The notes beneath the pieces are model-generated. The model was not told the DNA's origin. It saw nothing but the letters and a program-made list of their open reading frames with translations, and ran no database searches. Below, one piece after another: positions 1-64,000 of a DNA stretch of 64,000 nucleotides. The DNA is from Pontiella sp. GTDB taxonomy: Bacteria; Verrucomicrobiota; Kiritimatiellia; Kiritimatiellales; Pontiellaceae. Position 1 is the stretch's first letter; every line of letters starts with the position of its first letter. The stretch is taken from assembly GCA_050290185.1 (NCBI GenBank), contig JBNKHE010000002.1, positions 192,001 through 256,000 on the forward strand, read 5' to 3'. The position numbers were made by a program, and so were the translations under genes.

Positions 1-511
1 GCGCCTCCTCCGGCGTTACCCAAAGCCCGAAAAACACCACGTCGGCTTCCGGAATGGCGGGCAAGGGGCCATTGAGACGAACGAATACATCGCCGCTGGC
101 GACCATCGTCCGCGCGTTGTCGGATGCGGACTGCGCCAGCTGCTGCAAGGTCGGCTCAGCAAGGTCGAGCAAAGTCTGATCGAGGTGCTGGCCCAGCGCC
201 CAGCGAAAGACGGGAATGGGAATGAAGAGTTTTCCGGGCGCGGCATAGGGAGGAAGGCGGCGGCTTTCCCCTCCTCCGTGGATGATCAGCTTGCCGCTCT
301 TTTCCAACCAGTCGGAAAACGAGGATTCGCCGGAATCCCGCCAGGCCTGCTCCAACACATACGCCGTACCGCCGCCGGAACCCAGCTGGCGTCCCGGCGG
401 ATCGAACGTGAAAAAGCTGCGCTGGGCCACGGACGGCTCGCAAACCGGAAGATGCTTGCACATGTTCGGAGGAAGAGAGAGAAGCAGATCAAAGCTGGAC
501 GATGTTTTCAT
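1..511 (-). CDS. fkp: Bifunctional L-fucokinase/GDP-fucose pyrophosphorylase, N-terminal part (runs off window edge; not in ORF track)
   Basis: Manual translation from ATG at 511: MKTSSSFDLLLSLPPNM...DPPGRQLGSGGGTAYVL...IIHGGGESRRLPPYAAPGKLFIPIPVFRWALGQHLDQTLL...MVASGDVFVR...IPEADVVFFGLWV. It matches the recalled Bacteroides Fkp N-terminus motif for motif (LLSLP, LGSGGGT, HAGGQSRRLP, PVFRW, IASGDV, IPEADVV). Confidence 0.9.
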   Translation of the reverse strand, partial: MKTSSSFDLLLSLPPNMCKHLPVCEPSVAQRSFFTFDPPGRQLGSGGGTAYVLEQAWRDSGESSFSDWLEKSGKLIIHGGGESRRLPPYAAPGKLFIPIPVFRWALGQHLDQTLLDLAEPTLQQLAQSASDNARTMVASGDVFVRLNGPLPAIPEADVVFFGLWVTPEEA

Positions 512-601
512 TCCGGCACGGTAGCAAAACAGAAAGTGAAAATACAATAGGCGCGGCGGGCGGATAAAAGGGAATCGCAAAATCCCGGCTTGTTTCCCAT
601 T

Positions 602-617
602 CTTGACCCTCGTCAAG
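602..617. promoter_or_regulatory. Crp/Fnr-family binding site (TTGAC-N4-GTCAA)
   Basis: CTTGACCCTCGTCAAG palindrome about 60 bp upstream of the 4Fe-4S gene; a Crp/Fnr regulator is encoded at 1957-2607. Confidence 0.6.
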
Positions 618-675
618 GAACCCTTTCCCGGGGTATGGCAACGTGAGTCCAACAATTTACGAAAAGGAGCACACC

Positions 676-1485
676 ATGAAACGCAAGATTATAGAAATCA
701 ACGAAGACCTCTGCAACGGTTGCGGCGACTGCATCGTCGGCTGTGCGGAAGGTGCACTGCAACTGGTCGATGGCAAAGCCAAGCTCGTGAAGGAAAATTT
801 CTGCGACGGCTTCGGCGATTGCGTCGGTACCTGCCCGACCGGCGCATTGCAGATCATCGAACGTGAAGCGGAAGAATTCGACGAAGAGGCCACGATCGAG
901 CACGTCCGCAACATTGGTGGCGAGGAAGCCGTCAAGCGCATGCTCAACGCCGCCGACGAACACGAAGCAAAGGAGAAAGCCATGAACGATTCCAAACCGA
1001 AAATGGGCGGATGCCCCGGAATGCAGGTTCGCTTCGGCAACAAGCCGAAAACGAAACAGCCCCAAACGAATACCGAAACCATTTCCGGCCAAGTCATCAA
1101 ATCCGACCTTGAGCAATGGCCGATCCAGCTTCATCTCGTTCCGCCGACCGCCCCGTTTTTCGATGGCAAGGAACTGGTGGTATTGAGCACGTGCTCACCG
1201 ATCGCTTCACCGGATGTGCATTGGCGCTTTGTCCGCGGCCGCTCGCTCGTGGTCGCTTGCCCGAAGCTCGACCGCACGGAAGGCTATGTCGAAAAGCTCG
1301 CCGCGATCATGGCCCAGAACAATATCCCCAAGGTCATCATCGTCCGCATGCAGGTTCCCTGTTGCGGAGGACTAACCATGATCACCAAGCAAGCCCACGC
1401 CGCCAGCGGACGCACCGATCTGGTCGTGGAGGAAGTCACCATTGGACTCGATGGCGAGTTGTTGAAAACCGAAATCATCAGTTAA
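676..1485 (+). CDS. 4Fe-4S dicluster ferredoxin-domain protein (type often found beside hcp)
   Basis: CNGCGDCIVGC and CDGFGDCVGTCP cluster motifs; C-terminal domain with QWPIQLHLVPP, CPKLD, VPCC; AAGGAG RBS before ATG 676. Confidence 0.85.
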   Translation: MKRKIIEINEDLCNGCGDCIVGCAEGALQLVDGKAKLVKENFCDGFGDCVGTCPTGALQIIEREAEEFDEEATIEHVRNIGGEEAVKRMLNAADEHEAKEKAMNDSKPKMGGCPGMQVRFGNKPKTKQPQTNTETISGQVIKSDLEQWPIQLHLVPPTAPFFDGKELVVLSTCSPIASPDVHWRFVRGRSLVVACPKLDRTEGYVEKLAAIMAQNNIPKVIIVRMQVPCCGGLTMITKQAHAASGRTDLVVEEVTIGLDGELLKTEIIS

Positions 1486-1541
1486 CCACAAAATACACAG
1501 GAATCACAAAAACCTGCGATCTTGAGTATTTTGTGGTTAAC
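1481..1541. repeat. Intergenic inverted-repeat element with 16-bp perfect arms
   Basis: GTTAACCACAAAATAC (1481-1496) ... GTATTTTGTGGTTAAC (1526-1541). Confidence 0.8.
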
Positions 1542-1556
1542 AAACCGGAGATGGAC

Positions 1557-1886
1557 ATGAATGATTTTAAAGGAAAAGCATTGAACTTGAAGGCGGAGAT
1601 CACCTACGCCGACGGTGCGGTGATCAGCAAGACTCTGCTGAAAAAGCAGACCGGCAACATCACCCTGTTTTCGTTCGACAAGGGCCAGGGACTCAGCGAA
1701 CACACCTCGCCGTTCGACGCGGTGGTTCAAGTGGTCGAAGGCGAAGGTGCATTCATCATCGACGGCGAACTGAAGACCGTAAAGGAAGGCGAACTGATCA
1801 TCATGCCCGCCAACATTCCCCACGATGTCCAAGCCGCCGAGCAGCCGTTCAAGATGCTGCTGACCATGATTCGTTCGGAGAATTAA
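1557..1886 (+). CDS. Cupin domain protein
   Basis: SKTLL..TLFSFDKGQGLSEHTSPFDAVVQVVEGEG...MPANIPHDV; GGAG RBS at 1547-1550. The ORF-track start at 1116 overlaps the upstream gene. Confidence 0.85.
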   Translation: MNDFKGKALNLKAEITYADGAVISKTLLKKQTGNITLFSFDKGQGLSEHTSPFDAVVQVVEGEGAFIIDGELKTVKEGELIIMPANIPHDVQAAEQPFKMLLTMIRSEN

Positions 1887-1954
1887 ACACAAAGGCTCAA
1901 AGAACACGAAGCACCAAGCCGCTCTTCTTGGAGTCCTTCGTGTCTTGGTGTTTA
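1884..1954. repeat. Short-period inverted-repeat element between convergent genes (probably also terminator)
   Basis: Left arm TAAACACAAAGGCTCAAAGAACACGAAG; the right arm reverse-complements to TAAACACCAAGACACGAAGGACTCCAAG. Confidence 0.7.
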
Positions 1955-1956
1955 TC

Positions 1957-2607
1957 TCATTCCAGCCATTTCCATGGGTTGGATAGGATGCGGATTTCCT
2001 TGCCTTTCCAGTCTATGATTTCGTCATCGGTCAGGCGCAGGATCAGGCGGGAAAGGCTTTCGGGCGTGGTGCCGATGGCGGCGGCGATGTCCTTTTTCGA
2101 CAGGGGAGTTTTGATGGTTTCCTGCTCACCGTACTGGCTACGCAGGAACGTGAAAAAGCGATGCTCGACATCCTTGGTCGTCAATTCCTGGATGCGTTCG
2201 GTCAAATAGCGCTGTTTGGCCAGCAACATGGCGATGAAGTCGCGCCGGAAGTCCTCTTCCGCCAGCAGCCGATGTATGCCTTCGCGCGGGAAAGCCAGAC
2301 TGTCGACGTTCGTGACGGCGCGGGCCGAAACCGGGTAGCGCTCCTTTTCGAACAGCACCACCTCGGCAAACACATCGCCGGGCTTGATCATGCGGATGAC
2401 CACTTCGCGCCCATCTTCGGTGTTCTTGTGCAGTTGGATGTTGCCGCCGATCAGCAGGAACATGCATCCGCCTTTTTCGCCCTCGTGGAAGAGATAGTCG
2501 CGCTTCTTCACTGTCTGCACGGAACAAATCCGCGCCAGCTCTTTCCGGTGCGTGTCCGACAGGCCCTTGAAGAAGGTGGTGTTCGTTATCAGCTTTTCAA
2601 TATCCAT
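1957..2607 (-). CDS. Crp/Fnr family transcriptional regulator (HcpR/DNR-like)
   Basis: cNMP-binding-like domain (LFHEGE, GDVFAEVVLF, YPVSARA) and HTH IAAAIGTTPESLSR; no N-terminal FNR Cys cluster. Confidence 0.9.
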   Translation of the reverse strand: MDIEKLITNTTFFKGLSDTHRKELARICSVQTVKKRDYLFHEGEKGGCMFLLIGGNIQLHKNTEDGREVVIRMIKPGDVFAEVVLFEKERYPVSARAVTNVDSLAFPREGIHRLLAEEDFRRDFIAMLLAKQRYLTERIQELTTKDVEHRFFTFLRSQYGEQETIKTPLSKKDIAAAIGTTPESLSRLILRLTDDEIIDWKGKEIRILSNPWKWLE

Positions 2608-2656
2608 GCCGACCACTTTGCCCATCCATGCCGCACCTTTCAACGGCAATGTGTCC

Positions 2657-2738
2657 ACAGAAGGCCGCAAAGCAACCTTCGCTATCTTTGCGCTCTTCTG
2701 TTTGGAATTCCGGGATCCTCGGTGTTCTCCGTGGTGAA
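2657..2738. repeat. Composite short-period inverted-repeat element
   Basis: ACAGAAGGCCGCAAAG...CTTTGCGCTCTTCTGT hairpin, then CTCGGTGTTCTCCGTGGTGAA, whose reverse complement matches 58394-58414 at 19/21. Confidence 0.7.
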
Positions 2739-2808
2739 TTAGTTCCTATTTCCCGGTTCATTTTTCCCAGGGTTGGCGATAGGCTGACGTCACTATTTGG
2801 AGAGTTGT

Positions 2809-3348
2809 ATGTTTCTGTTTGGAAAGAATGAAAAAACCTGCGTGCGGATTCCGCTGGAAACCAAGGGCAAGCTGTATGTCAGCCCGATGCCGTTCGGCCC
2901 CTACGATCCGGGAAACGCCCTGCTTAAGGTGTATAGGCAAAAGAACATCGCCTTTGTGGTCATGCTCGTCACCGATGTGGAGCTGGCGAAAAAAGCCAAG
3001 CGCGACGTCATCGGTATCTACAAGAAACACGGCATTGAGCCCATCCGCTTCCCCTTTGCCGACTACACCAGCCCCGAACTCCACCAGTTCTCGAAGGTGG
3101 TCGACCAGGCGGCAGGCTACCTGCGCGCCGGGGCCAACGTCGCCGTGCACTGCAACGCCGGCGTCGGGCGCACCGGCGTCATGACCTGCTGTATCGTGCG
3201 CGATATCATGAAAATCCCGGCTCAGGAAGCGATCGAATACGTAAAGCAGCACATGCAAACCAAAATGACCGACGAGCAAATGCGCCTCGTCGGGCGTTTC
3301 AAGACGCTCGAAGAACGCGTTAAAGGACAGACAGAGGCAACATCATGA
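2809..3348 (+). CDS. Dual-specificity/tyrosine protein phosphatase family protein
   Basis: PTP signature VHCNAGVGRTG (HCx5R) and upstream acid loop FPFADY. Confidence 0.88.
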   Translation: MFLFGKNEKTCVRIPLETKGKLYVSPMPFGPYDPGNALLKVYRQKNIAFVVMLVTDVELAKKAKRDVIGIYKKHGIEPIRFPFADYTSPELHQFSKVVDQAAGYLRAGANVAVHCNAGVGRTGVMTCCIVRDIMKIPAQEAIEYVKQHMQTKMTDEQMRLVGRFKTLEERVKGQTEATS

Positions 3349-3812
3349 AATGGATCGATAATCATTTGGTATCAGAAATGATGGAGCGCGCCGTCGACAG
3401 CGATCGCAAACGCACCAACCACAACCTGCATGAATCTGCCGAAGACCCGGTTCAGCGCTATTGCATTGCCGCGACCAGGGACTCCTACTTCCGCCCGCAC
3501 CGCCATCCCGGAAACTGGGAGGTTGCCATCGTCTTCCGCGGCCAGTTTGAATTCATCGTATTCGATGACGATGGAAACATCATCGAATGCCACACCGTCG
3601 GCCCCAACACCGGCAAGAATGGCTTCGAGATTGAAGCCAACCGCTGGCATTGCTGGCTTCCGCTCACCGATGAAGGCGTGTTCTTCGAAGTCAAGCAGGG
3701 ACCATACGACCCCGCCAACGCCGCTGAATTCGCCCCCTGGGCCCCAGAGGAAGGAACCGAACAAGTCAGGGATTACGTCGAACAACTGCGGAATCACGCC
3801 AACACGCAATAG
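3345..3812 (+). CDS. WbuC-family cupin-fold metalloprotein
   Basis: RKRTNHNLH, DPVQR, YFRPHRH, EVKQGPY motifs; ATGA overlap with the phosphatase gene. Confidence 0.85.
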   Translation: MKWIDNHLVSEMMERAVDSDRKRTNHNLHESAEDPVQRYCIAATRDSYFRPHRHPGNWEVAIVFRGQFEFIVFDDDGNIIECHTVGPNTGKNGFEIEANRWHCWLPLTDEGVFFEVKQGPYDPANAAEFAPWAPEEGTEQVRDYVEQLRNHANTQ

Positions 3813-3935
3813 CCGGTATTTTCACAACCTCAAGGAGTACGCGTTTATTGCGCAGCGACGTCACAAGACGGCTTGGCATACCCGTTGAAAAACAGTAGAT
3901 TCTCCCCTCGATTTTAGAAATGGAGGACGTTTTCC

Positions 3936-4916
3936 ATGTTTCCCGAAGTACGACTTAGACGCCTGCGCCAGAACGCCTCGATCCGGCGCATGATCGATGC
4001 CCCCCTGCCCGGCCCCGAAAAATTCATGTGGCCGACGTTCGTGATCGACGGCGAAGGCAAGCGCGAGGAGATTGAATCCATGCCCGGCCAATGCCGGCTG
4101 AGCATCGACCAGTTGCTCGTCGACCTCGAACCGCTTGTTGAAACCGGCATCGGCAGCGTCCTGCTCTTCGGCCTCGCCGAGGATTCCCAAAAGGATTTCC
4201 AGGGAACGGAAGCCTACAACGACAACGGCACCGTCCAGCGCGCCATTCGTGCCGTGAAGCAGGAATTTCCCGACCTGGTTGTTGCGGCCGACGCCTGCGT
4301 ATGCGCCTATACCGACCACGGCCACTGCGGACCGTTGACCAAATCGGGCGCTGTGGATAACGATCTCGCGATCGCCAACCTCGCCAAGATTTGCGTATCG
4401 CATGCTGCCGCCGGTGCCGACATCGTGGCACCGAGCGCAATGATGGACGGGCAAATCCAGGCGATCCGCGCCGGACTCGACCACAACGGCCTCAAGGATG
4501 CCATCCTGATGAGCTATTCCACCAAGTTTGCCTCCTCCATGTACGGCCCGTTCCGCGATGCGGAAAAATCCAAACCCGGACAAGGCGACCGCAAAGGATA
4601 CCAGGCTTCATCGGGCGATCTTCGCACGGCCCTGCGCGAATCGGAATTCGATGAAGCCGAAGGCGCGGACATGCTGATGATCAAGCCATCGCTCTTCTAC
4701 CTCGATGTCCTCGCCAAAATGCGCGAAGCCACCGATCTTCCGATCGCGGCCTACAACGTCAGCGGCGAATACTCCATGCTCCACGCCACCGCCCAGCGCG
4801 GTTGGGGCGACCTCAAGGGCATGGTGCAGGAATCGACGGCCGCACTGGTTCGCGCCGGCACAGACATTCTCATTTCCTACTGGGCTAACCAGTACAACGA
4901 ACTTTTCAGGAACTAG
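3936..4916 (+). CDS. hemB: Porphobilinogen synthase (ALA dehydratase)
   Basis: RLRRLR, CVCAYTDHGHCG Zn site, APSAMMDG, MYGPFRDA, MIKP, AYNVSGEY. Confidence 0.97.
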   Translation: MFPEVRLRRLRQNASIRRMIDAPLPGPEKFMWPTFVIDGEGKREEIESMPGQCRLSIDQLLVDLEPLVETGIGSVLLFGLAEDSQKDFQGTEAYNDNGTVQRAIRAVKQEFPDLVVAADACVCAYTDHGHCGPLTKSGAVDNDLAIANLAKICVSHAAAGADIVAPSAMMDGQIQAIRAGLDHNGLKDAILMSYSTKFASSMYGPFRDAEKSKPGQGDRKGYQASSGDLRTALRESEFDEAEGADMLMIKPSLFYLDVLAKMREATDLPIAAYNVSGEYSMLHATAQRGWGDLKGMVQESTAALVRAGTDILISYWANQYNELFRN

Positions 4917-4922
4917 CATATT

Positions 4923-6185
4923 ATGAATTCAGCAGCATGGTTTGAGCGGGCGAAGAAAGTGATTCCCGGCGGTGTAAACAGCCCGGTGCGCGCCTTCAAC
5001 GGCGTAGGCGGAACCCCGGTGTATTTCAAGTCGGGCAAAGGGGCGAAGGTACAGACCGAAGACGGCACCGAACTGATTGATTTTTGCGGATCGTGGGGAC
5101 CATTGATCCTTGGTCATGCACGCGAAGAGATTGTTGAGGTCGTGGCCAAAACCGCAGCCGATGGACTGAGCTTCGGCGCCAATACCGCAAAGGAAGCCGA
5201 GTTTGCCGAACTAATCTGCACACAGGTTCCCGAAATGGACATGGTGCGCCTCGTCAGCTCCGGAACCGAAGCAGTGATGACGGCTATCCGGCTCGCCCGC
5301 GGCGTGACCGGTCGCCGCAAGATCGTCAAATTTGATGGTTGCTACCACGGCCATTCCGACTACCTGCTCGTCGCCTCCGGCAGCGGACTGCTGACTGGCG
5401 GAATCTCCTCCTCCGCCGGCGTTTCGCCCGCCGCCACCGAAGAGGTCTTCGTAGCACCCTACAACGACCTCGCCGCCGTCCAGGAAATACTGAAGAACAA
5501 TGGCGACGAGATCGCCGCCGTCATCGTCGAACCGATTGCGGGAAACATGGGGCTGGTGGAACCGGCTTCCGGATTTCTTGAAGGTCTGCGCGCCGCCACC
5601 GCCGACTGCGGCGCTCTGCTGATCTTCGACGAAGTCATTAACGGCTTCCGCCTCGGCCCAACTACCTTTGGGCATATGGCTGGCATCAATCCCGACATTA
5701 CGACGCTTGGTAAAATCATCGGCGGCGGCATGCCCATCGGCGCCATTGGCGGCAACAGGGAAATCATGTCGCACCTTGCTCCGGTCGGCCCGGTTTATCA
5801 GGCCGGTACGTTGAGTGGAAACCCGGTTGCCGTTGCCGCCGGCATGAAAACGATTGAACTGCTCCGCGACGAAAGCCCCTATCTGAAAATGGAAATCCTC
5901 GGAAAGCGCCTGGCCGCCGGCATCAATCGTATCGCCGCCGAAAAGGGATTGGATCTGCACTGTGCCCAGCGCGGCGGCATGTTCACGCCCTTCTTCCGCA
6001 AGGAAGCCGTCCATAATCTCGACGATTCGAAAGCCTGCGATGCCAAGGCGCATGCCCGCTACTTCCACCATATGCTGGTGAACGGCTTCTATACGCCGCC
6101 GAGCGCCTTCGAGGTCGCCTTCGTCTCCGCGGCCCATACCGAAACCGAAATCGACGAATTCTTGGATGCCTTTGTAAAACTGTAG
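4923..6185 (+). CDS. hemL: Glutamate-1-semialdehyde 2,1-aminomutase
   Basis: IPGGVNSPVRAF, SWGPLILGH, FDGCYHGH, GKIIGGGMP, YQAGTLSGNP. Confidence 0.97.
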   Translation: MNSAAWFERAKKVIPGGVNSPVRAFNGVGGTPVYFKSGKGAKVQTEDGTELIDFCGSWGPLILGHAREEIVEVVAKTAADGLSFGANTAKEAEFAELICTQVPEMDMVRLVSSGTEAVMTAIRLARGVTGRRKIVKFDGCYHGHSDYLLVASGSGLLTGGISSSAGVSPAATEEVFVAPYNDLAAVQEILKNNGDEIAAVIVEPIAGNMGLVEPASGFLEGLRAATADCGALLIFDEVINGFRLGPTTFGHMAGINPDITTLGKIIGGGMPIGAIGGNREIMSHLAPVGPVYQAGTLSGNPVAVAAGMKTIELLRDESPYLKMEILGKRLAAGINRIAAEKGLDLHCAQRGGMFTPFFRKEAVHNLDDSKACDAKAHARYFHHMLVNGFYTPPSAFEVAFVSAAHTETEIDEFLDAFVKL

Positions 6186-6224
6186 CTTGAACACTCACGA
6201 CTCACATTTCACTCGTCACCAACC

Positions 6225-6869
6225 ATGCACCCATGGGATGTCAGCCCGAAGGAAGCGATCGCGATCCAGAAATCGTTGATGGATCGCCTGGTACTTCGCG
6301 ACGATTTCGACGAAATCAAAACCGTTGCAGGCGTAGATGTCGGCTTTGAGGAAAACAACACGATCACGCGCGCGGCAATCGCCGTGCTGGATCTTGAATC
6401 GCTGGAGCTGATCGAGTCGGCCATTGCCCGACGGCCCACCACCTTCCCCTACGTCCCCGGCCTGCTCTCCTTCCGCGAAATCCCCGCCGTACTGCAGGCG
6501 ATGCTGGATCTCAACCACACGCCGGATCTGTTGCTATGCGATGGTCAGGGCATAGCCCATCCCCGCCGTTTCGGGATTGCCGCCCATCTTGGATTGCTGA
6601 CGAACATTCCATCGATCGGCGTCGCCAAGTCCCGGCTCAGTGGAACGCATGATGACGTGCCGCAGGAAAAGGGAAGCCATGTGCCCCTGATGGACAAAGG
6701 CGAACAAATCGGCGTGGTCCTACGCACGCGCGCGAACGTCAAGCCGCTCTTCATCTCCCCCGGACACCGCATGGGCATGAAATCGTCCATCGAGTACGTG
6801 ATGAAATGCACAACGAGATACCGTTTGCCCGAAACTACGCGCTGGGCCCATAAACTGGCATCAGGATAG
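6225..6869 (+). CDS. nfi: Endonuclease V
   Basis: AGVDVG, FPYVPGLLSFRE, DGQGIAHPRRFGIA, IGVAKS, RLPETTRWAH. Confidence 0.96.
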   Translation: MHPWDVSPKEAIAIQKSLMDRLVLRDDFDEIKTVAGVDVGFEENNTITRAAIAVLDLESLELIESAIARRPTTFPYVPGLLSFREIPAVLQAMLDLNHTPDLLLCDGQGIAHPRRFGIAAHLGLLTNIPSIGVAKSRLSGTHDDVPQEKGSHVPLMDKGEQIGVVLRTRANVKPLFISPGHRMGMKSSIEYVMKCTTRYRLPETTRWAHKLASG

Positions 6870-6883
6870 CGAAGCACGTCATT

Positions 6884-6907
6884 CAAACCCCACGATCGTG
6901 GGGTTTG
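6884..6907. terminator. Perfect 24-bp palindrome between convergent genes (probable bidirectional terminator)
   Basis: CAAACCCCACGATCGTGGGGTTTG. Confidence 0.6.
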
Positions 6908-6968
6908 GATGATATACCTACGGCAGACCAAGAAGTCCTGTTGCAAGGACTGCTCATGGAATAGTCGG

Positions 6969-8432
6969 CTATGCGTGCAGCAATACCTTGTCGACGCGTG
7001 CGATCTCGAAGACGCGGCGGGCCTTGCCGCCAAGATTGGAGATGGACATGGATACGCCTTCGTCCTGCGTAATCTTCTTCAGGGAAATAAGAAATCCAAG
7101 TCCGGAACTATCGATAAAATCAAGTTGCGAGGCATCTACCGAAACCGTCTTGAGGATCCCTTCCGCATGTAGCTCACGGTGGATAAAATCCGCCTCGCGC
7201 TCAAATGTAGGCAGTGTGGCGGCGGTTAATTCCATGGGGAGTTCCAGAGTCAATGACCCTTCATGGTAAGCCGTAAAACCATCGCCATGCTCGTTGAGGT
7301 TTTTTACAAGGGTTTCAACTTCGTCGAGACGGATCGCGGAATCGAAGTAGTCGGACAACCGGCAGGTATCAAGCAACCGGCGAACCTTGGGGCGTGGTGC
7401 ATACAGGATCAACCGCCTGCCATTCCTGCGGTGCGCCTTATTGATTTCCAGCAAAGCACCCAGTTCGAGACTGCTAAGCCAGGGGACGGTATGAATATCA
7501 AGCAACAGATTGGTACAACAGTCCTGACAGCAGAAACGCTCGATAAAATCATGTGCCGCCGTCTCGTCCTTCAATCCAAGGAATCGCTCCACCGTGATTC
7601 CGAGATGGTTTAAGCGCCCGATCTCCCCATCATCCAATGGTCGCACCGCCAAGGGTCGGTCAGCCATATAGTGAATGGAAATCATCTTCCGGCTAGCCGA
7701 AAACAGGAACCGGAGATTCGCCAGATAGCGGCGAAACAGACGTCTGGGATTGCCACAAATGCGCCAAAACCATTCGAGATGGATTCTCCTCATCCAGGCC
7801 GGAGCGCGCCGTTGCTCACCGGTAATGAAATCGAGTGATGCCCCAATGCCCATGGCCACCGGTACGTTCCAGCCGCGCACATGCATCTGGATGAACTTTT
7901 CCTGTTTCGGTGAACCTAAAGCAACGAACAGAATGTCGGGACTCGCCGCCTCCAGCCGCTTGAGAATATTACGGTGGTCCATATCCAGCAACGTTGCATA
8001 GGGCGGCGCATAGGTTCCTGCGATCTTCAGATCGGGATGCCGTTCCTTGAGCATGCGCAAGGCCTCTTCGGCCACCCCTTCCGCACTACCCAGACCATAC
8101 AGGCGGAAACCCTCCTGTGCAGCCCGCTCAGCGAGCATGGGCGTGAGGTCAGAACCGGTGACACGCCCCTTCAGCCGGGGGCCGAAGAAGGGCGACAGCT
8201 TGACGATGGGAAAACCATCGGCCAATACCAGATCGGCCTCAATCAGAATGCGCTGCAACTCGGGGTCGCTCCACGCCTGCGTCACAAAATCAAGGTTGGC
8301 CGTTGCAATATTGGCCGGACGGCCCGAATGCACCCGCTCAACAATCCAGTCTATGGCTTCGTCGAACGTAACATTGTGAAATGGTACGCCGTACACCACT
8401 AGCGGAACCGGAACTGACCCAATCGTCTTCAT
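6969..8432 (-). CDS. WecB/TagA/CpsF (WecG-like, GT26) glycosyltransferase fused to two STAS domains
   Basis: TANLDF, ADGFPIV, RVTGSDL, ALGSPKQE, GIGASLDF, RAPAWM, LEWFWR; then LLLDIHTVPWLSSLELG and VDASQLDFIDSSGLGFL STAS motifs. Start taken at MKTIGSV (8432). Confidence 0.88.
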   Translation of the reverse strand: MKTIGSVPVPLVVYGVPFHNVTFDEAIDWIVERVHSGRPANIATANLDFVTQAWSDPELQRILIEADLVLADGFPIVKLSPFFGPRLKGRVTGSDLTPMLAERAAQEGFRLYGLGSAEGVAEEALRMLKERHPDLKIAGTYAPPYATLLDMDHRNILKRLEAASPDILFVALGSPKQEKFIQMHVRGWNVPVAMGIGASLDFITGEQRRAPAWMRRIHLEWFWRICGNPRRLFRRYLANLRFLFSASRKMISIHYMADRPLAVRPLDDGEIGRLNHLGITVERFLGLKDETAAHDFIERFCCQDCCTNLLLDIHTVPWLSSLELGALLEINKAHRRNGRRLILYAPRPKVRRLLDTCRLSDYFDSAIRLDEVETLVKNLNEHGDGFTAYHEGSLTLELPMELTAATLPTFEREADFIHRELHAEGILKTVSVDASQLDFIDSSGLGFLISLKKITQDEGVSMSISNLGGKARRVFEIARVDKVLLHA

Positions 8433-8698
8433 AAGTTGCGATGATAAGCCTGCAAAAACCCGTTTACAAGTATTTGCAATGATGAACAAACATGGCTGGA
8501 TATCCCTTTTAACCCCGGGCCCGTCCGGTACCAAAGCCTGCAAAGCGCTGTTCGAACACGCGATGGGTGACGAAGAAAACGGCACGCAAAGCGAGTCCTC
8601 CAAATGGAAGTAGCGACCGCAGGGAACGGTAATCCCTGCTTGAGGAGAAACAGGAAATAGAGTAGGTTTCTTCCTCTTTTGCAAAAACGGGAAATATA

Positions 8699-11600
8699 AT
8701 GAATTGGATTTTGAAGAAAATTATCGGCTCGAAGAACGAGCGCGACCTCAAGAAGATGCGTCCCCTGATCGATAAGATCAATGCGCTGGACGAAGAATAC
8801 AAGGCATTGACCGACGAACAACTGCAGGCCAAAACCTCCGAATTCCAGACACGCCTGCAAAACGGCGAAACGCTCGAAGACATCGAGCTGGAAGCCTTTG
8901 CGACCGTTAAAAACGCTGCGCGACGGCTCTGCGGAACGGATGTGGATGTCTGCGGGCACCCGATTGGCTGGGAAATGGTGCACTTCGATGTGCAGCTGAT
9001 CGGCGGATTGGCTATTCACAAGGGAATGATTGCCGAAATGGCAACCGGTGAAGGCAAGACCCTTGTGGCGACCCTGCCCGTCTACCTCAATGCGCTTAAC
9101 GGCAAGGGTGTTCACGTAATCACCACCTCCGACTACCACTCACAGCGCGACTCCGAATGGATGGGGCATCTCTACAAATGGCTCGGCCTCACAGTCGGTT
9201 GCCTGAAAAACATGATGTCCCAGGAAGAACGCCGAAATGCATATCTTTGCGACATCACCTACGGCACCAACTCCGAGTTCGGCTTTGACTACCTGCGAGA
9301 CAACATGGCCCGCAGTCCCGAGGATATGGTACAGCAGAAGGGCCATGCCTTTGCGATCGTCGATGAAATCGACTCCATCCTGATCGACGAAGCGCGTACA
9401 CCACTCATTATTTCCGGCCCGGCACCCTACTCTTCCACGCAATACAGCGAACTGCAGCCGGCGACCGCTCGACTGGTTCGCCGTCAGCGTGACCTGTGCA
9501 CCGGATTGCTCAAGGAAGCGAAGGATCTGCTCGAAGCCGGGGAAGAAAACGAAGCGGCGCTCAAACTCTATCAGGTTCATGAAGGCATGCCTAAAAACAA
9601 GCAACTCATGCACATGATCGAGGATGTCCGCATCCGCAAGATGCTTGAAAAGACGCAAATGGCCATGCTTGCCGACGTCCGCAAGGATCAGGCCCGCGAA
9701 CTGCGCCAGGAACTCTATTTTACCATCGACGAAAAAGGCCATGATGCCGGTCTGACCGAAAAAGGGTGCGAGGAGCTAAATCCGGGCGACCCGGATATGT
9801 ATGTCCTGCCCGATATGATTACCATGATGGCGGAGCTGGACGGAGAGACCGAACTGTCGCCGGAAGAAATCATGGAAAAGCGCCGCGCCATCCAGGAAGA
9901 TTATGCCCTGCGCAACGAACGCATCCATGCGGTCGACCAGCTGATCAAGGCCTACAGCGTCTACGAAAAAGATGTCGACTATGTGGTCCAGGACAACCAG
10001 GTCATGATCGTCGACGAGCACACCGGCCGACTGATGGTGGGTCGCCGCTGGAGCGACGGACTGCATCAGGCCGTGGAAGCAAAGGAAGGCGTAACGATTG
10101 AACGCGAAACGCAGACGCTCGCCACGATCACCATTCAGAACTACTTCCGCATGTACGATAAGCTATCGGGCATGACGGGGACCGCTGAAACCGAGGCCGA
10201 CGAATTCCACCAGATCTACGGCCTCGATGTCATGGTCATTCCGACCAACCGTCCGGTACGCCGCGTTGACCTGAACGACCAGGTCTACAAAACCCAACGC
10301 GAAAAATTCAAAGCTGTCATCGATGAGATCAAGGCGGCTCATGCACGCAAACAACCGGTGCTCGTCGGCACGGTGGCGGTTGAAACCTCCGAAGTTCTAA
10401 GCCGTATGCTGCGCCGCGAAAACATAGTCCATAACGTGCTCAATGCGAAAAACCATGCGCGCGAAGCCGAGATCGTGGCCAATGCCGGCCAGCCCGGTGC
10501 GGTCACAATTGCCACCAACATGGCCGGCCGGGGTACCGACATTAAACTCGGCCAGGGCGTCGTCTATCTGAAGGACGAGGACATCCAGTCCAAAGACTTC
10601 TCACTCGACAGCAAGGTCGAAGGCCGGTCGCTGCGCAAGGTACTCGAAGAGACCCCCTGCGGCCTCTACGTCATCGCATCCGAACGCCACGAATCGCGCC
10701 GTATTGACCGCCAGTTGCGTGGGCGTTCGGCCCGTCAGGGCGACCCTGGTGTTACGCGCTTCTATGTCTCGCTCGAAGACAACCTGATGCGCCTGTTCGG
10801 CTCCGACCGCATCTCCAGCATCATGGAAAAACTCGGCATTCAGGAAGGCGAAGTGCTGGAACACCCATGGCTGAACAAATCGATCGAAACAGCCCAGCGC
10901 CGGGTGGAACAACAGAACTTCATGATGCGTAAACGCACGCTGGAATACGACGACGTCATGAATGCTCAGCGTACGGAAATCTACGGATTCCGGTCCGAGG
11001 CATTGACGACGGAAGATCCCCGCCAACAACTCATGACAGCAGTCGAGAACGCCGTGGCCTCCCGGGCCGAAGATGCGGTAGCCGCCAAGGACGAGGCCAG
11101 CCTCCATGCATTCATCGTATGGGTCAACACCACCTTCCCGCTCGGCATGCATGAAGAAAATCTTCCGGAAGAAAAGACGGTGGACAACCTGATAGATTGC
11201 GTGATGGATCGCGTAAAGGAAGCCTACGACCTCAAAGCCCGCCATGAAGACGACGAATCCCTGAAGCGACTCGAACGCCATCTTATCCTGCAGGCCATCG
11301 ACGAACACTGGCAGGAATATCTGCGCAACATGGACAGCCTGCGCGAAAGCATCGGCTTGCAGGCCTACGGACAGCGCGACCCGTTGGTTGAATACAAGCG
11401 GGAAGCCTATACCCTCTTCATGGATCTGATGGATCGCATCTACGAAGAGATTGCCAACTCTATGTTCCGCTCGGCCACATCGGTCGATGCCATTCAGGAA
11501 TTCTTCCAGCAGCTTCAGAGCTTGCAGGCAAAACATCCTGCAGCCTCGGCCCTGACCGCGGCAGCAACACAAACGGGTACGGCGCCTCGAGGCGGAAGAC

Positions 11601-11776
11601 CCCAGGGCGCTCCCCCTCCCGGGATGCAACCGATGGGCGCGCCGCCCCCCGGAATGGAACTCCCCCAGGCCACCAAACCGGTGCCGATTCGCAATAGCGG
11701 ACAGCAAGTGGGCCGTAACGACCCCTGCCCGTGCGGCAGCGGACGCAAATACAAGAAATGCTGTGGCGCGGAATAG
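8699..11776 (+). CDS. secA: Preprotein translocase ATPase SecA
   Basis: [62 protein letters not shown]-terminal [19 protein letters not shown]. Confidence 0.99.
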
Positions 11777-11791
11777 CCACCAACCCGATGC

Positions 11792-13087
11792 GTGAACGTT
11801 GTCGAAACCATTAGGACAACCATTGAATGCCACGGACTGGTTCCTGCTGGCACTAAGCTGGTTGCAGGCGTTTCCGGCGGGGCCGACTCGGTGGCGTTGC
11901 TGCATGCGTTGCATGCCCTTGCTATTCCCCTGACCGTTGCGCACCTGAACCACGGCCTACGAGGGAGTGAGTCGGATGCCGACGAAACTTTCGTGCGCGA
12001 TCTTGCCGAACACCTGAGGTTGCCGATCAAGGTCAAATCGGTCGACGTTAAAGCGCTCTCTGAATCCGGCGGACTTTCGATTGAAATGGCGGCCCGTCAG
12101 GCCCGTCATGATTTCTTCGGTGAGTTTGGCAATGCCACGATCGCCCTCGCCCACCACGCCGACGATCAGACTGAAACCTTCATCCTGAAGCTGGCCCGGG
12201 GAGCGGGGCCCGAAGGATTGAGCGGCATGTCCTACACCCAGCAACTCGGCCCGCTCCGGTTGATTCGCCCCATGCTGGATGTGCCCCGCACCGCCATCCT
12301 TGAATGGCTGAATACCCGTGGGGTTTCCTGGCGCGAGGATTCCAGCAATGCCGACGAGAACTACCTCCGGAATAAAGTCCGGCATACGATTCTTCCCCTG
12401 CTTGAAAGCGAACTGAATCCGAACATCCGCGAAACCATCCTGCGCACAATGGATATTCTCAGAGAAGAAAATGACTGGATGGAAGACCTGCTGGAAGGTG
12501 TTTCCCTTGCGGACAAACTTCCTGTGGCGGCCCGGAGGCGACTGGTCAGGCGATGGCTTTTCGACCATGGAGCGGAGGAAGCGGGGTTCGATGCGGTAGA
12601 ACAGATTCTGAAACGAATGGATTCCGGCATGGGTTCGACGGTGTATGAATTGAACAACCGGCAACGCGTCGTAGTGGAATATGGTGTGCCCCGCTTTGAA
12701 TGCCTGAACGATCAACCAGCGGAGCCATCCTGGATGCTTTCCATCGAAACGGGACATGGTTGGAAAAAAGACCATGGCAAGGGAGTCGGCATACTGCCGG
12801 CAGATGCCTCGTTCGACGCCATCAAGGTTGGCGATTCCGCCATCACGGTCCGCACGGTTCAGCCTGGCGACCGCATCGAACCTTTGTGCATGGAGGGATC
12901 CCGCAAACTGCAGGATATTTTTACCGACCAGAAAATTCCCAAGGCGCAACGCGGCCGGATTCCCGTCGTGGTTTGCCGCGGCGAAATTATCTGGTTGCCC
13001 GGATATCGCATTGCAAGGAGTTGGGCGGTCGACGGCGAGCACGGAGAATCCATACATGTCCGCATTGAACAAATGCGTACGGCCTGA
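11792..13087 (+). CDS. tilS: tRNA(Ile)-lysidine synthetase
   Basis: PP-loop SGGADS, HLNHGLRG, AHHADDQTET, EDSSN, RNKVRH, C-terminal TilS domain; sits upstream of ftsH as usual. Confidence 0.96.
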   Translation: MNVVETIRTTIECHGLVPAGTKLVAGVSGGADSVALLHALHALAIPLTVAHLNHGLRGSESDADETFVRDLAEHLRLPIKVKSVDVKALSESGGLSIEMAARQARHDFFGEFGNATIALAHHADDQTETFILKLARGAGPEGLSGMSYTQQLGPLRLIRPMLDVPRTAILEWLNTRGVSWREDSSNADENYLRNKVRHTILPLLESELNPNIRETILRTMDILREENDWMEDLLEGVSLADKLPVAARRRLVRRWLFDHGAEEAGFDAVEQILKRMDSGMGSTVYELNNRQRVVVEYGVPRFECLNDQPAEPSWMLSIETGHGWKKDHGKGVGILPADASFDAIKVGDSAITVRTVQPGDRIEPLCMEGSRKLQDIFTDQKIPKAQRGRIPVVVCRGEIIWLPGYRIARSWAVDGEHGESIHVRIEQMRTA

Positions 13088-13167
13088 CTCCAACAGTACG
13101 TCGTAAGCGTTGCAATCACTTTTGGGCAATGGTAGTTTTCGCCCGGTTTTTACAGAAAGAAGCAATC

Positions 13168-15156
13168 ATGGCAGATAACAAAAAGACTCCAGACACAGGA
13201 CCCGAGAAGCCCGGAAAGAAAGGACCTCCCCCGATGCCCATGCGCGGCCTCGGAATTGCGCTCCTGATGGTGGCCGTTTTTCTAACGGTTTTGCAGCTTT
13301 TCTCCTCAAATGAACAGACTTCCAAGCTGATCAGCTACACCGATTTCACCAAGCTGGTTGAGGCAAAGCGCATTTCCAAAGTTGTGCTATCGCACGACAA
13401 CGCCGGAAACGTTTTTGCAACGGGGGAAAAGAAAGATGCAAACGCTGACGGCACAACGGATTTCAAGGTAAACCTCCCCTTTCGGAATGATGAACCACTG
13501 CAGCAGTTCCTGGCGGAAAACGGGGTTCAGATTGAGTCCAAACCGCCGAACACGATGCTGACCGGCATACTGGTTAATATCGTTCCCATCGCATTACTCT
13601 TTTTAATCATCTACTTCATCTTCATCCGCCAGATGAAAAATGCCGGGCGTGGCGCCATGAGCTTCGGCAAGAGCCGCGCCAAGCTATTGACTCAGGACAA
13701 GAACAAGATCACGTTCCAGCAGGTGGCCGGCGTGGACGAAGCCAAGGAGGAACTGGCCGAAGTGGTCGAGTTTCTGAAGGATCCGAAGAAGTTCCAGAAT
13801 CTGGGAGGCAAGATGCCCAAGGGGGTACTGCTTTCCGGCGCACCTGGCACCGGCAAGACCCTGCTGGCCAAGGCCGTCGCCGGCGAGGCGGATGTGCCGT
13901 TCTTTACCATCAGCGGTTCCGACTTTGTGGAAATGTTCGTGGGAATCGGCGCATCACGCGTGCGCGACATGTTCGAGCAGGGCAAGAAGAATGCGCCTTG
14001 CATCATCTTTATTGACGAAATCGATGCCGTAGGCCGCAGTCGTTTCAGTGGCATTGGCGGCGGACACGACGAGCGCGAGCAGACCCTGAACGCGTTGCTG
14101 GTTGAAATGGACGGCTTCGATACCCAGGAAGGTATCATCATTGTGGCTGCCACCAACCGACCGGACGTGCTCGACTCGGCCCTGCTACGACCCGGTCGTT
14201 TCGACCGCCAGGTAGTGGTCGACCTCCCGACACTGGAAGGTCGCGAACAGATTCTTAAGATCCATTCGCGCAATGTCCGTCTTTCCGATCAGGTAGAGCT
14301 GAAAAAATCCGCCCGCGGAACACCTGGTTTCTCGGGCGCCGATCTGGCCAACCTGGTAAACGAAGCCGCCCTGCTGGCCTCGCGCCGCGGAGCCGACTTT
14401 GTGGAACAGCAAGACATGGAAGAAGCCCGCGACAAGGTGATGTGGGGCCGGGAGCGCCGCAGCCACGTGCTTGATACGGAAGAAAAGAAGCTGACGGCCT
14501 ATCATGAAGCAGGCCACGCGGTTGCCATGTACCACACCCCGGAGTGCGAACCGATCCATAAGGTAACCATCATCCCGCGCGGCCGTGCGCTGGGGGCAAC
14601 TATGTCGTTGCCCGAGAAGGATCGCTATACCCAGTCGAAAAAGCGGCTTCAAGGCGATCTGGTGTCGCTGATGGGCGGACGGGCCGCGGAAGAACTGATC
14701 TTTGGCGATGTAACCACGGGCGCCCACAACGATATCGAACGTTCCACGCTCATTGCACGCGCCATGGTTTGCGAATACGGCATGAGCAAATTGCTGGGGC
14801 CGCAAAACCTCGGCAACCGCAACCAGCCGGTCTTCCTTGGGCAAGGCATTGATGGATCGCATGAGCACAGCGAAGAAACCGCGCAACGGATCGATCAGGA
14901 AGTCCAACGCATTTTGACGGAAGCCTACGATGCCTGCATGAAGATCCTGACGGACCATAAGGACAAGCTGATTGCCCTTTCAGAGATTCTCATCGAACGC
15001 GAAGTTCTGGATTTCGATCAAGTGGATACCATTATGAAAACGGGTTCACTACCTGAAGAAACTCCTGCCGAGCCAGCTCCGGAAGCCATAACCACCGAGC
15101 CGAAAGAGGAACCCCAAGAGGGGCCCCCGCAAGGGGAAGAAACCGGTTCGCTATAA
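13168..15156 (+). CDS. ftsH: ATP-dependent zinc metalloprotease FtsH
   Basis: Two TM segments, [32 protein letters not shown]. Confidence 0.98.
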
Positions 15157-15195
15157 TTGTTTTACATTGCCCTCAGAGGCAACTATTCTGCTGGA

Positions 15196-15540
15196 ATGAA
15201 AACAATGAGATATTTTACGGCGCTGGTTATTGTATTGCTGATTTCAAGTTGCACCACGACGTTCCGTCCATGGAATCTGAGTGCAATAAAGGCAGGCATG
15301 GATCGGGCCCAGGTGGTACATATTCTGGGCAAGCCAGACGCTACAGAGATGAAGGATGGCTCCGAATATCTGCATTATATCTATCAGGAAGACTTCAACC
15401 CCTCACCCGCATCGGTGCCGTTCTACGACCAGAACAGTGAACGGGTATTCCGGGATCTGAACGACCGGAGTTCCTTCAAGCAGTACGAGTATGTAGTGAT
15501 ACTGGCTGATGGTCAGGTCATTAACTACAAAGAACTCTAG
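15196..15540 (+). CDS. SmpA/OmlA (BamE-like) domain lipoprotein
   Basis: Lipobox ISSC; IKAGMDRAQVVHILGKP motif. Confidence 0.7.
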   Translation: MKTMRYFTALVIVLLISSCTTTFRPWNLSAIKAGMDRAQVVHILGKPDATEMKDGSEYLHYIYQEDFNPSPASVPFYDQNSERVFRDLNDRSSFKQYEYVVILADGQVINYKEL

Positions 15541-15603
15541 TCTACGGTAGCTTGTCCGCCGAATCTAGATCGAACGTGCTCCCAGGAAGCCCCGAGCGAA
15601 AGT

Positions 15604-16479
15604 TCACCGCCGGTTCCGCTGCATAAGCTCGTTGAGATAGGCATCATCCGCGGTTGGATCCCAGGTCTGGTTGTTATTCTTCCACTGCTGGTACGGCGTA
15701 GGAGTTGAGAATTCCTGCTGCTGTTGCGGCGGAGCTACCGGTTGCCGCTGTTGTTCCTGCCGTGTTTGGTAAGGACTTTTATAGGGTGTAAATCCGGATG
15801 TCGAGGGATTCACGGGGTCCGTATTTTGCGATGGAGCCTGCAGTTGCAACATTCCTGTGGAAGGTGAAGATCCGTAACTGCTTGTTCCGTATGGCCCCAA
15901 CTGACTATCCGGTTCCTGCCCATACATGGTTCGCGCCGGCTGGCCATAGCTATAGCTGGAATTCGGATTCTGCTGCCGGGAGTAATCATACCCCGTCTGC
16001 CCCCCTGCGCCATAGCTTCCAGTCCTGCGATAATCATAGGTTCCTACCGCCGGATCTTCACCGCCCCCCCTTTCCTGACGGTTGTTCCACTGCGTCCACC
16101 AATTCCCTTTATCTGAATTCTGGCTTTCACCGGAATCCATGGCAAACGGATCAGCATAGGGGTCGGCATCTGGATCTTCGTCTTCCAGTATCCAGGATTG
16201 CCTTGTCTGAATGGGAATGGGTCGGAACATGGGCGGACGCGCAGCAGGCTGCTGCCGGGAAAGCTCAACCTTTGCTTCCTTGAATTTTTCCGACTCGGTT
16301 ATACGCTCGTCCTCCGCGATATTGGGAAGAACCATGTCGCTTTGAACCACCTCCTGCCGTTCACGCAGGTATTTACGCATAATGCGTTGCTTCCGCTCAG
16401 CCATGGTTTCCCCGTATGCATTCCCGCAGAGCGGAGCAAGAACGGCGGCAACCAGAAATCCATGTACGATTCGTTTCAT
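15604..16479 (-). CDS. Secreted low-complexity Q/P/S/Y/G-rich hypothetical protein
   Basis: Signal peptide MKRIVHGFLVAAVLAPLCGNAYG; long unstructured-looking Q/Y/G/S-rich body. Confidence 0.75.
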   Translation of the reverse strand: MKRIVHGFLVAAVLAPLCGNAYGETMAERKQRIMRKYLRERQEVVQSDMVLPNIAEDERITESEKFKEAKVELSRQQPAARPPMFRPIPIQTRQSWILEDEDPDADPYADPFAMDSGESQNSDKGNWWTQWNNRQERGGGEDPAVGTYDYRRTGSYGAGGQTGYDYSRQQNPNSSYSYGQPARTMYGQEPDSQLGPYGTSSYGSSPSTGMLQLQAPSQNTDPVNPSTSGFTPYKSPYQTRQEQQRQPVAPPQQQQEFSTPTPYQQWKNNNQTWDPTADDAYLNELMQRNRR

Positions 16480-16579
16480 CTCCTACAACCTACTTTCGTG
16501 TACTTGGATACGTCAATGTTCGAGTGCGTTGAAAGTTTACCGGCAAATGATGGGGGTCAGGCCCAATGTGCATCCCCAT

Positions 16580-17818
16580 TTAGAATATGTAGCCTACCGA
16601 TAAGCCGATCAACTGCGTGGTCGTATCATACGTTCCGGCAGTGCCCGGTACTCTGGAAACAACCTCGGATCCCGTTTGCGCCTTATCGGCCCAGAGAAAG
16701 GAATACGCAAGGTCTATACTGACGTTATCCTTCCTCCAGCCGAGGCCGGCCATAGCCATTTGGCGATCCGAACCGGGAAGTTCCGGAGCTCGTGTGCTGT
16801 TGGGTACAGGCGATTTATCCCATACATAGCCGGCCCGCACCACCCAATCCCGGCACAACTGGTATTCACCGCCCAAACGGGTACTCCAGACGTCCTCCCA
16901 GCGCTTGGAGTTCACTTCAGGATTGGTGAGCGGATAACCCGCACCAAACATATAGGTCAAATGATCATACGAACTCCATTCGGTCCAGATGATGTCAAAG
17001 CCCACCTGCAGCCGCTCAAAGGAGTGGTTCGCCAGACCCAGACTCACGGAGGAGGGCAGTTCGATTACAGCACGGCCTGGAAAACTTGTTTCATTCGGAG
17101 GAACAGGATTTTTCTGCAACGCCACCGAACCGTCCAGCTTCACCTTGACTCTCGATTGAAACCGTGCGCCTGCCGACCAGTCCCGGGAAAGATTCCCATG
17201 AATCGATGCGGTATACCCGTAGGCCACGTCGTCCCCTTGCACCGTACGCACCCCGAAATCCGGCAGGCTTGCCGCGGTCAGGTCGCGACTCGCGGTCAGC
17301 TTGGCATCCGCATAAACCACATTGAAGCCGGCAGACGCGGACAGCCGGTCATTGATTCGATAGGCTAATGAAGGCGTCGTGTAGATGGCGGAAAAGTCGC
17401 TGTAAATAGCGGCAATCCCGCCCGCCCAGTCCCCCGGCCATTCGGTAATGAGTCCATACGGGGCATTTACAGCGAGTAGTGCCGACAAATCCCCGGAGAT
17501 GGGCAACACACAGTAAAGGTGCGGAATCGCACGCCACTGCTCAGACATGGAATCGTCGTATGCGGAACTAAGGGAACTGCTGAAATCGGTATGAATGCTG
17601 ACCAACGCGCTCCCTGCCATAATGGCCGGTCGCTCTGCACCGGCGCGGGCCGAAGGATTGTACCAGGCCAGAGAGGTCAAATCATCACGCCCGCTGATCG
17701 CACCACCCTGCCCCAGCGCCTCGGCCGACCCCTCCGTGTAAAGCTGGAAACCCGCTCCCAAAACTGAACTGCTGACGAGCCACGAAATAGTTAGTCCCGC
17801 CCCGAATAGCCGCTTCAT
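16580..17818 (-). CDS. fadL: OmpP1/FadL family outer-membrane long-chain fatty acid transporter
   Basis: Mature N-terminus AGFQLYTEGSAEALGQGGA, NPS motif, APYGL, terminal Phe; directly downstream of the acyl-CoA synthetase. Confidence 0.88.
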   Translation of the reverse strand: MKRLFGAGLTISWLVSSSVLGAGFQLYTEGSAEALGQGGAISGRDDLTSLAWYNPSARAGAERPAIMAGSALVSIHTDFSSSLSSAYDDSMSEQWRAIPHLYCVLPISGDLSALLAVNAPYGLITEWPGDWAGGIAAIYSDFSAIYTTPSLAYRINDRLSASAGFNVVYADAKLTASRDLTAASLPDFGVRTVQGDDVAYGYTASIHGNLSRDWSAGARFQSRVKVKLDGSVALQKNPVPPNETSFPGRAVIELPSSVSLGLANHSFERLQVGFDIIWTEWSSYDHLTYMFGAGYPLTNPEVNSKRWEDVWSTRLGGEYQLCRDWVVRAGYVWDKSPVPNSTRAPELPGSDRQMAMAGLGWRKDNVSIDLAYSFLWADKAQTGSEVVSRVPGTAGTYDTTTQLIGLSVGYIF

Positions 17819-17837
17819 CCATTTCCCCCTTGTCTTG

Positions 17838-19517
17838 CTAACGTATGGATGTGTCGATGGCATAAAGGTAACGTTTGATCTTCTGCGTAGTTGTCTTTTC
17901 AAATTCATCAAAGCGGACTTCGATCCGACGCGGTCGTTTGTAGTCCGAGAGTTCGCCCAGCTGCTTGCGTACATCATCGCGCACCCGTTGCTTGATATCA
18001 TCGTCCAGCAATCGCGTTCCTTCCTGATCCTCCATACGTTCGAAGACTTCCAGATTGGGCACCACGATCAAACCAACCCGTTCGCCGACATCATCACCCG
18101 GCTCTCGATAGCCCATGGATAGACATTCGAGTACATACCTGCTTTTCATGGCCTGTCGTTCAACCTCTTCCGGATAGATGTTTTTCCCCTCGCGGTTTAC
18201 AATCATACTCTTCTTGCGACCGCTTATGATCAGGTAGCCGGAGTCGTCGAAACGACCCAGGTCGCCGGTATGGTACCAGCCATCCACCAGCACCATGGCG
18301 GTTTCCTCCGGATTGTTGTAATACCCCTGCATCACATTATCGCCCCGGGCGGCAATCTCCCCGATGCCCTCCGGGTTGGGATCCATGATTCCGATCTCGA
18401 CCCCACCCAATGGCGGACCGACTGTACCGATCCTAGAAGCGTCGGGCCGGTTGACCGTCAGTACCGGAGCGGTTTCCGTGATGCCGTAGCCCTCAACCAC
18501 CAGAATGCCCAGTTTGTTCCATGTCTTCAAGGTGGTTGGGCTGATCGGCGCACCTCCGGATACAATGACGCGCAATGCGCCACCCAGCCCCTGATGGATT
18601 TTCCGCCCGACCACCCTGGCCAGCCCAAACCGGTACATCAACCAGGCCGGGCGGCTGGCCTTGATCCCCTCCATTACGCGGGACAACATCTTTTCCAGCA
18701 GCAGGGGAACGGCCAGTAGCACGGTCGGCGAGCAATCCGCCATGTTGGTTTTGATGGACTTCAGGTTTTCGACAAGGCTGACCTCGCACTTCGCATAGAG
18801 GGGCAGAAGCATGTTTCCCGTAAAGGCAAATGAATGGTGTAACGGGAGAATGAGCATGAAGTTGTCGGTCTGGCGGATGTCGATGGCCTCGGCAATGCTG
18901 GTCACGTTCGCCATAAAATTGCGATGGGTCAACATCGCCCCTTTCTGACGGCCGGTCGTACCTGAGGTATAGATAAATGAAGCCGGCAATGAATCCTCGG
19001 GATCGATTGCATCGAAGGCCCGCCCCTCCGCCATGGCCTCCGCGGATACTTCTTCCCATAGTTTTGCATAGGCTATGCAGCGTATGTGTTCGCAACTTAA
19101 CGCAGGATCATTTGCTCCATCAACAACTACCACAGAACGCAACGTATGAAGCCGGAAACAAATATCATCGATAACCGCGGTCATCCTCATGGAGCAGAAG
19201 ACCGAGGAAACGCCGCAGTCATGAAAGATATGCGCCACCTCCTGTTCCCGCAGCTTGGCGTCGACCGGAACGGCAATGGCCCCGATGGATACAATTCCAT
19301 AATAAATCTCGAACCATTCCGGCGAGTTTTCACGATAGATAGCCACGCGATCGCCTGGCTTGACGCCCAGCTTTGCCAGCATTTCGGAAACATGCCATGC
19401 CCGTTCGCGCAACGCCTTGAACGAAGTGGTTTGCCAGCGGCCGTCTTGCTTGTATCTCAGCGCAACCGCATCCGGGTTCTCGTTCGCAGCGCGATTCAAA
19501 CAATCCTTAATGGTCAT
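17838..19517 (-). CDS. fadD: Long-chain-fatty-acid--CoA ligase (AMP-binding)
   Basis: IYTSGTTGRQKG, EGYGITE, GWYHTGDLG, GRKK..GKNIYPEE; strong AGGAGG RBS. Confidence 0.9.
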   Translation of the reverse strand: MTIKDCLNRAANENPDAVALRYKQDGRWQTTSFKALRERAWHVSEMLAKLGVKPGDRVAIYRENSPEWFEIYYGIVSIGAIAVPVDAKLREQEVAHIFHDCGVSSVFCSMRMTAVIDDICFRLHTLRSVVVVDGANDPALSCEHIRCIAYAKLWEEVSAEAMAEGRAFDAIDPEDSLPASFIYTSGTTGRQKGAMLTHRNFMANVTSIAEAIDIRQTDNFMLILPLHHSFAFTGNMLLPLYAKCEVSLVENLKSIKTNMADCSPTVLLAVPLLLEKMLSRVMEGIKASRPAWLMYRFGLARVVGRKIHQGLGGALRVIVSGGAPISPTTLKTWNKLGILVVEGYGITETAPVLTVNRPDASRIGTVGPPLGGVEIGIMDPNPEGIGEIAARGDNVMQGYYNNPEETAMVLVDGWYHTGDLGRFDDSGYLIISGRKKSMIVNREGKNIYPEEVERQAMKSRYVLECLSMGYREPGDDVGERVGLIVVPNLEVFERMEDQEGTRLLDDDIKQRVRDDVRKQLGELSDYKRPRRIEVRFDEFEKTTTQKIKRYLYAIDTSIR

Positions 19518-19772
19518 TGCTCCCCCTCCTCTTGAACAGTGGGATTTTGCCATACCACCCGAATTCCGGCAACTGTTTCCAAGGGACTTGAAAAACCTCC
19601 GTTAGGCAAGCTTTGATTCAACAACAACGGTCTTCATCGACATAGAGCTCTCCTGATTGAACGAACAGGATAGCAAAACCCATCATCCCGTAAACCCTGC
19701 TCTCAGATTACAGGAACAAAAACGAGGGTATCGTGGCGAACCGCAGCACCATCATAGCTGCAACAGTAGCTA

Positions 19773-20447
19773 TCAATCCTCGAGCACGTAGCCAATGCCA
19801 CGAATGGTGTGAATCAGCTTTTTCTCGAACGGTTTGTCCACCTTGTTTCGCAGATGATGCATCCGCACCTCCACCACGTTGGATCCGGGATCGAAGTTCA
19901 TATCCCACATTCGCTCCATGATCAAAGTTTTGGACAAAACACGTCCTTTGTTGTGCATCATGTAATGGAGCAGCTTGAACTCCAGCGGCTGAAGGGGAAC
20001 TTCGACCGATCCGCGATACGCCTTGTGCCGCCCCGAGTCCAGCCTCAAATCTGCCACGGATAGTACCCTATCTTGCTCCTTTGACCGATTGGAGCGCCGG
20101 TAAAGCGCTTGGGTGCGGGCCAGCAATTCCGAGAAAGCAAAGGGTTTGACCAAGTAATCGTCACCTCCTATATCCAACCCCTTCACACGGTCTTCGACCG
20201 TATTTAGCGCACTGAGGAAGAGAACCGGAACGCCCGAATCCATTTGTCTAAGGCTCTTGACCAACTCGAATCCATCCAGATCGGGCAAAAGTATATCGCA
20301 TATCAAGACATCGTATTCAAACGTATCGAGAAGGGCCAATCCATCTTTTCCCAGCTCGGCATGATCAACGACATGACCCGACCGCCGCATCCCACCAACG
20401 ATGAATGTAGCGGTGGTCTTGCTATCCTCCACAAGTAGTATTCGCAT
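19773..20447 (-). CDS. OmpR-family response regulator (CusR/CzcR-like), no adjacent kinase
   Basis: LLVED, DILLP (phospho-Asp), DDYLVKPF, wHTH SNVVEV..LRNKVD..LIHTIRGIGY. Confidence 0.93.
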   Translation of the reverse strand: MRILLVEDSKTTATFIVGGMRRSGHVVDHAELGKDGLALLDTFEYDVLICDILLPDLDGFELVKSLRQMDSGVPVLFLSALNTVEDRVKGLDIGGDDYLVKPFAFSELLARTQALYRRSNRSKEQDRVLSVADLRLDSGRHKAYRGSVEVPLQPLEFKLLHYMMHNKGRVLSKTLIMERMWDMNFDPGSNVVEVRMHHLRNKVDKPFEKKLIHTIRGIGYVLED

Positions 20448-20498
20448 ATGTATCCAACTCCTGAGTCTTCAACTGATACAAACTCCAGTCATATCAAA

Positions 20499-20514
20499 AT
20501 TACTAAATGGTAAT
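20499..20514. promoter_or_regulatory. Palindromic heavy-metal-response-regulator-type box ATTAC-N6-GTAAT
   Basis: ATTACTAAATGGTAAT about 50 bp upstream of the response regulator start, in an AT-rich divergent intergenic region. Confidence 0.55.
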
Positions 20515-20659
20515 ATTCAAGCAAGCAGATCTTAATCAAAAACAAATACAGTGTTTATAAGTGGGCATCGATTGGGGTATCGGCATTCACGATTATAACA
20601 TCTGTAAACCGATAGGATTCAGATTTTTTTGGGGTTTCATTGATGAATGGGGAAACGAA

Positions 20660-21445
20660 ATGCACAAATCCGTATATTATATACTTGTAATGATTTTATT
20701 TGGATGGAGCGGCCTTGCGACCGCCTCCATCACCGATTCCTGGACGGCAATATATGCCACGGACGCAACAGGCGATACAGGTAATGGGGGCCACCCCTAT
20801 CTGGACATCGCGGGAGGAACGGATGTCAATGGTCTCGATTTTGCCGGAGGATACCTGCACTACCAATCCGCATCGAGCAACCCGCAACTGACGGAAGACC
20901 TGCTTTCTTTCCGGTTCCGGCTCGATGGAATAAAAAACAAGATGCCCGGAGCGTACCAGATCTTTTTCGAAACCACGGGAGACACTTCCGTAGACTGGGC
21001 GTTGCAACTGACAACCGATGACCTGAATACATCCGGAACCTTGGAATTTGGAACGGCTTCGGGAGCAGATAGAAGCGGTGTTGCGTTTACCCAAGTTGAG
21101 TGGTCGGGAACCTATGCGGACTACGTGGATTATTCCGGCACACCTACGGATGATGGTTCGCGATTCAATGGCGATGCCGACTATTTCCTCGAATTTTCCA
21201 TGCCTTGGCAACAGTTTTCGTCGTCCACGGGCATAACCTCCCCTAACGGAAATATGTGCATCCTGATGTCCACTTCCCAAAACCAGGGATCTCTCATGGA
21301 TGGCGATATTGCGGGAACGACCTCTAGCGGGAACGTCGCGTTTTCGGATGTTTACGTCGCCATTCCAGAGCCGGCCGTAGCCTCGCTGGTTGGCGGATTC
21401 GGCATTGCCTTTCTCTTCGGGCGCCGGATTTTCCACAAGGATTAG
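20660..21445 (+). CDS. PEP-CTERM sorting domain-containing secreted protein
   Basis: Signal peptide; C-terminus AIPEP-AVASLVGGFGIAFLFG-RRIFHKD (PEP, TM, Arg cluster). Confidence 0.92.
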   Translation: MHKSVYYILVMILFGWSGLATASITDSWTAIYATDATGDTGNGGHPYLDIAGGTDVNGLDFAGGYLHYQSASSNPQLTEDLLSFRFRLDGIKNKMPGAYQIFFETTGDTSVDWALQLTTDDLNTSGTLEFGTASGADRSGVAFTQVEWSGTYADYVDYSGTPTDDGSRFNGDADYFLEFSMPWQQFSSSTGITSPNGNMCILMSTSQNQGSLMDGDIAGTTSSGNVAFSDVYVAIPEPAVASLVGGFGIAFLFGRRIFHKD

Positions 21446-21464
21446 AGCGTTTCAAATAATTCTA

Positions 21465-21535
21465 TAGCTACAGATGAACACCGACTTTACACGGCTTCAA
21501 TGTCCTCGGTGTTCTTCCAGATTTTTCAGTGGCTA
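21465..21535. repeat. Degenerate short-period inverted-repeat element between convergent genes
   Basis: TAGCTAC...GTGGCTA termini; internal GAACACCGA / TCGGTGTTC shared with the 2718-2738 element. Confidence 0.55.
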
Positions 21536-21554
21536 CGGTTTTAATTAATTTGCT

Positions 21555-24086
21555 CTAGCGCCACTCGTGCTTCGGGTAGCGGCCCTTCAGTTCCTTCTTG
21601 ATCAGGGGATAGGAATTGGCCCAGAACGATTTCATATCCTGCGTCTTTTGCTGCGGGCGCTGGTTCGGCGCCAAGGCTTCGACAACAACGGGAATCATTC
21701 CGAACCCAATCTTCGGCACTTCTTCCAGGCCGTACAACTTCTGGATCGTCGCCGAGATGATCGGTGACCGGCCTTCTTCATAGCGCACCTTCGCGTTAAA
21801 GCCGCTCGGCAGTTGAATGCGTTCCGGCGCCTGCTTGTCGATCAGGTCGAGTTGCGTGAACGAGAGCCACGACTTGACCGTCTTCCAAACCGCCCGATCC
21901 TTCAGGTCGCGCTTACAAACTGCGCCAAGACAAATCTCCTGCACCATCGCCCGGCGCGCCTCTTCGTCGATGGCGGGAATGCCATAATCCGGACAACCGG
22001 CGGCCAGACAGTTTACGCGCGCAATCCAGCGCTCGACATTTTCATCCCACTTGTAGAGCTCAAGCCGCCCGGCCAGCACCTCCTCGGCCATGATTTCCGC
22101 CGCCTGCTGCAGATCTACCTCCTGCTTCATGCTCGCATGCAGTTCCAATCCGCGGAACGACTGCGACTGCTTGGTCACCACACGCTTCAGCACCGGATCG
22201 AATACCGCTACGGCCTTTTCCTCCATATCATCGGGAAACAGCTCGTCGAGCCACACTTCGCTGACGGCGGTGCACAGGTTGAGCCGAACGTTCAGGCCGC
22301 GTCCTTCGATCTCCGCAATTTCGGCGGCAACGATCAGCGTGCTGTCGCGCACGACACTGTCACGGTCGAGGTCGCCCGTACGACCATGCACTACCTCGCA
22401 ATGCAACGTTCCAACATCGCGCCGCTTCGCCACCTGGTCCGAAAAGGCCAGCAGGATGCACTTCTGCAAATCCTCGTCAACGGGCGCGCGCTTGTTGACC
22501 TTCAGCCCGGCCTTTTCGGCCATCGAGAGAAAGCGTTCATACAATGGTTTCACCTGACGGGCAGCGGCACCATTGACCCCGAGCTTGCGGCAGGCGTCGG
22601 AATGATAGTTGTTCTTGTCGGCAAACATCCAGGCGCGCATCAGCCGCTTGAAATCCGAAATGCCATCCTCGCCCAGCATGTCGTCGCGGTGGCCGCGCGT
22701 TGCCGCACCCTTGTTGCGTTCAAGGATGGAACGCCCCTGCGTCAGCGCCGCAATCAGGCAGGCCTGCCGGACACAGCCATACTCATCGCCCGCCAACAGC
22801 ATGCGCGCATAGCGCGGATGCATCGGAAACTGCACCATCTTTTTGCCGACAGCCGTCAATTTCCCTTGATGATCCAGCGCACCCAGATCGGTCAGCAGCG
22901 TCAACGTGTTCGCCAGTGACTTTGGGTTCGGCGGTTCGAGCCAGTTAAAATTTTCGATATCCTCTATACCGCCCGCCTTGAGCGTCAGCACGACCTCCGC
23001 CAGATCGTGCCGCAGGATTTCCGGCAGTTCCTGCATCGAACGCGCGACATGCTCCTGCTCGGTCCAGAGCCTCATGCAAATGCCCGGTGCCGTACGGCCC
23101 GCACGGCCCGTCCGTTGGTCGGCGGAGGCACGGCTGATGCGTTCGACCAAAAGTGTGTCGATACCGCGGTTTGGATCGTAGCGCGCGATGCGCGCCAGCC
23201 CGCTGTCGATCACCACCCGGACGCCATCGATCGTGATCGACGTTTCCGCGACGTTGGTCGACACCACCACCTTGCGCCGGTCGCATTCGCCGACGGCAGC
23301 ATCCTGATCGCGCGGCGACAACTCGCCGTGCAACGGCATTACCGCACAACCGCGCGCGCACTTGCGTGAACGAATGGCCTCGACCGTGCGGGAAATCTCG
23401 TAGCCGCCCGGCATGAACACCAGCACATCGCCCTCCGCACCGGACTCGATCGCCTTTTCAAAGGCATCTGCGGCGGCTTCCCAAACGGGATGGTGGCGAA
23501 AGTCGATCCGCTTTTTCGCATAGCCGATCTCGACCGGAAACATGCGCCCTTCGCTCTTCAGCTCGCGACACGGCGCAAGGTATTCGCGCAACGGTCCGGC
23601 GTCGAGCGTTGCCGACATCACAATGATCTTCAGATCCGGTCGCATCTGCTGCAGGCGCAGGGCGCGGGCAAGCGTAATGTCGCCGTAGATGTGCCGCTCG
23701 TGGAACTCGTCGAAAATGATGGTCGAAATGCCGCGAAGTTCCGGATCGGAAAGAAATTGGCGAAGTAGGATGCCCTCGGTCACATAGCGGATCTGCGTCT
23801 TCGCGGAAACATGACTCTCCATGCGGACCTGATAGCCCACCTCGCCGCCCAGCGGTTCACCGCGCTCGAACGCCACGCGCTTGGCCAGCAACCGGGCCGC
23901 CAGCCGCCGCGGCTGCAACACCACCACTTCGCCCGGACCGGCCACGCCGCAATCGAGCACCATTTGCGGCACCTGGGTCGATTTCCCCGACCCCGTCGGC
24001 GCTTCGATAATGATGCGGTTCTCGGTTCCCAGCGCCGTCGTCAGCTCGGCACGCAGTTCATAGATGGGCAGTTTCTTCGGATCCAT
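21555..24086 (-). CDS. hrpB: ATP-dependent helicase HrpB
   Basis: APTGSGKST, DEFHER, MSAT, STNVAETSITI, QRTGRAGR, C-terminal GRYPKHEW. Confidence 0.96.
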   Translation of the reverse strand: MDPKKLPIYELRAELTTALGTENRIIIEAPTGSGKSTQVPQMVLDCGVAGPGEVVVLQPRRLAARLLAKRVAFERGEPLGGEVGYQVRMESHVSAKTQIRYVTEGILLRQFLSDPELRGISTIIFDEFHERHIYGDITLARALRLQQMRPDLKIIVMSATLDAGPLREYLAPCRELKSEGRMFPVEIGYAKKRIDFRHHPVWEAAADAFEKAIESGAEGDVLVFMPGGYEISRTVEAIRSRKCARGCAVMPLHGELSPRDQDAAVGECDRRKVVVSTNVAETSITIDGVRVVIDSGLARIARYDPNRGIDTLLVERISRASADQRTGRAGRTAPGICMRLWTEQEHVARSMQELPEILRHDLAEVVLTLKAGGIEDIENFNWLEPPNPKSLANTLTLLTDLGALDHQGKLTAVGKKMVQFPMHPRYARMLLAGDEYGCVRQACLIAALTQGRSILERNKGAATRGHRDDMLGEDGISDFKRLMRAWMFADKNNYHSDACRKLGVNGAAARQVKPLYERFLSMAEKAGLKVNKRAPVDEDLQKCILLAFSDQVAKRRDVGTLHCEVVHGRTGDLDRDSVVRDSTLIVAAEIAEIEGRGLNVRLNLCTAVSEVWLDELFPDDMEEKAVAVFDPVLKRVVTKQSQSFRGLELHASMKQEVDLQQAAEIMAEEVLAGRLELYKWDENVERWIARVNCLAAGCPDYGIPAIDEEARRAMVQEICLGAVCKRDLKDRAVWKTVKSWLSFTQLDLIDKQAPERIQLPSGFNAKVRYEEGRSPIISATIQKLYGLEEVPKIGFGMIPVVVEALAPNQRPQQKTQDMKSFWANSYPLIKKELKGRYPKHEWR

Positions 24087-24131
24087 AGGCGGGCGGTTAT
24101 AACGGAAACATCCCGGACAGGAAAGCCCTGC

Positions 24132-24536
24132 CTAGACTGACTCCTCTTCCTCGCCTACATAGAACCAGTCACCCTTTCGCTTTCTGAAAACGGAGCATTC
24201 GTGGTGACGACCGGGACCGGAGTCTGTCACATATTCGGCCATGAACTCCACGCGACCCGTTTCATCCGAAGCGGAACCGGCCTCCTTTGCGATGACGTGC
24301 AGCTTGATCCATTCAACCTGCCGCATCCAGCGGCGGATAGAATCGGCCAGATCCTCTTCCCGCGCGGAGGGATGGGTGGTTCTTACCAGATAGTCGACCT
24401 TCTTCATGACATAGGCGGTATAGCGCGAGCGCATCAACTGCTCCGCCGTTGGTGCCTTGCGCCGACCGGCGACGATTCCACCGCAACAATCGTCAAATAA
24501 AGCGCCACTTCCACAGGGGCATTTATCAAATTTCAT
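24132..24536 (-). CDS. YchJ family SEC-C motif protein
   Basis: CPCGSG..CC, TAEQLMRSRYTAY, HESSVF-like HHECSVF..WFY. Confidence 0.9.
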   Translation of the reverse strand: MKFDKCPCGSGALFDDCCGGIVAGRRKAPTAEQLMRSRYTAYVMKKVDYLVRTTHPSAREEDLADSIRRWMRQVEWIKLHVIAKEAGSASDETGRVEFMAEYVTDSGPGRHHECSVFRKRKGDWFYVGEEEESV

Positions 24537-24553
24537 ACGACTACTCTTTAGAT

Positions 24554-27500
24554 TTATTGATCGTCTGCCATTGGGGTCCAGCCACCACCGAGGGCTTTGT
24601 ACACGCGGACCGCGTTGCGCGCCACATTGCCTTCACTTATAGCGAGCTGTTCCTGAAAGGCGAGCAACGAGCGCTGGGCATCCAGCACCGAGGTAAAGTC
24701 GGACAAGCCGTTGTGATACCGGTCTTGCGCCAGCGCCTCCGCTTCGCGCGCGGCATTTACGGCTAGTCCGAGCGCTTCGCGTCGCTCGATTTCCTTTTGG
24801 TAGTCGGTCAATGCATCGCGCACTTCCTTCACGGCATTGAGCACGGTCGATTCATAGGCAATCAGCGCCTGCTCCTGCCGGGCTTCCTGCACCTTGATGT
24901 TGTTGCGGATCGATCCCCAGTGGAAAATCGGCCAGCTAACGCCCGGAGCAATGACGTAGCTTTCGCTACCGGATTCGAAAAGGGTCGACGCCTTGAGCGA
25001 TTCCAGCCCGATGGATCCGTTCAGTGAAAACCGCGGATAGAGCTCTGCCACGGATGCCCCGACCAGCGCGGTCTGCGCGGCCAGCGCGCGTTCGGCACGG
25101 CGCACATCGGGACGACGGCGCAGCATATCGGCAGGGATCCCTTCGAGCATCAGGCTGGACTGCGGCACCCCGCCATCGGCAGTAAGCTCAAGCGTTCCCG
25201 GCATTTCGCCAATCAGGACTGACAGCGCCGTGCGGCTTGATGCCAGTCCCGCTTCAAGCGCGGGCACGGTCGAGCGGCTGCTTTGATAGTTGTAGCGCGC
25301 CTGCTGAACCACCAGCTCATTGACCAGACCGGCCTTCAGGCGGGATTCAAGAAGCTCAAGGGTATCGCGCTGGACTGCAAGGTTGGAACGCGCAACATCA
25401 AGACGATACTGGTACGTGCGCGCCATCAGGTAGGCCTGGGCGGTTTCGGCCGCGATGGATACCTGCACCGAAGCGAGGTCCAGTTCCTTTGCCTCAAAGT
25501 CCGCAGTTGCATACTCAAGTCCGCGCCGCACGGCGCCGAACAGGTCGATCTCCCAGACGGCGTCAAATCCGCCGCTGTAGAGCGTTTGGGGATCGAAGGC
25601 CCCCGGCGGGGAAAATCCCGCCCCAAACTGGCTGGCATTTTCAGACTGCTTGAAGCGGCTTACACTTCCGGTCAGATCCACCTTGGGTCCAAGTGCGGCC
25701 TTCGCCTTGCCAAGCTTTGCGCGAGCCTCCCGCACACGCGCTACGGCACCCTTGAGATCAAGGTTCTTTTCCAGCGCCTTTTCAACCATCCTGATCAGCA
25801 CCGGATCGTTAAACTGATTCCACCATTCGACCGTATCCACGCTTTCAGCCTGCACACCCGGAATTTCCGGCAGCTCCGGTTGTTCATAGTCCGGGCCGAC
25901 CGACATGCAACCACCCATAAAGAACGGCAACAGCAGGAGCACCAGCAGATTCAGCTTGTCCTTGCCGATACGCAGACGGATGGAGTGCCCTTTTTCGCGC
26001 AGTGTCTGGAACAGAACAAAGAGCGCAGGAACCAATATGATGCCGAAAAGTGTCGCGGCCATCATACCCCAGAAAACGGTGGTACCGATTGCTCGGCGTG
26101 CATTTGCTCCGGCGCCAGTGGCGATCACCATCGGGAAGATCCCGAGAATAAAGGTGAAGGCGGTCATCAGCACGGCACGGAAGCGCTGGCTCGCGCCGTC
26201 GGCGGCGGCATCCACAATCGAAAGCCCCTCCTCGCGCCGGGTCTTTGAAAACTCGACAATGAGAATGGCATTTTTGCTGGCGAGACCGATCAGCAGAATC
26301 AAGCCGAGCTGGGCGTAGATGCTGAGCGACATTTTCAGCACAAACAGGGCAACCAGCGCGCCGAATGCAGCCACGCAGGTCGACAGGATTACCGGAATCG
26401 GAATCGTCCAGCTTTCATACTGGGCGACGAGGAACAGGTAGCCGAACACCAGTGCCATCACAATCAGAATGGTGGAACCACCGGCCGCTTTGGCTTCCTG
26501 ATAACTGAGTCCGGACCATTCAATATTGTAGCCCGGCGGCAAGGCGGTTTTCGCCAGCTCTTCCACTTTTTCCATTACGACGCCGGAGCTGAAGATTGGT
26601 ATCAGCATCGCCGTAATGGAAGCGGTCGAAAACTTGTTGTAGCGCTCAACCGAACGGGGCGCGAGTATCGGCCGCACCTCAAGCAGACTGCCCAGCGGTA
26701 CCATTGCGCCGGTGCGGCTTTTGACGTAGAGCTTTTCAATGTCATCCTTCCGGTCTCGGAACGGTCCGTCCGCCTGAACGGTCACATGGTTTACCTGACC
26801 GTCAAAATTGACGTCGTTCACGTAACGCGATCCAAAGTTGTTCTGGAGCGTGGCGAAAATATCGCTGACCTCGACATGCATCAGCGCAGCCTTCACACGA
26901 TCGACCTCCAGCTGAAGGTGCGGGGTGTTCGCCGCATAGCCGCTGAAGGCAAACATGGTTTCAGGCATCATGTTGAGCTGCATCAGGAAACCCTGCATGA
27001 CGCCACTGAGTTTCTGGGGATCGCTGTCGCCCAGAGCCTGCAGGCGGATGTCCAGCCCGTTGCTAACCCCCAGGCCCATGATAGCGGGCGGAGCAAACAG
27101 GTTGATCTGCGCACCGGGCTCCATGGCCAGGCGCCCCTGCAGTTTCTGCAGAATGGCATCGAGCTGAAGTTCCGGGCTGCGGCGCTTGTCCCAGCTATCG
27201 AGACCAAACAGGAAAAAGGCGACGTTTTCGCCGGAACCACCGATAAAAGAGAATCCGGTTACTTCAACGGTATAGGCGACGCCGGGTTCCTGCCCCAACG
27301 GGGAAATGACCCGCTCCAGCATGGCCTCGGTCCGTGCGCGCGTCGCACCTTCCGGCAGCTGCAGCGCACCGAAGATAACGCCCTGATCCTCTTCCGGAAG
27401 GAAGGAGGTCGGGTTCATCGCACTCAGAAAAGCGGCTCCTCCACCCACGCCGAGAAGAATCACGGCGGTCAGGATCAATCGGCGCGACAGCCCCGTCGCG

Positions 27501-29071
27501 GCGTTGACATAATGACCGCGCACCCGGTTGAGCCCCGTATTAAACCAGCGCAGCGGGCCGTGCTGTTTCGGCTTAATCACGCGCAACAGTACAGCACAGA
27601 GCGCCGGACTGAGCGTCAGCGCATTGACCGTGGAAAAGAATACCGCCGCCGAAATGGCCACGGCAAACTGCTGATAGATCTTCCCAACGATGCCGCTGAC
27701 AAAACCGATCGGCACAAAGATGGCGAGAAGTACCAGCGTCGTTGCAATAACCGCACCGGTCACCTGCTCCATCGCTTTGATGGTGGCGGCCTTATGGTCG
27801 AGCCCCTCGTGTTCCATCAGGTGCAAAACGCGCTCGACAACAACGATGGCATCGTCGACCACCAGCCCGATGGCCAGCACGAGACCGAACAAGGTAAGCG
27901 TATTGATGCTGTAGCCGAATGCGATCAGTACCGCGAAGGTGGCACAGAGTGAAACCGGGATGGTCATGGCCGGTACCAGCGTGGCGCGCCAGTCCTGCAG
28001 GAATACGTAACAAACCACCACGACCAGAAGAACGGTCAGTAGCAGCGTGGTGACAATGTCAATAATACTGGCGCGCACAAAGTTGGTTGCATCGTACGGC
28101 AATATGACTTCCATGCCTTCGGGGAACTGCGTAGAGAGCGAGTTGAGCTCGGCGCGCAACGCGTCCATGGTGTCGAGCGCATTGGAACCGGCCGAACGGC
28201 TGACGCCAATGGCGACCGCGGTCTTGCCGTTGTACTTCGCGCTGAACAAATAGTTATCCGCCCCCTTCTCAATCCGGGCAACATCGCTCAAGCGAACCAC
28301 GGCCCCATCCGCACCGGTCCGCACAATAATATCCTCGAAACGATCGATTGTGTTGAGGCGGCCCTCCGATTTCAGCGTGTACACCATCTGCCCGTTGCCC
28401 GGCGCACTGCCGACGGAACCGGCCGAGGCCTGAATGTTCTGGCCGCGGATCGCGGCAAGGACATCGTCGGAGCTCATTCCAAGCGCGGCGAGGCGGTCGG
28501 CATCCATCCAGACGCGCATGCTATAGCGAGGCGCGTAGACTTGCGCGCGGCTGACGCCGGGAAGGCGTTCGAGCGCTGGCTTTATCACCTTGTAGGTGTA
28601 GTCGCTCATAAACAGCTCGCTCAGCGATTCGTCGGGCGACTGCACCATGACGAACCCGAGCATGTCGGCCGATTCGGTCTCAACGGTGACGCCCTGTTGC
28701 GTTACTTCAACCGGAAGCAGCGGTTCGGCCTGTGCGACGCGGTTCTGCACCTGCACCTGCGCAATGTCCGGATCGGTACCGACCTCGAACGTTACGGTCA
28801 GCGCATAGCCACCGGAGTTATCAGAGGTGGACGACATATAAATCATGTTGTCCACCCCGTTCACCGCATCCTCGATCGGCGCGGCAACGGTGTCGGCCAT
28901 CACCTCGGCGCTGGCTCCCGGATATGCGGTGCGCACGACCACCTGCGGTGGCGTTACCTGAGGAAACTGCGCAATCGGCAGCGCACCAATGGCAATGATC
29001 CCCGCCAACGTCAGGACAATGGAAATCACCCCTGCCAGTCGCGGGCGTTCAATAAAGACTCGTGAAATCAT
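24554..29071 (-). CDS. HAE1-type RND efflux permease fused in frame to an OprM/NodT-type outer-membrane factor
   Basis: About 1030 aa of RND ([36 protein letters not shown]); then basic segment + [23 protein letters not shown] and OMF motifs ([26 protein letters not shown]). Confidence 0.93.
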
Positions 29072-29073
29072 GT

Positions 29074-30165
29074 TCAGCCCTCCGAAGGAATCACCTGGAC
29101 GGTTGCTCCGGGGACCGCTTTCTGGACCCCGTCAACCACAATACGATCACCCGGTTCTAAACCGGACAAAATCGCGACATCCATTTCAATCTGCCCGCCG
29201 GCTTCAACCCGGGCCATGCCGACGGTTCCCGCCTCGTCGACGGTCAGCACATACGCTCCGTCACCATCCAGCAACAGCGCGCGCTGTGGAATCTTGATGC
29301 CTTTCTCTCCGGCAGGATTGCTCAATCGGGCCGTAACGTATCCACCCGGCACCAACAGGCCGTCCGGGTTGTCGAAGAGGTAGCGCACGGCAATGGTGCC
29401 GGTTGACGGATTGATGACGTTGTCGTCGAAATCCTTTTTTCCGATGTTTGAAAGAAGCGATCCATCGGGCAGAACAACACGGGCCTCGAGTGCGGCGGCA
29501 TCGCCGGCCAGCTCGTGGCGGCGCATGGCCAGAAACTCGCGGTCCGTCTGCGAAAAGACCACACGAATCGGATCAAGCTGCACAATCCGGGCTAGCTCGG
29601 CGGTGCCCGGCGTAACATAGTTGCCCTTTTTGACCATCGCAGTACCGATCCTCCCGCTGATCGGCGAGCGGATTTCCGTGTAATCCAGATCTACTTTCGC
29701 TAGGTCATAGGCGGCCTTGCCGCGCAGGAAATCACTCTCGGCCGCTTCGAGATCAGAGGCCGACACGCTGCGGGTATCTGCTTTCTTCAGGCGCTCATAG
29801 CGTTTTTTCGCGCAGATCATTTCGGCCTCCGCCGCATCGGCGGTCGCCTGATAGGCGGAATGGTCGATCGAAAACAACAGATCCCCCTCTTTCACAAGAG
29901 AGCCTTCGGTAAAACAGACCTGCTCAATCCGGCCGGACACTTCGGGGCGAATAACCACTTCCTGCAACGGCTCGACACTTGCGATATACTCATCTGCGGA
30001 GGCCAGCAGCGTCTCCTGCACTTCCATTACTTTTACCGCGGCAGGCGGCATCTGCATCCCACCCATTCCAGGCGGCGGTCCGCCCGCAGGCATGAAACCG
30101 CGAATGAAAAATCCCAAACCAATCAGGATTATTACAACGATCAAACGTCCGATAATTTTAAACAT
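29074..30165 (-). CDS. RND efflux periplasmic adaptor (MFP)
   Basis: N-terminal [49 protein letters not shown]. Confidence 0.93.
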
Positions 30166-30183
30166 TGGACTCTCTCCTATTTA

Positions 30184-30831
30184 TTAAAGGTCTTCTGGCA
30201 GACCCAACAGCAACTGGGTCTGGCGGACCAATACATTCTCTAACTTCTGCAAATACGATTCCGAATAAACGGACACGTTCAGTGAACGGTGCAACGCCTT
30301 CATATAGGTTGAATGGGAAAATATCGGCATCAACATGGCCATGATATGGATCATGGTCTCTTCATCGTCCAGTTCGGGATTAATCAGTCGAAAGAAGCGG
30401 CCGAGCGCCTCCATGTTTGGATCCATCATATCCTTCATGATGAGGTCATACAGTTTGTCATCGCGCTGCAATACCTGATAGATGAGCTGCGAGTGCCAGG
30501 CCGGACGGTTCGAGCGAAACATATCCGTAACCTCGGTCTGAACGATCAGACGTACCGCGCGTGAAAACTCTTCAGGCGAAGATGTCGCCGTCATTTCATA
30601 GATCCGGTCTTCGTAGGTTTTGTTAAGGCAATAACGCTTGGCCTCCTGCAAAACGGCCTCTAACAGGCCGTCCTTGCCTCCAAAGTGGTAGTGGATGCTG
30701 CCAATGTTTTCACCGGAACGTTCGGCCACCGCCCGGGTCGTCACATTATCCAACCCCAGTTCGCCAGCCAGCTCACCCGCTGCGTTGACAATTTTTTGCT
30801 TGGTTGTTTCGCCTGCTGAATAGGTCTTCAT
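30184..30831 (-). CDS. TetR family regulator (CecR/YbiH-like C-terminal domain)
   Basis: HTH TTRAVAERSGENIGSIHYHFGGKDGL; first gene of the efflux operon. Confidence 0.9.
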   Translation of the reverse strand: MKTYSAGETTKQKIVNAAGELAGELGLDNVTTRAVAERSGENIGSIHYHFGGKDGLLEAVLQEAKRYCLNKTYEDRIYEMTATSSPEEFSRAVRLIVQTEVTDMFRSNRPAWHSQLIYQVLQRDDKLYDLIMKDMMDPNMEALGRFFRLINPELDDEETMIHIMAMLMPIFSHSTYMKALHRSLNVSVYSESYLQKLENVLVRQTQLLLGLPEDL

Positions 30832-30845
30832 AAACCCTGCTCTTT

Positions 30846-30898
30846 TTTAATCATGCGACCAAATTTAATCCCTCGAACAAATTAGTCAATCGATTAAA
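30846..30898. promoter_or_regulatory. Three tandem imperfect 18-bp palindromes (TTTAATC-N4-GATTAAA consensus), probable TetR operators
   Basis: TTTAATCATGCGACCAAA / TTTAATCCCTCGAACAAA / ATTAGTCAATCGATTAAA immediately upstream of the TetR start. Confidence 0.6.
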
Positions 30899-30992
30899 TT
30901 AAAAACTGACAATCAGTGTAAGTGACTGCTTAGATGCATATTATGAATTATATAGGAGATATTTTATGAGAGAATGGACTACCTTTGTGTCG

Positions 30993-31058
30993 TTTTGGGA
31001 CGGAACGGAGCCTGCCCCTCCAAAACCTGCCTTGCAAGCTTTGCACCTTTGCGCGAAA
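30993..31058 (-). repeat. GGAG-tagged REP-like hairpin plus a CGCAAAG-type repeat arm downstream of ABC-F
   Basis: Minus strand TTTTGGAG-GGGCAGG-CTCCGT-TCCGTCC-CAAAA, and TTTCGCGCAAAGGTGCAAAGCTTGCAAGG. Confidence 0.5.
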
Positions 31059-31066
31059 TAATTCTC

Positions 31067-32989
31067 TTACGCTTCCAGTGCCTCAGCGGTCTGTTCCCAA
31101 TCGGATTCCAGCTTTTGGATCTCCTTCTGGATCTGGGCAAGGCGGCTGTTGATGGCAGCAAAGTCGGCATCGCGGCGCGACATCATCTCCTCGGTGAGTG
31201 CGGTCTGTTCCGCGGTCAGCTTCTCGATCTGGTTTTCGATTTTCTTCAACGCCTTTTCGGCTTCGCGCTGCTGGGCGCGTGCCTTGCGCGCATCCTTGCC
31301 TTTCTCCACCGGCTTTGCCGGTTCGGACGACGGGGACGTCGTCCCTCCATCGCCCACACTCCCCTTCTCGCCCTCGCCCTCTTGCGCTGCGATCTTCTCC
31401 TGGTAATAGTCGTATCCGCCAGGATATCTCGTTACGCCGCTATCATCGATCGCGACGATATGCTCTGCAATCTCCCGAACGAAGGTGACGTCGTGGCTGA
31501 CGACGCACAGTGCGCCCTTGTAATGCTTCAGCGCTGTTTCAAGTGCTTCGCGGCCATTGACGTCGAGGTGCGTGGTCGGCTCGTCGAGCAGCAGGAAGTT
31601 GGGCGGATCGATAAAGAGGCGCGCGAAGGCGAGGCGGATTTTTTCGCCGCCGCTGAGCACTTCGCACTTTTTGTCGACCGAGTCGCCACTAAAACCGAAT
31701 CCGCCAAGCAGTTTGCGGACGTCCGATTCCGATGCGACGGGATTGCCTTCCTTGACAATGTGAAAGACCGACTTTTCCGGCGGCATGGTCTCTGCGAAAT
31801 CCTGCGACTGATAGCCGACCACCACCTTATGACCCAACACCCGCTTGCCGGCGCTCAGTTCCAACGCACCCGCCAGCGTCCGCAACAGCGTGGTTTTCCC
31901 CATTCCGTTGTAGCCGACCAACGCCACCTTTTCGCCGCGGTTGATGTTGAGATCCAATTCCTGAAAAATCCAGCGCTTACCATCGTAGGTCATCCCGCCC
32001 TTTTCGAGGCGAATGATTTCGTGGCCGGAATGCGGAGGATCGGCCAAACGGATTTTGGAGTTGTTCGCGACGGTGGAGGGTGCATCCAGCCGCTCGATTT
32101 TTTCGAGCTGCTTGATCCGGCTCTGCACCTGCGCGGCCTTCGTGCTTTTCGCCCGGAAACGACGGATAAAACTTTCGATCTGCTCGATCTCGCGGTCCTG
32201 GTTTTTCTTGGCGGCGAGTTGATGATGGATCCGATCTTCGCGTTCCTTCAAATAATAGTCGTAGCCGCCCTGATAGCGCGTGGCGTTGCCGCCCGCAATC
32301 TCAAGCGTTACGGTCGCTAGGGAACGCAGAAGATAGCGGTCGTGCGAAATGAGCAGCATTGTACCTTCATACGCCCGCAGAAACTTCTGCAGCCATTCCA
32401 CCGCCGGAAGGTCGAGAAAGTTGGACGGCTCGTCGAGCATCAGTAGATCGGGATTCGCGATAAGCGTGCGAGCCAGCTCGGCGCGCATCTGCCAACCGCC
32501 GGAAAACGATGCAAAAGGCTTGTCGAATTCCTCTACATGAAAACCCAGACCGCACAGCGCCGCTTCGGCGCGGGAGCGCATTTCGTAGCCCCCCAGATGC
32601 TCGAACGTATGCTGCAGTTCACCAATCCGTTTCAGCGCCCGTGCCTTTTCGGCCTCATCCATCGAACCCATTTTGTCTTCCAGTTCATGGATTTTTGCGG
32701 GGATGGTTTTCAGCTCGGGGATCGAATCTTCGGTGTATTCGAGCAGGTTCTGATTGACCGCATGCGGATTGAGCTGCTGATGCAGATAGCCGATCCGGCA
32801 GTGTTTCGGGATGACGATCTCGCCCTTATCGGCTTCGATATCATGGCCGATCAGCCCGAAAATGGTCGATTTGCCCGCCCCGTTGGGGCCGACAATGCCA
32901 ATACGCTCGCCCGCATTGATACGGAACGTCACCGACTTCAGCACATCCTGCGTGCCGAACTGCTTGCTCACCTGGATAAAATCAATCAT
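31067..32989 (-). CDS. ABC-F family ATP-binding protein
   Basis: Two NBDs (GPNGAGKST/FSGGW/LDEP; GYNGMGKTT/LSGGE/LDEPTTHLD), inter-ABC linker, C-terminal coiled coil, no TM. Confidence 0.95.
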   Translation of the reverse strand: MIDFIQVSKQFGTQDVLKSVTFRINAGERIGIVGPNGAGKSTIFGLIGHDIEADKGEIVIPKHCRIGYLHQQLNPHAVNQNLLEYTEDSIPELKTIPAKIHELEDKMGSMDEAEKARALKRIGELQHTFEHLGGYEMRSRAEAALCGLGFHVEEFDKPFASFSGGWQMRAELARTLIANPDLLMLDEPSNFLDLPAVEWLQKFLRAYEGTMLLISHDRYLLRSLATVTLEIAGGNATRYQGGYDYYLKEREDRIHHQLAAKKNQDREIEQIESFIRRFRAKSTKAAQVQSRIKQLEKIERLDAPSTVANNSKIRLADPPHSGHEIIRLEKGGMTYDGKRWIFQELDLNINRGEKVALVGYNGMGKTTLLRTLAGALELSAGKRVLGHKVVVGYQSQDFAETMPPEKSVFHIVKEGNPVASESDVRKLLGGFGFSGDSVDKKCEVLSGGEKIRLAFARLFIDPPNFLLLDEPTTHLDVNGREALETALKHYKGALCVVSHDVTFVREIAEHIVAIDDSGVTRYPGGYDYYQEKIAAQEGEGEKGSVGDGGTTSPSSEPAKPVEKGKDARKARAQQREAEKALKKIENQIEKLTAEQTALTEEMMSRRDADFAAINSRLAQIQKEIQKLESDWEQTAEALEA

Positions 32990-32991
32990 AC

Positions 32992-33055
32992 AAATCCCAA
33001 AGGATCAACAAGCTACCGAACCCCTCTCCCGGTTAGTAGCTTTGATTTGGGATTT
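32992..33055. repeat. Long imperfect hairpin abutting the ABC-F start codon
   Basis: AAATCCCAAA...TTTGGGATTT outer arms, AAGCTAC...GTAGCTT inner arms. Confidence 0.65.
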
Positions 33056-33090
33056 TTCGGCAGCGACCGTTACATGCACTATTGAAGCGC

Positions 33091-33834
33091 CTACAGCACG
33101 GACCCGGGACGGCGGTGGTGCAGGTGCCATAGCAGGCTGAAAAACGTGATGACGGATATGAGGATCAGGCTCCCGACCACCAGACCGCAACCGGGCCAGC
33201 GATGCAGACCTTCGGCGGTGGAAACATCTCCCGCGACGAGCATGCCAAGCGCAACGCCCCCGCCAATGGTCATCCATCCGGCGACTACCATCATGGGCCA
33301 ATGGTGCGTAACCGCCCGCCAGGTCCACTGGCGATGATAGAAGGCAACAAAGACAAGTGCCCCCAGACCAGCCACGGTACTGATGGTATTCAGAAGAAGG
33401 TAAAACGGCGGCCGCAGTCGCCCCATCGGGACACCTTGTCGAAGTTCTTCGACATGCTGCACCAGCCAGCCATAGTCATGCGTGAACGAATCCCACATTA
33501 CATGCAGCAACGAACCAATAAGAATCTCGCAGCAAACGATGAGAAAGCGGGAAAGCGGCCAGAAATGAAAGGGCTTGTAATGCTCGGTATTTCCGCCCGC
33601 CATCGCAAGCAGCGGCCGTTTCCAGATGGCATGGAAGACCCAGAGCGCCACCAAACCGACGGGAATACAGAAAGCAAAAAGACCCGGCGCGGTATGGCTG
33701 AAATCGGTTCGCGGCGACAAGTGCAGGAAATATTCAAAGTCGGGGGCCAGGCTTCCGATCACCAAAGCAGAGATCGGCAACCGGCTGTGCCGGAATAGCA
33801 AAACCAGCGCTGGATGTGCAATCGTCAACGGCAT
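33091..33834 (-). CDS. DUF4184 family membrane protein
   Basis: MPLTIAHPALVL, LVIGSLAPDFEYF, SH, LHVMWDSFTH motifs. Confidence 0.85.
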   Translation of the reverse strand: MPLTIAHPALVLLFRHSRLPISALVIGSLAPDFEYFLHLSPRTDFSHTAPGLFAFCIPVGLVALWVFHAIWKRPLLAMAGGNTEHYKPFHFWPLSRFLIVCCEILIGSLLHVMWDSFTHDYGWLVQHVEELRQGVPMGRLRPPFYLLLNTISTVAGLGALVFVAFYHRQWTWRAVTHHWPMMVVAGWMTIGGGVALGMLVAGDVSTAEGLHRWPGCGLVVGSLILISVITFFSLLWHLHHRRPGSVL

Positions 33835-33925
33835 GATCGTCAGTTCCTTGTGAACGATTCCCGTTTCTTTTACCACAAAGGCCGGAAGACAACAATCCGC
33901 CGACACCGCCTTTGCGTTGATGTCC

Positions 33926-34672
33926 TCAGCCGTGTGGATGGGCGTGCCGCAGGATGTGCGGGCGCTCCAAACCGTGGGCGAGCATGAGCGCTTCGTCGTT
34001 GAGAATGTCCAGCATAGGGCCGTCGGCGACGATCTTTCCTTCATCCAGCACGATAACGCGGGAACAAACCTCGACCGCCAGTTCCAGATCGTGCGTGGCG
34101 ATGATCCGCGTATGCTCGAACGAGCGCAGCAACTCGATCAACCGGCGGCGGGCACGCGGATCGAGGTTGGACGAGGGTTCGTCCATCACCAGAATATCCG
34201 GTTCCATGGCGAGGACGGTGGCGATGGCGACGGCCCGTTTTTCACCGGAAGAAAGTCGGTAGGGAGGTCGCTCCCGCAGATGGCTTGCACCCACCCGTTT
34301 CAGGGCAGAATCAACCCGTTCATCAATTTGCTCCGGCGACAACCCGGCGTTCAGCGGACCGAAGGCGACATCCTCGGCGACTGTCGGCATGAACAGCTGG
34401 TCGTCGGAATCCTGGAACACCATGCCGACCGCGCGCCGAACAACCTTGGCGGTTTTGCGCGTCACGGAGGTGATGTCGATACGGACTTCGCCGGTCCTGG
34501 TCGTTAGATAGCCGTTGAGGTGGTGCAGCAAGGTTGATTTTCCGGCCCCGTTGGCACCGACCAGCGCCACGGCGGATCCACGTTCGATACAAAATGAAAT
34601 CCCATTGAGCGCAACCGTGCCGTCGGGATAGCTGTAATGGAGTTCGCGAATTTCCAAAGCGGGATTGTTCAT
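33926..34672 (-). CDS. cbiO: ECF transporter ATPase (CbiO/NikO)
   Basis: GANGAGKST, VFQDSDDQLF, EDVAFGP, MDEPSSNLDP; His-rich tail HAHPHG. Confidence 0.9.
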   Translation of the reverse strand: MNNPALEIRELHYSYPDGTVALNGISFCIERGSAVALVGANGAGKSTLLHHLNGYLTTRTGEVRIDITSVTRKTAKVVRRAVGMVFQDSDDQLFMPTVAEDVAFGPLNAGLSPEQIDERVDSALKRVGASHLRERPPYRLSSGEKRAVAIATVLAMEPDILVMDEPSSNLDPRARRRLIELLRSFEHTRIIATHDLELAVEVCSRVIVLDEGKIVADGPMLDILNDEALMLAHGLERPHILRHAHPHG

Positions 34673-35475
34673 CGAATCGCCTCCGTCATCAGATGGCCCA
34701 GGACATCGGCGAGATTCCAGATCCGGGCGGCAATAAGATAGGCCAGCGAGCCGATCACGAATGCCGCATCCTGCCAGCGCAACGCCGCCGGATTCAGCAG
34801 GCGGACCTCCCCGTCAAAACCTCGCGCGACCATGGCGCGATAGACGCGGTCGGCACGATCCATCGATCGCAGCAGCATTTGGCCCACCAGCGAACCGTAT
34901 ACACGAAGCCGCAATGAAGCCGCACCATTGGTCCGTAACGCAATGCCGCGCATGATCCGCACGGCTTCGTCGGACACGACAAACAGGTAGCGGTAAAGGA
35001 AAAGTAGTTGCATCACGAAGACACGCGGAACGCCGAGCTGTTCCAATCCGGCGCCGAGACGATGCATACCCGTGCAGGCCACCAGCACCAGCGCCGCCCC
35101 GACCGTCAGGACGAAACGGAACAGGATCGAAGCGAACGAAACCCACCCGCCGGTCAGAACCACCGGCCCAAGAGAGCCGACTGGATGATGGTCTAGCAAA
35201 GGATTCACCAGCCCAATGACCACGGCGAACGGGGCTGCGACAAGCATCTTCTTCAGAATATGGCGCGCCGGAATGCGGCCAAACTCAGCGAGCAATACCG
35301 GATAAAGCAGAAAGGGAACGAGCGCGGATATTTCATAACGGGAAAACGACATGACCAGCCCGATGAATACCAGCGTGACCAGTATCTTGGCGCGGGCATC
35401 GAGACGATGGACCGGGGTATCCATCCGCCCCAGCTCATCCATCCGTCCGACTTCAATCCAATCCGCCATGCACAT
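34669..35475 (-). CDS. cbiQ: ECF transporter T component (CbiQ/NikQ)
   Basis: VHRLDARAKI, YRYLFV, RSMDRADRVYRAMVARGF. Confidence 0.9.
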   Translation of the reverse strand: MCMADWIEVGRMDELGRMDTPVHRLDARAKILVTLVFIGLVMSFSRYEISALVPFLLYPVLLAEFGRIPARHILKKMLVAAPFAVVIGLVNPLLDHHPVGSLGPVVLTGGWVSFASILFRFVLTVGAALVLVACTGMHRLGAGLEQLGVPRVFVMQLLFLYRYLFVVSDEAVRIMRGIALRTNGAASLRLRVYGSLVGQMLLRSMDRADRVYRAMVARGFDGEVRLLNPAALRWQDAAFVIGSLAYLIAARIWNLADVLGHLMTEAIR

Positions 35476-35485
35476 CCGATTTCCT

Positions 35486-36508
35486 CTACTCTATCCGCCC
35501 GGCCGGACGTAGCTTAAGCGCAAAACCCGTCAGTAAAACCAGCCCCAGCGTCAGCGATCCCCCAACAAGGCCCGACACGGAGGTTCCGGCGTTCACCGCA
35601 GGCCACGACTCTCCGGAATCATTTTCGGCTTCTGCCGTCTTGAAACCATAGTCCGGCAGGAACGCGGTTTTTTCCTGAAGACCGGCGAGATCCTTGTGGA
35701 TGCCCATATCGTCGCCGGAAACTTCTTCCTGTCCGGTTACCTTGGCGATGGACCATTCGAGCCCGTCGGGGTGCGTGGAGGCAAACCAGCTCACCGCACC
35801 GCCAACGATCGCCGCCACGATCGCCAGACCGACTAGTACCGACCGTACACGGACCGTCATTCCAGCCGCCACCTCCTGCTGCAGGATTTCCGGTCGCGCC
35901 CGGGCAACAAACGCAACCACAGTCGCCGTGGCCAACCCTTCCACCACGCCGATCGCCAGATGGATCGGCAACATCATGAGCGCGAACGTACCGAACGGAA
36001 GCTCGGAAATGCCGGACGCCGTGGTTTCGAGCACCACGCACAACGCGCCGAGCAGCAATCCAACCACGGCCGCCACGGCCGATGCCATCCAGGCCCGGGA
36101 TGTACCATGCCGCCCCTTTACCATCACCCGATAGAGCGGATACGCCACGAATACCGAGAGGAATCCCATATTGAAAATATTGCAACCCAGCGCCAGCAGG
36201 CCGCCGTCCGCAAAGAAGAAGGATTGGATGGTCAACACCGAAGCAATGACGAGAAAGGCCGCATAGGGACCGAGCAGAATCGCCAGCATCAGCCCGCCGA
36301 CGAGATGCCCGCTGGATCCCGTACCCGGAATCGAGAAGTTGATCATTTGTGCCGCGAAAATGAACGCCCCCATCACCCCCATCAGGGGCACGAGATGGTC
36401 CAGCATGGCCTGCTTCAGCTTGCGGGCGCAGAAAGCGATCAATCCGCCCGACACCGCCCACAGCGTCCCGCCCACAGCGGGGGAAATCAATGCGTCTGCC
36501 ATATGCAT
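35486..36508 (-). CDS. ECF substrate component Nik(MN)/Cbi(MN) fusion with PDGLE domain
   Basis: Metal-binding N-terminus MHMADAL, FAAQMINF, GSSGH, FADGGLLALG, ASTHPDGLE. Confidence 0.92.
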   Translation of the reverse strand: MHMADALISPAVGGTLWAVSGGLIAFCARKLKQAMLDHLVPLMGVMGAFIFAAQMINFSIPGTGSSGHLVGGLMLAILLGPYAAFLVIASVLTIQSFFFADGGLLALGCNIFNMGFLSVFVAYPLYRVMVKGRHGTSRAWMASAVAAVVGLLLGALCVVLETTASGISELPFGTFALMMLPIHLAIGVVEGLATATVVAFVARARPEILQQEVAAGMTVRVRSVLVGLAIVAAIVGGAVSWFASTHPDGLEWSIAKVTGQEEVSGDDMGIHKDLAGLQEKTAFLPDYGFKTAEAENDSGESWPAVNAGTSVSGLVGGSLTLGLVLLTGFALKLRPAGRIE

Positions 36509-36524
36509 GGTGCGATCCTCCTGT

Positions 36525-37289
36525 TTAGATTTCTGCCCCGAATGCCCACGTCAGTCCCGCCGTAGCCGTGATATCCGGCGCATCGCCGCAGATCTTCGTG
36601 CCCGCAGCCATATCCAGCGTCAAGGTTTCAATTGGACTCCACCGCAACCCTGTATTGCAGGCGGCTACGCTCTCGGCATCACTTGCACGTTCGTCTTCCG
36701 CAAACACCTCGCCGACCCACTGAACCGACGCTACGAGCTGATAATCAAGTGCCATGCCACCATGGACAACATCATGGTCCGGGCCGCCAACCCAGTTGTA
36801 GCCCAGATTGAGATGAGCGCCGAACCTTTCGCTTATCTTCCGGGAAACCACCCATGTCAGATCGTAATCTGTTTCTTCACTACCAAAACCTCTGTCTTTA
36901 TCCGCTGTTGGGACTTTCACGCCGGGAACAAGCGCATGCTGCGCTCCCAACGGGCATGATTCCAAAAACAACCATTTTGCACCCATTTCCAGATCACCGA
37001 TGCCGCTCTCGTGCATGGTACCCGCAAACTCTTTTCGGCGTTCCATTTGACCGCAGAAGGCAAAACCAACTTCGACATTCCTAACCAAGCCATAGGTGAG
37101 TCCGAACGGAAGTTCCCAATGTGTCGTTCCAGGATCCCGTTCATAGGCAAGCCCGGCTTCGAATTCGAACATTCCTTTTTCCACCGGATCCGCATCATCG
37201 ATTGCTAATGGCCTGCCCGCCCTTGAACTGGACACCACGCATAACACCACTGCAAAAACAACCGCTCGCAAGACTCTTACATTACCCAT
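36525..37289 (-). CDS. Outer-membrane beta-barrel transporter (Phenol_MetA_deg/SphA-like)
   Basis: Signal peptide, then GRPLAIDDAD; GIGDLEMGAKW, VKVPTAD, alternating beta strands, TAGLTWAF near the end. Confidence 0.7.
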   Translation of the reverse strand: MGNVRVLRAVVFAVVLCVVSSSRAGRPLAIDDADPVEKGMFEFEAGLAYERDPGTTHWELPFGLTYGLVRNVEVGFAFCGQMERRKEFAGTMHESGIGDLEMGAKWLFLESCPLGAQHALVPGVKVPTADKDRGFGSEETDYDLTWVVSRKISERFGAHLNLGYNWVGGPDHDVVHGGMALDYQLVASVQWVGEVFAEDERASDAESVAACNTGLRWSPIETLTLDMAAGTKICGDAPDITATAGLTWAFGAEI

Positions 37290-37338
37290 CACCCATCTCC
37301 TCCCACGCCACCGCCTGCGGAGTCGCGCCCCATCGCGA

Positions 37339-37365
37339 GTAACACCTATCAGAAATACGTAACAC
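37339..37365 (-). promoter_or_regulatory. NikR operator, direct repeat GTGTTAC-N13-GTGTTAC
   Basis: Plus strand GTAACAC-CTATCAGAAATAC-GTAACAC between nikR and the transporter operon. Confidence 0.75.
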
Positions 37366-37422
37366 GATTCGAGCAAATATGCCGATTTATTCCATAGGTT
37401 CGATGGGATTTGATGACTGGAC

Positions 37423-37836
37423 TCAGGAAAGCCGCCGCCCCGTCGTGGCCGCCGTCAGAGAAACATGCTTCAACCCTTTCACGGCCTTGAGGCACTTGAC
37501 CAATGCCTTTACGGTTTCGGGCCGGCCGCGCACGATGATGGTTTCGAGGCAGTTGTCGTGGTCGAGATGGATGTGCTGCGATGACAGGATGGTTTCGTGG
37601 TAGTCGTGCTGGATAGCCGTCAGCTTCCGCGACAAGTCGGGCTTGTGGTGATCGAACACCAGCACGATCGATCCGGCAATCTCCTCGCCCGTGGCCCATT
37701 CCGTCTGGATCAGGCTCGCCCGGATCAAATCACCGACTGCCTTTGACCGCGTCGGACAGCCGTCTTCCTGGATCTTCTCGTCAAACTGCCGAACCAGATC
37801 TTCATCAAGCGATATACTGAATCGTGTCAAAGCCAT
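37423..37836 (-). CDS. nikR: Nickel-responsive regulator NikR
   Basis: RHH N-terminus RFSISL..RSKAVGDLIR; DHH, QH, HIHLDHDNCLE nickel ligands. Confidence 0.96.
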   Translation of the reverse strand: MALTRFSISLDEDLVRQFDEKIQEDGCPTRSKAVGDLIRASLIQTEWATGEEIAGSIVLVFDHHKPDLSRKLTAIQHDYHETILSSQHIHLDHDNCLETIIVRGRPETVKALVKCLKAVKGLKHVSLTAATTGRRLS

Positions 37837-37959
37837 GTTTCTTCCCTCGGAAAACGGAAGCCTGTGTAGCATGTCCACAAAGCAAATGGCAATGGCCGGT
37901 CTGTTTGAAATCCGGAAAATAATTCCGCAAATATACTTCCTCTGGCAACGGGCGGAATG

Positions 37960-37994
37960 AAAAAAGACCGGCCTGCCAAAGCAGACCGGTCTTT
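37960..37994 (-). terminator. Rho-independent terminator after tRNA-Gly
   Basis: Minus strand AAAGACCGGTCTGC-TTTG-GCAGGCCGGTC-TTTTTT. Confidence 0.8.
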
Positions 37995-37997
37995 AAA

Positions 37998-38072
37998 TGG
38001 AGCGAGCGAAGAGATTCGAACTCTCGACATTCACCTTGGCAAGGTGAAGCTCTACCACTGAGCTACGCTCGC
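37998..38072 (-). tRNA. tRNA-Gly(GCC)
   Basis: GCGAGCGTAGCTCAGTGGTAGAGC-TTCACC-TTGCCAA-GGTGAA..GTTCGAATC..CGCTCGCTCCA. Confidence 0.97.
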
Positions 38073-38099
38073 TTAAAATCGTTTGTTTCACGCCATAAA

Positions 38100-38192
<93 letters not shown>

Positions 38193-38212
38193 TAAAGTGG
38201 AACGAGTCGGGA

Positions 38213-38241
38213 AAGCTACACACTCGTTCCGGGGAAATCAA
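38213..38241 (-). promoter_or_regulatory. Sigma70-type promoter of the tRNA-Ser/Gly operon
   Basis: TTGATT-N17-TAGCTT on the minus strand, about 20 bp upstream of tRNA-Ser. Confidence 0.5.
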
Positions 38242-38303
38242 CCGGGTTTTTCGTCCAATTTTCCGAACGAACAATCAAGTACCGATCCGGTCCGGATTGA
38301 CGC

Positions 38304-38330
38304 TTGACGAATCCCGGCCATTGCTATTTT
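38304..38330 (+). promoter_or_regulatory. Candidate promoter of the RAPP-leader/metal uptake operon
   Basis: TTGACG, then extended -10 TGC-TATTTT, ending about 10 bp before GTG 38340; spacing is short (15 bp). Confidence 0.4.
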
Positions 38331-38339
38331 CTATGCCGC

Positions 38340-38621
38340 GTGAAACCGAGACGAACCATTGTGGCATTGCTCTACCTTCTGATGATGGCAGTGCTTCCAT
38401 ATGCGCACCTCGCCTCCCATGCGCACGAGCATGGCCAAAGCGCGCACGACTCCTGCGCACTTTGCCACCTGCTGACGCTACCTGCCCACACGAGCGAGAC
38501 CGATGTTTCGGTAGAGTCGGCACTCCTTTTAACCGACGTAGTTTCAATATCGGTTCCAAAACCCGATCGCTTCCAACCGCTTCCCCACCAGGCCCGCGCC
38601 CCTCCGTTCATGACTGCCTAG
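38340..38621 (+). CDS. DUF2946/CruR-like leader peptide (TM, His-rich, CxxC, C-terminal RAPP arrest motif)
   Basis: GTG start: MKPRR-TIVALLYLLMMAVLPY-AHLASHAHEHGQSAHDS-CALC-H...PLPHQA-RAPP-FMTA*; 66 bp upstream of a metal uptake operon. Confidence 0.8.
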   Translation: MKPRRTIVALLYLLMMAVLPYAHLASHAHEHGQSAHDSCALCHLLTLPAHTSETDVSVESALLLTDVVSISVPKPDRFQPLPHQARAPPFMTA

Positions 38622-38687
38622 CTTCATCACGAAATGTCCCCGACGGGGACCTGCAGTCATTTGAATATATCAACGGAGATTTTTATA

Positions 38688-39896
38688 ATGAAACAATTCA
38701 TTGTGCCCGCGCTGGTTGCGTCGGGCCTGCTTGCGCACACCTATGCGGACGACGCATCGCTAAAGGCGTTCAATCCCGCCGTATCGGTAATCGTCGACGG
38801 CATGTACTACCACGAGAATTCCGAAGAGGGGATGGGCCACCTCAAGGAGGAAATATCCGGTTTTGGCCACGCCCATGCCGGAGAAGAACACGACCATGAG
38901 CACGGCATGGAGAACGGGTTCAACCTACGCCATCTCGAAATCCAGTTTTCGGCGGAGGTCGACAGCTACTTCAAGGCCTCGGCCATCGCCGCCATTTCGG
39001 AAGAGGGCGCCGAAATGGAAACCGCCGAAATCCAGACCACCGGCCTGCCCTGGGGACTCCAGGCCAGGGCCGGCAAGTTTTTCAGCGACTTCGGCTACAT
39101 CAATGCCCAGCATACCCACCAATGGGACTTTGCCGACCGGCCACTGATCTACGAGCTGGCACTGGGCGATCACGGACTGAACGACAAGGGAGTCCAGCTT
39201 TCCTGGCTGGCCCCCACCCCGGTCTACCTGCTGGTGGGCGTGGAAGCGTTCCAAGGCGATAACGAAAAGATGTATGTCCAGCAGGAGGCGGACGAATTAC
39301 CGGTCAACGACGGGCCGCGACTCGGCGTCGGCTGGATCAAGATCGCCCCGCTGCAGTCCGACAACCACGCGCTGCAACTGGGACTGTTCGGCGCTTCGGG
39401 CAGCCATCAGGAAATCCACGAAGAAGTCGCATCGACCAACTTCTACGACGGCGTCAACTGGTTCTGCGGCGGCGACGTGGTCTACAAGTACGATTCCGCC
39501 CGCGCCTACGGGCAGGGCGATGCGACGTTGCAGGCGGAATATTTCCTCCGCAACACCGACCTCGACCTGCAGGGAGCCGGCGGCCAGCTGGAGGCGGAGC
39601 AGGACGGATACTACGTCCAGGGCACCTATGGGTTCCTCCCCCGTTGGCGCGGCGGACTGCGCTGGGAGCAGGTTGGGTTAATCAACGAATCACAGGAACC
39701 CGGCGAGGTCAGGGAGGAGTTTGGCGAAAGCTGGCGCACCAGTGCGATGGTCGATTTCAGCCCGTCGGAGTTCTCGCGCATCCGCTTCCAAGTCAACAAC
39801 GGCGATTATGAAACGGCAGAAGGCACCCAGAACGTTTGGGAGGCCTTTGTTCAGCTCACCGTTTCGCTCGGCGCGCACGGCGCACACAAGTTCTAG
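38688..39896 (+). CDS. His-rich outer-membrane beta-barrel (putative metal porin)
   Basis: Signal peptide, FNPAVSVIVDG, GHAHAGEEHDHEHG, NAQHTHQWDF, PSEFSRIRFQ, C-terminus LGAHGAHKF; about 400 aa, too short for a TonB-dependent receptor. Confidence 0.8.
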   Translation: MKQFIVPALVASGLLAHTYADDASLKAFNPAVSVIVDGMYYHENSEEGMGHLKEEISGFGHAHAGEEHDHEHGMENGFNLRHLEIQFSAEVDSYFKASAIAAISEEGAEMETAEIQTTGLPWGLQARAGKFFSDFGYINAQHTHQWDFADRPLIYELALGDHGLNDKGVQLSWLAPTPVYLLVGVEAFQGDNEKMYVQQEADELPVNDGPRLGVGWIKIAPLQSDNHALQLGLFGASGSHQEIHEEVASTNFYDGVNWFCGGDVVYKYDSARAYGQGDATLQAEYFLRNTDLDLQGAGGQLEAEQDGYYVQGTYGFLPRWRGGLRWEQVGLINESQEPGEVREEFGESWRTSAMVDFSPSEFSRIRFQVNNGDYETAEGTQNVWEAFVQLTVSLGAHGAHKF

Positions 39897-39904
39897 GAGA
39901 CCCC

Positions 39905-40810
39905 ATGAAAAACTATGTATCAATACTACTGCTCTCGTTCGTATTCGCATCCGCCGCCCAGGCCGGTAAATTCAAGATCGTAACCACCACGTCCGACCTC
40001 GGCTCGATTGCCCAGGCTGTGGCGGGCGACCACGCCGACGTGCAGTCTGTCTGCACCGGAAACCAGGACCCGCACCATCTGCAGGCGCGTCCGAAATACA
40101 TCATGATGGCGCGCAATGCGGATCTATGGATCCGCACCGGCATGGAACTGGAGATCGGCTGGGAAATGCCGGTGATCGACGGATCGCGCAACCGCAAAAT
40201 CCGCCCCGGCCAGCCGGGCCATCTCGACGCATCCACGAACATTGAAAAACTCGATGTTCCGGATGCGCAAACACTCAGCCGCGGCATGGGCGATGTCCAT
40301 GCGCAGGGGAATCCGCACTACCTGACCGACCCGCTGAATGCGAAGCTGGTGGCCGGCGACATCGCCGAGCGGCTGGCGCAGCTCGATCCGGCCAACGCCG
40401 AATCCTACCGTGCCAACGCCCAGGCGTTACAGGCCGAGATCGACCGGCGCATGGCGGTTTGGCAGGAAAAACTGGCGTCGCTCAAAGAGCAGTCCATCGT
40501 GACCTACCACAAAAGCTGGGTCTATTTCGTCCATCGCTTCGGAATGGATATAGCGATCGAGCTTGAACCCAAACCCGGCGTTCCGCCTAGCCCGGCGCAT
40601 CTGGCGCAGGTCGAGGAAACGGTTCGTCGCAAAGGGATAGGCCTAATTCTTCAGGAGCCGTGGTACAGCACGAAGGCGGCAAAACGCGTGGCGGAAGCAA
40701 CCGGCGCGCGCATCGTCGTGGCCCCCATCATGACGGGTGGCGATCCGGCGGCGACCGACTACCTGTCGCTCATCGACCTGATCGTCGATCGGCTGGCAGA
40801 GAAGGAGTAA
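39905..40810 (+). CDS. Metal ABC transporter substrate-binding protein (ZnuA/TroA cluster A-I)
   Basis: IVTTTSDL, DPHH, GNPHY, DPANAESY..N, YHKSW, EPKPGVPPSPAHL. Confidence 0.92.
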   Translation: MKNYVSILLLSFVFASAAQAGKFKIVTTTSDLGSIAQAVAGDHADVQSVCTGNQDPHHLQARPKYIMMARNADLWIRTGMELEIGWEMPVIDGSRNRKIRPGQPGHLDASTNIEKLDVPDAQTLSRGMGDVHAQGNPHYLTDPLNAKLVAGDIAERLAQLDPANAESYRANAQALQAEIDRRMAVWQEKLASLKEQSIVTYHKSWVYFVHRFGMDIAIELEPKPGVPPSPAHLAQVEETVRRKGIGLILQEPWYSTKAAKRVAEATGARIVVAPIMTGGDPAATDYLSLIDLIVDRLAEKE

Positions 40811-40813
40811 ACC

Positions 40814-41494
40814 ATGAGTGGATCGATCATCCGATGCCGCGAGGTGTGCGTGGCCTACGGTCGCCAGGAAGTACTGCACCGGGTCGACCTGGACATTCCC
40901 AACGGCGCGTTTCTCCCCTTCACCGGCCCCAACGGCGCGGGAAAAACCACGTTGCTCCGCGCCATTCTCGGGTTGCTCCCGATCCGGCACGGCCGTATCG
41001 AAACGCCGTTCCACCGCGCACCGGCGGGCTATGTCCCGCAGCAGAAGGTGATCGATCCGCTCTATCCCGTCAGCGCCCGCCAGATTGTCGAAATGGGGCT
41101 CCATCGGCAACGCGGCTGGCTGCGGCGCATCACGAAAAGCCAGCGCAGCGCGGTCGATGCCGCGCTGGAGCAACTCGGCATGGCGGAGCATGCCGAAAAA
41201 AACTTCCGCGAACTCTCCGGCGGCATGAAGCAGAAAATCCTCATCGCCCGCGCCTTTGTCTGCGGCTCGGAGGTGATCATTCTGGACGAACCAACCTCCG
41301 AGCTGGACGACCGCTCGGAAGAGGAAGTGCTCCAGCACTTACGGGTCCTGAACCGGGAACATGGCAAAACCGTGCTGATGGTCCACCACGATCTCGACCG
41401 TGTCCATTTGCTGTCGGATTCCATGTGCCGCGTACGCCACGGCAACGCGGAAATCGTTTCCACCCAGGGAACGGAAGGACGCAACGATGCATAA
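40814..41494 (+). CDS. Metal ABC transporter ATPase (ZnuC-like)
   Basis: GPNGAGKTT, GYVPQ, LSGGMKQ, LDEPT, HHDL. Confidence 0.92.
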   Translation: MSGSIIRCREVCVAYGRQEVLHRVDLDIPNGAFLPFTGPNGAGKTTLLRAILGLLPIRHGRIETPFHRAPAGYVPQQKVIDPLYPVSARQIVEMGLHRQRGWLRRITKSQRSAVDAALEQLGMAEHAEKNFRELSGGMKQKILIARAFVCGSEVIILDEPTSELDDRSEEEVLQHLRVLNREHGKTVLMVHHDLDRVHLLSDSMCRVRHGNAEIVSTQGTEGRNDA

Positions 41495-42320
41495 CGCCAT
41501 GCAATGCCTCTATTGCCAGTTTCCCGAAGCACTGACGGCGGGCCTGCTGGTTTCGGCCGTTTGCGCCCTGCTGGGGGTTTTCGTGATCCTCAAGCGCGCG
41601 GTATTCATCGGGATCACCCTCTCCGAGGTGGCCACCTTCGGCGTTGCGACCTCGTTCCTGCTTGGAGTTCCACCCTTTGCCGGGTCGCTCGTTTCTGTGT
41701 TGGCGGCGGTGTCGCTGCTGGCTATTCCATTCGAGAACCAACGGATTCCGCGCGATACGCTGATGGGGATTCTGTTTATTGCCGCCTCAGCCCTCGCGGT
41801 GCTGCTGGTTTCGAAAAGCGGGCCGGGCCTGATGGAGATCGAGGCGGTGCTGTATGGCGACCTGATCCTCACCTCCCGCAAGGAGCTGTTTTTGTTGTTT
41901 GCCACACTGATTCCGGCCCAGCTGGTTTTCCTGCTGGCGTTCCGCCCCATCCTCTATTCGTTTCTCGACCGCGAGGCGGCGAAGGTGCTTGGCATCCGGA
42001 CCTGGATTTGGGAATCGCTCTATTTTGTCATGCTGGGACTGGTGATTTCGGCGACTTCACAAATAGCCGGCGCGCTGCTGGTCTTCTGCTATCTCGTCGT
42101 CTGCCCGGCCACAGCGCTGGTACTGAGCAAGCGCATGACCATGGTAATGGTGGCCGCGCCGCTGTTCGCCATGGTTTCGACCTTCGCGGGCATGGTGGTT
42201 TCGTTCAACCACGACCTCCCCACCAACCAAACGATCTGCCTCGCCGCATGCGCCCTGTTCGCTATCGGCGCGGTGCTGAAGCGCCTATGCTCGTTCCTCG
42301 CCGGGCTCAGGATTCGCTGA
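41487..42320 (+). CDS. Metal ABC transporter permease (ZnuB/ABC-3)
   Basis: LGVFVILKR, LYGDL, DREAA..G, GALLV; multiple TM helices. Confidence 0.9.
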   Translation: MHNAMQCLYCQFPEALTAGLLVSAVCALLGVFVILKRAVFIGITLSEVATFGVATSFLLGVPPFAGSLVSVLAAVSLLAIPFENQRIPRDTLMGILFIAASALAVLLVSKSGPGLMEIEAVLYGDLILTSRKELFLLFATLIPAQLVFLLAFRPILYSFLDREAAKVLGIRTWIWESLYFVMLGLVISATSQIAGALLVFCYLVVCPATALVLSKRMTMVMVAAPLFAMVSTFAGMVVSFNHDLPTNQTICLAACALFAIGAVLKRLCSFLAGLRIR

Positions 42321-42792
42321 ACCGGCCTTCGAGCGCGCGTTGTACGAGTTCGGGCACAAACTGGGAGATGTCGCCTCCGAGCGAAGCCACGGTGCGGACG
42401 TTGCTGGAGCTGACGTAGCTATAGTCCTGCTTCGGCATCAGGAAGATGGTTTCGATCTCCGGCTTCAGCTTCCGGTTGGTCAGAGCCATCTGGAACTCGT
42501 ATTCAAAATCGGAAAAAGCCCGCAAACCGCGAACGATGACATGGACGTTTTTCGATAGGGCAAAGTCCACCAGCAGCCCATCGAAGTGGTCCACCTCAAT
42601 CCCTTCGATATGGGACGTGGATTCGCGTACGAGCTGCAGCCGCTCTTCTAGAGAAAACAGCGGATTCTTGCCGGGGTTGGTGGCTACGGCGATAACTATG
42701 CGCGGAAAGATGCGCGACGCACGCTCAATGACATCGAGATGCCCCAGGGTCAAGGGATCAAAGGTTCCTGCGCAGATGGCCGCCTGGTTCAT
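42307..42792 (-). CDS. coaD: Phosphopantetheine adenylyltransferase
   Basis: GTFDPLTLGHLD, RGLRAFSDFEYE, VSSS. Confidence 0.97.
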   Translation of the reverse strand: MNQAAICAGTFDPLTLGHLDVIERASRIFPRIVIAVATNPGKNPLFSLEERLQLVRESTSHIEGIEVDHFDGLLVDFALSKNVHVIVRGLRAFSDFEYEFQMALTNRKLKPEIETIFLMPKQDYSYVSSSNVRTVASLGGDISQFVPELVQRALEGRFSES

Positions 42793-43349
42793 GATTCATC
42801 CTCTCTCTTCAACTGCAACATGATGACGCGGGTTTTCCCGTAGGTTTTGTCGCGCTTAACCGACCACACCTCAGGGATTTCGACTGCGCCCGATGAGCGC
42901 AACTCGTACACCACCGTTCCTTGATCTGTCAAAACCGAATGGCTCGCAATCCCGGTCAGGGAAAGGCGCATGGCATCCGGAAGATCATAGGGCGGATCGA
43001 CCAGAATCAGATCAAAACGTTCCCCTGCCCCGGCCAGCCACCTGATCGCATCGGCCTTGATGCATTTTGCCGATCCGAGTTCGTCGGACTCCAGCGATGC
43101 CACGTTCTGCCGAAGGTTTTTCCATACGACCGGATGCTGCTCGACAAACGTCACCGAGTCCGCCCCGCGGCTCCAGGCCTCAAGCCCGAGCGCACCGGAG
43201 CCGGCAAACAGGTCAAGCACCTTCAAGCCCTCGCATGATCCACCCAATGATGAAAAAACGGCCTCGCGAACCGATTCCATGGTCGGCCGCACTTCCTGTT
43301 TCGGAACCGCCAGGCGCCGGTTGCGTAATATGCCACTCGTAATCCTCAT
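42789..43349 (-). CDS. rsmD: 16S rRNA m2G966 methyltransferase
   Basis: MRITSG, RPT..VREAVF, LDLFAGSGALGLEAWSRGA, DPPY; rsmD-coaD synteny. Confidence 0.94.
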   Translation of the reverse strand: MRITSGILRNRRLAVPKQEVRPTMESVREAVFSSLGGSCEGLKVLDLFAGSGALGLEAWSRGADSVTFVEQHPVVWKNLRQNVASLESDELGSAKCIKADAIRWLAGAGERFDLILVDPPYDLPDAMRLSLTGIASHSVLTDQGTVVYELRSSGAVEIPEVWSVKRDKTYGKTRVIMLQLKREDES

Positions 43350-43462
43350 TCCTGCACGGTAGCGGACTTTGCGCCCCATGAAAACACGATAGATGCCCTA
43401 CTCTCGACAAAAAGATACCGATGTGATAGCACCTACCCCTGTTTAACGCATGGCAGAATCAT

Positions 43463-44563
43463 ATGACTCAAAAAAAACACAGAGAAGCACTCAAGAGTGC
43501 GAAACGGATCGTCGTGAAGGCGGGCAGCAAGGTTCTGGTGCAAAATACCGGCCGGCCGGATAAACGACGTCTCAAGCTGCTGGTCGACGAAATATCCCAG
43601 TTGCAGAACGGCGGAGACGAAGTGGTTTTTGTTTCGTCCGGGGCCGTTGGCGCCGGACTGGATGCGCTGGGAATGAAGACGCGCCCGAAGGCAATGCCCG
43701 ATCTTCAGATGGCCGCGGCAGTTGGACAGATCCGGCTGATGAGCGTGTATGATGAATTGTTCGGGGTCAATAAATGCGGAATCGGACAGGTGCTGCTGAC
43801 GCATGACGCACTTAAACATCGCGAACGCCATCTGAATGCACGCAACACGCTACTCAACCTGATTGCCAACCGCATCATTCCCATCATCAACGAAAACGAC
43901 ACCATTTCCACGGAAGAGATCAAGTTCGGGGACAACGACGTGCTGGCGGCCCTCGTCGCCATTCTGGTCGATGCCGATGCCCTGGTGCTTCTCAGCTCCA
44001 CCGATGGCTTGCGGCAACCGGGCAGCAACGGCCGGACCCGCCGGGTCAGTTTCATCGAGGAAGTCGACGATGATGTCCTTGCGCTGGTGGCCGACAAGCA
44101 GGACAACCTGTCTTCCGGCGGTATGGCCTCGAAACTTCAGTCGGCCCAGATTGCGGCGAAAAACGGCATTCCCGTGGTGATTGCCAACGGACGTAAAACC
44201 GGCGTTTTATCCCGTATCTTTGAAGGAAGGAACGAGGGCACCCTGCTCCTGCCCAAGGCCGGAGATATCTCTAAACGAAAACGCTGGATCGCCTTCTTCA
44301 ACCGGTCCGAAGGACATTTGGTCATCGACAACGGAGCCGCGAAGGCACTGAACCGGGGCAAGAGTCTTCTACCGGTTGGCGTGATTGCGGTGGAAGGCCA
44401 GTTCAGGACAGGAGCCATGGTTGATGTCCAATCAGCGGAAGGCCAGCCTCTCGCCCGGGGCCTGGTGGAATATTCAAGCGACGAAATCGATATGATCAAA
44501 GGACAGCAAACCGCGGGAAAATCCGGAGAAGTGATCCACCGCGACAACATGGTACTACTTTAG
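43463..44563 (+). CDS. proB: Glutamate 5-kinase
   Basis: IVVKAGS, VSSGAV, AAVGQ, INENDT, FGDND, GGMASKL, PUA domain. Confidence 0.97.
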   Translation: MTQKKHREALKSAKRIVVKAGSKVLVQNTGRPDKRRLKLLVDEISQLQNGGDEVVFVSSGAVGAGLDALGMKTRPKAMPDLQMAAAVGQIRLMSVYDELFGVNKCGIGQVLLTHDALKHRERHLNARNTLLNLIANRIIPIINENDTISTEEIKFGDNDVLAALVAILVDADALVLLSSTDGLRQPGSNGRTRRVSFIEEVDDDVLALVADKQDNLSSGGMASKLQSAQIAAKNGIPVVIANGRKTGVLSRIFEGRNEGTLLLPKAGDISKRKRWIAFFNRSEGHLVIDNGAAKALNRGKSLLPVGVIAVEGQFRTGAMVDVQSAEGQPLARGLVEYSSDEIDMIKGQQTAGKSGEVIHRDNMVLL

Positions 44564-44576
44564 GAGGAATAAAACT

Positions 44577-45833
44577 ATGGACGTAAAAGAACAGATTTTA
44601 AAAATCGGTGCAGATGCCAAAGCCGCCAGCTATGAACTGGCCAAGCTTTCCTCCCGGAAAAAGAACGCGATCCTTGAAGCCATGGCCGACGAGCTGGATG
44701 CCCAGCGGGCATTCATTCAGGAAGAAAATGCGAAGGATCTGGCGGCGGGCAAGGACGCCGGCCTCACCTCCGCCATGCTTGACCGCCTGGAGCTGACGGA
44801 CGCGCGCGTTGACGGGATGATCAAGGGCCTGCGCGACGTCGCGGTACTCAACGATCCTGTTGGAGCGGAAATCAGCACATGGAACCGTCCAAACGGACTG
44901 GAGATTCATAAGGTACGCGTACCGATCGGAGTCATCGGCATCATCTTTGAATCGCGGCCCAATGTAACCTGCGATGCCGCCGCACTTTGCTTCAAAACCT
45001 CGAACGCCGTGATTCTGCGCGGCGGCAAGGAAGCGATCCATTCCAATATCGCCATTGCCAAGGCCATGCAAACCGGCGGTGCCGCGAAGGGTATGCCGGC
45101 CAACGCCATCCAGCTCATTCCAACGATCGACCGCGAGGCCGTCAAAGTCATGTGCCAAATGACCGACTATCTCGACCTGATTATTCCGCGCGGCGGCGAA
45201 GGGCTGATCAAGGCGGTTACTGAAATGGCCCACGTTCCGGTCATCAAGCACTACAAGGGCGTTTGCCATACCTATATCGATGCCACCGCAGACCTGTCCA
45301 TGGCCTGGAGGATCGCCGAAAACGCCAAGTGCCAGCGTCCCGGCGTCTGCAACGCCATGGAGACGCTACTGGTTCACAAGGACATTGCGGAAGCGTTTCT
45401 ACCGAAAATGGGCGAGATTCTAGAAAAGCGAGGCGTAGAAATACGCGGTGATGAATCCACCTGCATCCTGCTCGGTTCGTGCGTGCCGGCCACTGAGGAC
45501 GACTGGTACGAGGAATACCTTGAAATGGTGCTGGCCATCCGAGTGGTCGATGATGTGGACGAGGCCATCGCGCATATCAACAAATATGGATCAGGCCATT
45601 CCGACGCCATTGTTACGCAGGACGAGAAGGCGGAGAAAGCCTTCCTCGCGGAGGTCGACTCCTCATCGGTCTATGTAAACGCCTCGACACGCTTTACGGA
45701 TGGGGCGGAATTCGGGATGGGTGCGGAAATTGGCATCAGCACCGACAAGCTGCACGCACGCGGACCGATGGGACTGGAGGAGCTAACCACCTATAAGTTC
45801 GTGATCCAAGGCAAAGGACAGATCCGCGAGTAA
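44577..45833 (+). CDS. proA: Glutamate-5-semialdehyde dehydrogenase
   Basis: IFESRPNV, PRGGEGLI, CNAMETLLV, NASTRFTDG, STDKLHARGPMG. Confidence 0.98.
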   Translation: MDVKEQILKIGADAKAASYELAKLSSRKKNAILEAMADELDAQRAFIQEENAKDLAAGKDAGLTSAMLDRLELTDARVDGMIKGLRDVAVLNDPVGAEISTWNRPNGLEIHKVRVPIGVIGIIFESRPNVTCDAAALCFKTSNAVILRGGKEAIHSNIAIAKAMQTGGAAKGMPANAIQLIPTIDREAVKVMCQMTDYLDLIIPRGGEGLIKAVTEMAHVPVIKHYKGVCHTYIDATADLSMAWRIAENAKCQRPGVCNAMETLLVHKDIAEAFLPKMGEILEKRGVEIRGDESTCILLGSCVPATEDDWYEEYLEMVLAIRVVDDVDEAIAHINKYGSGHSDAIVTQDEKAEKAFLAEVDSSSVYVNASTRFTDGAEFGMGAEIGISTDKLHARGPMGLEELTTYKFVIQGKGQIRE

Positions 45834-45835
45834 AC

Positions 45836-47806
45836 CTAGTCGAGCGCGGCCTCAACAGGCGGTGAGTCCTGTCCCGTCGAGGGGGCCGTCTCGTCGCGCA
45901 GACAAAGGTTTCGGCAATCGATCTCGCTCACCGAATAGGGTTTCACCACCCCACGGCATTCGCCATGCACATTTAGGTCGCGCAACACAAAAACAAAGTC
46001 GCGAACCAACAGGTTGTATTTTTCCTGCAGTGCAAGGACGTCCGCACGCAGTTCGTCACTGTAATGATGGGTAAAGATCAGCTCATCGATATGGCGATCT
46101 TCAATGATCTTTTCCAGCTCGCTGAAATTTCCGAGAACCGGATAGCCATACACCACTTTGCGGAACAGGGCTGGATTGTCATCAATCAAACCGACCACCC
46201 GGCGTTCGGCCTTCTGCTGATCCTCGAACGTGGACTGCCGCAGGAAAAGAATGGCGTTTTCGCCGGCACCGAGAACCAGGGTTTTCAGATCGCCCTCGGA
46301 CTCCGCATTGCAGCGCAGCCAAGCGGCAAGGTCGCGGGCCACCCGGAACGATGCCCGCGCCCCGACAATGCCTGCACCTGCAACCATCGTGTGCAAAAGC
46401 AGGCCCTTCAACAGCTGCATATGGGTGAGGTTGGAAGCCCATAGCAACGCTACGGAAGCCAAGACCTCACCCGCGATGAGCTGCAGAGCGAGAACAACCA
46501 GCTGAGAAACGCGTGATCGTGTCCAGACTGTTTTGTAGACGTTGTAGAAATAGATGGTGGCAAAGGGAATTGAGACGCACACGGCCAGGTGCAGCATATT
46601 GAACGGCTGGTCAAGCAGGATGGCGAACGTTAGATAGGTGGCAAACAGCAAACAGCTAATGTCCCATCCAATCGCCACCAGCATGCTGATTATACTCCGG
46701 GGACGGTGCACACCCAGCAACACCAGTTGCGTGGTGGTGTACAGCTCAACCTGGGCGATCTGGCGGACCATCACGTGCAAAACTGCAATCATACCGATCA
46801 TCAGGAAGGCAACCCGGTTCGAATTCAGGGCGGTTGCTCCCAACGCCACAACGCATATACACAAGGCGGCAATATACATGGCCGCAGCGGCCTTGCGCTG
46901 TGTCATACCGCTACGCATCAGCTTATGGTGAATGTGGTCAAGATCCGGACCAAATACCTTCGTGGCCAGACCGTCGTCCTTCATCCTGGAGATCAGCTTG
47001 CGCGCCATTCTGCGCCAAACCGCCAGAATGACATCAAATGCCGGAACACCGACCGCCAGCAACGGCACCAGCAAAGCCACCATCAGCGATTGTTTCACAT
47101 TCGCCTTCAACGCCACGGCCGCCAGAATGAATCCTATGAACATGCTGCCGCAATCGCCCAGAAAGATTGATGCAGGGTTAAAGTTGTAGCGCAGAAATCC
47201 AAGGCAGGCACCGGCCAAGGCCACCAGCACCAAGGCATCCGTAGGCTGATGGAGCGAGAGCAGCATGCCGGCCAGTCCCGCACTGGCAATCAGCCCGAGC
47301 CCGGCACAGGCACCATCCATTCCATCAATCAAATTGAATGCGTTCACCAGCAACGCAAACCAAAACAGCGTGGCTGCACCATTCACAAACAGCGGGAGGT
47401 CAATGCCCAGAAACCCTTCGAAGGTGAACCCTCCGAGGAACATGAATAAGGCCACGCCCAACTGGCCAAAGAGCTTGAACCAGGCACGCATGTCGTAATG
47501 ATCATCAAAAATTCCAATGAGCAGCAGCGCAAGTGATCCGACAAAAATAAAGATCCATTCCTTCAACTGGGTAAATCCGGCAAGATGATGCCAGGGGCCG
47601 AAGAAAACGGCCAACAAAGCCAGGTGGGTTGCCACAAACACCGCGATCCCGCCACACCGGGGAATTGGAGTCTTGTGAATGCGCCGTTCATCGGGCTCGT
47701 CCACCAATCCAAGCACAGGAGCAAGCTTCTTGACCCACGGAACAACCAGCCATGTCGTCAGGAGACTGATCAGAAAAACAATGATGTACTTAACGATAAA
47801 TCCCAT
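45836..47806 (-). CDS. WecA/TagO (MraY-like GT4) GlcNAc-1-phosphate transferase fused to a PglF/CapD-type membrane + Rossmann domain
   Basis: HKTPIPRCGG, GIFDD, NAFNLIDGMDG, FLGDCGS, DLDHIHHKL; then 4 extra TMs and LVLGAGENA...VVGLIDDNP...GYPVLG. Confidence 0.85.
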   Translation of the reverse strand: MGFIVKYIIVFLISLLTTWLVVPWVKKLAPVLGLVDEPDERRIHKTPIPRCGGIAVFVATHLALLAVFFGPWHHLAGFTQLKEWIFIFVGSLALLLIGIFDDHYDMRAWFKLFGQLGVALFMFLGGFTFEGFLGIDLPLFVNGAATLFWFALLVNAFNLIDGMDGACAGLGLIASAGLAGMLLSLHQPTDALVLVALAGACLGFLRYNFNPASIFLGDCGSMFIGFILAAVALKANVKQSLMVALLVPLLAVGVPAFDVILAVWRRMARKLISRMKDDGLATKVFGPDLDHIHHKLMRSGMTQRKAAAAMYIAALCICVVALGATALNSNRVAFLMIGMIAVLHVMVRQIAQVELYTTTQLVLLGVHRPRSIISMLVAIGWDISCLLFATYLTFAILLDQPFNMLHLAVCVSIPFATIYFYNVYKTVWTRSRVSQLVVLALQLIAGEVLASVALLWASNLTHMQLLKGLLLHTMVAGAGIVGARASFRVARDLAAWLRCNAESEGDLKTLVLGAGENAILFLRQSTFEDQQKAERRVVGLIDDNPALFRKVVYGYPVLGNFSELEKIIEDRHIDELIFTHHYSDELRADVLALQEKYNLLVRDFVFVLRDLNVHGECRGVVKPYSVSEIDCRNLCLRDETAPSTGQDSPPVEAALD

Positions 47807-48087
47807 ATCCTTGACCCAAAAATATCCGTCGCTTTCAGCGACCCAAAATACGCGGTGTCGAACCTGTCTAAATAATTAGGGCATACTTTAGAGATCCCCG
47901 GCGGGAAATGAAAGCCTCTCTCGTTAACGATTCCGCGCTCCCTACCCCGGAACTTTGATATGCAAACGGACGTCGTCGCCTGCTTTACATTCTCCGCAGC
48001 AAGGCACAATAAAACCAGTGCCACCCCGCCGTAAACCCCAAGCCAACAGACCCAGACAACAAATTGGAAAAAAGGTAAAAAAAGCGC

Positions 48088-48115
48088 TTGCCCGACCGGC
48101 GGAAATCAATACTAT
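48088..48115 (+). promoter_or_regulatory. Sigma70-type promoter of tRNA-Asp with A-tract UP element
   Basis: TTGCCC-N16-TACTAT preceded by A-tracts. Confidence 0.55.
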
Positions 48116-48129
48116 GTCGGCTCCTTTGT

Positions 48130-48206
48130 GGGGGTGTAGCTCAATTGGTTAGAGCGCCAGCCTGTCACGCTGGAGGTTGCGGGTTCGAGTCCCGTCATCC
48201 TCGCCA
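48130..48206 (+). tRNA. tRNA-Asp(GTC)
   Basis: GGGGGTGTAGCTCAATTGGTTAGAGCG-CCAGC-CTGTCAC-GCTGG..GGTTCGAGTCC..GCCA. Confidence 0.97.
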
Positions 48207-48212
48207 CTCTTT

Positions 48213-48240
48213 AAAGGCCTGCTTTTGCAGGCCTTTTTTT
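48213..48240 (+). terminator. Rho-independent terminator after tRNA-Asp
   Basis: AAAGGCCTGC-TTTT-GCAGGCC-TTTTTTT. Confidence 0.88.
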
Positions 48241-48309
48241 GTGCCCCAACAGGTCTTCGCCTCCATCCCCGGGGAAGAGCCAACCTATCCTCATGGGCGG
48301 CATGCCTAA

Positions 48310-49827
48310 TCAAGGCATCTGTAGAATGCGCCAAAATGCCTCGTTTACATCACTTATGATCGGGACATGGTTCGTGCCGGCCCCGCAAACGATCGGAGAA
48401 CCCACTCCGCTCCAGCCGGAGAGAAGTGAGCTGGTCTCCTGCAGAATATATTGCTCTCCGGGAATCCCGGTAAAATCAACCTGATACGCATGGGAACCCG
48501 TCCTGGCAAATCCGACGACCACCGGCGATACATGATGCAACGAAGCGTTTATGTTACCGACGGTCTGCGCTGCCGATAACATGATATTCGATCCTGCCCC
48601 CAGCACATCCTCATCGTTGTAAACCTCGTAGGCATATGCGCCGTCATAGTCGTAAAAATCCACCTGATAGGTGCCTGGCGGAAGGCCGCCGATTTCATAG
48701 TAGCCATTGGTGTCGGTGCCCGCCCATTCCACGGGCTCCCAGTCGGCTCCATTCCAACTATACGCGGCGGCTTCAATGTAGGCCAATGGAGAGGATCCGT
48801 CTGCCCCGGTTACAGTTCCCGAAATATGGGAAGCAAGGTCAAGTGAGGCATCGATCCCCGGAATCACTGTATTGGCGGGTACCGTGAGCTCGCTGGCATT
48901 CCAGAACATGGTATCATCATAGGCCTCGGTGGCGTAGAATCCGGAGGAATCGTAGAATTCAATCTTGTAGTTGCCGGGCGGAAGACCGGCTAAGGTGTAG
49001 TTCCCGTTGCTGTCTGAAAATCCCCACGCCAACCAGGACCAATCGCCTCCATCCCATATCCAAGCTTCCGCCTCGATATTTTCCAATGGTGTAGTGCCGT
49101 CCGGCCCAGTGATTTTCCCGGAGATGCTGGAGGCGGTCGATAGGCTGGCATCAATGCCGCTCACCGTCTGTCCGGCACTGGCGATCACGATTTCAGTCCC
49201 CTCCCAGGATGACACGACATTGTCATAGGTTTCGCGGGCATAGCCACCCGACGAATCGTAAAAACCGATCATGTAGTTTCCGACCGGCAACCCCGCGATC
49301 ACATAGTTACCGCTACTATCAGAGTCGACCCACGCCATCCAGTACCATTCACTGCCACTCCAGACCGAGGCGGATACTTCAATGCCCGCCAAGGGGGTGA
49401 CGCCGTCCGGCCCTGTGATTTTTCCTGCAATGCTCGAGCCGACCGCCAGACTGGCATCAATACCGGTGGCCACCTGGTTCTCATTGGATATTACGATTTC
49501 ATCCCCCTGCCAGAACGACAGGGCATCGTTATAGACTTCCATGGCGTAGGATCCCGACGGATCATGGAATTCTATCCGGTATTCTCCCAGAGGCAGGCCG
49601 GTCGTTTCAAAATCCCACCAATCTACGAGATAGTGCCCTGTTGCATCGGTTGTCACCGGCGCGTTGTAATAATACCAGGCATTCCCATCTTTGAGCCACG
49701 TGGTAACTTCAATGCCGGCAAGCCCGGTGATCCCGTCGGGGCCGGTGACCGTCCCAGAAATCACCGCCGCTTCCGCGGGCGGAATGAGCATCAGCAGAAA
49801 AGCCGCAACCTTTCCAGCAATATTCAT
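48310..49827 (-). CDS. Secreted protein with four carboxypeptidase-regulatory-like (prealbumin-fold) repeats and a small C-terminal domain
   Basis: Signal peptide; four ~100-aa repeats I[SA]G[TK][VI]TG.DG..L..IE...GLP.G.Y...F.D..G.YA.E.Y...I[DN]ASL. Confidence 0.82.
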   Translation of the reverse strand: MNIAGKVAAFLLMLIPPAEAAVISGTVTGPDGITGLAGIEVTTWLKDGNAWYYYNAPVTTDATGHYLVDWWDFETTGLPLGEYRIEFHDPSGSYAMEVYNDALSFWQGDEIVISNENQVATGIDASLAVGSSIAGKITGPDGVTPLAGIEVSASVWSGSEWYWMAWVDSDSSGNYVIAGLPVGNYMIGFYDSSGGYARETYDNVVSSWEGTEIVIASAGQTVSGIDASLSTASSISGKITGPDGTTPLENIEAEAWIWDGGDWSWLAWGFSDSNGNYTLAGLPPGNYKIEFYDSSGFYATEAYDDTMFWNASELTVPANTVIPGIDASLDLASHISGTVTGADGSSPLAYIEAAAYSWNGADWEPVEWAGTDTNGYYEIGGLPPGTYQVDFYDYDGAYAYEVYNDEDVLGAGSNIMLSAAQTVGNINASLHHVSPVVVGFARTGSHAYQVDFTGIPGEQYILQETSSLLSGWSGVGSPIVCGAGTNHVPIISDVNEAFWRILQMP

Positions 49828-49871
49828 ATTTCCCCCTTTCCATGCGGTCACCCAGAAACCCATGGATAGCG

Positions 49872-50720
49872 CTAAAACTCGTCGGCAAGTTCATCGGGTA
49901 CGAGGTTGTACAACGTAGATTCCGGCGTATCGGATTCTTCGACCGGCTGCTTCTGGCGTTTCAGGAATTCCTTGGCCAGCTCCCGGTAGGCAGCGGAACC
50001 GACGCACGAGGAATCGTAGACCGTAATCGGCTGCCCGTAGCTCGGCGCTTCGCTCAAACGGACATTGCGGGGAATGAGCGTTCCAAAAACCTGCTCGCCG
50101 AAATGATTGCGGACTTCCTGCACCACCTGCTGTGATAGATTGGTCGTCATGTTGTACATGGTCATGAGGATTCCGCTGATGTGCAGGTTTGGATTGTTGG
50201 CATCGCGAATCTGGTTGACGATGTCGACCATCACGCCCAGGCCCTCCAGCGCCAGATATTCGCACTGGATCGGGATAATCACCTCGTGCGCAACATTGAG
50301 TGCATTCATGAACAGGATGCCGAGCGATGGCGGGCAGTCGAGGATGATATAGTCGTAGACGCCGCTTTCGATCACGGGCTCCATGGCGTCGCGCAGGCGG
50401 TGCAGATAGTCGTCGTAGCGGGCGATGGCGATTTCGGACCCGGCCAGATCAAGCTCGGACGGAATGATATCGAGGTTTTTAATTCCGGTTTCCTTGATCA
50501 GCTCCTGACAGCCGGATTCCCCCAGCATCGCGGGAAACACGCTGGCCCCGAACCCCTTTTCCAGTCCCAGCCCGCTGGTAGCGTTGGCCTGCGGATCGAG
50601 GTCGATCAGGAGCACCTTCTTGCGCTTCTCCGCAAGACAGGCCGAAAAATTGATGGCGGTCGTGGTTTTTCCCACCCCACCCTTTTGGTTTGCCAAGGCA
50701 ACAACGGTTGTTTTTTTCAT
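49872..50720 (-). CDS. parA: ParA/Soj family ATPase
   Basis: NQKGGVGKTTT, DLDPQANAT, DCPPSLG, QCEYLALEG, IPRNVRLSEAPSYG. Confidence 0.93.
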   Translation of the reverse strand: MKKTTVVALANQKGGVGKTTTAINFSACLAEKRKKVLLIDLDPQANATSGLGLEKGFGASVFPAMLGESGCQELIKETGIKNLDIIPSELDLAGSEIAIARYDDYLHRLRDAMEPVIESGVYDYIILDCPPSLGILFMNALNVAHEVIIPIQCEYLALEGLGVMVDIVNQIRDANNPNLHISGILMTMYNMTTNLSQQVVQEVRNHFGEQVFGTLIPRNVRLSEAPSYGQPITVYDSSCVGSAAYRELAKEFLKRQKQPVEESDTPESTLYNLVPDELADEF

Positions 50721-50824
50721 GATTCTCGCACCTGTTTTGCATGAAACTTCGGTTTATGATCGGAAGCCGCCACAGTAGCTTATAGGCTAACACGCTTAAA
50801 CCAAAATTTGCGGCGGGTTGCGGA

Positions 50825-51448
50825 TCAGGAAAAGAGGTGGAACGGCGCGATCCACAGGGTCGAAAAAAGGTCCGCCAGTCGTGCTCCGTATTTGAAAAAC
50901 ATACTCCCCAGCGGCGTCATCCACAACAGGAGCAGACCGATGCCGGCAAACTGGTTCAGGGCCTGCTGGACCTTCATGTTTTCCACCAGCAGGGAGCGGA
51001 TGATTCCAAAGCCGTCCAGCGGCGGCACCGGGCACAGATTGAGCAGACACAGCGCCCCGTTCACGAAACTGCCAATATGAAAGCTCCGCGCCAAGGCCGG
51101 CGCGTCCCACAGATTTGCCGTCTGTCCCAACAGGGCAAACACTGCGCACAGCACCAGATTTGACAAGGGCCCAGCCAGATAGACAAGGGCATTACGAACC
51201 CGGTTTCCGCATCCCTTGGGATTCACCGGCACGGCACCCCACGCAATCCCGATAAAGATAAGCATCAGCACCGAAAGCCAACCCATCTGCTTCATGGGGT
51301 TCAAAGGAATGTATTCCCGCGGGGTCTCGTCGCCGAAATACACGGCCATGCGCGCATGCGAAGACTCGTGGACACAGATCGAAAAAATGGCAAAGCCGAC
51401 CCATGAAGCGAAATACAGCGGATCGCTTGCGGCATCATCAAGAAACAT
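50825..51448 (-). CDS. Site-2 protease (M50) family protein
   Basis: HESSH (HExxH), AGPLSN, NLCPVPPLDG. Confidence 0.9.
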   Translation of the reverse strand: MFLDDAASDPLYFASWVGFAIFSICVHESSHARMAVYFGDETPREYIPLNPMKQMGWLSVLMLIFIGIAWGAVPVNPKGCGNRVRNALVYLAGPLSNLVLCAVFALLGQTANLWDAPALARSFHIGSFVNGALCLLNLCPVPPLDGFGIIRSLLVENMKVQQALNQFAGIGLLLLWMTPLGSMFFKYGARLADLFSTLWIAPFHLFS

Positions 51449-52589
51449 TTGAACCTCCCTTTCCTTCCAATAGCGGCACGTCCCCGCAATCGGAACAGGT
51501 TTCAACATCGATGCGGTATACGGTTTCGCAACACGGGCAAACACGCTGGTCGCCAGGCAGGCCCGCAGCATCGACCGCAAAATTCGACGCATCCATGTCT
51601 TTACCGGACAAGGCCTCCTCCATCACATCCCGGTAAATGGCGGCATATTCATTCATGGCGCTTGCCACCTCGGGGGCAAGCGCCGTCCGCCTGCCAGGAA
51701 ATAGCCGGCGCCATATCCGCTGCGCAGGGTTGCGCCATACCCGCTCGTCGGTACAGGACAGCAAAACCGCCAACGGATACCCCGGAATACCGACATGATC
51801 ATTGATCGGATCGCAGGCCCGTATCATCATCGGCGGACAAAGGAACATCTTGAAAAAGGTCTCCCAGCGCGCATACCGTTCCCGGGGAAGCAGTTTTGCG
51901 TGCACCCGTAAAAAGACTGCGCCGCAGACCATGTGCAACAGCAACATGGGAACTGCCACATTCCACAGCAGCCGGACCGGCGGAAACAGGAACAGGGCGA
52001 CCGGGAGAAAGAGCAGCAGCCAGATCGCATAGACCGAGCACAGCAGATTCAACAGGGAGGTTCGTGTCTCCAGATTCGCGATGTGCTCTTTGGCCTTTTC
52101 CGCCGCCTCGAATCGCGATTCAATCCAGGATCGAACCGCAGCTTCACGATCCGTCGATGCAACAACCGACTCCACGGCGGTCCTGGCTTCCTCCAGCTCA
52201 TGCCGGGTTCCCTTGAACCAGGTTTCGCCGTTCACCCTGAATTCATGCTCATGGATCACAACCGACTCCACGGCATCGTAATCCAGATAGCGGGCGTCCT
52301 CGCCCATCCGCGCCGACCGCGACAAGGGCGACCCTGTGCAGACGCCACTGCGGCCCAGCGAATAGCGCGGGAAGGGTAGCCGGTGGGACGATCCCAGCGG
52401 GAGCAGCATCGGCCGCAACAGCCAAAAACGCCCCCCCACTCCAGACGCGGCATCGGTTGACTTGACCCGCCACTTCATGCCTCTGAACGGTGCATACAGA
52501 ATCCATTCCGATGCGCGCGCAAAGACAATGCAATCGCTTACGTAGATCAGGTACAGAATCAGCAGGAAATGAACGAAGTCCGGGGTCAT
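51438..52589 (-). CDS. Hypothetical membrane protein with C-terminal zinc ribbon
   Basis: Three hydrophobic segments; CPCC-x11-CSDC near the C-terminus; overlaps the S2P start. Confidence 0.7.
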   Translation of the reverse strand: MTPDFVHFLLILYLIYVSDCIVFARASEWILYAPFRGMKWRVKSTDAASGVGGRFWLLRPMLLPLGSSHRLPFPRYSLGRSGVCTGSPLSRSARMGEDARYLDYDAVESVVIHEHEFRVNGETWFKGTRHELEEARTAVESVVASTDREAAVRSWIESRFEAAEKAKEHIANLETRTSLLNLLCSVYAIWLLLFLPVALFLFPPVRLLWNVAVPMLLLHMVCGAVFLRVHAKLLPRERYARWETFFKMFLCPPMMIRACDPINDHVGIPGYPLAVLLSCTDERVWRNPAQRIWRRLFPGRRTALAPEVASAMNEYAAIYRDVMEEALSGKDMDASNFAVDAAGLPGDQRVCPCCETVYRIDVETCSDCGDVPLLEGKGGSNVS

Positions 52590-52601
52590 GAAGGTCCGTT
52601 G

Positions 52602-53423
52602 CTACTGTTCCTTCTTTCCGAACAGCCGCTTGAAGAATGCACCTACCGCAACAAGGCCCGCAGCGATGGGCTTCCAGAGCTTTGCAAGCAACCCGGATTT
52701 CAGCGCCACGGCAGCGGCCCCGCCGGCCACCAGCGCCGTCAGGCCATACTTGGCAATCTTGTCGCCCTTGCGGTATTCCGCATAGCTTCCGCCGGCCTTG
52801 TATGAATAGTCCTCGAGAATTTCCGACAAGGCGGGAATGGCCTCATCCAGCACGTCGAGGTCTGCAATCAACGTTACTTCCGTAACGCCACGTCGGCCGA
52901 GAATGCGGATGTTATGGTTTACGAACGGCTTATCACTTCCCTTTTCGCGAAGCTTTGTGCACCACTCGAGATTATGCGTTTTTTCGTTATAAAACGGCGG
53001 CTTGTACCAGCCATCGATCTCCAGCTCGGCCAACTGCATGGAATGGCGACGCTCGTTATCCTGCTTCTGAGAATCACGCATGGACGTCAGGATGGCATCG
53101 GCATCCAGACTGTCCTTGTCGTCGTCCTTCACATAGCCGATGGGATCGAACTCGAATACGGCGATCCAGGCATTCGAAGGAGCAACGATCATTCCGATCT
53201 CCTTATCAGTAACCACGTTACCGAACTGCTGCATGACGATCTTGGTGCCCTTGGGTCCGGTAAAGATATAGCCCTCCGGGATCCCCAGCGAGGAAACCCT
53301 GGCCAGCTCACCGGTGGCAGGTCCGTCCAACCACTCATAATCCGGATCCGTATTCGTATCCGCCTGCGCAAAACACCAGCCGCAGATAAAGGACAAGGCC
53401 AATACACCGATCAAACGCTTCAT
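52602..53423 (-). CDS. DUF2167 family membrane-anchored protein
   Basis: Signal peptide, GYVKDDD, W.KPP.Y, NHNIRILGRRGV, GDKIAKYGLTALVAGG, C-terminal anchor. Confidence 0.88.
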   Translation of the reverse strand: MKRLIGVLALSFICGWCFAQADTNTDPDYEWLDGPATGELARVSSLGIPEGYIFTGPKGTKIVMQQFGNVVTDKEIGMIVAPSNAWIAVFEFDPIGYVKDDDKDSLDADAILTSMRDSQKQDNERRHSMQLAELEIDGWYKPPFYNEKTHNLEWCTKLREKGSDKPFVNHNIRILGRRGVTEVTLIADLDVLDEAIPALSEILEDYSYKAGGSYAEYRKGDKIAKYGLTALVAGGAAAVALKSGLLAKLWKPIAAGLVAVGAFFKRLFGKKEQ

Positions 53424-53542
53424 AATCAATCCCCCTTGGTTAAATTTAAGAACACGCTACCCGTTCGGAGAATCATGAAACAAACCCTTAATGAATAAAG
53501 TTTGATTAAGGATCGATGCCGGAACCGGGAAGATGGCTCCCG

Positions 53543-54256
53543 CTAGAGAAGGGCATAGGCCAGCACACTTAGACCGAAGATCGCCGCGGTTTCGGTGCGC
53601 AGGATGCGGTCGCCAAAGGTTACGGGAACGGCGCCGGCCTGGATGACAGCAGCCACCTCATCCTTTGTAAAATCGCCTTCGGGGCCTATCAGCAAGGCCA
53701 CCCGCAGCTTTCCTGAAAAATCAACATCCCGCAAGGGCTGGGTACCTTCATACAGTGAACCGACCAGCACCAAGTCGAACTCCTTGAGCATGGGCAGGAT
53801 TGCATCGATCTTTTCGAGCGGTTTAAGCGCTGGAAGCCAGCGGACCTCGCACTGCTGCGCCGCGTTCAGGACAATCTTTTCCCAGCGTTCCTGCTTCTTG
53901 GGATTCGGCTTGAACTCGGTGTGCTGCGTCAGGATCGGCTGGATACCCGTCGCACCCAACTCGACGGCCTTTTGCAGGACCAGCTCCCACCGATCCGGCT
54001 TGGGAACGGCCTGGATCAAGGTGATTTCCACCGCCGGCGGAGGCACGGACCTACGCGTTACAATGCGGGCCTCCACAGCGGTCTTACCAACGGTTTCAAG
54101 GACGGCCTCGGCAACGCTGCCCCGGCCGTCAAACAGGGTAATCTCCTGTCCCTCATGAACACGGAGTACACGCGCCAGATGGTGCGATTCTTCCGGCGAA
54201 AGCGTTGCAACCGCCTTCTCCAGCTCCGCCGTCCCGATTAGTGAATTGATCCGCAT
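53543..54256 (-). CDS. rsmE: 16S rRNA m3U1498 methyltransferase
   Basis: HHLARVLR, QKAVELG, AAQQC, IGPEGDF, RILRTETA. Confidence 0.95.
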   Translation of the reverse strand: MRINSLIGTAELEKAVATLSPEESHHLARVLRVHEGQEITLFDGRGSVAEAVLETVGKTAVEARIVTRRSVPPPAVEITLIQAVPKPDRWELVLQKAVELGATGIQPILTQHTEFKPNPKKQERWEKIVLNAAQQCEVRWLPALKPLEKIDAILPMLKEFDLVLVGSLYEGTQPLRDVDFSGKLRVALLIGPEGDFTKDEVAAVIQAGAVPVTFGDRILRTETAAIFGLSVLAYALL

Positions 54257-54260
54257 AGAA

Positions 54261-54333
54261 CCTCGTACTCCTCCTCGTCCGTCTTCCTCGTCCTCGAAAA
54301 CCGGTGCCGAGGACGAAAAAAGCGAGAACGAGG
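54261..54333. repeat. CTCGTC-hexamer-based inverted-repeat element between dnaJ and rsmE
   Basis: CCTCGTACTC...GAGAACGAGG outer arms; TCGTCCTCG...CGAGGACGA inner arms. Confidence 0.65.
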
Positions 54334-54339
54334 CCGGCG

Positions 54340-55512
54340 TCAGGAATCCGCTTCGAGCTTGCGTTTTCGCTCGTAGAACGTAGCCGCCATTTTCCTCATT
54401 TTGGCGGATTCCTCGAAATGGTTGTCGTGCAGCATGTCGCACAACTCCAGCATGGCCTTTTTTTCCTTGCCGGACAGCTTGGCGGGCACTTCGACCTTCA
54501 CCATGACGTTCTGGTCGCCCTTACCCTGTCCGTGGGCGGCATCGACCACCCCTTGTCCGCGCAGACGGAAAATCTTACCGCTTTCAGTCCCGGCCGGAAT
54601 CTTCAGCTTGGCGCCACCGTGGATCGTTGGAACCTCGATTTCCCCGCCGAGCATGGCAATGTTGAACGGGACCGGAACCTCGCAGTAGATGTCGAGTTCG
54701 TTACGCTTGAAAAACTCGTGGTCGCGCACATGGAAAACAATAAACAGGTCTCCGGCGGGACCACCGCGAGCCCCGGCCTCGCCTTTACCGGCAAGGCGCT
54801 GTCGCGAACCGGACTCCACGCCGGCGGGGATGCGCAGCTTGATGGTCTTGCGTTCTTTAACGCTACCGGCTCCATTGCATTCGCGACATGGGCTGGAAAT
54901 GGCTTCCCCGGCTCCACCGCATGTCGGGCAGGTTTGCGAAAACTGGATAAACCCACCGCCGGCCGTCACCTGACCGCGGCCCTGGCAGGTCGGGCAGGTC
55001 GTCTTGGAGGTGCCTGGCTCCGCCCCGCTGCCGGAGCATTTTCTACATGTTTCGCTGACGGGCAGCGTAAGCGTGCGGTGCGAGCCCAATGCCGCCTCCT
55101 CAAAATCCACATCGAGGTCGTAGCGCAGGTCGGAGCCGCGCGCCGGCCCCGTGTTGCGGCGGCGTCCGCCGCCTCCACCAAACAGGTCGTTGATGTTGAA
55201 GCCGCCACCGAACACCTGCTCGAAAATGTCGGACGCATCGTGGAACCCGCCGCCGAATCCACCGCCAAAACCGCCGCCTCCCGGCGCAAAGGCCTGATGG
55301 CCGAACTGGTCGTAACGGGCCTTTTTATCGACATCGCTTAACACTTCGTACGCTTCACCAGCCTCCTTGAAGCTTTCCTCGGCGGCATGGTCGCCCGGAT
55401 TGCGGTCGGGGTGGTATTTCATGGCCACCTTGCGGTAGGCCTTTTTGATCTCGTCTGCCGTCGCGTTCTTCGAGACGCCCAGAATTTCGTAATAGTCGCG
55501 TTTTTCAGCCAT
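54340..55512 (-). CDS. dnaJ: Chaperone DnaJ
   Basis: J domain with HPD, G/F region, four CxxCxGxG repeats. Confidence 0.98.
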
Positions 55513-55523
55513 GCTTAATCCAT

Positions 55524-55636
55524 TTCCGATGTTAGATTTTGATTGTCGATTTGCGAAGTCCAGGCGGCGTTGGCCTTGTTGAAGGCAATGTGTTCGCAGC
55601 CCCGCAAATCAACATTCGAAATTCACCATTCAAATT
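55524..55636. repeat. Heptamer-periodic inverted-repeat element between grpE and dnaJ
   Basis: TTCCGAT GTTAGAT TTTGAT TGTCGAT TTGCG ... CGCAAATC AACATTC GAAATTC ACCATTC AAAT. Confidence 0.6.
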
Positions 55637-56238
55637 TACTTTTCCTCTTCTTCGGTCTGGGACGAACCGCTGGAAACAACAACCTGCGCAGCGCGCAAAA
55701 GCTTGTCGCCGAACATATAACCGCGGCGAACCTGGTTCGAGCAGACCTCGGCCGGATATTCGTCCGACGGCATGTGGGTCAGGGCCTCATGCTTGTGGGG
55801 GTCGAACACTTCGCCTACTGCATCGATGGGCTCGAGATTAAACTTGTTAAGGATATTCTGGAACTGGTCGAAGACCATCTTGAAACCGTCAACCACCGCC
55901 TTGTCAGCCTGATGCTGTTCTGCAGTCTGCAGGCCCATCTCGTAGTGGTCGAGAACGGGCAGCAGTTCAAGGAACAGATCCTCGTTGGCGCGCTGGTAGA
56001 GCTCCAGGCGTTCGCGTTGCGTACGGTTACGGAAGTTGGCGAAGTCGGCCTGCAGACGCACAAACTGGTCACGTAACGATTCGTCCTCTTCCTCCTCAAG
56101 CGGCGGAGCGGCATCCTCCTCGATAATTTCGGTATCGGGAAGTTCCTCGGCTTCAGCGGCTTCCTTGTCTGCCAGCTCCTCATCCGCCAGAAATTCCTCG
56201 TCCTTCAAATTCTTCTTGTCGGTTTGTTTCTTGCCCAT
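55636..56238 (-). CDS. grpE: Nucleotide exchange factor GrpE
   Basis: RLQADFANFRNR, LLPVLD, FDPHKHEA, GY..LLRAAQVVV. Confidence 0.96.
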   Translation of the reverse strand: MGKKQTDKKNLKDEEFLADEELADKEAAEAEELPDTEIIEEDAAPPLEEEEDESLRDQFVRLQADFANFRNRTQRERLELYQRANEDLFLELLPVLDHYEMGLQTAEQHQADKAVVDGFKMVFDQFQNILNKFNLEPIDAVGEVFDPHKHEALTHMPSDEYPAEVCSNQVRRGYMFGDKLLRAAQVVVSSGSSQTEEEEK

Positions 56239-56291
56239 CGTAAAAATTCCTTTCCCCGCCATTTTCGGGTTCCGTGTTTACAGAGCTTGGA

Positions 56292-56319
56292 AAAATACGC
56301 GATACAGCCGAGGTGTCAA
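56292..56319 (-). promoter_or_regulatory. Sigma70-type promoter of grpE-dnaJ
   Basis: TTGACA-N16-TATTTT on the minus strand. Confidence 0.5.
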
Positions 56320-56461
56320 TAGGTCAATTCACTCGTATCCGCCTTCAAAAACCGCTCGACATCACGCACATGCCCACGCTTAATAAAGGTTCCACGATTT
56401 ATCATGTATCATACACATACTGAACCACGGGACTGCGACACTCGTTTTAGAGGGATAAACA

Positions 56462-57001
56462 ATGAAATGGATTGGGACGCTGATTCTTACAGCAGCACTG
56501 ACTTTAACGGGCTATTCAAAGGAACGGTTGCGCTTCCCCTTCGATCAGACCACCCGGGTCACATTCATCCGCCTCGGAAACATGGAGCTCGATGCAGGAC
56601 AGCAGTTCGTGCTGGAAGTCGACCAAGGCCAATGGCGCATTAAACGGCGGATCAGCCGCGCCCATGCAACCGTTGAAGATATTACAGAGGAACGCGCGCA
56701 GGAAATTCTCAAGGCGTTCGCCGAGCTCTACAGCTATTGGCAAAACACGCCCTACCGCGACCCCGACGAGAACGCATACTCCCTGTACGTTTCCACCACG
56801 GATACCTGGCAAATGGCCCTTCGCGTGAAGGATCGCGGCAGCCCCCAGTTGACGCAGCTGATTGAACTCATCGAATACCCAGAAGGCCTGGTATTGAATG
56901 ACGTTAAAGAGGATAACACGCCGGGTGACGGAATCAGGGCTTCTACAACAGATGATCCGCTAGCCGCCGAAGGGGACTCCGACTCCAGCGGACAACCCTA
57001 G
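56462..57001 (+). CDS. Hypothetical exported protein
   Basis: Signal-like N-terminus MKWIGTLILTAALTLTGY; RBS-like AGGGA; acidic tail. Confidence 0.7.
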   Translation: MKWIGTLILTAALTLTGYSKERLRFPFDQTTRVTFIRLGNMELDAGQQFVLEVDQGQWRIKRRISRAHATVEDITEERAQEILKAFAELYSYWQNTPYRDPDENAYSLYVSTTDTWQMALRVKDRGSPQLTQLIELIEYPEGLVLNDVKEDNTPGDGIRASTTDDPLAAEGDSDSSGQP

Positions 57002-57009
57002 CCCGGGCA

Positions 57010-58377
57010 TCAAGCACTGCGGCTATTCATGATCACCAGACAAACGGTCCAGGCCGCAATGGCTCCCATGGCGATGCCAAAAATCGGCCAGCCTCCCCAG
57101 ACGGCCAGCAACGGAATAGCCGCGCCCGTCCAAAGCCCGCCACCCATAAAGGGTTCGTGCAACAGTTGCTTGGCCGCGAAGGCTTCGGCCGCTTCGGTTT
57201 CGTAGTCGGGATCAACCACGCGCAGCAACAGCAAGCCCGTCGCCGTTACCCCCATGGACTGCCCCATTTCAGCAATACCGCGCTCGAACCAGGCATCCTT
57301 GAACGCCCGGCGGGCAAAGACGGTCAGCATGAGCACATTCCATCCGATACCGGCAACAATCAGGATAACCAATGGGAGCCAGCCTTCGGCAATAACGTCG
57401 ATCCGAATGGTGGCAATGGCAGCCACCACAAGGAAATCAAGTGCGCAGTTCTGAATGCGCAACATCAGTCCTTCGTCCATATGCTCATGCCGGTCAAACC
57501 GGTCCGCCAGCCACTGAACGACTACGCCGCCAAGCATGCAGAGCGGAAACAGCGGGAAACTGGAGAAAATTTCCGCTCCCTGGCCCGGCAAGATGCCGGC
57601 AAAAAGCAGCAACCCCGCTTTCATCAGCCAGCCAAGCAGGACGGCCGCACCGATAAAAACGAAATGAAGCGATAGCGATCCGATGACATCGGATGATACG
57701 CTGATCTTTCCCGCCGCAGGACGGTGTTTATGCGGGATGATGCCACTCAGGTCATCAATATTGACACCGGGCCGGACCTTCTTTTCGACATAGCCCTTGC
57801 GCACGGCCCAGTTGACGAGTCCCATACCGACGATGATGGCACCCATAATACCGCCGGTGGCGCTGGCGAGGGCGAAGTCCTTCATTTCGGGAAAACCGAG
57901 CCGATCAAAAGTCGGTCCCATTCCGCCGGCCGTGCCGTGGCCACCCTCGAATCCAACGGGCATGATCCCGGCAAAGATGTCCGGCAGCCCGAAGACCGGC
58001 TTAATGAGCAATAAAACCATTCCGCATCCCACGGCATACTGCCCCCAGGCCACAATCTGCCCATACGCCAACTGGCGGCTGGAGCTTTTCCATACCTGAG
58101 CGACCGGCGGGAGGCTGCGTCCGAGAAACAGGCAGGCAAACACAATATTGATCAACAGGCCCGGCAGCTTGCTCCATCCCTCCGTCGTTTCGGGCGGAAG
58201 AGCCAGCTTCCAATCCATGATGGACAGGTCGAGATGTTGGAGCAGTTGGATGATTGCGAGCCCGATCAGGCCGGCAATCACGCTGGCAGGCAGATAGAGG
58301 CGCTGAAGAAAACGTATCTTGCGGCGCACCCAGTACCCGAGCCCCAGCAACACGCACAAACATCCGAACGAAAGCAT
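57010..58377 (-). CDS. gltS: Sodium/glutamate symporter
   Basis: LPASVIAGLIG, GFEGGHGTAGG, FPLFPL, GQSMGVTATGLLLLR; start taken at MLSFGC. Confidence 0.85.
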   Translation of the reverse strand: MLSFGCLCVLLGLGYWVRRKIRFLQRLYLPASVIAGLIGLAIIQLLQHLDLSIMDWKLALPPETTEGWSKLPGLLINIVFACLFLGRSLPPVAQVWKSSSRQLAYGQIVAWGQYAVGCGMVLLLIKPVFGLPDIFAGIMPVGFEGGHGTAGGMGPTFDRLGFPEMKDFALASATGGIMGAIIVGMGLVNWAVRKGYVEKKVRPGVNIDDLSGIIPHKHRPAAGKISVSSDVIGSLSLHFVFIGAAVLLGWLMKAGLLLFAGILPGQGAEIFSSFPLFPLCMLGGVVVQWLADRFDRHEHMDEGLMLRIQNCALDFLVVAAIATIRIDVIAEGWLPLVILIVAGIGWNVLMLTVFARRAFKDAWFERGIAEMGQSMGVTATGLLLLRVVDPDYETEAAEAFAAKQLLHEPFMGGGLWTGAAIPLLAVWGGWPIFGIAMGAIAAWTVCLVIMNSRSA

Positions 58378-58393
58378 TCCATTCCCCTGTTGG

Positions 58394-58470
58394 TTCACCA
58401 CGGAGGACACGGAGTGCCGCAGAGGGAAAATCCTCCGCACCCTTCGTGCCCTCCAGCGAAGCGGGTGGTT
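58394..58470. repeat. Short-period inverted-repeat element (CACGGAG type)
   Basis: TTCACCACGGAGGACACGGAGTGCCGCAGAG ... CCTTCGTGCCCTCCAGCGAAGCGGGTGGTT. Confidence 0.7.
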
Positions 58471-58486
58471 TGTCTGCTCCGCTTGA

Positions 58487-61400
58487 TTAGAACATGATAT
58501 CGAGCATGACGGATCCGGTATGCTCTTCGTAGTTGTCGCTGAAGCGGCCGTTGTAGCCGACGCCGACCTCCATATAGTCCGTACAGATCCAGCTGTAGCC
58601 GATCCCGGCATTGATCCCCGATTCATCCGGCGAAATGCGGGCGGTTTCCGTCGAAGACACATCGGCAGCCGTCAACGATGAATAGATCTCGTCCTGTACG
58701 AAGTCATAGCTCCATTCGGCGTAACCCGTCGTCTGGAAACGACCAACCGGCGTATCGAACCGGTGCCGCAGCTTTAGGCCGAGCGCGGATTCAACCCAGT
58801 TGTGATCAATCCCATCGACCTGAACCACGCTACCCTCATCCTCTACCTCGTTGTGGTCTTCCGTCATGGAGGCCAGAGCATGCAGACCCATGTAGGGGGA
58901 CAGCGCCAGGTTTTCACCATAATAATAGTATTGCCCGACATCCGCAGAGACACCCACAGCATGCCCATTATAGGAGGCCGTTCCATGGTAGCTGGCTGCA
59001 ATGCGTTCCGAATCATAGCTGCTATAGCCATAGCTTGCGAGGGCATCAACATACAGGCCGTCCACGCCGACCCATTCGCCATAGGCGCCGACCCAATAGG
59101 TTTCGGTATCGAGCCGATCCCCGTTATCCGCACGGGCAGCCGAACGCGCATAGGTGTAGTTGACCCCCACGGCCAGCGCTTCGCCAATGAGTTTGTCGGC
59201 GCCGATTGTCGTGCCGTTGTTGTTAAGCGCAAATGCATCTGAAATACCGACGCGGTCATAATTCCCCTGCCCGCTGTATTGCTGCAGCCAGACATGCATA
59301 TCGAAAATGGTGTTCTGATCGCCGGGCCCCATGGCGCCTGCGGGAGCGTTGGTCGAGGTGAGCAGCAGCACCTCGTTAGGAATGGCATGCGCCGTCGAAA
59401 CCAGGTTTCGGCGCAACTGCTTCGTCCGGGTGAACACCATGTTTTTCACGCCGTTGAACCCTGCGCGGATACTTTCCGAGGCGGCAAAGTCGAGCGTCGA
59501 AGCAATCGAACCGTCCTTGACCCCCACCATCTGCACCTGCACTTCATTATTGGTAATCAGAAGATGCCCGTCATAGAGCAAGGGACGTACATCCATGTTG
59601 GTTTCTACAAAACTACCAACGAGATTCGTGGCGCTTAGAATCACAATATCGTTTGTGGCAACGGGGATATACGGAATGAATACTTCCGCCGTCATCGTGG
59701 AGAGATCCACATCGTTCGTTCCGGAAAAGACCAACTCATCCCATTCGTCTATGATGACCTGCGCCCGGTTGGTCGTACCATCCGGAATAAAGATGCCGGC
59801 GATCTCGAGTCGCCCTATCCCATCACCGGCCGGATCAATGGTTCCGTCGATCATCGAAACGGTTTCAAAGGTATTCGCGTCCAGCAGGCCGTGACCATTC
59901 AATGTGCTGTTGTTCAGAGAAAGGGTCTGGAAGTTTACGTAGGGAAGCGCGTTGGTACCGTCCACCGCAAACATTCCGTTGTTCACAGCGACCGTGTTTG
60001 AGGAGCCGGAAGTTGCGGTGAATACAATGCCTGTGCCCAGTGTAATATCATTCCCGAAAAACGCCAGTGTTGCATTGGCTGCGTCAAACTCAATGGATCC
60101 CGCTCCACTAATCGTGGAATTACTGTAGATATTCATCTCAGATTGCAACGAAATGGAACCATCGGAAGCGAGTGCAATGGAGTTCCCGGAATGGAGCGTC
60201 AGGCTTCCATCAACCACAACTTCTCCGCTGTCGGACACGGACAAACTATTATCCACGCTGTTCGAAGTGCCGCCAATGGCCAGATCCCCTGTAATTTCCA
60301 AAATAGAATTCAAGCCCGTCACACTCGCGTTGTTGGCCGAGGCATCATCATTACCGATATAGGCGCTACCGCCAACGTCAACGCTTCCGCCGGAAGAAAC
60401 AGTCAGCGTGTTGCCGGATCCGTCGTGGCCCACCCACAGGTCGCGGCTGTTGGTCCAATTCCCGCCTTCGTTAACGACAACCTCGTTGTTGGCTGAATTT
60501 GTGCCCCAGCCAATAAATGCGTCTCGGCTGGTGAGCGCCCCCCCGCTTTGGCTGACGGTCAGAATGCTTTCGGAATCGTTGTAGCCGACAACAAGATTGG
60601 TTCCGGCAAGATCCCAGGAGCCGCCGGCAAGCGTCAGATCCCGTCCGCCATCGAGATAGAAGACCGGGTTTGTCGCGCCGCCAACAACCATGCTGGTGGT
60701 ATCCATGCCGCTCAGCACCCCGCCCACGGAGAGGAGGCCCCCATCCTTCCAGTTGAACCCGCTTGTCGAGGCGTCGAAGCTGGCGCCGATGGCAAACGTG
60801 CCGCCGGAGTTCAAGTCGAGCTGGCTGCCGTTGGCGATCAACAGATCGCCCACCGAAACCGTACCGTCGTTGCGGATAATGTTGGTGCCGCTAGCTCCGC
60901 CAAGCCCTAGGTAGAGCGTACCCTCCACGTCCACTGTTCCGCGACCCACCACCAGCTGCGCGCCGTTGGTCGATGCCACAAGCATGCTGCCACCTGTCAG
61001 ATTGGTCTGCACATCACCTACATTTACCCACCCGTCGTTTTCGATGGTGAGCGAGTTTCCGTCACCGCTGGTATTGACCAGATTGGTGCCCGACCAATAG
61101 GCCCCCACATAGAGGTCGCCGCCGGAATTCGTCCATGTGGAACCAGAGCCGGAAACAAGTACCGAATTGTTGGCGGCACTACCCCAGCCGATGTAGCCGT
61201 CGGCGTTTTCTACAGAGCCCCCATTCGTGATGATCAGCTCGCTGCTTGATGCCTGATAGCCCACAATCAGGTTGGTCGTGCCTAGAGGCAGAGATCCTCC
61301 GTCCAATTCAATATCATGTCCGCCATCGATGTATGCGAACTCAATGCTGTTGGTGTTGCCATCCGCAACCAGGTTAGTCGTTGGCAATCCACTCAACTTG

Positions 61401-62872
61401 CCTCCCAGGGAAAGCAAACCGCCGGCATCCCAGACCAGATTGGTTTGCTGCACAATATTGAACGGTCCATCGATAGCCAACGTACCTCCGCCGGCGAGGT
61501 TGAACGTGTTACTGGCATGAATAACCAGATCGTGCGCATAAACCGTTCCGCCACTCGACACCGTTACGGAGTTTCCGGTCGAGGTGTAGTAGTTCGTTGC
61601 AATCACGGTATTGGTAACCGATCCCGACACAACTTCCTGCGTGGTAACATAAGAACCTAGATAACCAATCTGCAGGGTTCCGTTGTTGGCCCACCCGGAA
61701 CCGGCCCCCGTGACAACAACGGCATTGTCCAGCGAATTGGATGCAGCGCCGACATTTCCATCGCCGTTGGCCAAGGCACCGCCATCAGCGATGGTCAGCG
61801 TATTACCGCTTCCCGAAACGGACAGGTCGCCGCCAACGTTCCAGCTGGCACCACTGCCATCAACCGTCAGCATTTGCTCGGTTCCATCAAGCCCGTTGCT
61901 CTTCGTCAATGCTCCGCCAACCGATAACGCGCCACCATTCTCCCAGTTAAAACCGCCCTGATCGGCATCGAAGTCGCCCCTGATGACAAGCGTTCCGCCG
62001 GCTTCGACATCCAACGAGCTGCCGGCATTGCCGATCTCCAGCGACTGTGCTTCGACGGAACTTCCATTTGTGATAGCAACGGATCCGGTGAGGGCTGCGT
62101 TCGTTCCCCCTATATAGAGGCTTCCGGTGGTTTCAACAGTCGATCCATGCCCGACCAGCATGGAGGCGCCGTTGGTCGAAGCCACCAATATCCCGCCGTC
62201 GGATCCCGCCATAACATCGTTGTTTGTGGCTTCGCCCACATAGACCCAGGCGCTGTTGGAAACCATCAGATCGCTACCGCCGGTTCCAGATCCAACCGTA
62301 AGGTTGGTTGCGCCTGTATTCCACAAACCGCCGTCGAGGGTCAGATCGCGCCCGCCATCGAGAACGACGGAATTGTTCGAAACCGCCACTCCGGTCAGAT
62401 CGCCGCCGACCGAAAGATGCCCGCCGTCGTTCCAATTGAAGCCGTCTGTCGACACGTCAAGATTGGTGGAAATAGCGAAAAAACCGCCGCTGTTCAGATT
62501 AAAGTTGTTTCCGGCCTGGAGATCCAGGTCGCCGACAGACAGGCGACCTCCATTATTAACATCTACGGAATTGTTCGTTCCGGGCCCGATCGTCAACGTA
62601 TCTGCGATATCCCAGCGACCGCCGGCCACGGAAATCGCATTGTCATGGGCATTGCTGGAAGTACCGATATAGACGTTCGTGCTGGAAACCGCGCCCCCCG
62701 GAATCACAGTCATCGTATTGCTCGAAGAGGTTTGTCCTACCCAGACGGAATCGTTGGTCCAAGCCGAATTCACGGTTTGATCCATGCCGTCTTGGAGCAC
62801 ATTCGTATATTGTGCAAAAGCGGCGGTAGTGTAAAAAACCAGGGCCGTGCCCAGCGAAAAAAAGCGTTTCAT
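58487..62872 (-). CDS. Large autotransporter (type Va) with repetitive beta-helical passenger
   Basis: Signal peptide MKRFFSLGTALVFYTTAAFA; Gly/Asn/Thr/Ser-rich repeats (G.GS.W.N...L.VG; FNW..GG.LSVGG); C-terminal barrel (VWLQQY, GTTIGAD, ESALG, terminal F). The ORF-track start at 63487 is antisense to the next gene. Confidence 0.9.
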   Translation of the reverse strand: MKRFFSLGTALVFYTTAAFAQYTNVLQDGMDQTVNSAWTNDSVWVGQTSSSNTMTVIPGGAVSSTNVYIGTSSNAHDNAISVAGGRWDIADTLTIGPGTNNSVDVNNGGRLSVGDLDLQAGNNFNLNSGGFFAISTNLDVSTDGFNWNDGGHLSVGGDLTGVAVSNNSVVLDGGRDLTLDGGLWNTGATNLTVGSGTGGSDLMVSNSAWVYVGEATNNDVMAGSDGGILVASTNGASMLVGHGSTVETTGSLYIGGTNAALTGSVAITNGSSVEAQSLEIGNAGSSLDVEAGGTLVIRGDFDADQGGFNWENGGALSVGGALTKSNGLDGTEQMLTVDGSGASWNVGGDLSVSGSGNTLTIADGGALANGDGNVGAASNSLDNAVVVTGAGSGWANNGTLQIGYLGSYVTTQEVVSGSVTNTVIATNYYTSTGNSVTVSSGGTVYAHDLVIHASNTFNLAGGGTLAIDGPFNIVQQTNLVWDAGGLLSLGGKLSGLPTTNLVADGNTNSIEFAYIDGGHDIELDGGSLPLGTTNLIVGYQASSSELIITNGGSVENADGYIGWGSAANNSVLVSGSGSTWTNSGGDLYVGAYWSGTNLVNTSGDGNSLTIENDGWVNVGDVQTNLTGGSMLVASTNGAQLVVGRGTVDVEGTLYLGLGGASGTNIIRNDGTVSVGDLLIANGSQLDLNSGGTFAIGASFDASTSGFNWKDGGLLSVGGVLSGMDTTSMVVGGATNPVFYLDGGRDLTLAGGSWDLAGTNLVVGYNDSESILTVSQSGGALTSRDAFIGWGTNSANNEVVVNEGGNWTNSRDLWVGHDGSGNTLTVSSGGSVDVGGSAYIGNDDASANNASVTGLNSILEITGDLAIGGTSNSVDNSLSVSDSGEVVVDGSLTLHSGNSIALASDGSISLQSEMNIYSNSTISGAGSIEFDAANATLAFFGNDITLGTGIVFTATSGSSNTVAVNNGMFAVDGTNALPYVNFQTLSLNNSTLNGHGLLDANTFETVSMIDGTIDPAGDGIGRLEIAGIFIPDGTTNRAQVIIDEWDELVFSGTNDVDLSTMTAEVFIPYIPVATNDIVILSATNLVGSFVETNMDVRPLLYDGHLLITNNEVQVQMVGVKDGSIASTLDFAASESIRAGFNGVKNMVFTRTKQLRRNLVSTAHAIPNEVLLLTSTNAPAGAMGPGDQNTIFDMHVWLQQYSGQGNYDRVGISDAFALNNNGTTIGADKLIGEALAVGVNYTYARSAARADNGDRLDTETYWVGAYGEWVGVDGLYVDALASYGYSSYDSERIAASYHGTASYNGHAVGVSADVGQYYYYGENLALSPYMGLHALASMTEDHNEVEDEGSVVQVDGIDHNWVESALGLKLRHRFDTPVGRFQTTGYAEWSYDFVQDEIYSSLTAADVSSTETARISPDESGINAGIGYSWICTDYMEVGVGYNGRFSDNYEEHTGSVMLDIMF

Positions 62873-62993
62873 TCCATAAACTCCCGGTTGAAATGGTTTG
62901 GGAAAAACGGGTGCGAGCATACATAAAGCATCCTGCCGCAGAAAGGGCATATTTGAGAGGATTCCGGCGACGCAATTTGCTAGATTACGGGGC

Positions 62994-64000
62994 ATGGAAG
63001 ATTTTGATGTCATTGTGGTGGGCGGCGGACCGGCGGGGATGATGGCCGCCGGACATGCGGCTGAATATGGCCGCCGGGTGCTGCTGCTGGAAAAAAACCG
63101 GTCACTGGGCGAAAAGCTGAAGCTGACCGGCGGCGGACGCTGCAACATCACCAATGCGGAATTTGATACGCGCATCTTCCTGTCCTTCTTCGGAGAGGCC
63201 GCAAAATTTCTCTTTTCCCCCTTCTCTCGCTTTGCCGTGCGCGACACTTTTGAGTTTTTCGAAGGCCGCGACCTGCCGCTATTCATCTCGGACGACCGCA
63301 AGCGGGCCTTCCCGAAATCGGAAAAATCCACCGATGTGTTGCGGGTGATGGAAGAATACCTGCGCGAACACGACGTTATAACACGGTTCGGAACGTCCGT
63401 GACGGGATTGCTTCTGGAAGATGGCCGGATTGCCGGAGTCGAGACCAACCTCGGGTCATTCCGCTCCGAAAGCGTGGTGCTGGCCACGGGGGGCGCCTCC
63501 TACCGTGAAACCGGTTCAACGGGCGATGGCTTCGACTGGCTTCGGAAAACCGGCCACAGCGTCGCCGAAGCAAGCCCGGATATTGTTCCCCTGCGTGTAA
63601 AGGAGCCGTGGGTAAAGGATCTTTCCGGCACCGCACTCGAACCCATGCGCATCACCTTTACCGCTGCGGACGGCAAGAAGGTCGTGAAGCAGGGAAAGAT
63701 CCTGTTCACCCATTTCGGCATCTCCGGCCCGCTGATCCTCAACAGCGCGAACGAGGTGAAGAAGCTGCTGAAGCAAGGTCCCGTGGCGGCCGCAATCGAC
63801 CTTTTCCCCGGCCTTGAAGTCCCCGAGGTCGACCGGCGGATTCTGGAGGTCTTCAACGAAAACAAGAACAAGATCGTTCGCAACGTCGTAAAGCAGATCG
63901 CCCCGACAGGCATGGCGCGCGCCCTTGCCGCCCAATTGCCTCTGGAAATACTGGAAAAGAAGGTGAATGTCGTTACGCAGGAGGAGCGCAGGACGATTAC
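62994..64000 (+). CDS. HI0933/YhiN/BaiN family FAD-dependent oxidoreductase, partial (not in ORF track)
   Basis: Manual translation MEDFDVIVVGGGPAGMMAA...LLEKN..GEKLKLTGGGRCNITN...RAFP...VLATGGASY..TGSTGDG...LFTHFGISGPLIL. Confidence 0.93.
   Translation, partial: MEDFDVIVVGGGPAGMMAAGHAAEYGRRVLLLEKNRSLGEKLKLTGGGRCNITNAEFDTRIFLSFFGEAAKFLFSPFSRFAVRDTFEFFEGRDLPLFISDDRKRAFPKSEKSTDVLRVMEEYLREHDVITRFGTSVTGLLLEDGRIAGVETNLGSFRSESVVLATGGASYRETGSTGDGFDWLRKTGHSVAEASPDIVPLRVKEPWVKDLSGTALEPMRITFTAADGKKVVKQGKILFTHFGISGPLILNSANEVKKLLKQGPVAAAIDLFPGLEVPEVDRRILEVFNENKNKIVRNVVKQIAPTGMARALAAQLPLEILEKKVNVVTQEERRTI

Follow-up and report, generated by a model that had tools for sequence, protein, structure and literature searches.

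In a window of Pontiella sp. DNA, the whole 64,000-nucleotide stretch that was analysed, the first gene of a porin and ABC importer operon is most likely a metal-sensing on/off switch, with zinc as the probable metal; by analogy, it is a candidate variant of the copper-sensing leaders CruR and CutF. We regard it as very likely that this leader is a real cis-regulatory element. The full reading, in which a DUF2946-like arrest peptide of the CruR/CutF type would act in cis as a gate on the translation of the porin-ABC operon, is the one we lean towards, at somewhat better than even chance.

The leader ORF (38340..38621, plus strand; GTG start) is 93 aa in length and is preceded by divergent tRNA genes. 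Its N-terminus is basic (MKPRR) and is followed by a hydrophobic run. A membrane segment in this region is supported both by hydropathy (Kyte-Doolittle mean of 2.07 for the best 19-residue stretch, which begins at residue 7) and by the AF2 model, which contains helices at residues 3–28 and 40–46 and is extended in the remainder; with a pTM of 0.41, the model was left out of the metal-site geometry. Residues 23–36 are HLASHAHEHGQSAH, with HxxxH at 23–27; the CxxC is C39-A-L-C42, and H43 comes next. The RAPP motif (residues 86–89, codons CGC GCC CCT CCG, 38595..38606) is the predicted stall site, placed by analogy with the CruR toeprint, and is followed by FMTA and TAG. The sequence thus confirms what the earlier note had described, from the basic start, hydrophobic segment and CALCH to the RAPP four codons before the stop; the spacer, given there as about 40 aa, measures 43 residues between C42 and R86. 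Among the 36,566 stop-to-stop frames of at least 50 aa in the whole genome, the leader is the only one with a CxxC 38–50 residues ahead of a terminal R[AG]PP, therefore its motif arrangement is not due to chance. In a search against DUF2946 (Pfam PF11162), as the earlier note had suggested, the leader itself scores 18.4 bits (E 0.0037), below the gathering cut-off of 23.7; of its 149 relatives, 69 reach E 0.01 or lower, the best 2.4e-07.

The pairing of leader and porin is kept in 72/83 Kiritimatiellae porin loci and in 77/80 loci of beta/gamma-Proteobacteria, the remaining three being without upstream DNA. The coupling of a CruR-like RAPP leader to a non-TonB porin and a zinc-type importer, which the earlier note had proposed for a PVC bacterium, is thus conserved, and the leader-porin-importer combination extends beyond PVC, into beta/gamma-Proteobacteria. 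Where the refuting conditions of the earlier note could be assessed, none held. Gene starts in the relatives were assigned automatically, and a few are probably wrong. Although the mean column identity of the leaders is only 13%, His23 is present in 148/149 and Cys39 and Cys42 in 143/149 and 149/149, respectively, in a search that required at least one Cys; PP, found in 149/149, was partly built into the search definition. The CxxC lies 43–48, mostly 43–45, residues from the motif; the linker between His and Cys, different from this spacing, differs in length by about 30 residues among the leaders. HxxxH is retained in 76/77 proteobacterial leaders but in only 19/72 Kiritimatiellae leaders, therefore a four-ligand site is not general. 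Of the His/Cys sensor suggested earlier, His23 and both Cys residues stand, whereas conservation does not extend to the long His stretch. The C-terminal half of the leaders is conserved in length only and is predicted to be extended. The leader is invariably located directly upstream of the first gene; behind the same leader clade, this gene can also encode a TonB receptor, an ankyrin protein or a pilin-like protein, and therefore zinc cannot be read from the leader by itself. One of these TonB receptors scores best, below the cut-off, on a copper-receptor model.

The Pro-Pro codons of the leader (CCT CCG T) are, by predicted pairing and compensatory changes, the anti-Shine-Dalgarno (anti-SD) sequence of the porin, an assignment that is new here. 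In the minimum free energy structure, their CTCCGT arm (38602..38607, plus strand) pairs with the porin SD ACGGAG (38673..38678, plus strand) to form helix P1; helix P2 (38608..38664, plus strand; −26.9 kcal/mol, z −2.5) joins the last leader codons (38608–38617) to 38653–38664 around one small GC hairpin (38636–38650). The predicted unpaired probability of the SD is 0.00 in the free mRNA and 0.64 once the 24 nt that start at the Arg codon are blocked. Among 23 aligned sequences, P1 is 96.2% paired with two double-sided changes, and double-sided changes occur in 5/8 P2 pairs; 84.7% of the cells of the hairpin alignment are paired, which was reached in 0/500 shuffles and compares with 37–46% when the alignment is slid. 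RNAalifold on a MAFFT alignment recovered the SD helix alone, and an Rfam scan of 37800–38900 returned nothing but tRNAs at gathering scores.

Codon choice points in the same direction. CCT serves as the first Pro codon in 16/16 close relatives and in 48/72 Kiritimatiellae loci, compared to 138/1332 Pro codons of the same porin genes. Among the 43 loci with both CCT and a GGAG SD, 35 have a pair between the second Pro codon's wobble base and the nucleotide preceding GGAG (G-C 16, U-A 14, U-G 3, G-U 1 and A-U 1), and 8 have a mismatch there; the switches between pairs fall on separate branches. The advantage of own-locus duplexes over partner-shuffled ones is confined to the motif or the stretch immediately behind it (z −8.1 for Kiritimatiellae, −4.8 and −7.1 for Proteobacteria), and no favourable z beyond −1.5 was found in five windows upstream of the motif; the related loci are not independent, so these z-scores are overstated. 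Native codons outpair synonymous recodings in 59/72 Kiritimatiellae loci; this test is weak in Proteobacteria (45/77). The SD is paired with the Pro-Pro arm at a probability above 0.5 in only 46/72 Kiritimatiellae and 52/77 proteobacterial loci. As the hairpin buries the SD and carries compensatory changes, a stall should open the ribosome-binding site of the porin, as in SecM and CutF; SD occlusion with the stall as the ON state is in our judgement likely.

The porin (38688..39896, plus strand; 402 aa) starts with an ATG 66 nt past the leader stop. It matches Porin_O_P with 23.4 bits, its AF2 model (pLDDT 92.7) has 16 strands, and it ends in GAHGAHKF. The best Foldseek matches of the model are OmpT, OprP, VhChiP and OprO; the closest named homologs are from Pontiellaceae/Kiritimatiellia. 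His142, His144, His397 and His400 are conserved in at least 90% of 123 homologs. TonB-dependent receptors are 22-stranded barrels with a plug domain. Judged from its length, the 16 modelled strands and the lack of any match to the Plug domain, the porin is not TonB-dependent, despite the TonB label on its homologs; if this reading holds, a large family labelled 'zinc-regulated TonB-dependent receptor' would be reassigned as small porins.

The next gene (39905..40810, plus strand) encodes a cluster A-I solute-binding protein, the only PF01297 match in the genome (192.6 bits, cut-off 29); both the His-containing barrel and the cluster A-I transporter reported in the earlier note are borne out. 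The binding protein falls below every named NCBIfam equivalog cut-off. Its putative ligands are His57, His138 and His202; His202 aligns to a His in the zinc-uptake protein 2ov1 and to a Glu in YfeA. A His at the third ligand position is the rule for ZnuA-type binding proteins of cluster A-I, and on the basis of the PF01297 score and the three aligned His residues the protein is assigned to this type. By profile matches, an AztA/ZnuC-like ATPase (40814..41494) and an AztB/ZnuB-like ABC-3 permease (41487..42320) follow on the same strand. A minority of the 80 proteobacterial loci have, no more than 4 kb away, COG0523 (10), one-Cys DksA (7), Fur-family (6), ZrgA (5) and ZIP (4) genes, all of types listed in Zur regulons. 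No copper-homeostasis gene occurs among the 16 of ~140 recurring neighbour clusters that were scanned, most others looking like shadow frames. A separate CbiM/NikR system is encoded in the window. The binding protein and gene neighbours suggest, with reasonable probability, that zinc is the main signal.

Upstream of the leader, a putative −35 element TTGACG (38304..38309, plus strand) is located 36 nt before the start codon; a TTG[AGC][CA] element lies 35–38 nt ahead of the start in 13/16 aligned relatives, and no SD precedes the leader in 16/16. The leader mRNA is probably leaderless, with a −10 element that is not canonical; a sigma-70 scan missed the putative −35 element, and the leaderless promoter geometry has no genome-wide enrichment. 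One sigma-70-like candidate, TTGAAT-17-TATAAT (38661–38689), was rejected because it shares positions with the porin SD and start codon and shows no conservation in the alignments. The earlier note had seen neither an operator palindrome nor a regulator gene: indeed no conserved operator palindrome was found upstream of the leader, but nikR (37423–37836, minus strand; above the NCBIfam NikR cut-off) starts ~500 bp away. It heads a divergent barrel-cbiM/Q/O cluster and probably serves that other operon; NikR control of the leader operon is unsupported, with tRNA-Gly and tRNA-Ser genes in between and no conserved operator-like repeat of 6 bp or more. NikR lies near only 2/83 Kiritimatiellae loci (short flanks), the window and L049 being among the loci with nikR near the leader. 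TGCAAC-N3-GTTGCA, a putative Zur box consensus, was found before the leader with at most one mismatch in 0/72 Kiritimatiellae loci; in proteobacterial loci it occurs in 3/77, with six looser matches within 4 kb. The genome's sole Fur-family gene is on another contig. A Fur-family gene precedes the leader in 4/72 Kiritimatiellae relatives, no Fur-family gene was found in 32/68 leader-bearing genomes searched, and none of the adjacent Fur-family proteins reached a Zur or Fur cut-off.

These features suggest the following model. As sequence and covariation show, the Pro-Pro codons together with the final four codons base-pair with the gap between the two genes, which hides the porin SD. As with CruR and other RAPP peptides, the two Pro codons would occupy the P and A sites of a stalled ribosome, which would melt the hairpin, so that porin and importer are made. 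If the N-terminal helix sits in the membrane, 46 and 49 residues would separate Cys42 and Cys39, respectively, from the P-site, which is close to the ~50 residues that an extended chain takes to arrive at the SecY exit on the periplasmic side; about 50 residues of nascent chain span the distance from the peptidyl transferase centre to the periplasm. Periplasmic sensing is plausible on this geometry, although CruR regulation survives loss of its export signal. Metal joining His23 (or also His27) to the CxxC would pull the chain and release the stall, much as the SecM stall is released by zinc-driven folding; the hairpin would re-form and uptake would be OFF, possibly reinforced by Rho polarity. 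Release by metal, as for CruR, is in our view probable.

The same switch could respond to Cu, the metal of CruR, or to Ni, Co or Mn in place of zinc, or have a promiscuous site, which we consider unlikely but of some weight. The copper response of CruR, in the available account, runs through its CxxC, CutF-like clusters with His are described as linked to Ni/Co genes, nikR is close to the leader in two loci, and a receptor whose best score is with the copper TonB model stands behind the same leader clade. The three-His binding protein, the Zur-regulon-type neighbours, the lack of copper-homeostasis genes in the clusters scanned and the separately encoded CbiM/NikR, rare near these loci, argue for zinc instead. 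An improbable alternative is CruR-like attenuation, in which the stall would mainly shield a rut site from Rho, sensing would be cytoplasmic and the hairpin secondary. The genome encodes rho, the C-G skew near the stall site averages 0.22 compared to ~0 in porin genes, the window has 68 C against 42 G around the stall site, and CruR, as reported, operates in this way. However, the skew comes partly from Pro codons, the 66-nt gap is mostly paired, the compensatory changes are specific to the SD, and no plus-strand intrinsic terminator was found. Operon output is best explained by SD occlusion of the CutF/SecM kind, and not primarily by Rho.

It is highly improbable that the leader monitors secretion or periplasmic redox, by SecM-like pulling or a CxxC disulfide, or is a small exported metal-binding protein. 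The RAPP peptides reported first were Sec/YidC monitors, and disulfide-linked folding exerts force at the SecY exit; however, no sec or yidC gene lies downstream, the near-invariant His and the metal-uptake context point to metal, and the extended C-terminal half, conserved in length only, and the fixed position before the first gene also disagree. The least probable reading is that metal induces or prolongs the stall and thereby the operon. CutF, as far as described, combines an SD-hiding stem-loop like the one here with a Cu-induced stall, but the genes downstream here encode an importer, RAPP motifs stall intrinsically, and CutF carries CxxxC and differs in its proline motif.

The transcriptional repressor Zur is the usual explanation for bacterial zinc uptake. 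If the arrest-peptide reading holds, many Gram-negative lineages would set zinc import post-transcriptionally, possibly from the periplasmic zinc level. As the anti-SD occupies synonymous positions, RNA pairing and peptide arrest are separable by single-codon changes, and release of the RAPP stall by metal binding is thus directly testable. More tentatively, at less than even chance, there may be a nascent-peptide switch for sensing zinc that is widespread: a His/Cys site, anchored in the membrane and held by a 43–45-residue ruler at the mouth of SecY on the periplasmic side, through which periplasmic zinc would pull a RAPP-stalled ribosome whose stall codons are the anti-SD of a dedicated His-lined zinc porin, standing in for Zur where no Fur-family gene was found. 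No zinc riboswitch had been described as of Roy 2022, and the leader would then be its protein-based counterpart.

The combination, of which the earlier note was aware of no characterisation, is present, unstudied, in a published machine-made list. The 4B source data of PMC12992588 (2025) contain at least nine rows with the leader-porin gene order; in one, QBG48836.1, annotated as DUF2946 domain-containing protein, precedes a 430-aa product that matches in name and length a homolog (P0011) 72% identical to our porin. In the available part of this list the downstream product is labelled TonB, which the fold here contradicts, and the main text, as available, contains neither 'zinc' nor 'ZnuA' and describes no hairpin, metal or test. 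Searches for leader peptides of zinc/znuA operons and for CruR-zinc-RAPP returned no relevant paper and none on this operon type.

Like ZnuABC and AztABC under Zur (PMC6103462, PMC2770081, as far as available), the operon encodes a binding protein, an ATPase and an ABC-3 permease, with Zur-regulon-type neighbours in relatives; different from these, it begins with an arrest-peptide leader, followed by a dedicated porin, and has no conserved operator in this genome. With SecM, ApdA/ApdP and RQH arrest peptides the leader shares a RAPP-like motif, an N-terminal localization signal and a downstream SD exposed by the stall; those peptides monitor Sec/YidC and precede sec or yidC, and no metal site is described for them in the available text (PMC10987492). 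Like CutF of Rhodobacter capsulatus (PMC9973294, 10.1101/2025.02.05.636593, in the parts available), it would be an exported nascent metal sensor with a stem-loop that hides the next SD until a stall opens it. CutF, however, has CxxxC, a proline-rich tail, a Cu-induced stall and a detoxifying oxidase as target, compared to CxxC, RAPP, Pro-Pro codons as anti-SD and an importer target here; with this target, the opposite metal effect is expected. The closest relative is CruR (Bp2923, DUF2946/PF11162) of Bordetella pertussis, for which the available text reports arrest and a toeprint at RAPP (PMC12992588), a CxxC that is the Cu ligand, regulation that survives loss of the export signal, and a family rule of RAPP 45 ± 1–2 residues past the CxxC (PMC9426467), compared to 43 here. 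Both are first genes of metal-uptake operons, with an N-terminal export segment, a CxxC as well as a C-terminal RAPP near the stop. Different from CruR, which precedes a TonB receptor and a PepSY protein across a 162-nt gap with a demonstrated Rho terminator, our leader is followed, across 66 nt and a covarying SD-occluding hairpin, by a 16-stranded porin and a ZnuA-type importer; copper-homeostasis genes, as at DUF2946/CruR loci, do not lie downstream. It also has a near-invariant His behind the helix, scores under the DUF2946 cut-off, and probably senses zinc. If true, CruR/CutF-type sensing would be extended from copper to another metal, and CruR polarity, in which metal turns uptake off, would be joined with the SD exposure of SecM and CutF.

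The leader ORF (38340–38621, plus strand) starts at GTG and encodes 93 residues, comprising MKPRR, a hydrophobic helix, His23-x3-His27 inside a His-rich stretch, C39-A-L-C42, 43 further residues, R86-A-P-P89 (nt 38595–38606) and FMTA. Its stop lies 66 nt before the ATG of the porin gene (38688–39896), which is followed by genes for a ZnuA-family solute-binding protein (SBP), an ABC ATPase and an ABC-3 permease. The earlier note had described a 93-aa ORF with a hydrophobic segment, CALC and RAPP ahead of porin and Zn-type ABC genes; both the sequence and the profile matches bear this out. The nearest named homologs of the porin are from Pontiellaceae/Kiritimatiellia, therefore its designation of the host as PVC-like is also correct. 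The genome has 36,566 stop-to-stop frames that reach 50 aa; 23 of them have a terminal R[AG]PP, and only the leader carries CxxC 38–50 residues ahead of it; the sole significant match of a leader profile in the genome is the leader itself. At the other end of the operon, a convergent gene (42307–42792, minus strand), which we take to resemble coaD, overlaps the permease end by 14 nt, leaving no space for a separate operon terminator.

Porin matches were obtained in 24 of 61 relatives and, within the class Kiritimatiellae, in 116 of 251 genomes. We examined 94 class porin loci, comprising the returns of both porin searches and 40 picked across the score range; 11 were set aside because they were duplicated, fragmentary or without upstream DNA. 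A leader, defined by a hydrophobic segment, CxxC, 43–48 residues and xxPP close to the stop, is present at 72 of the remaining 83 loci and absent at 11. GTDB genomes were also scanned with 14 more distant porins, giving at least 598 relatives; the best 80 of these are all beta/gamma-proteobacterial or unclassified proteobacterial by record title. The leader is found at 77 of these best 80 loci (at the other three, no more than 152 nt lies upstream), and a binding protein lies downstream of the porin at all 80. Records of Zoogloea, Dechloromonas and Thauera are among the carriers of the operon. The leader–porin synteny, which the earlier note had proposed to check, is thus kept in the taxa sampled, Kiritimatiellae and Proteobacteria.

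Mean column identity among the 149 leaders is 13%. His23 is retained in 148, Cys39 in 143 and Cys42 in 149, where the search rule already demanded PP and one Cys and did not demand His23. HxxxH is retained in 76 of 77 proteobacterial leaders versus 19 of 72 from Kiritimatiellae. In 16 close relatives, third codon positions are the most divergent (0.65 versus 0.54 and 0.45), as expected for a coding gene. Judged from its sequence, the leader is a real and well-conserved feature. In some leaders with unchanged spacing the end reads CGPP, frequently LPFSCGPP (L036, L039, L041, L053, L062, L063 and L065, and further L217–L219, L223 and L224); other ends are GAPP (L101, L129, L148), RDPP (L097, L143), QGPP and QAPP. 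CGPP is absent from the main text of PMC10987492 and may be an undescribed variant of the arrest motif.

Within the codons CCT CCG TTC lies CTCCGT, which is perfectly complementary to ACGGAG in the Shine-Dalgarno (SD) region of the porin. This anti-SD arm (38602–38607) is predicted to pair with the SD (38673–38678), and the last leader codons are predicted to pair with an intergenic arm (38653–38664), all on the plus strand. The folding energy of the region is −26.9 kcal/mol (z −2.5; 5 of 200 shuffles equally good), and no Rfam family was found at the hairpin. In the 16 close relatives, GGAG is predicted to be paired (unpaired probability 0.00–0.01); blocking the 24 nt that start at the Arg codon raises this probability to 0.12–0.77. 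All 16 have CCT as the first Pro codon, whereas codon choice at other invariant residues is mixed; class-wide, 48 of 72 leaders have CCT there, versus 138 of 1332 Pro codons of the same porins.

In 35 of the 43 CCT+GGAG loci, the base just 5′ of GGAG is paired with the wobble base of the second Pro codon; the other eight have a mismatch. The pairs are G-C (16), U-A (14), U-G (3), G-U (1) and A-U (1). On a quick porin tree, G-C is the pair of the genus clade and turns up again in L073, several other branches have U-A, and A-U emerges in L013, whose sister has G-U; the switches are best counted as a few independent events, not 35. When the structure was placed on 23 aligned sequences, 84.7% of cells were paired and 7 of 19 pairs had double-sided changes; shuffles reached the observed values in 0 of 500 cases for paired cells and covariation score, and in 42 of 500 for pair count. 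Slid along the alignment, the structure gave 37–46% paired cells, a comparison that favours the original position since the structure was derived from the same 23 sequences. At the Pro-Pro window in Kiritimatiellae, own-locus duplexes have better energy than partner-shuffled ones (z −8.1), an advantage not found in five windows upstream of it; in Proteobacteria the signal lies at and just past the motif (z −4.8 and −7.1), and 70 of 77 loci have the SD paired inside the ribosome footprint. It counts against the pairing that the SD is captured by the Pro-Pro arm itself in only 46 of 72 Kiritimatiellae and 52 of 77 proteobacterial loci, and that synonymous recoding, which weakens the pairing in 59 of 72 Kiritimatiellae loci, does so in only 45 of 77 proteobacterial ones.

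Sequence comparison establishes a gene, its conserved His, Cys and RAPP at fixed spacing, and a covarying helix predicted to occlude the SD. CruR, a Bordetella copper leader, was toeprinted in arrest with Pro codons in the P and A sites (PMC12992588). A ribosome arrested likewise on our leader would melt the SD helix, so that the stall would be the ON state; stalling is also the ON state for SecM and an RQH peptide, as described in PMC10987492. In the stalled state, Cys42 and Cys39 would be 46 and 49 residues from the P-site, and about 50 extended residues are reported to bridge the distance to the periplasmic SecY exit (10.1101/2020.07.06.189464); the periplasmic sensing proposed in the earlier note fits this geometry. 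If a metal bridged CxxC and the membrane-anchored His, the resulting pull on the chain would release the ribosome from its stall and let the SD close, which would suit an importer; release of a stall by zinc-driven folding has been described (PMC4571824). Sensing may nevertheless be periplasmic or cytoplasmic: regulation by CruR persists without an export signal (PMC9426467, section 9), whereas CutF, the Rhodobacter copper leader, is reported to depend on its signal (10.1101/2025.02.05.636593). Because the genome encodes Rho and the presumed stall region is rich in C, polarity could act on top of this mechanism.

The barrel model of the porin (pLDDT 92.7, 123 sequences) has 16 strands, and its top structural matches are porins (OmpT, OprP, VhChiP, OprO); the conserved His residues are His142, His144, His397 and His400. 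A His at the third ligand position of the SBP favours zinc. The SBP has His57, His138 and His202; the last aligns with a His of the zinc-uptake SBP 2ov1 and with a Glu of YfeA. It is the sole PF01297 match in the genome, which also encodes a ZIP gene. Recurrent near the 80 proteobacterial loci (the best 80 of at least 598) are COG0523 (10), single-Cys DksA (7), Fur-family (6), ZrgA (5) and ZIP (4) genes, types that are listed as Zur-regulon members (review table in PMC6103462; PMC2770081). In the porins of L002, L015, L040 and L063, a His/Cys-rich C-terminal tail replaces the terminal GAHGAHxF and the leader is kept; no binding-protein match was found downstream of these porins. Of the proteobacterial loci L100–L179, 72 have at least 2.5 kb downstream, and an ABC ATPase was matched in 13 of these, so many of the operons may have no ATPase of their own; permease detection was likewise poor (15 of 72 with one query).

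The earlier note saw no regulator gene for the operon and overlooked nikR (37423–37836, minus strand), which lies behind tRNA-Gly and tRNA-Ser as seen from the leader. nikR heads a cluster of a Phenol_MetA_deg-type barrel, cbiM-PDGLE, cbiQ and cbiO (33926–37836, minus strand), back to back with the porin operon. The cluster probably encodes a Ni/Co ECF importer under NikR control, together with a dedicated outer-membrane channel, and nikR more probably serves this cluster than the leader operon. The 5′ end of tRNA-Ser is adjoined by an inverted repeat (38199–38230; 9-bp arms, 14-nt spacer) that is not conserved in the aligned relatives.

A single Fur-family gene is present in the genome, on a different contig, and tblastn with the Fur-family protein adjoining some relatives' operons gave no match in the genome. 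PF01475 was searched in 80 class genomes with the porin, excluding four others that carry a leader and including one without upstream DNA; all 11 leaderless genomes gave a match, and 32 of 68 leader-bearing ones gave none. A Fur-family gene is adjacent at six leaderless loci, four of which have TTATTGCAA-N6-TTGCAATAA in common ahead of it; at four other loci such a gene occurs together with a leader. In L017, L020, L021 and L022, from small-genome relatives with no RAPP leader, a TTATTGCAA-N6-TTGCAATAA palindrome, a Fur-family gene and a MerC-family gene lie ahead of a divergent porin instead. Five of the six Fur-adjacent leaderless loci are closely related, and the genomes are mostly incomplete MAGs; this distribution therefore only suggests that the leader may stand in for a repressor.

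A reverse search with the leader gave 87 matches in 81 of 251 class genomes. We examined 16 further matches, 15 of them not beside a porin match; some were truncated by contig ends or apparently spurious. The genuine ones, which belong to the same leader clade (L213, L214, L217–L220, L223 and L224), stand ahead of five TonB receptors and one protein each of the ZnuA-family, ankyrin-repeat and pilin-like N-methylation types; given such varied downstream genes, the leader is a portable module. Some genomes have two or three leaders.

CruR and CutF define the kind of system to which the leader belongs. In the CruR paper, the section on synteny lists TonB receptors, PepSY proteins and copper chaperones; zinc, ABC and porin do not occur in the main text (PMC9426467). 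DUF2946 has been linked to copper (10.1101/072470), and in Caulobacter, DUF2946 genes are reported among Zur-dependent genes, one heading a zinc efflux operon (PMC4176598). In the literature covered, with most subscription papers outside its scope, we found no study on a zinc-responsive RAPP leader or on the porin. Compared with DUF2946/CruR, for which the earlier note had suggested an HMM search, the leader agrees in motif, spacing and position; however, it falls below the Pfam cut-off and lacks the copper context. It would work like CruR and CutF and is best called DUF2946-like. New in this variant are the target, a small porin with a ZnuA-type importer, and the proposed output, an anti-SD within the predicted stall codons; compared to CruR and CutF, the sensed metal is probably new as well.
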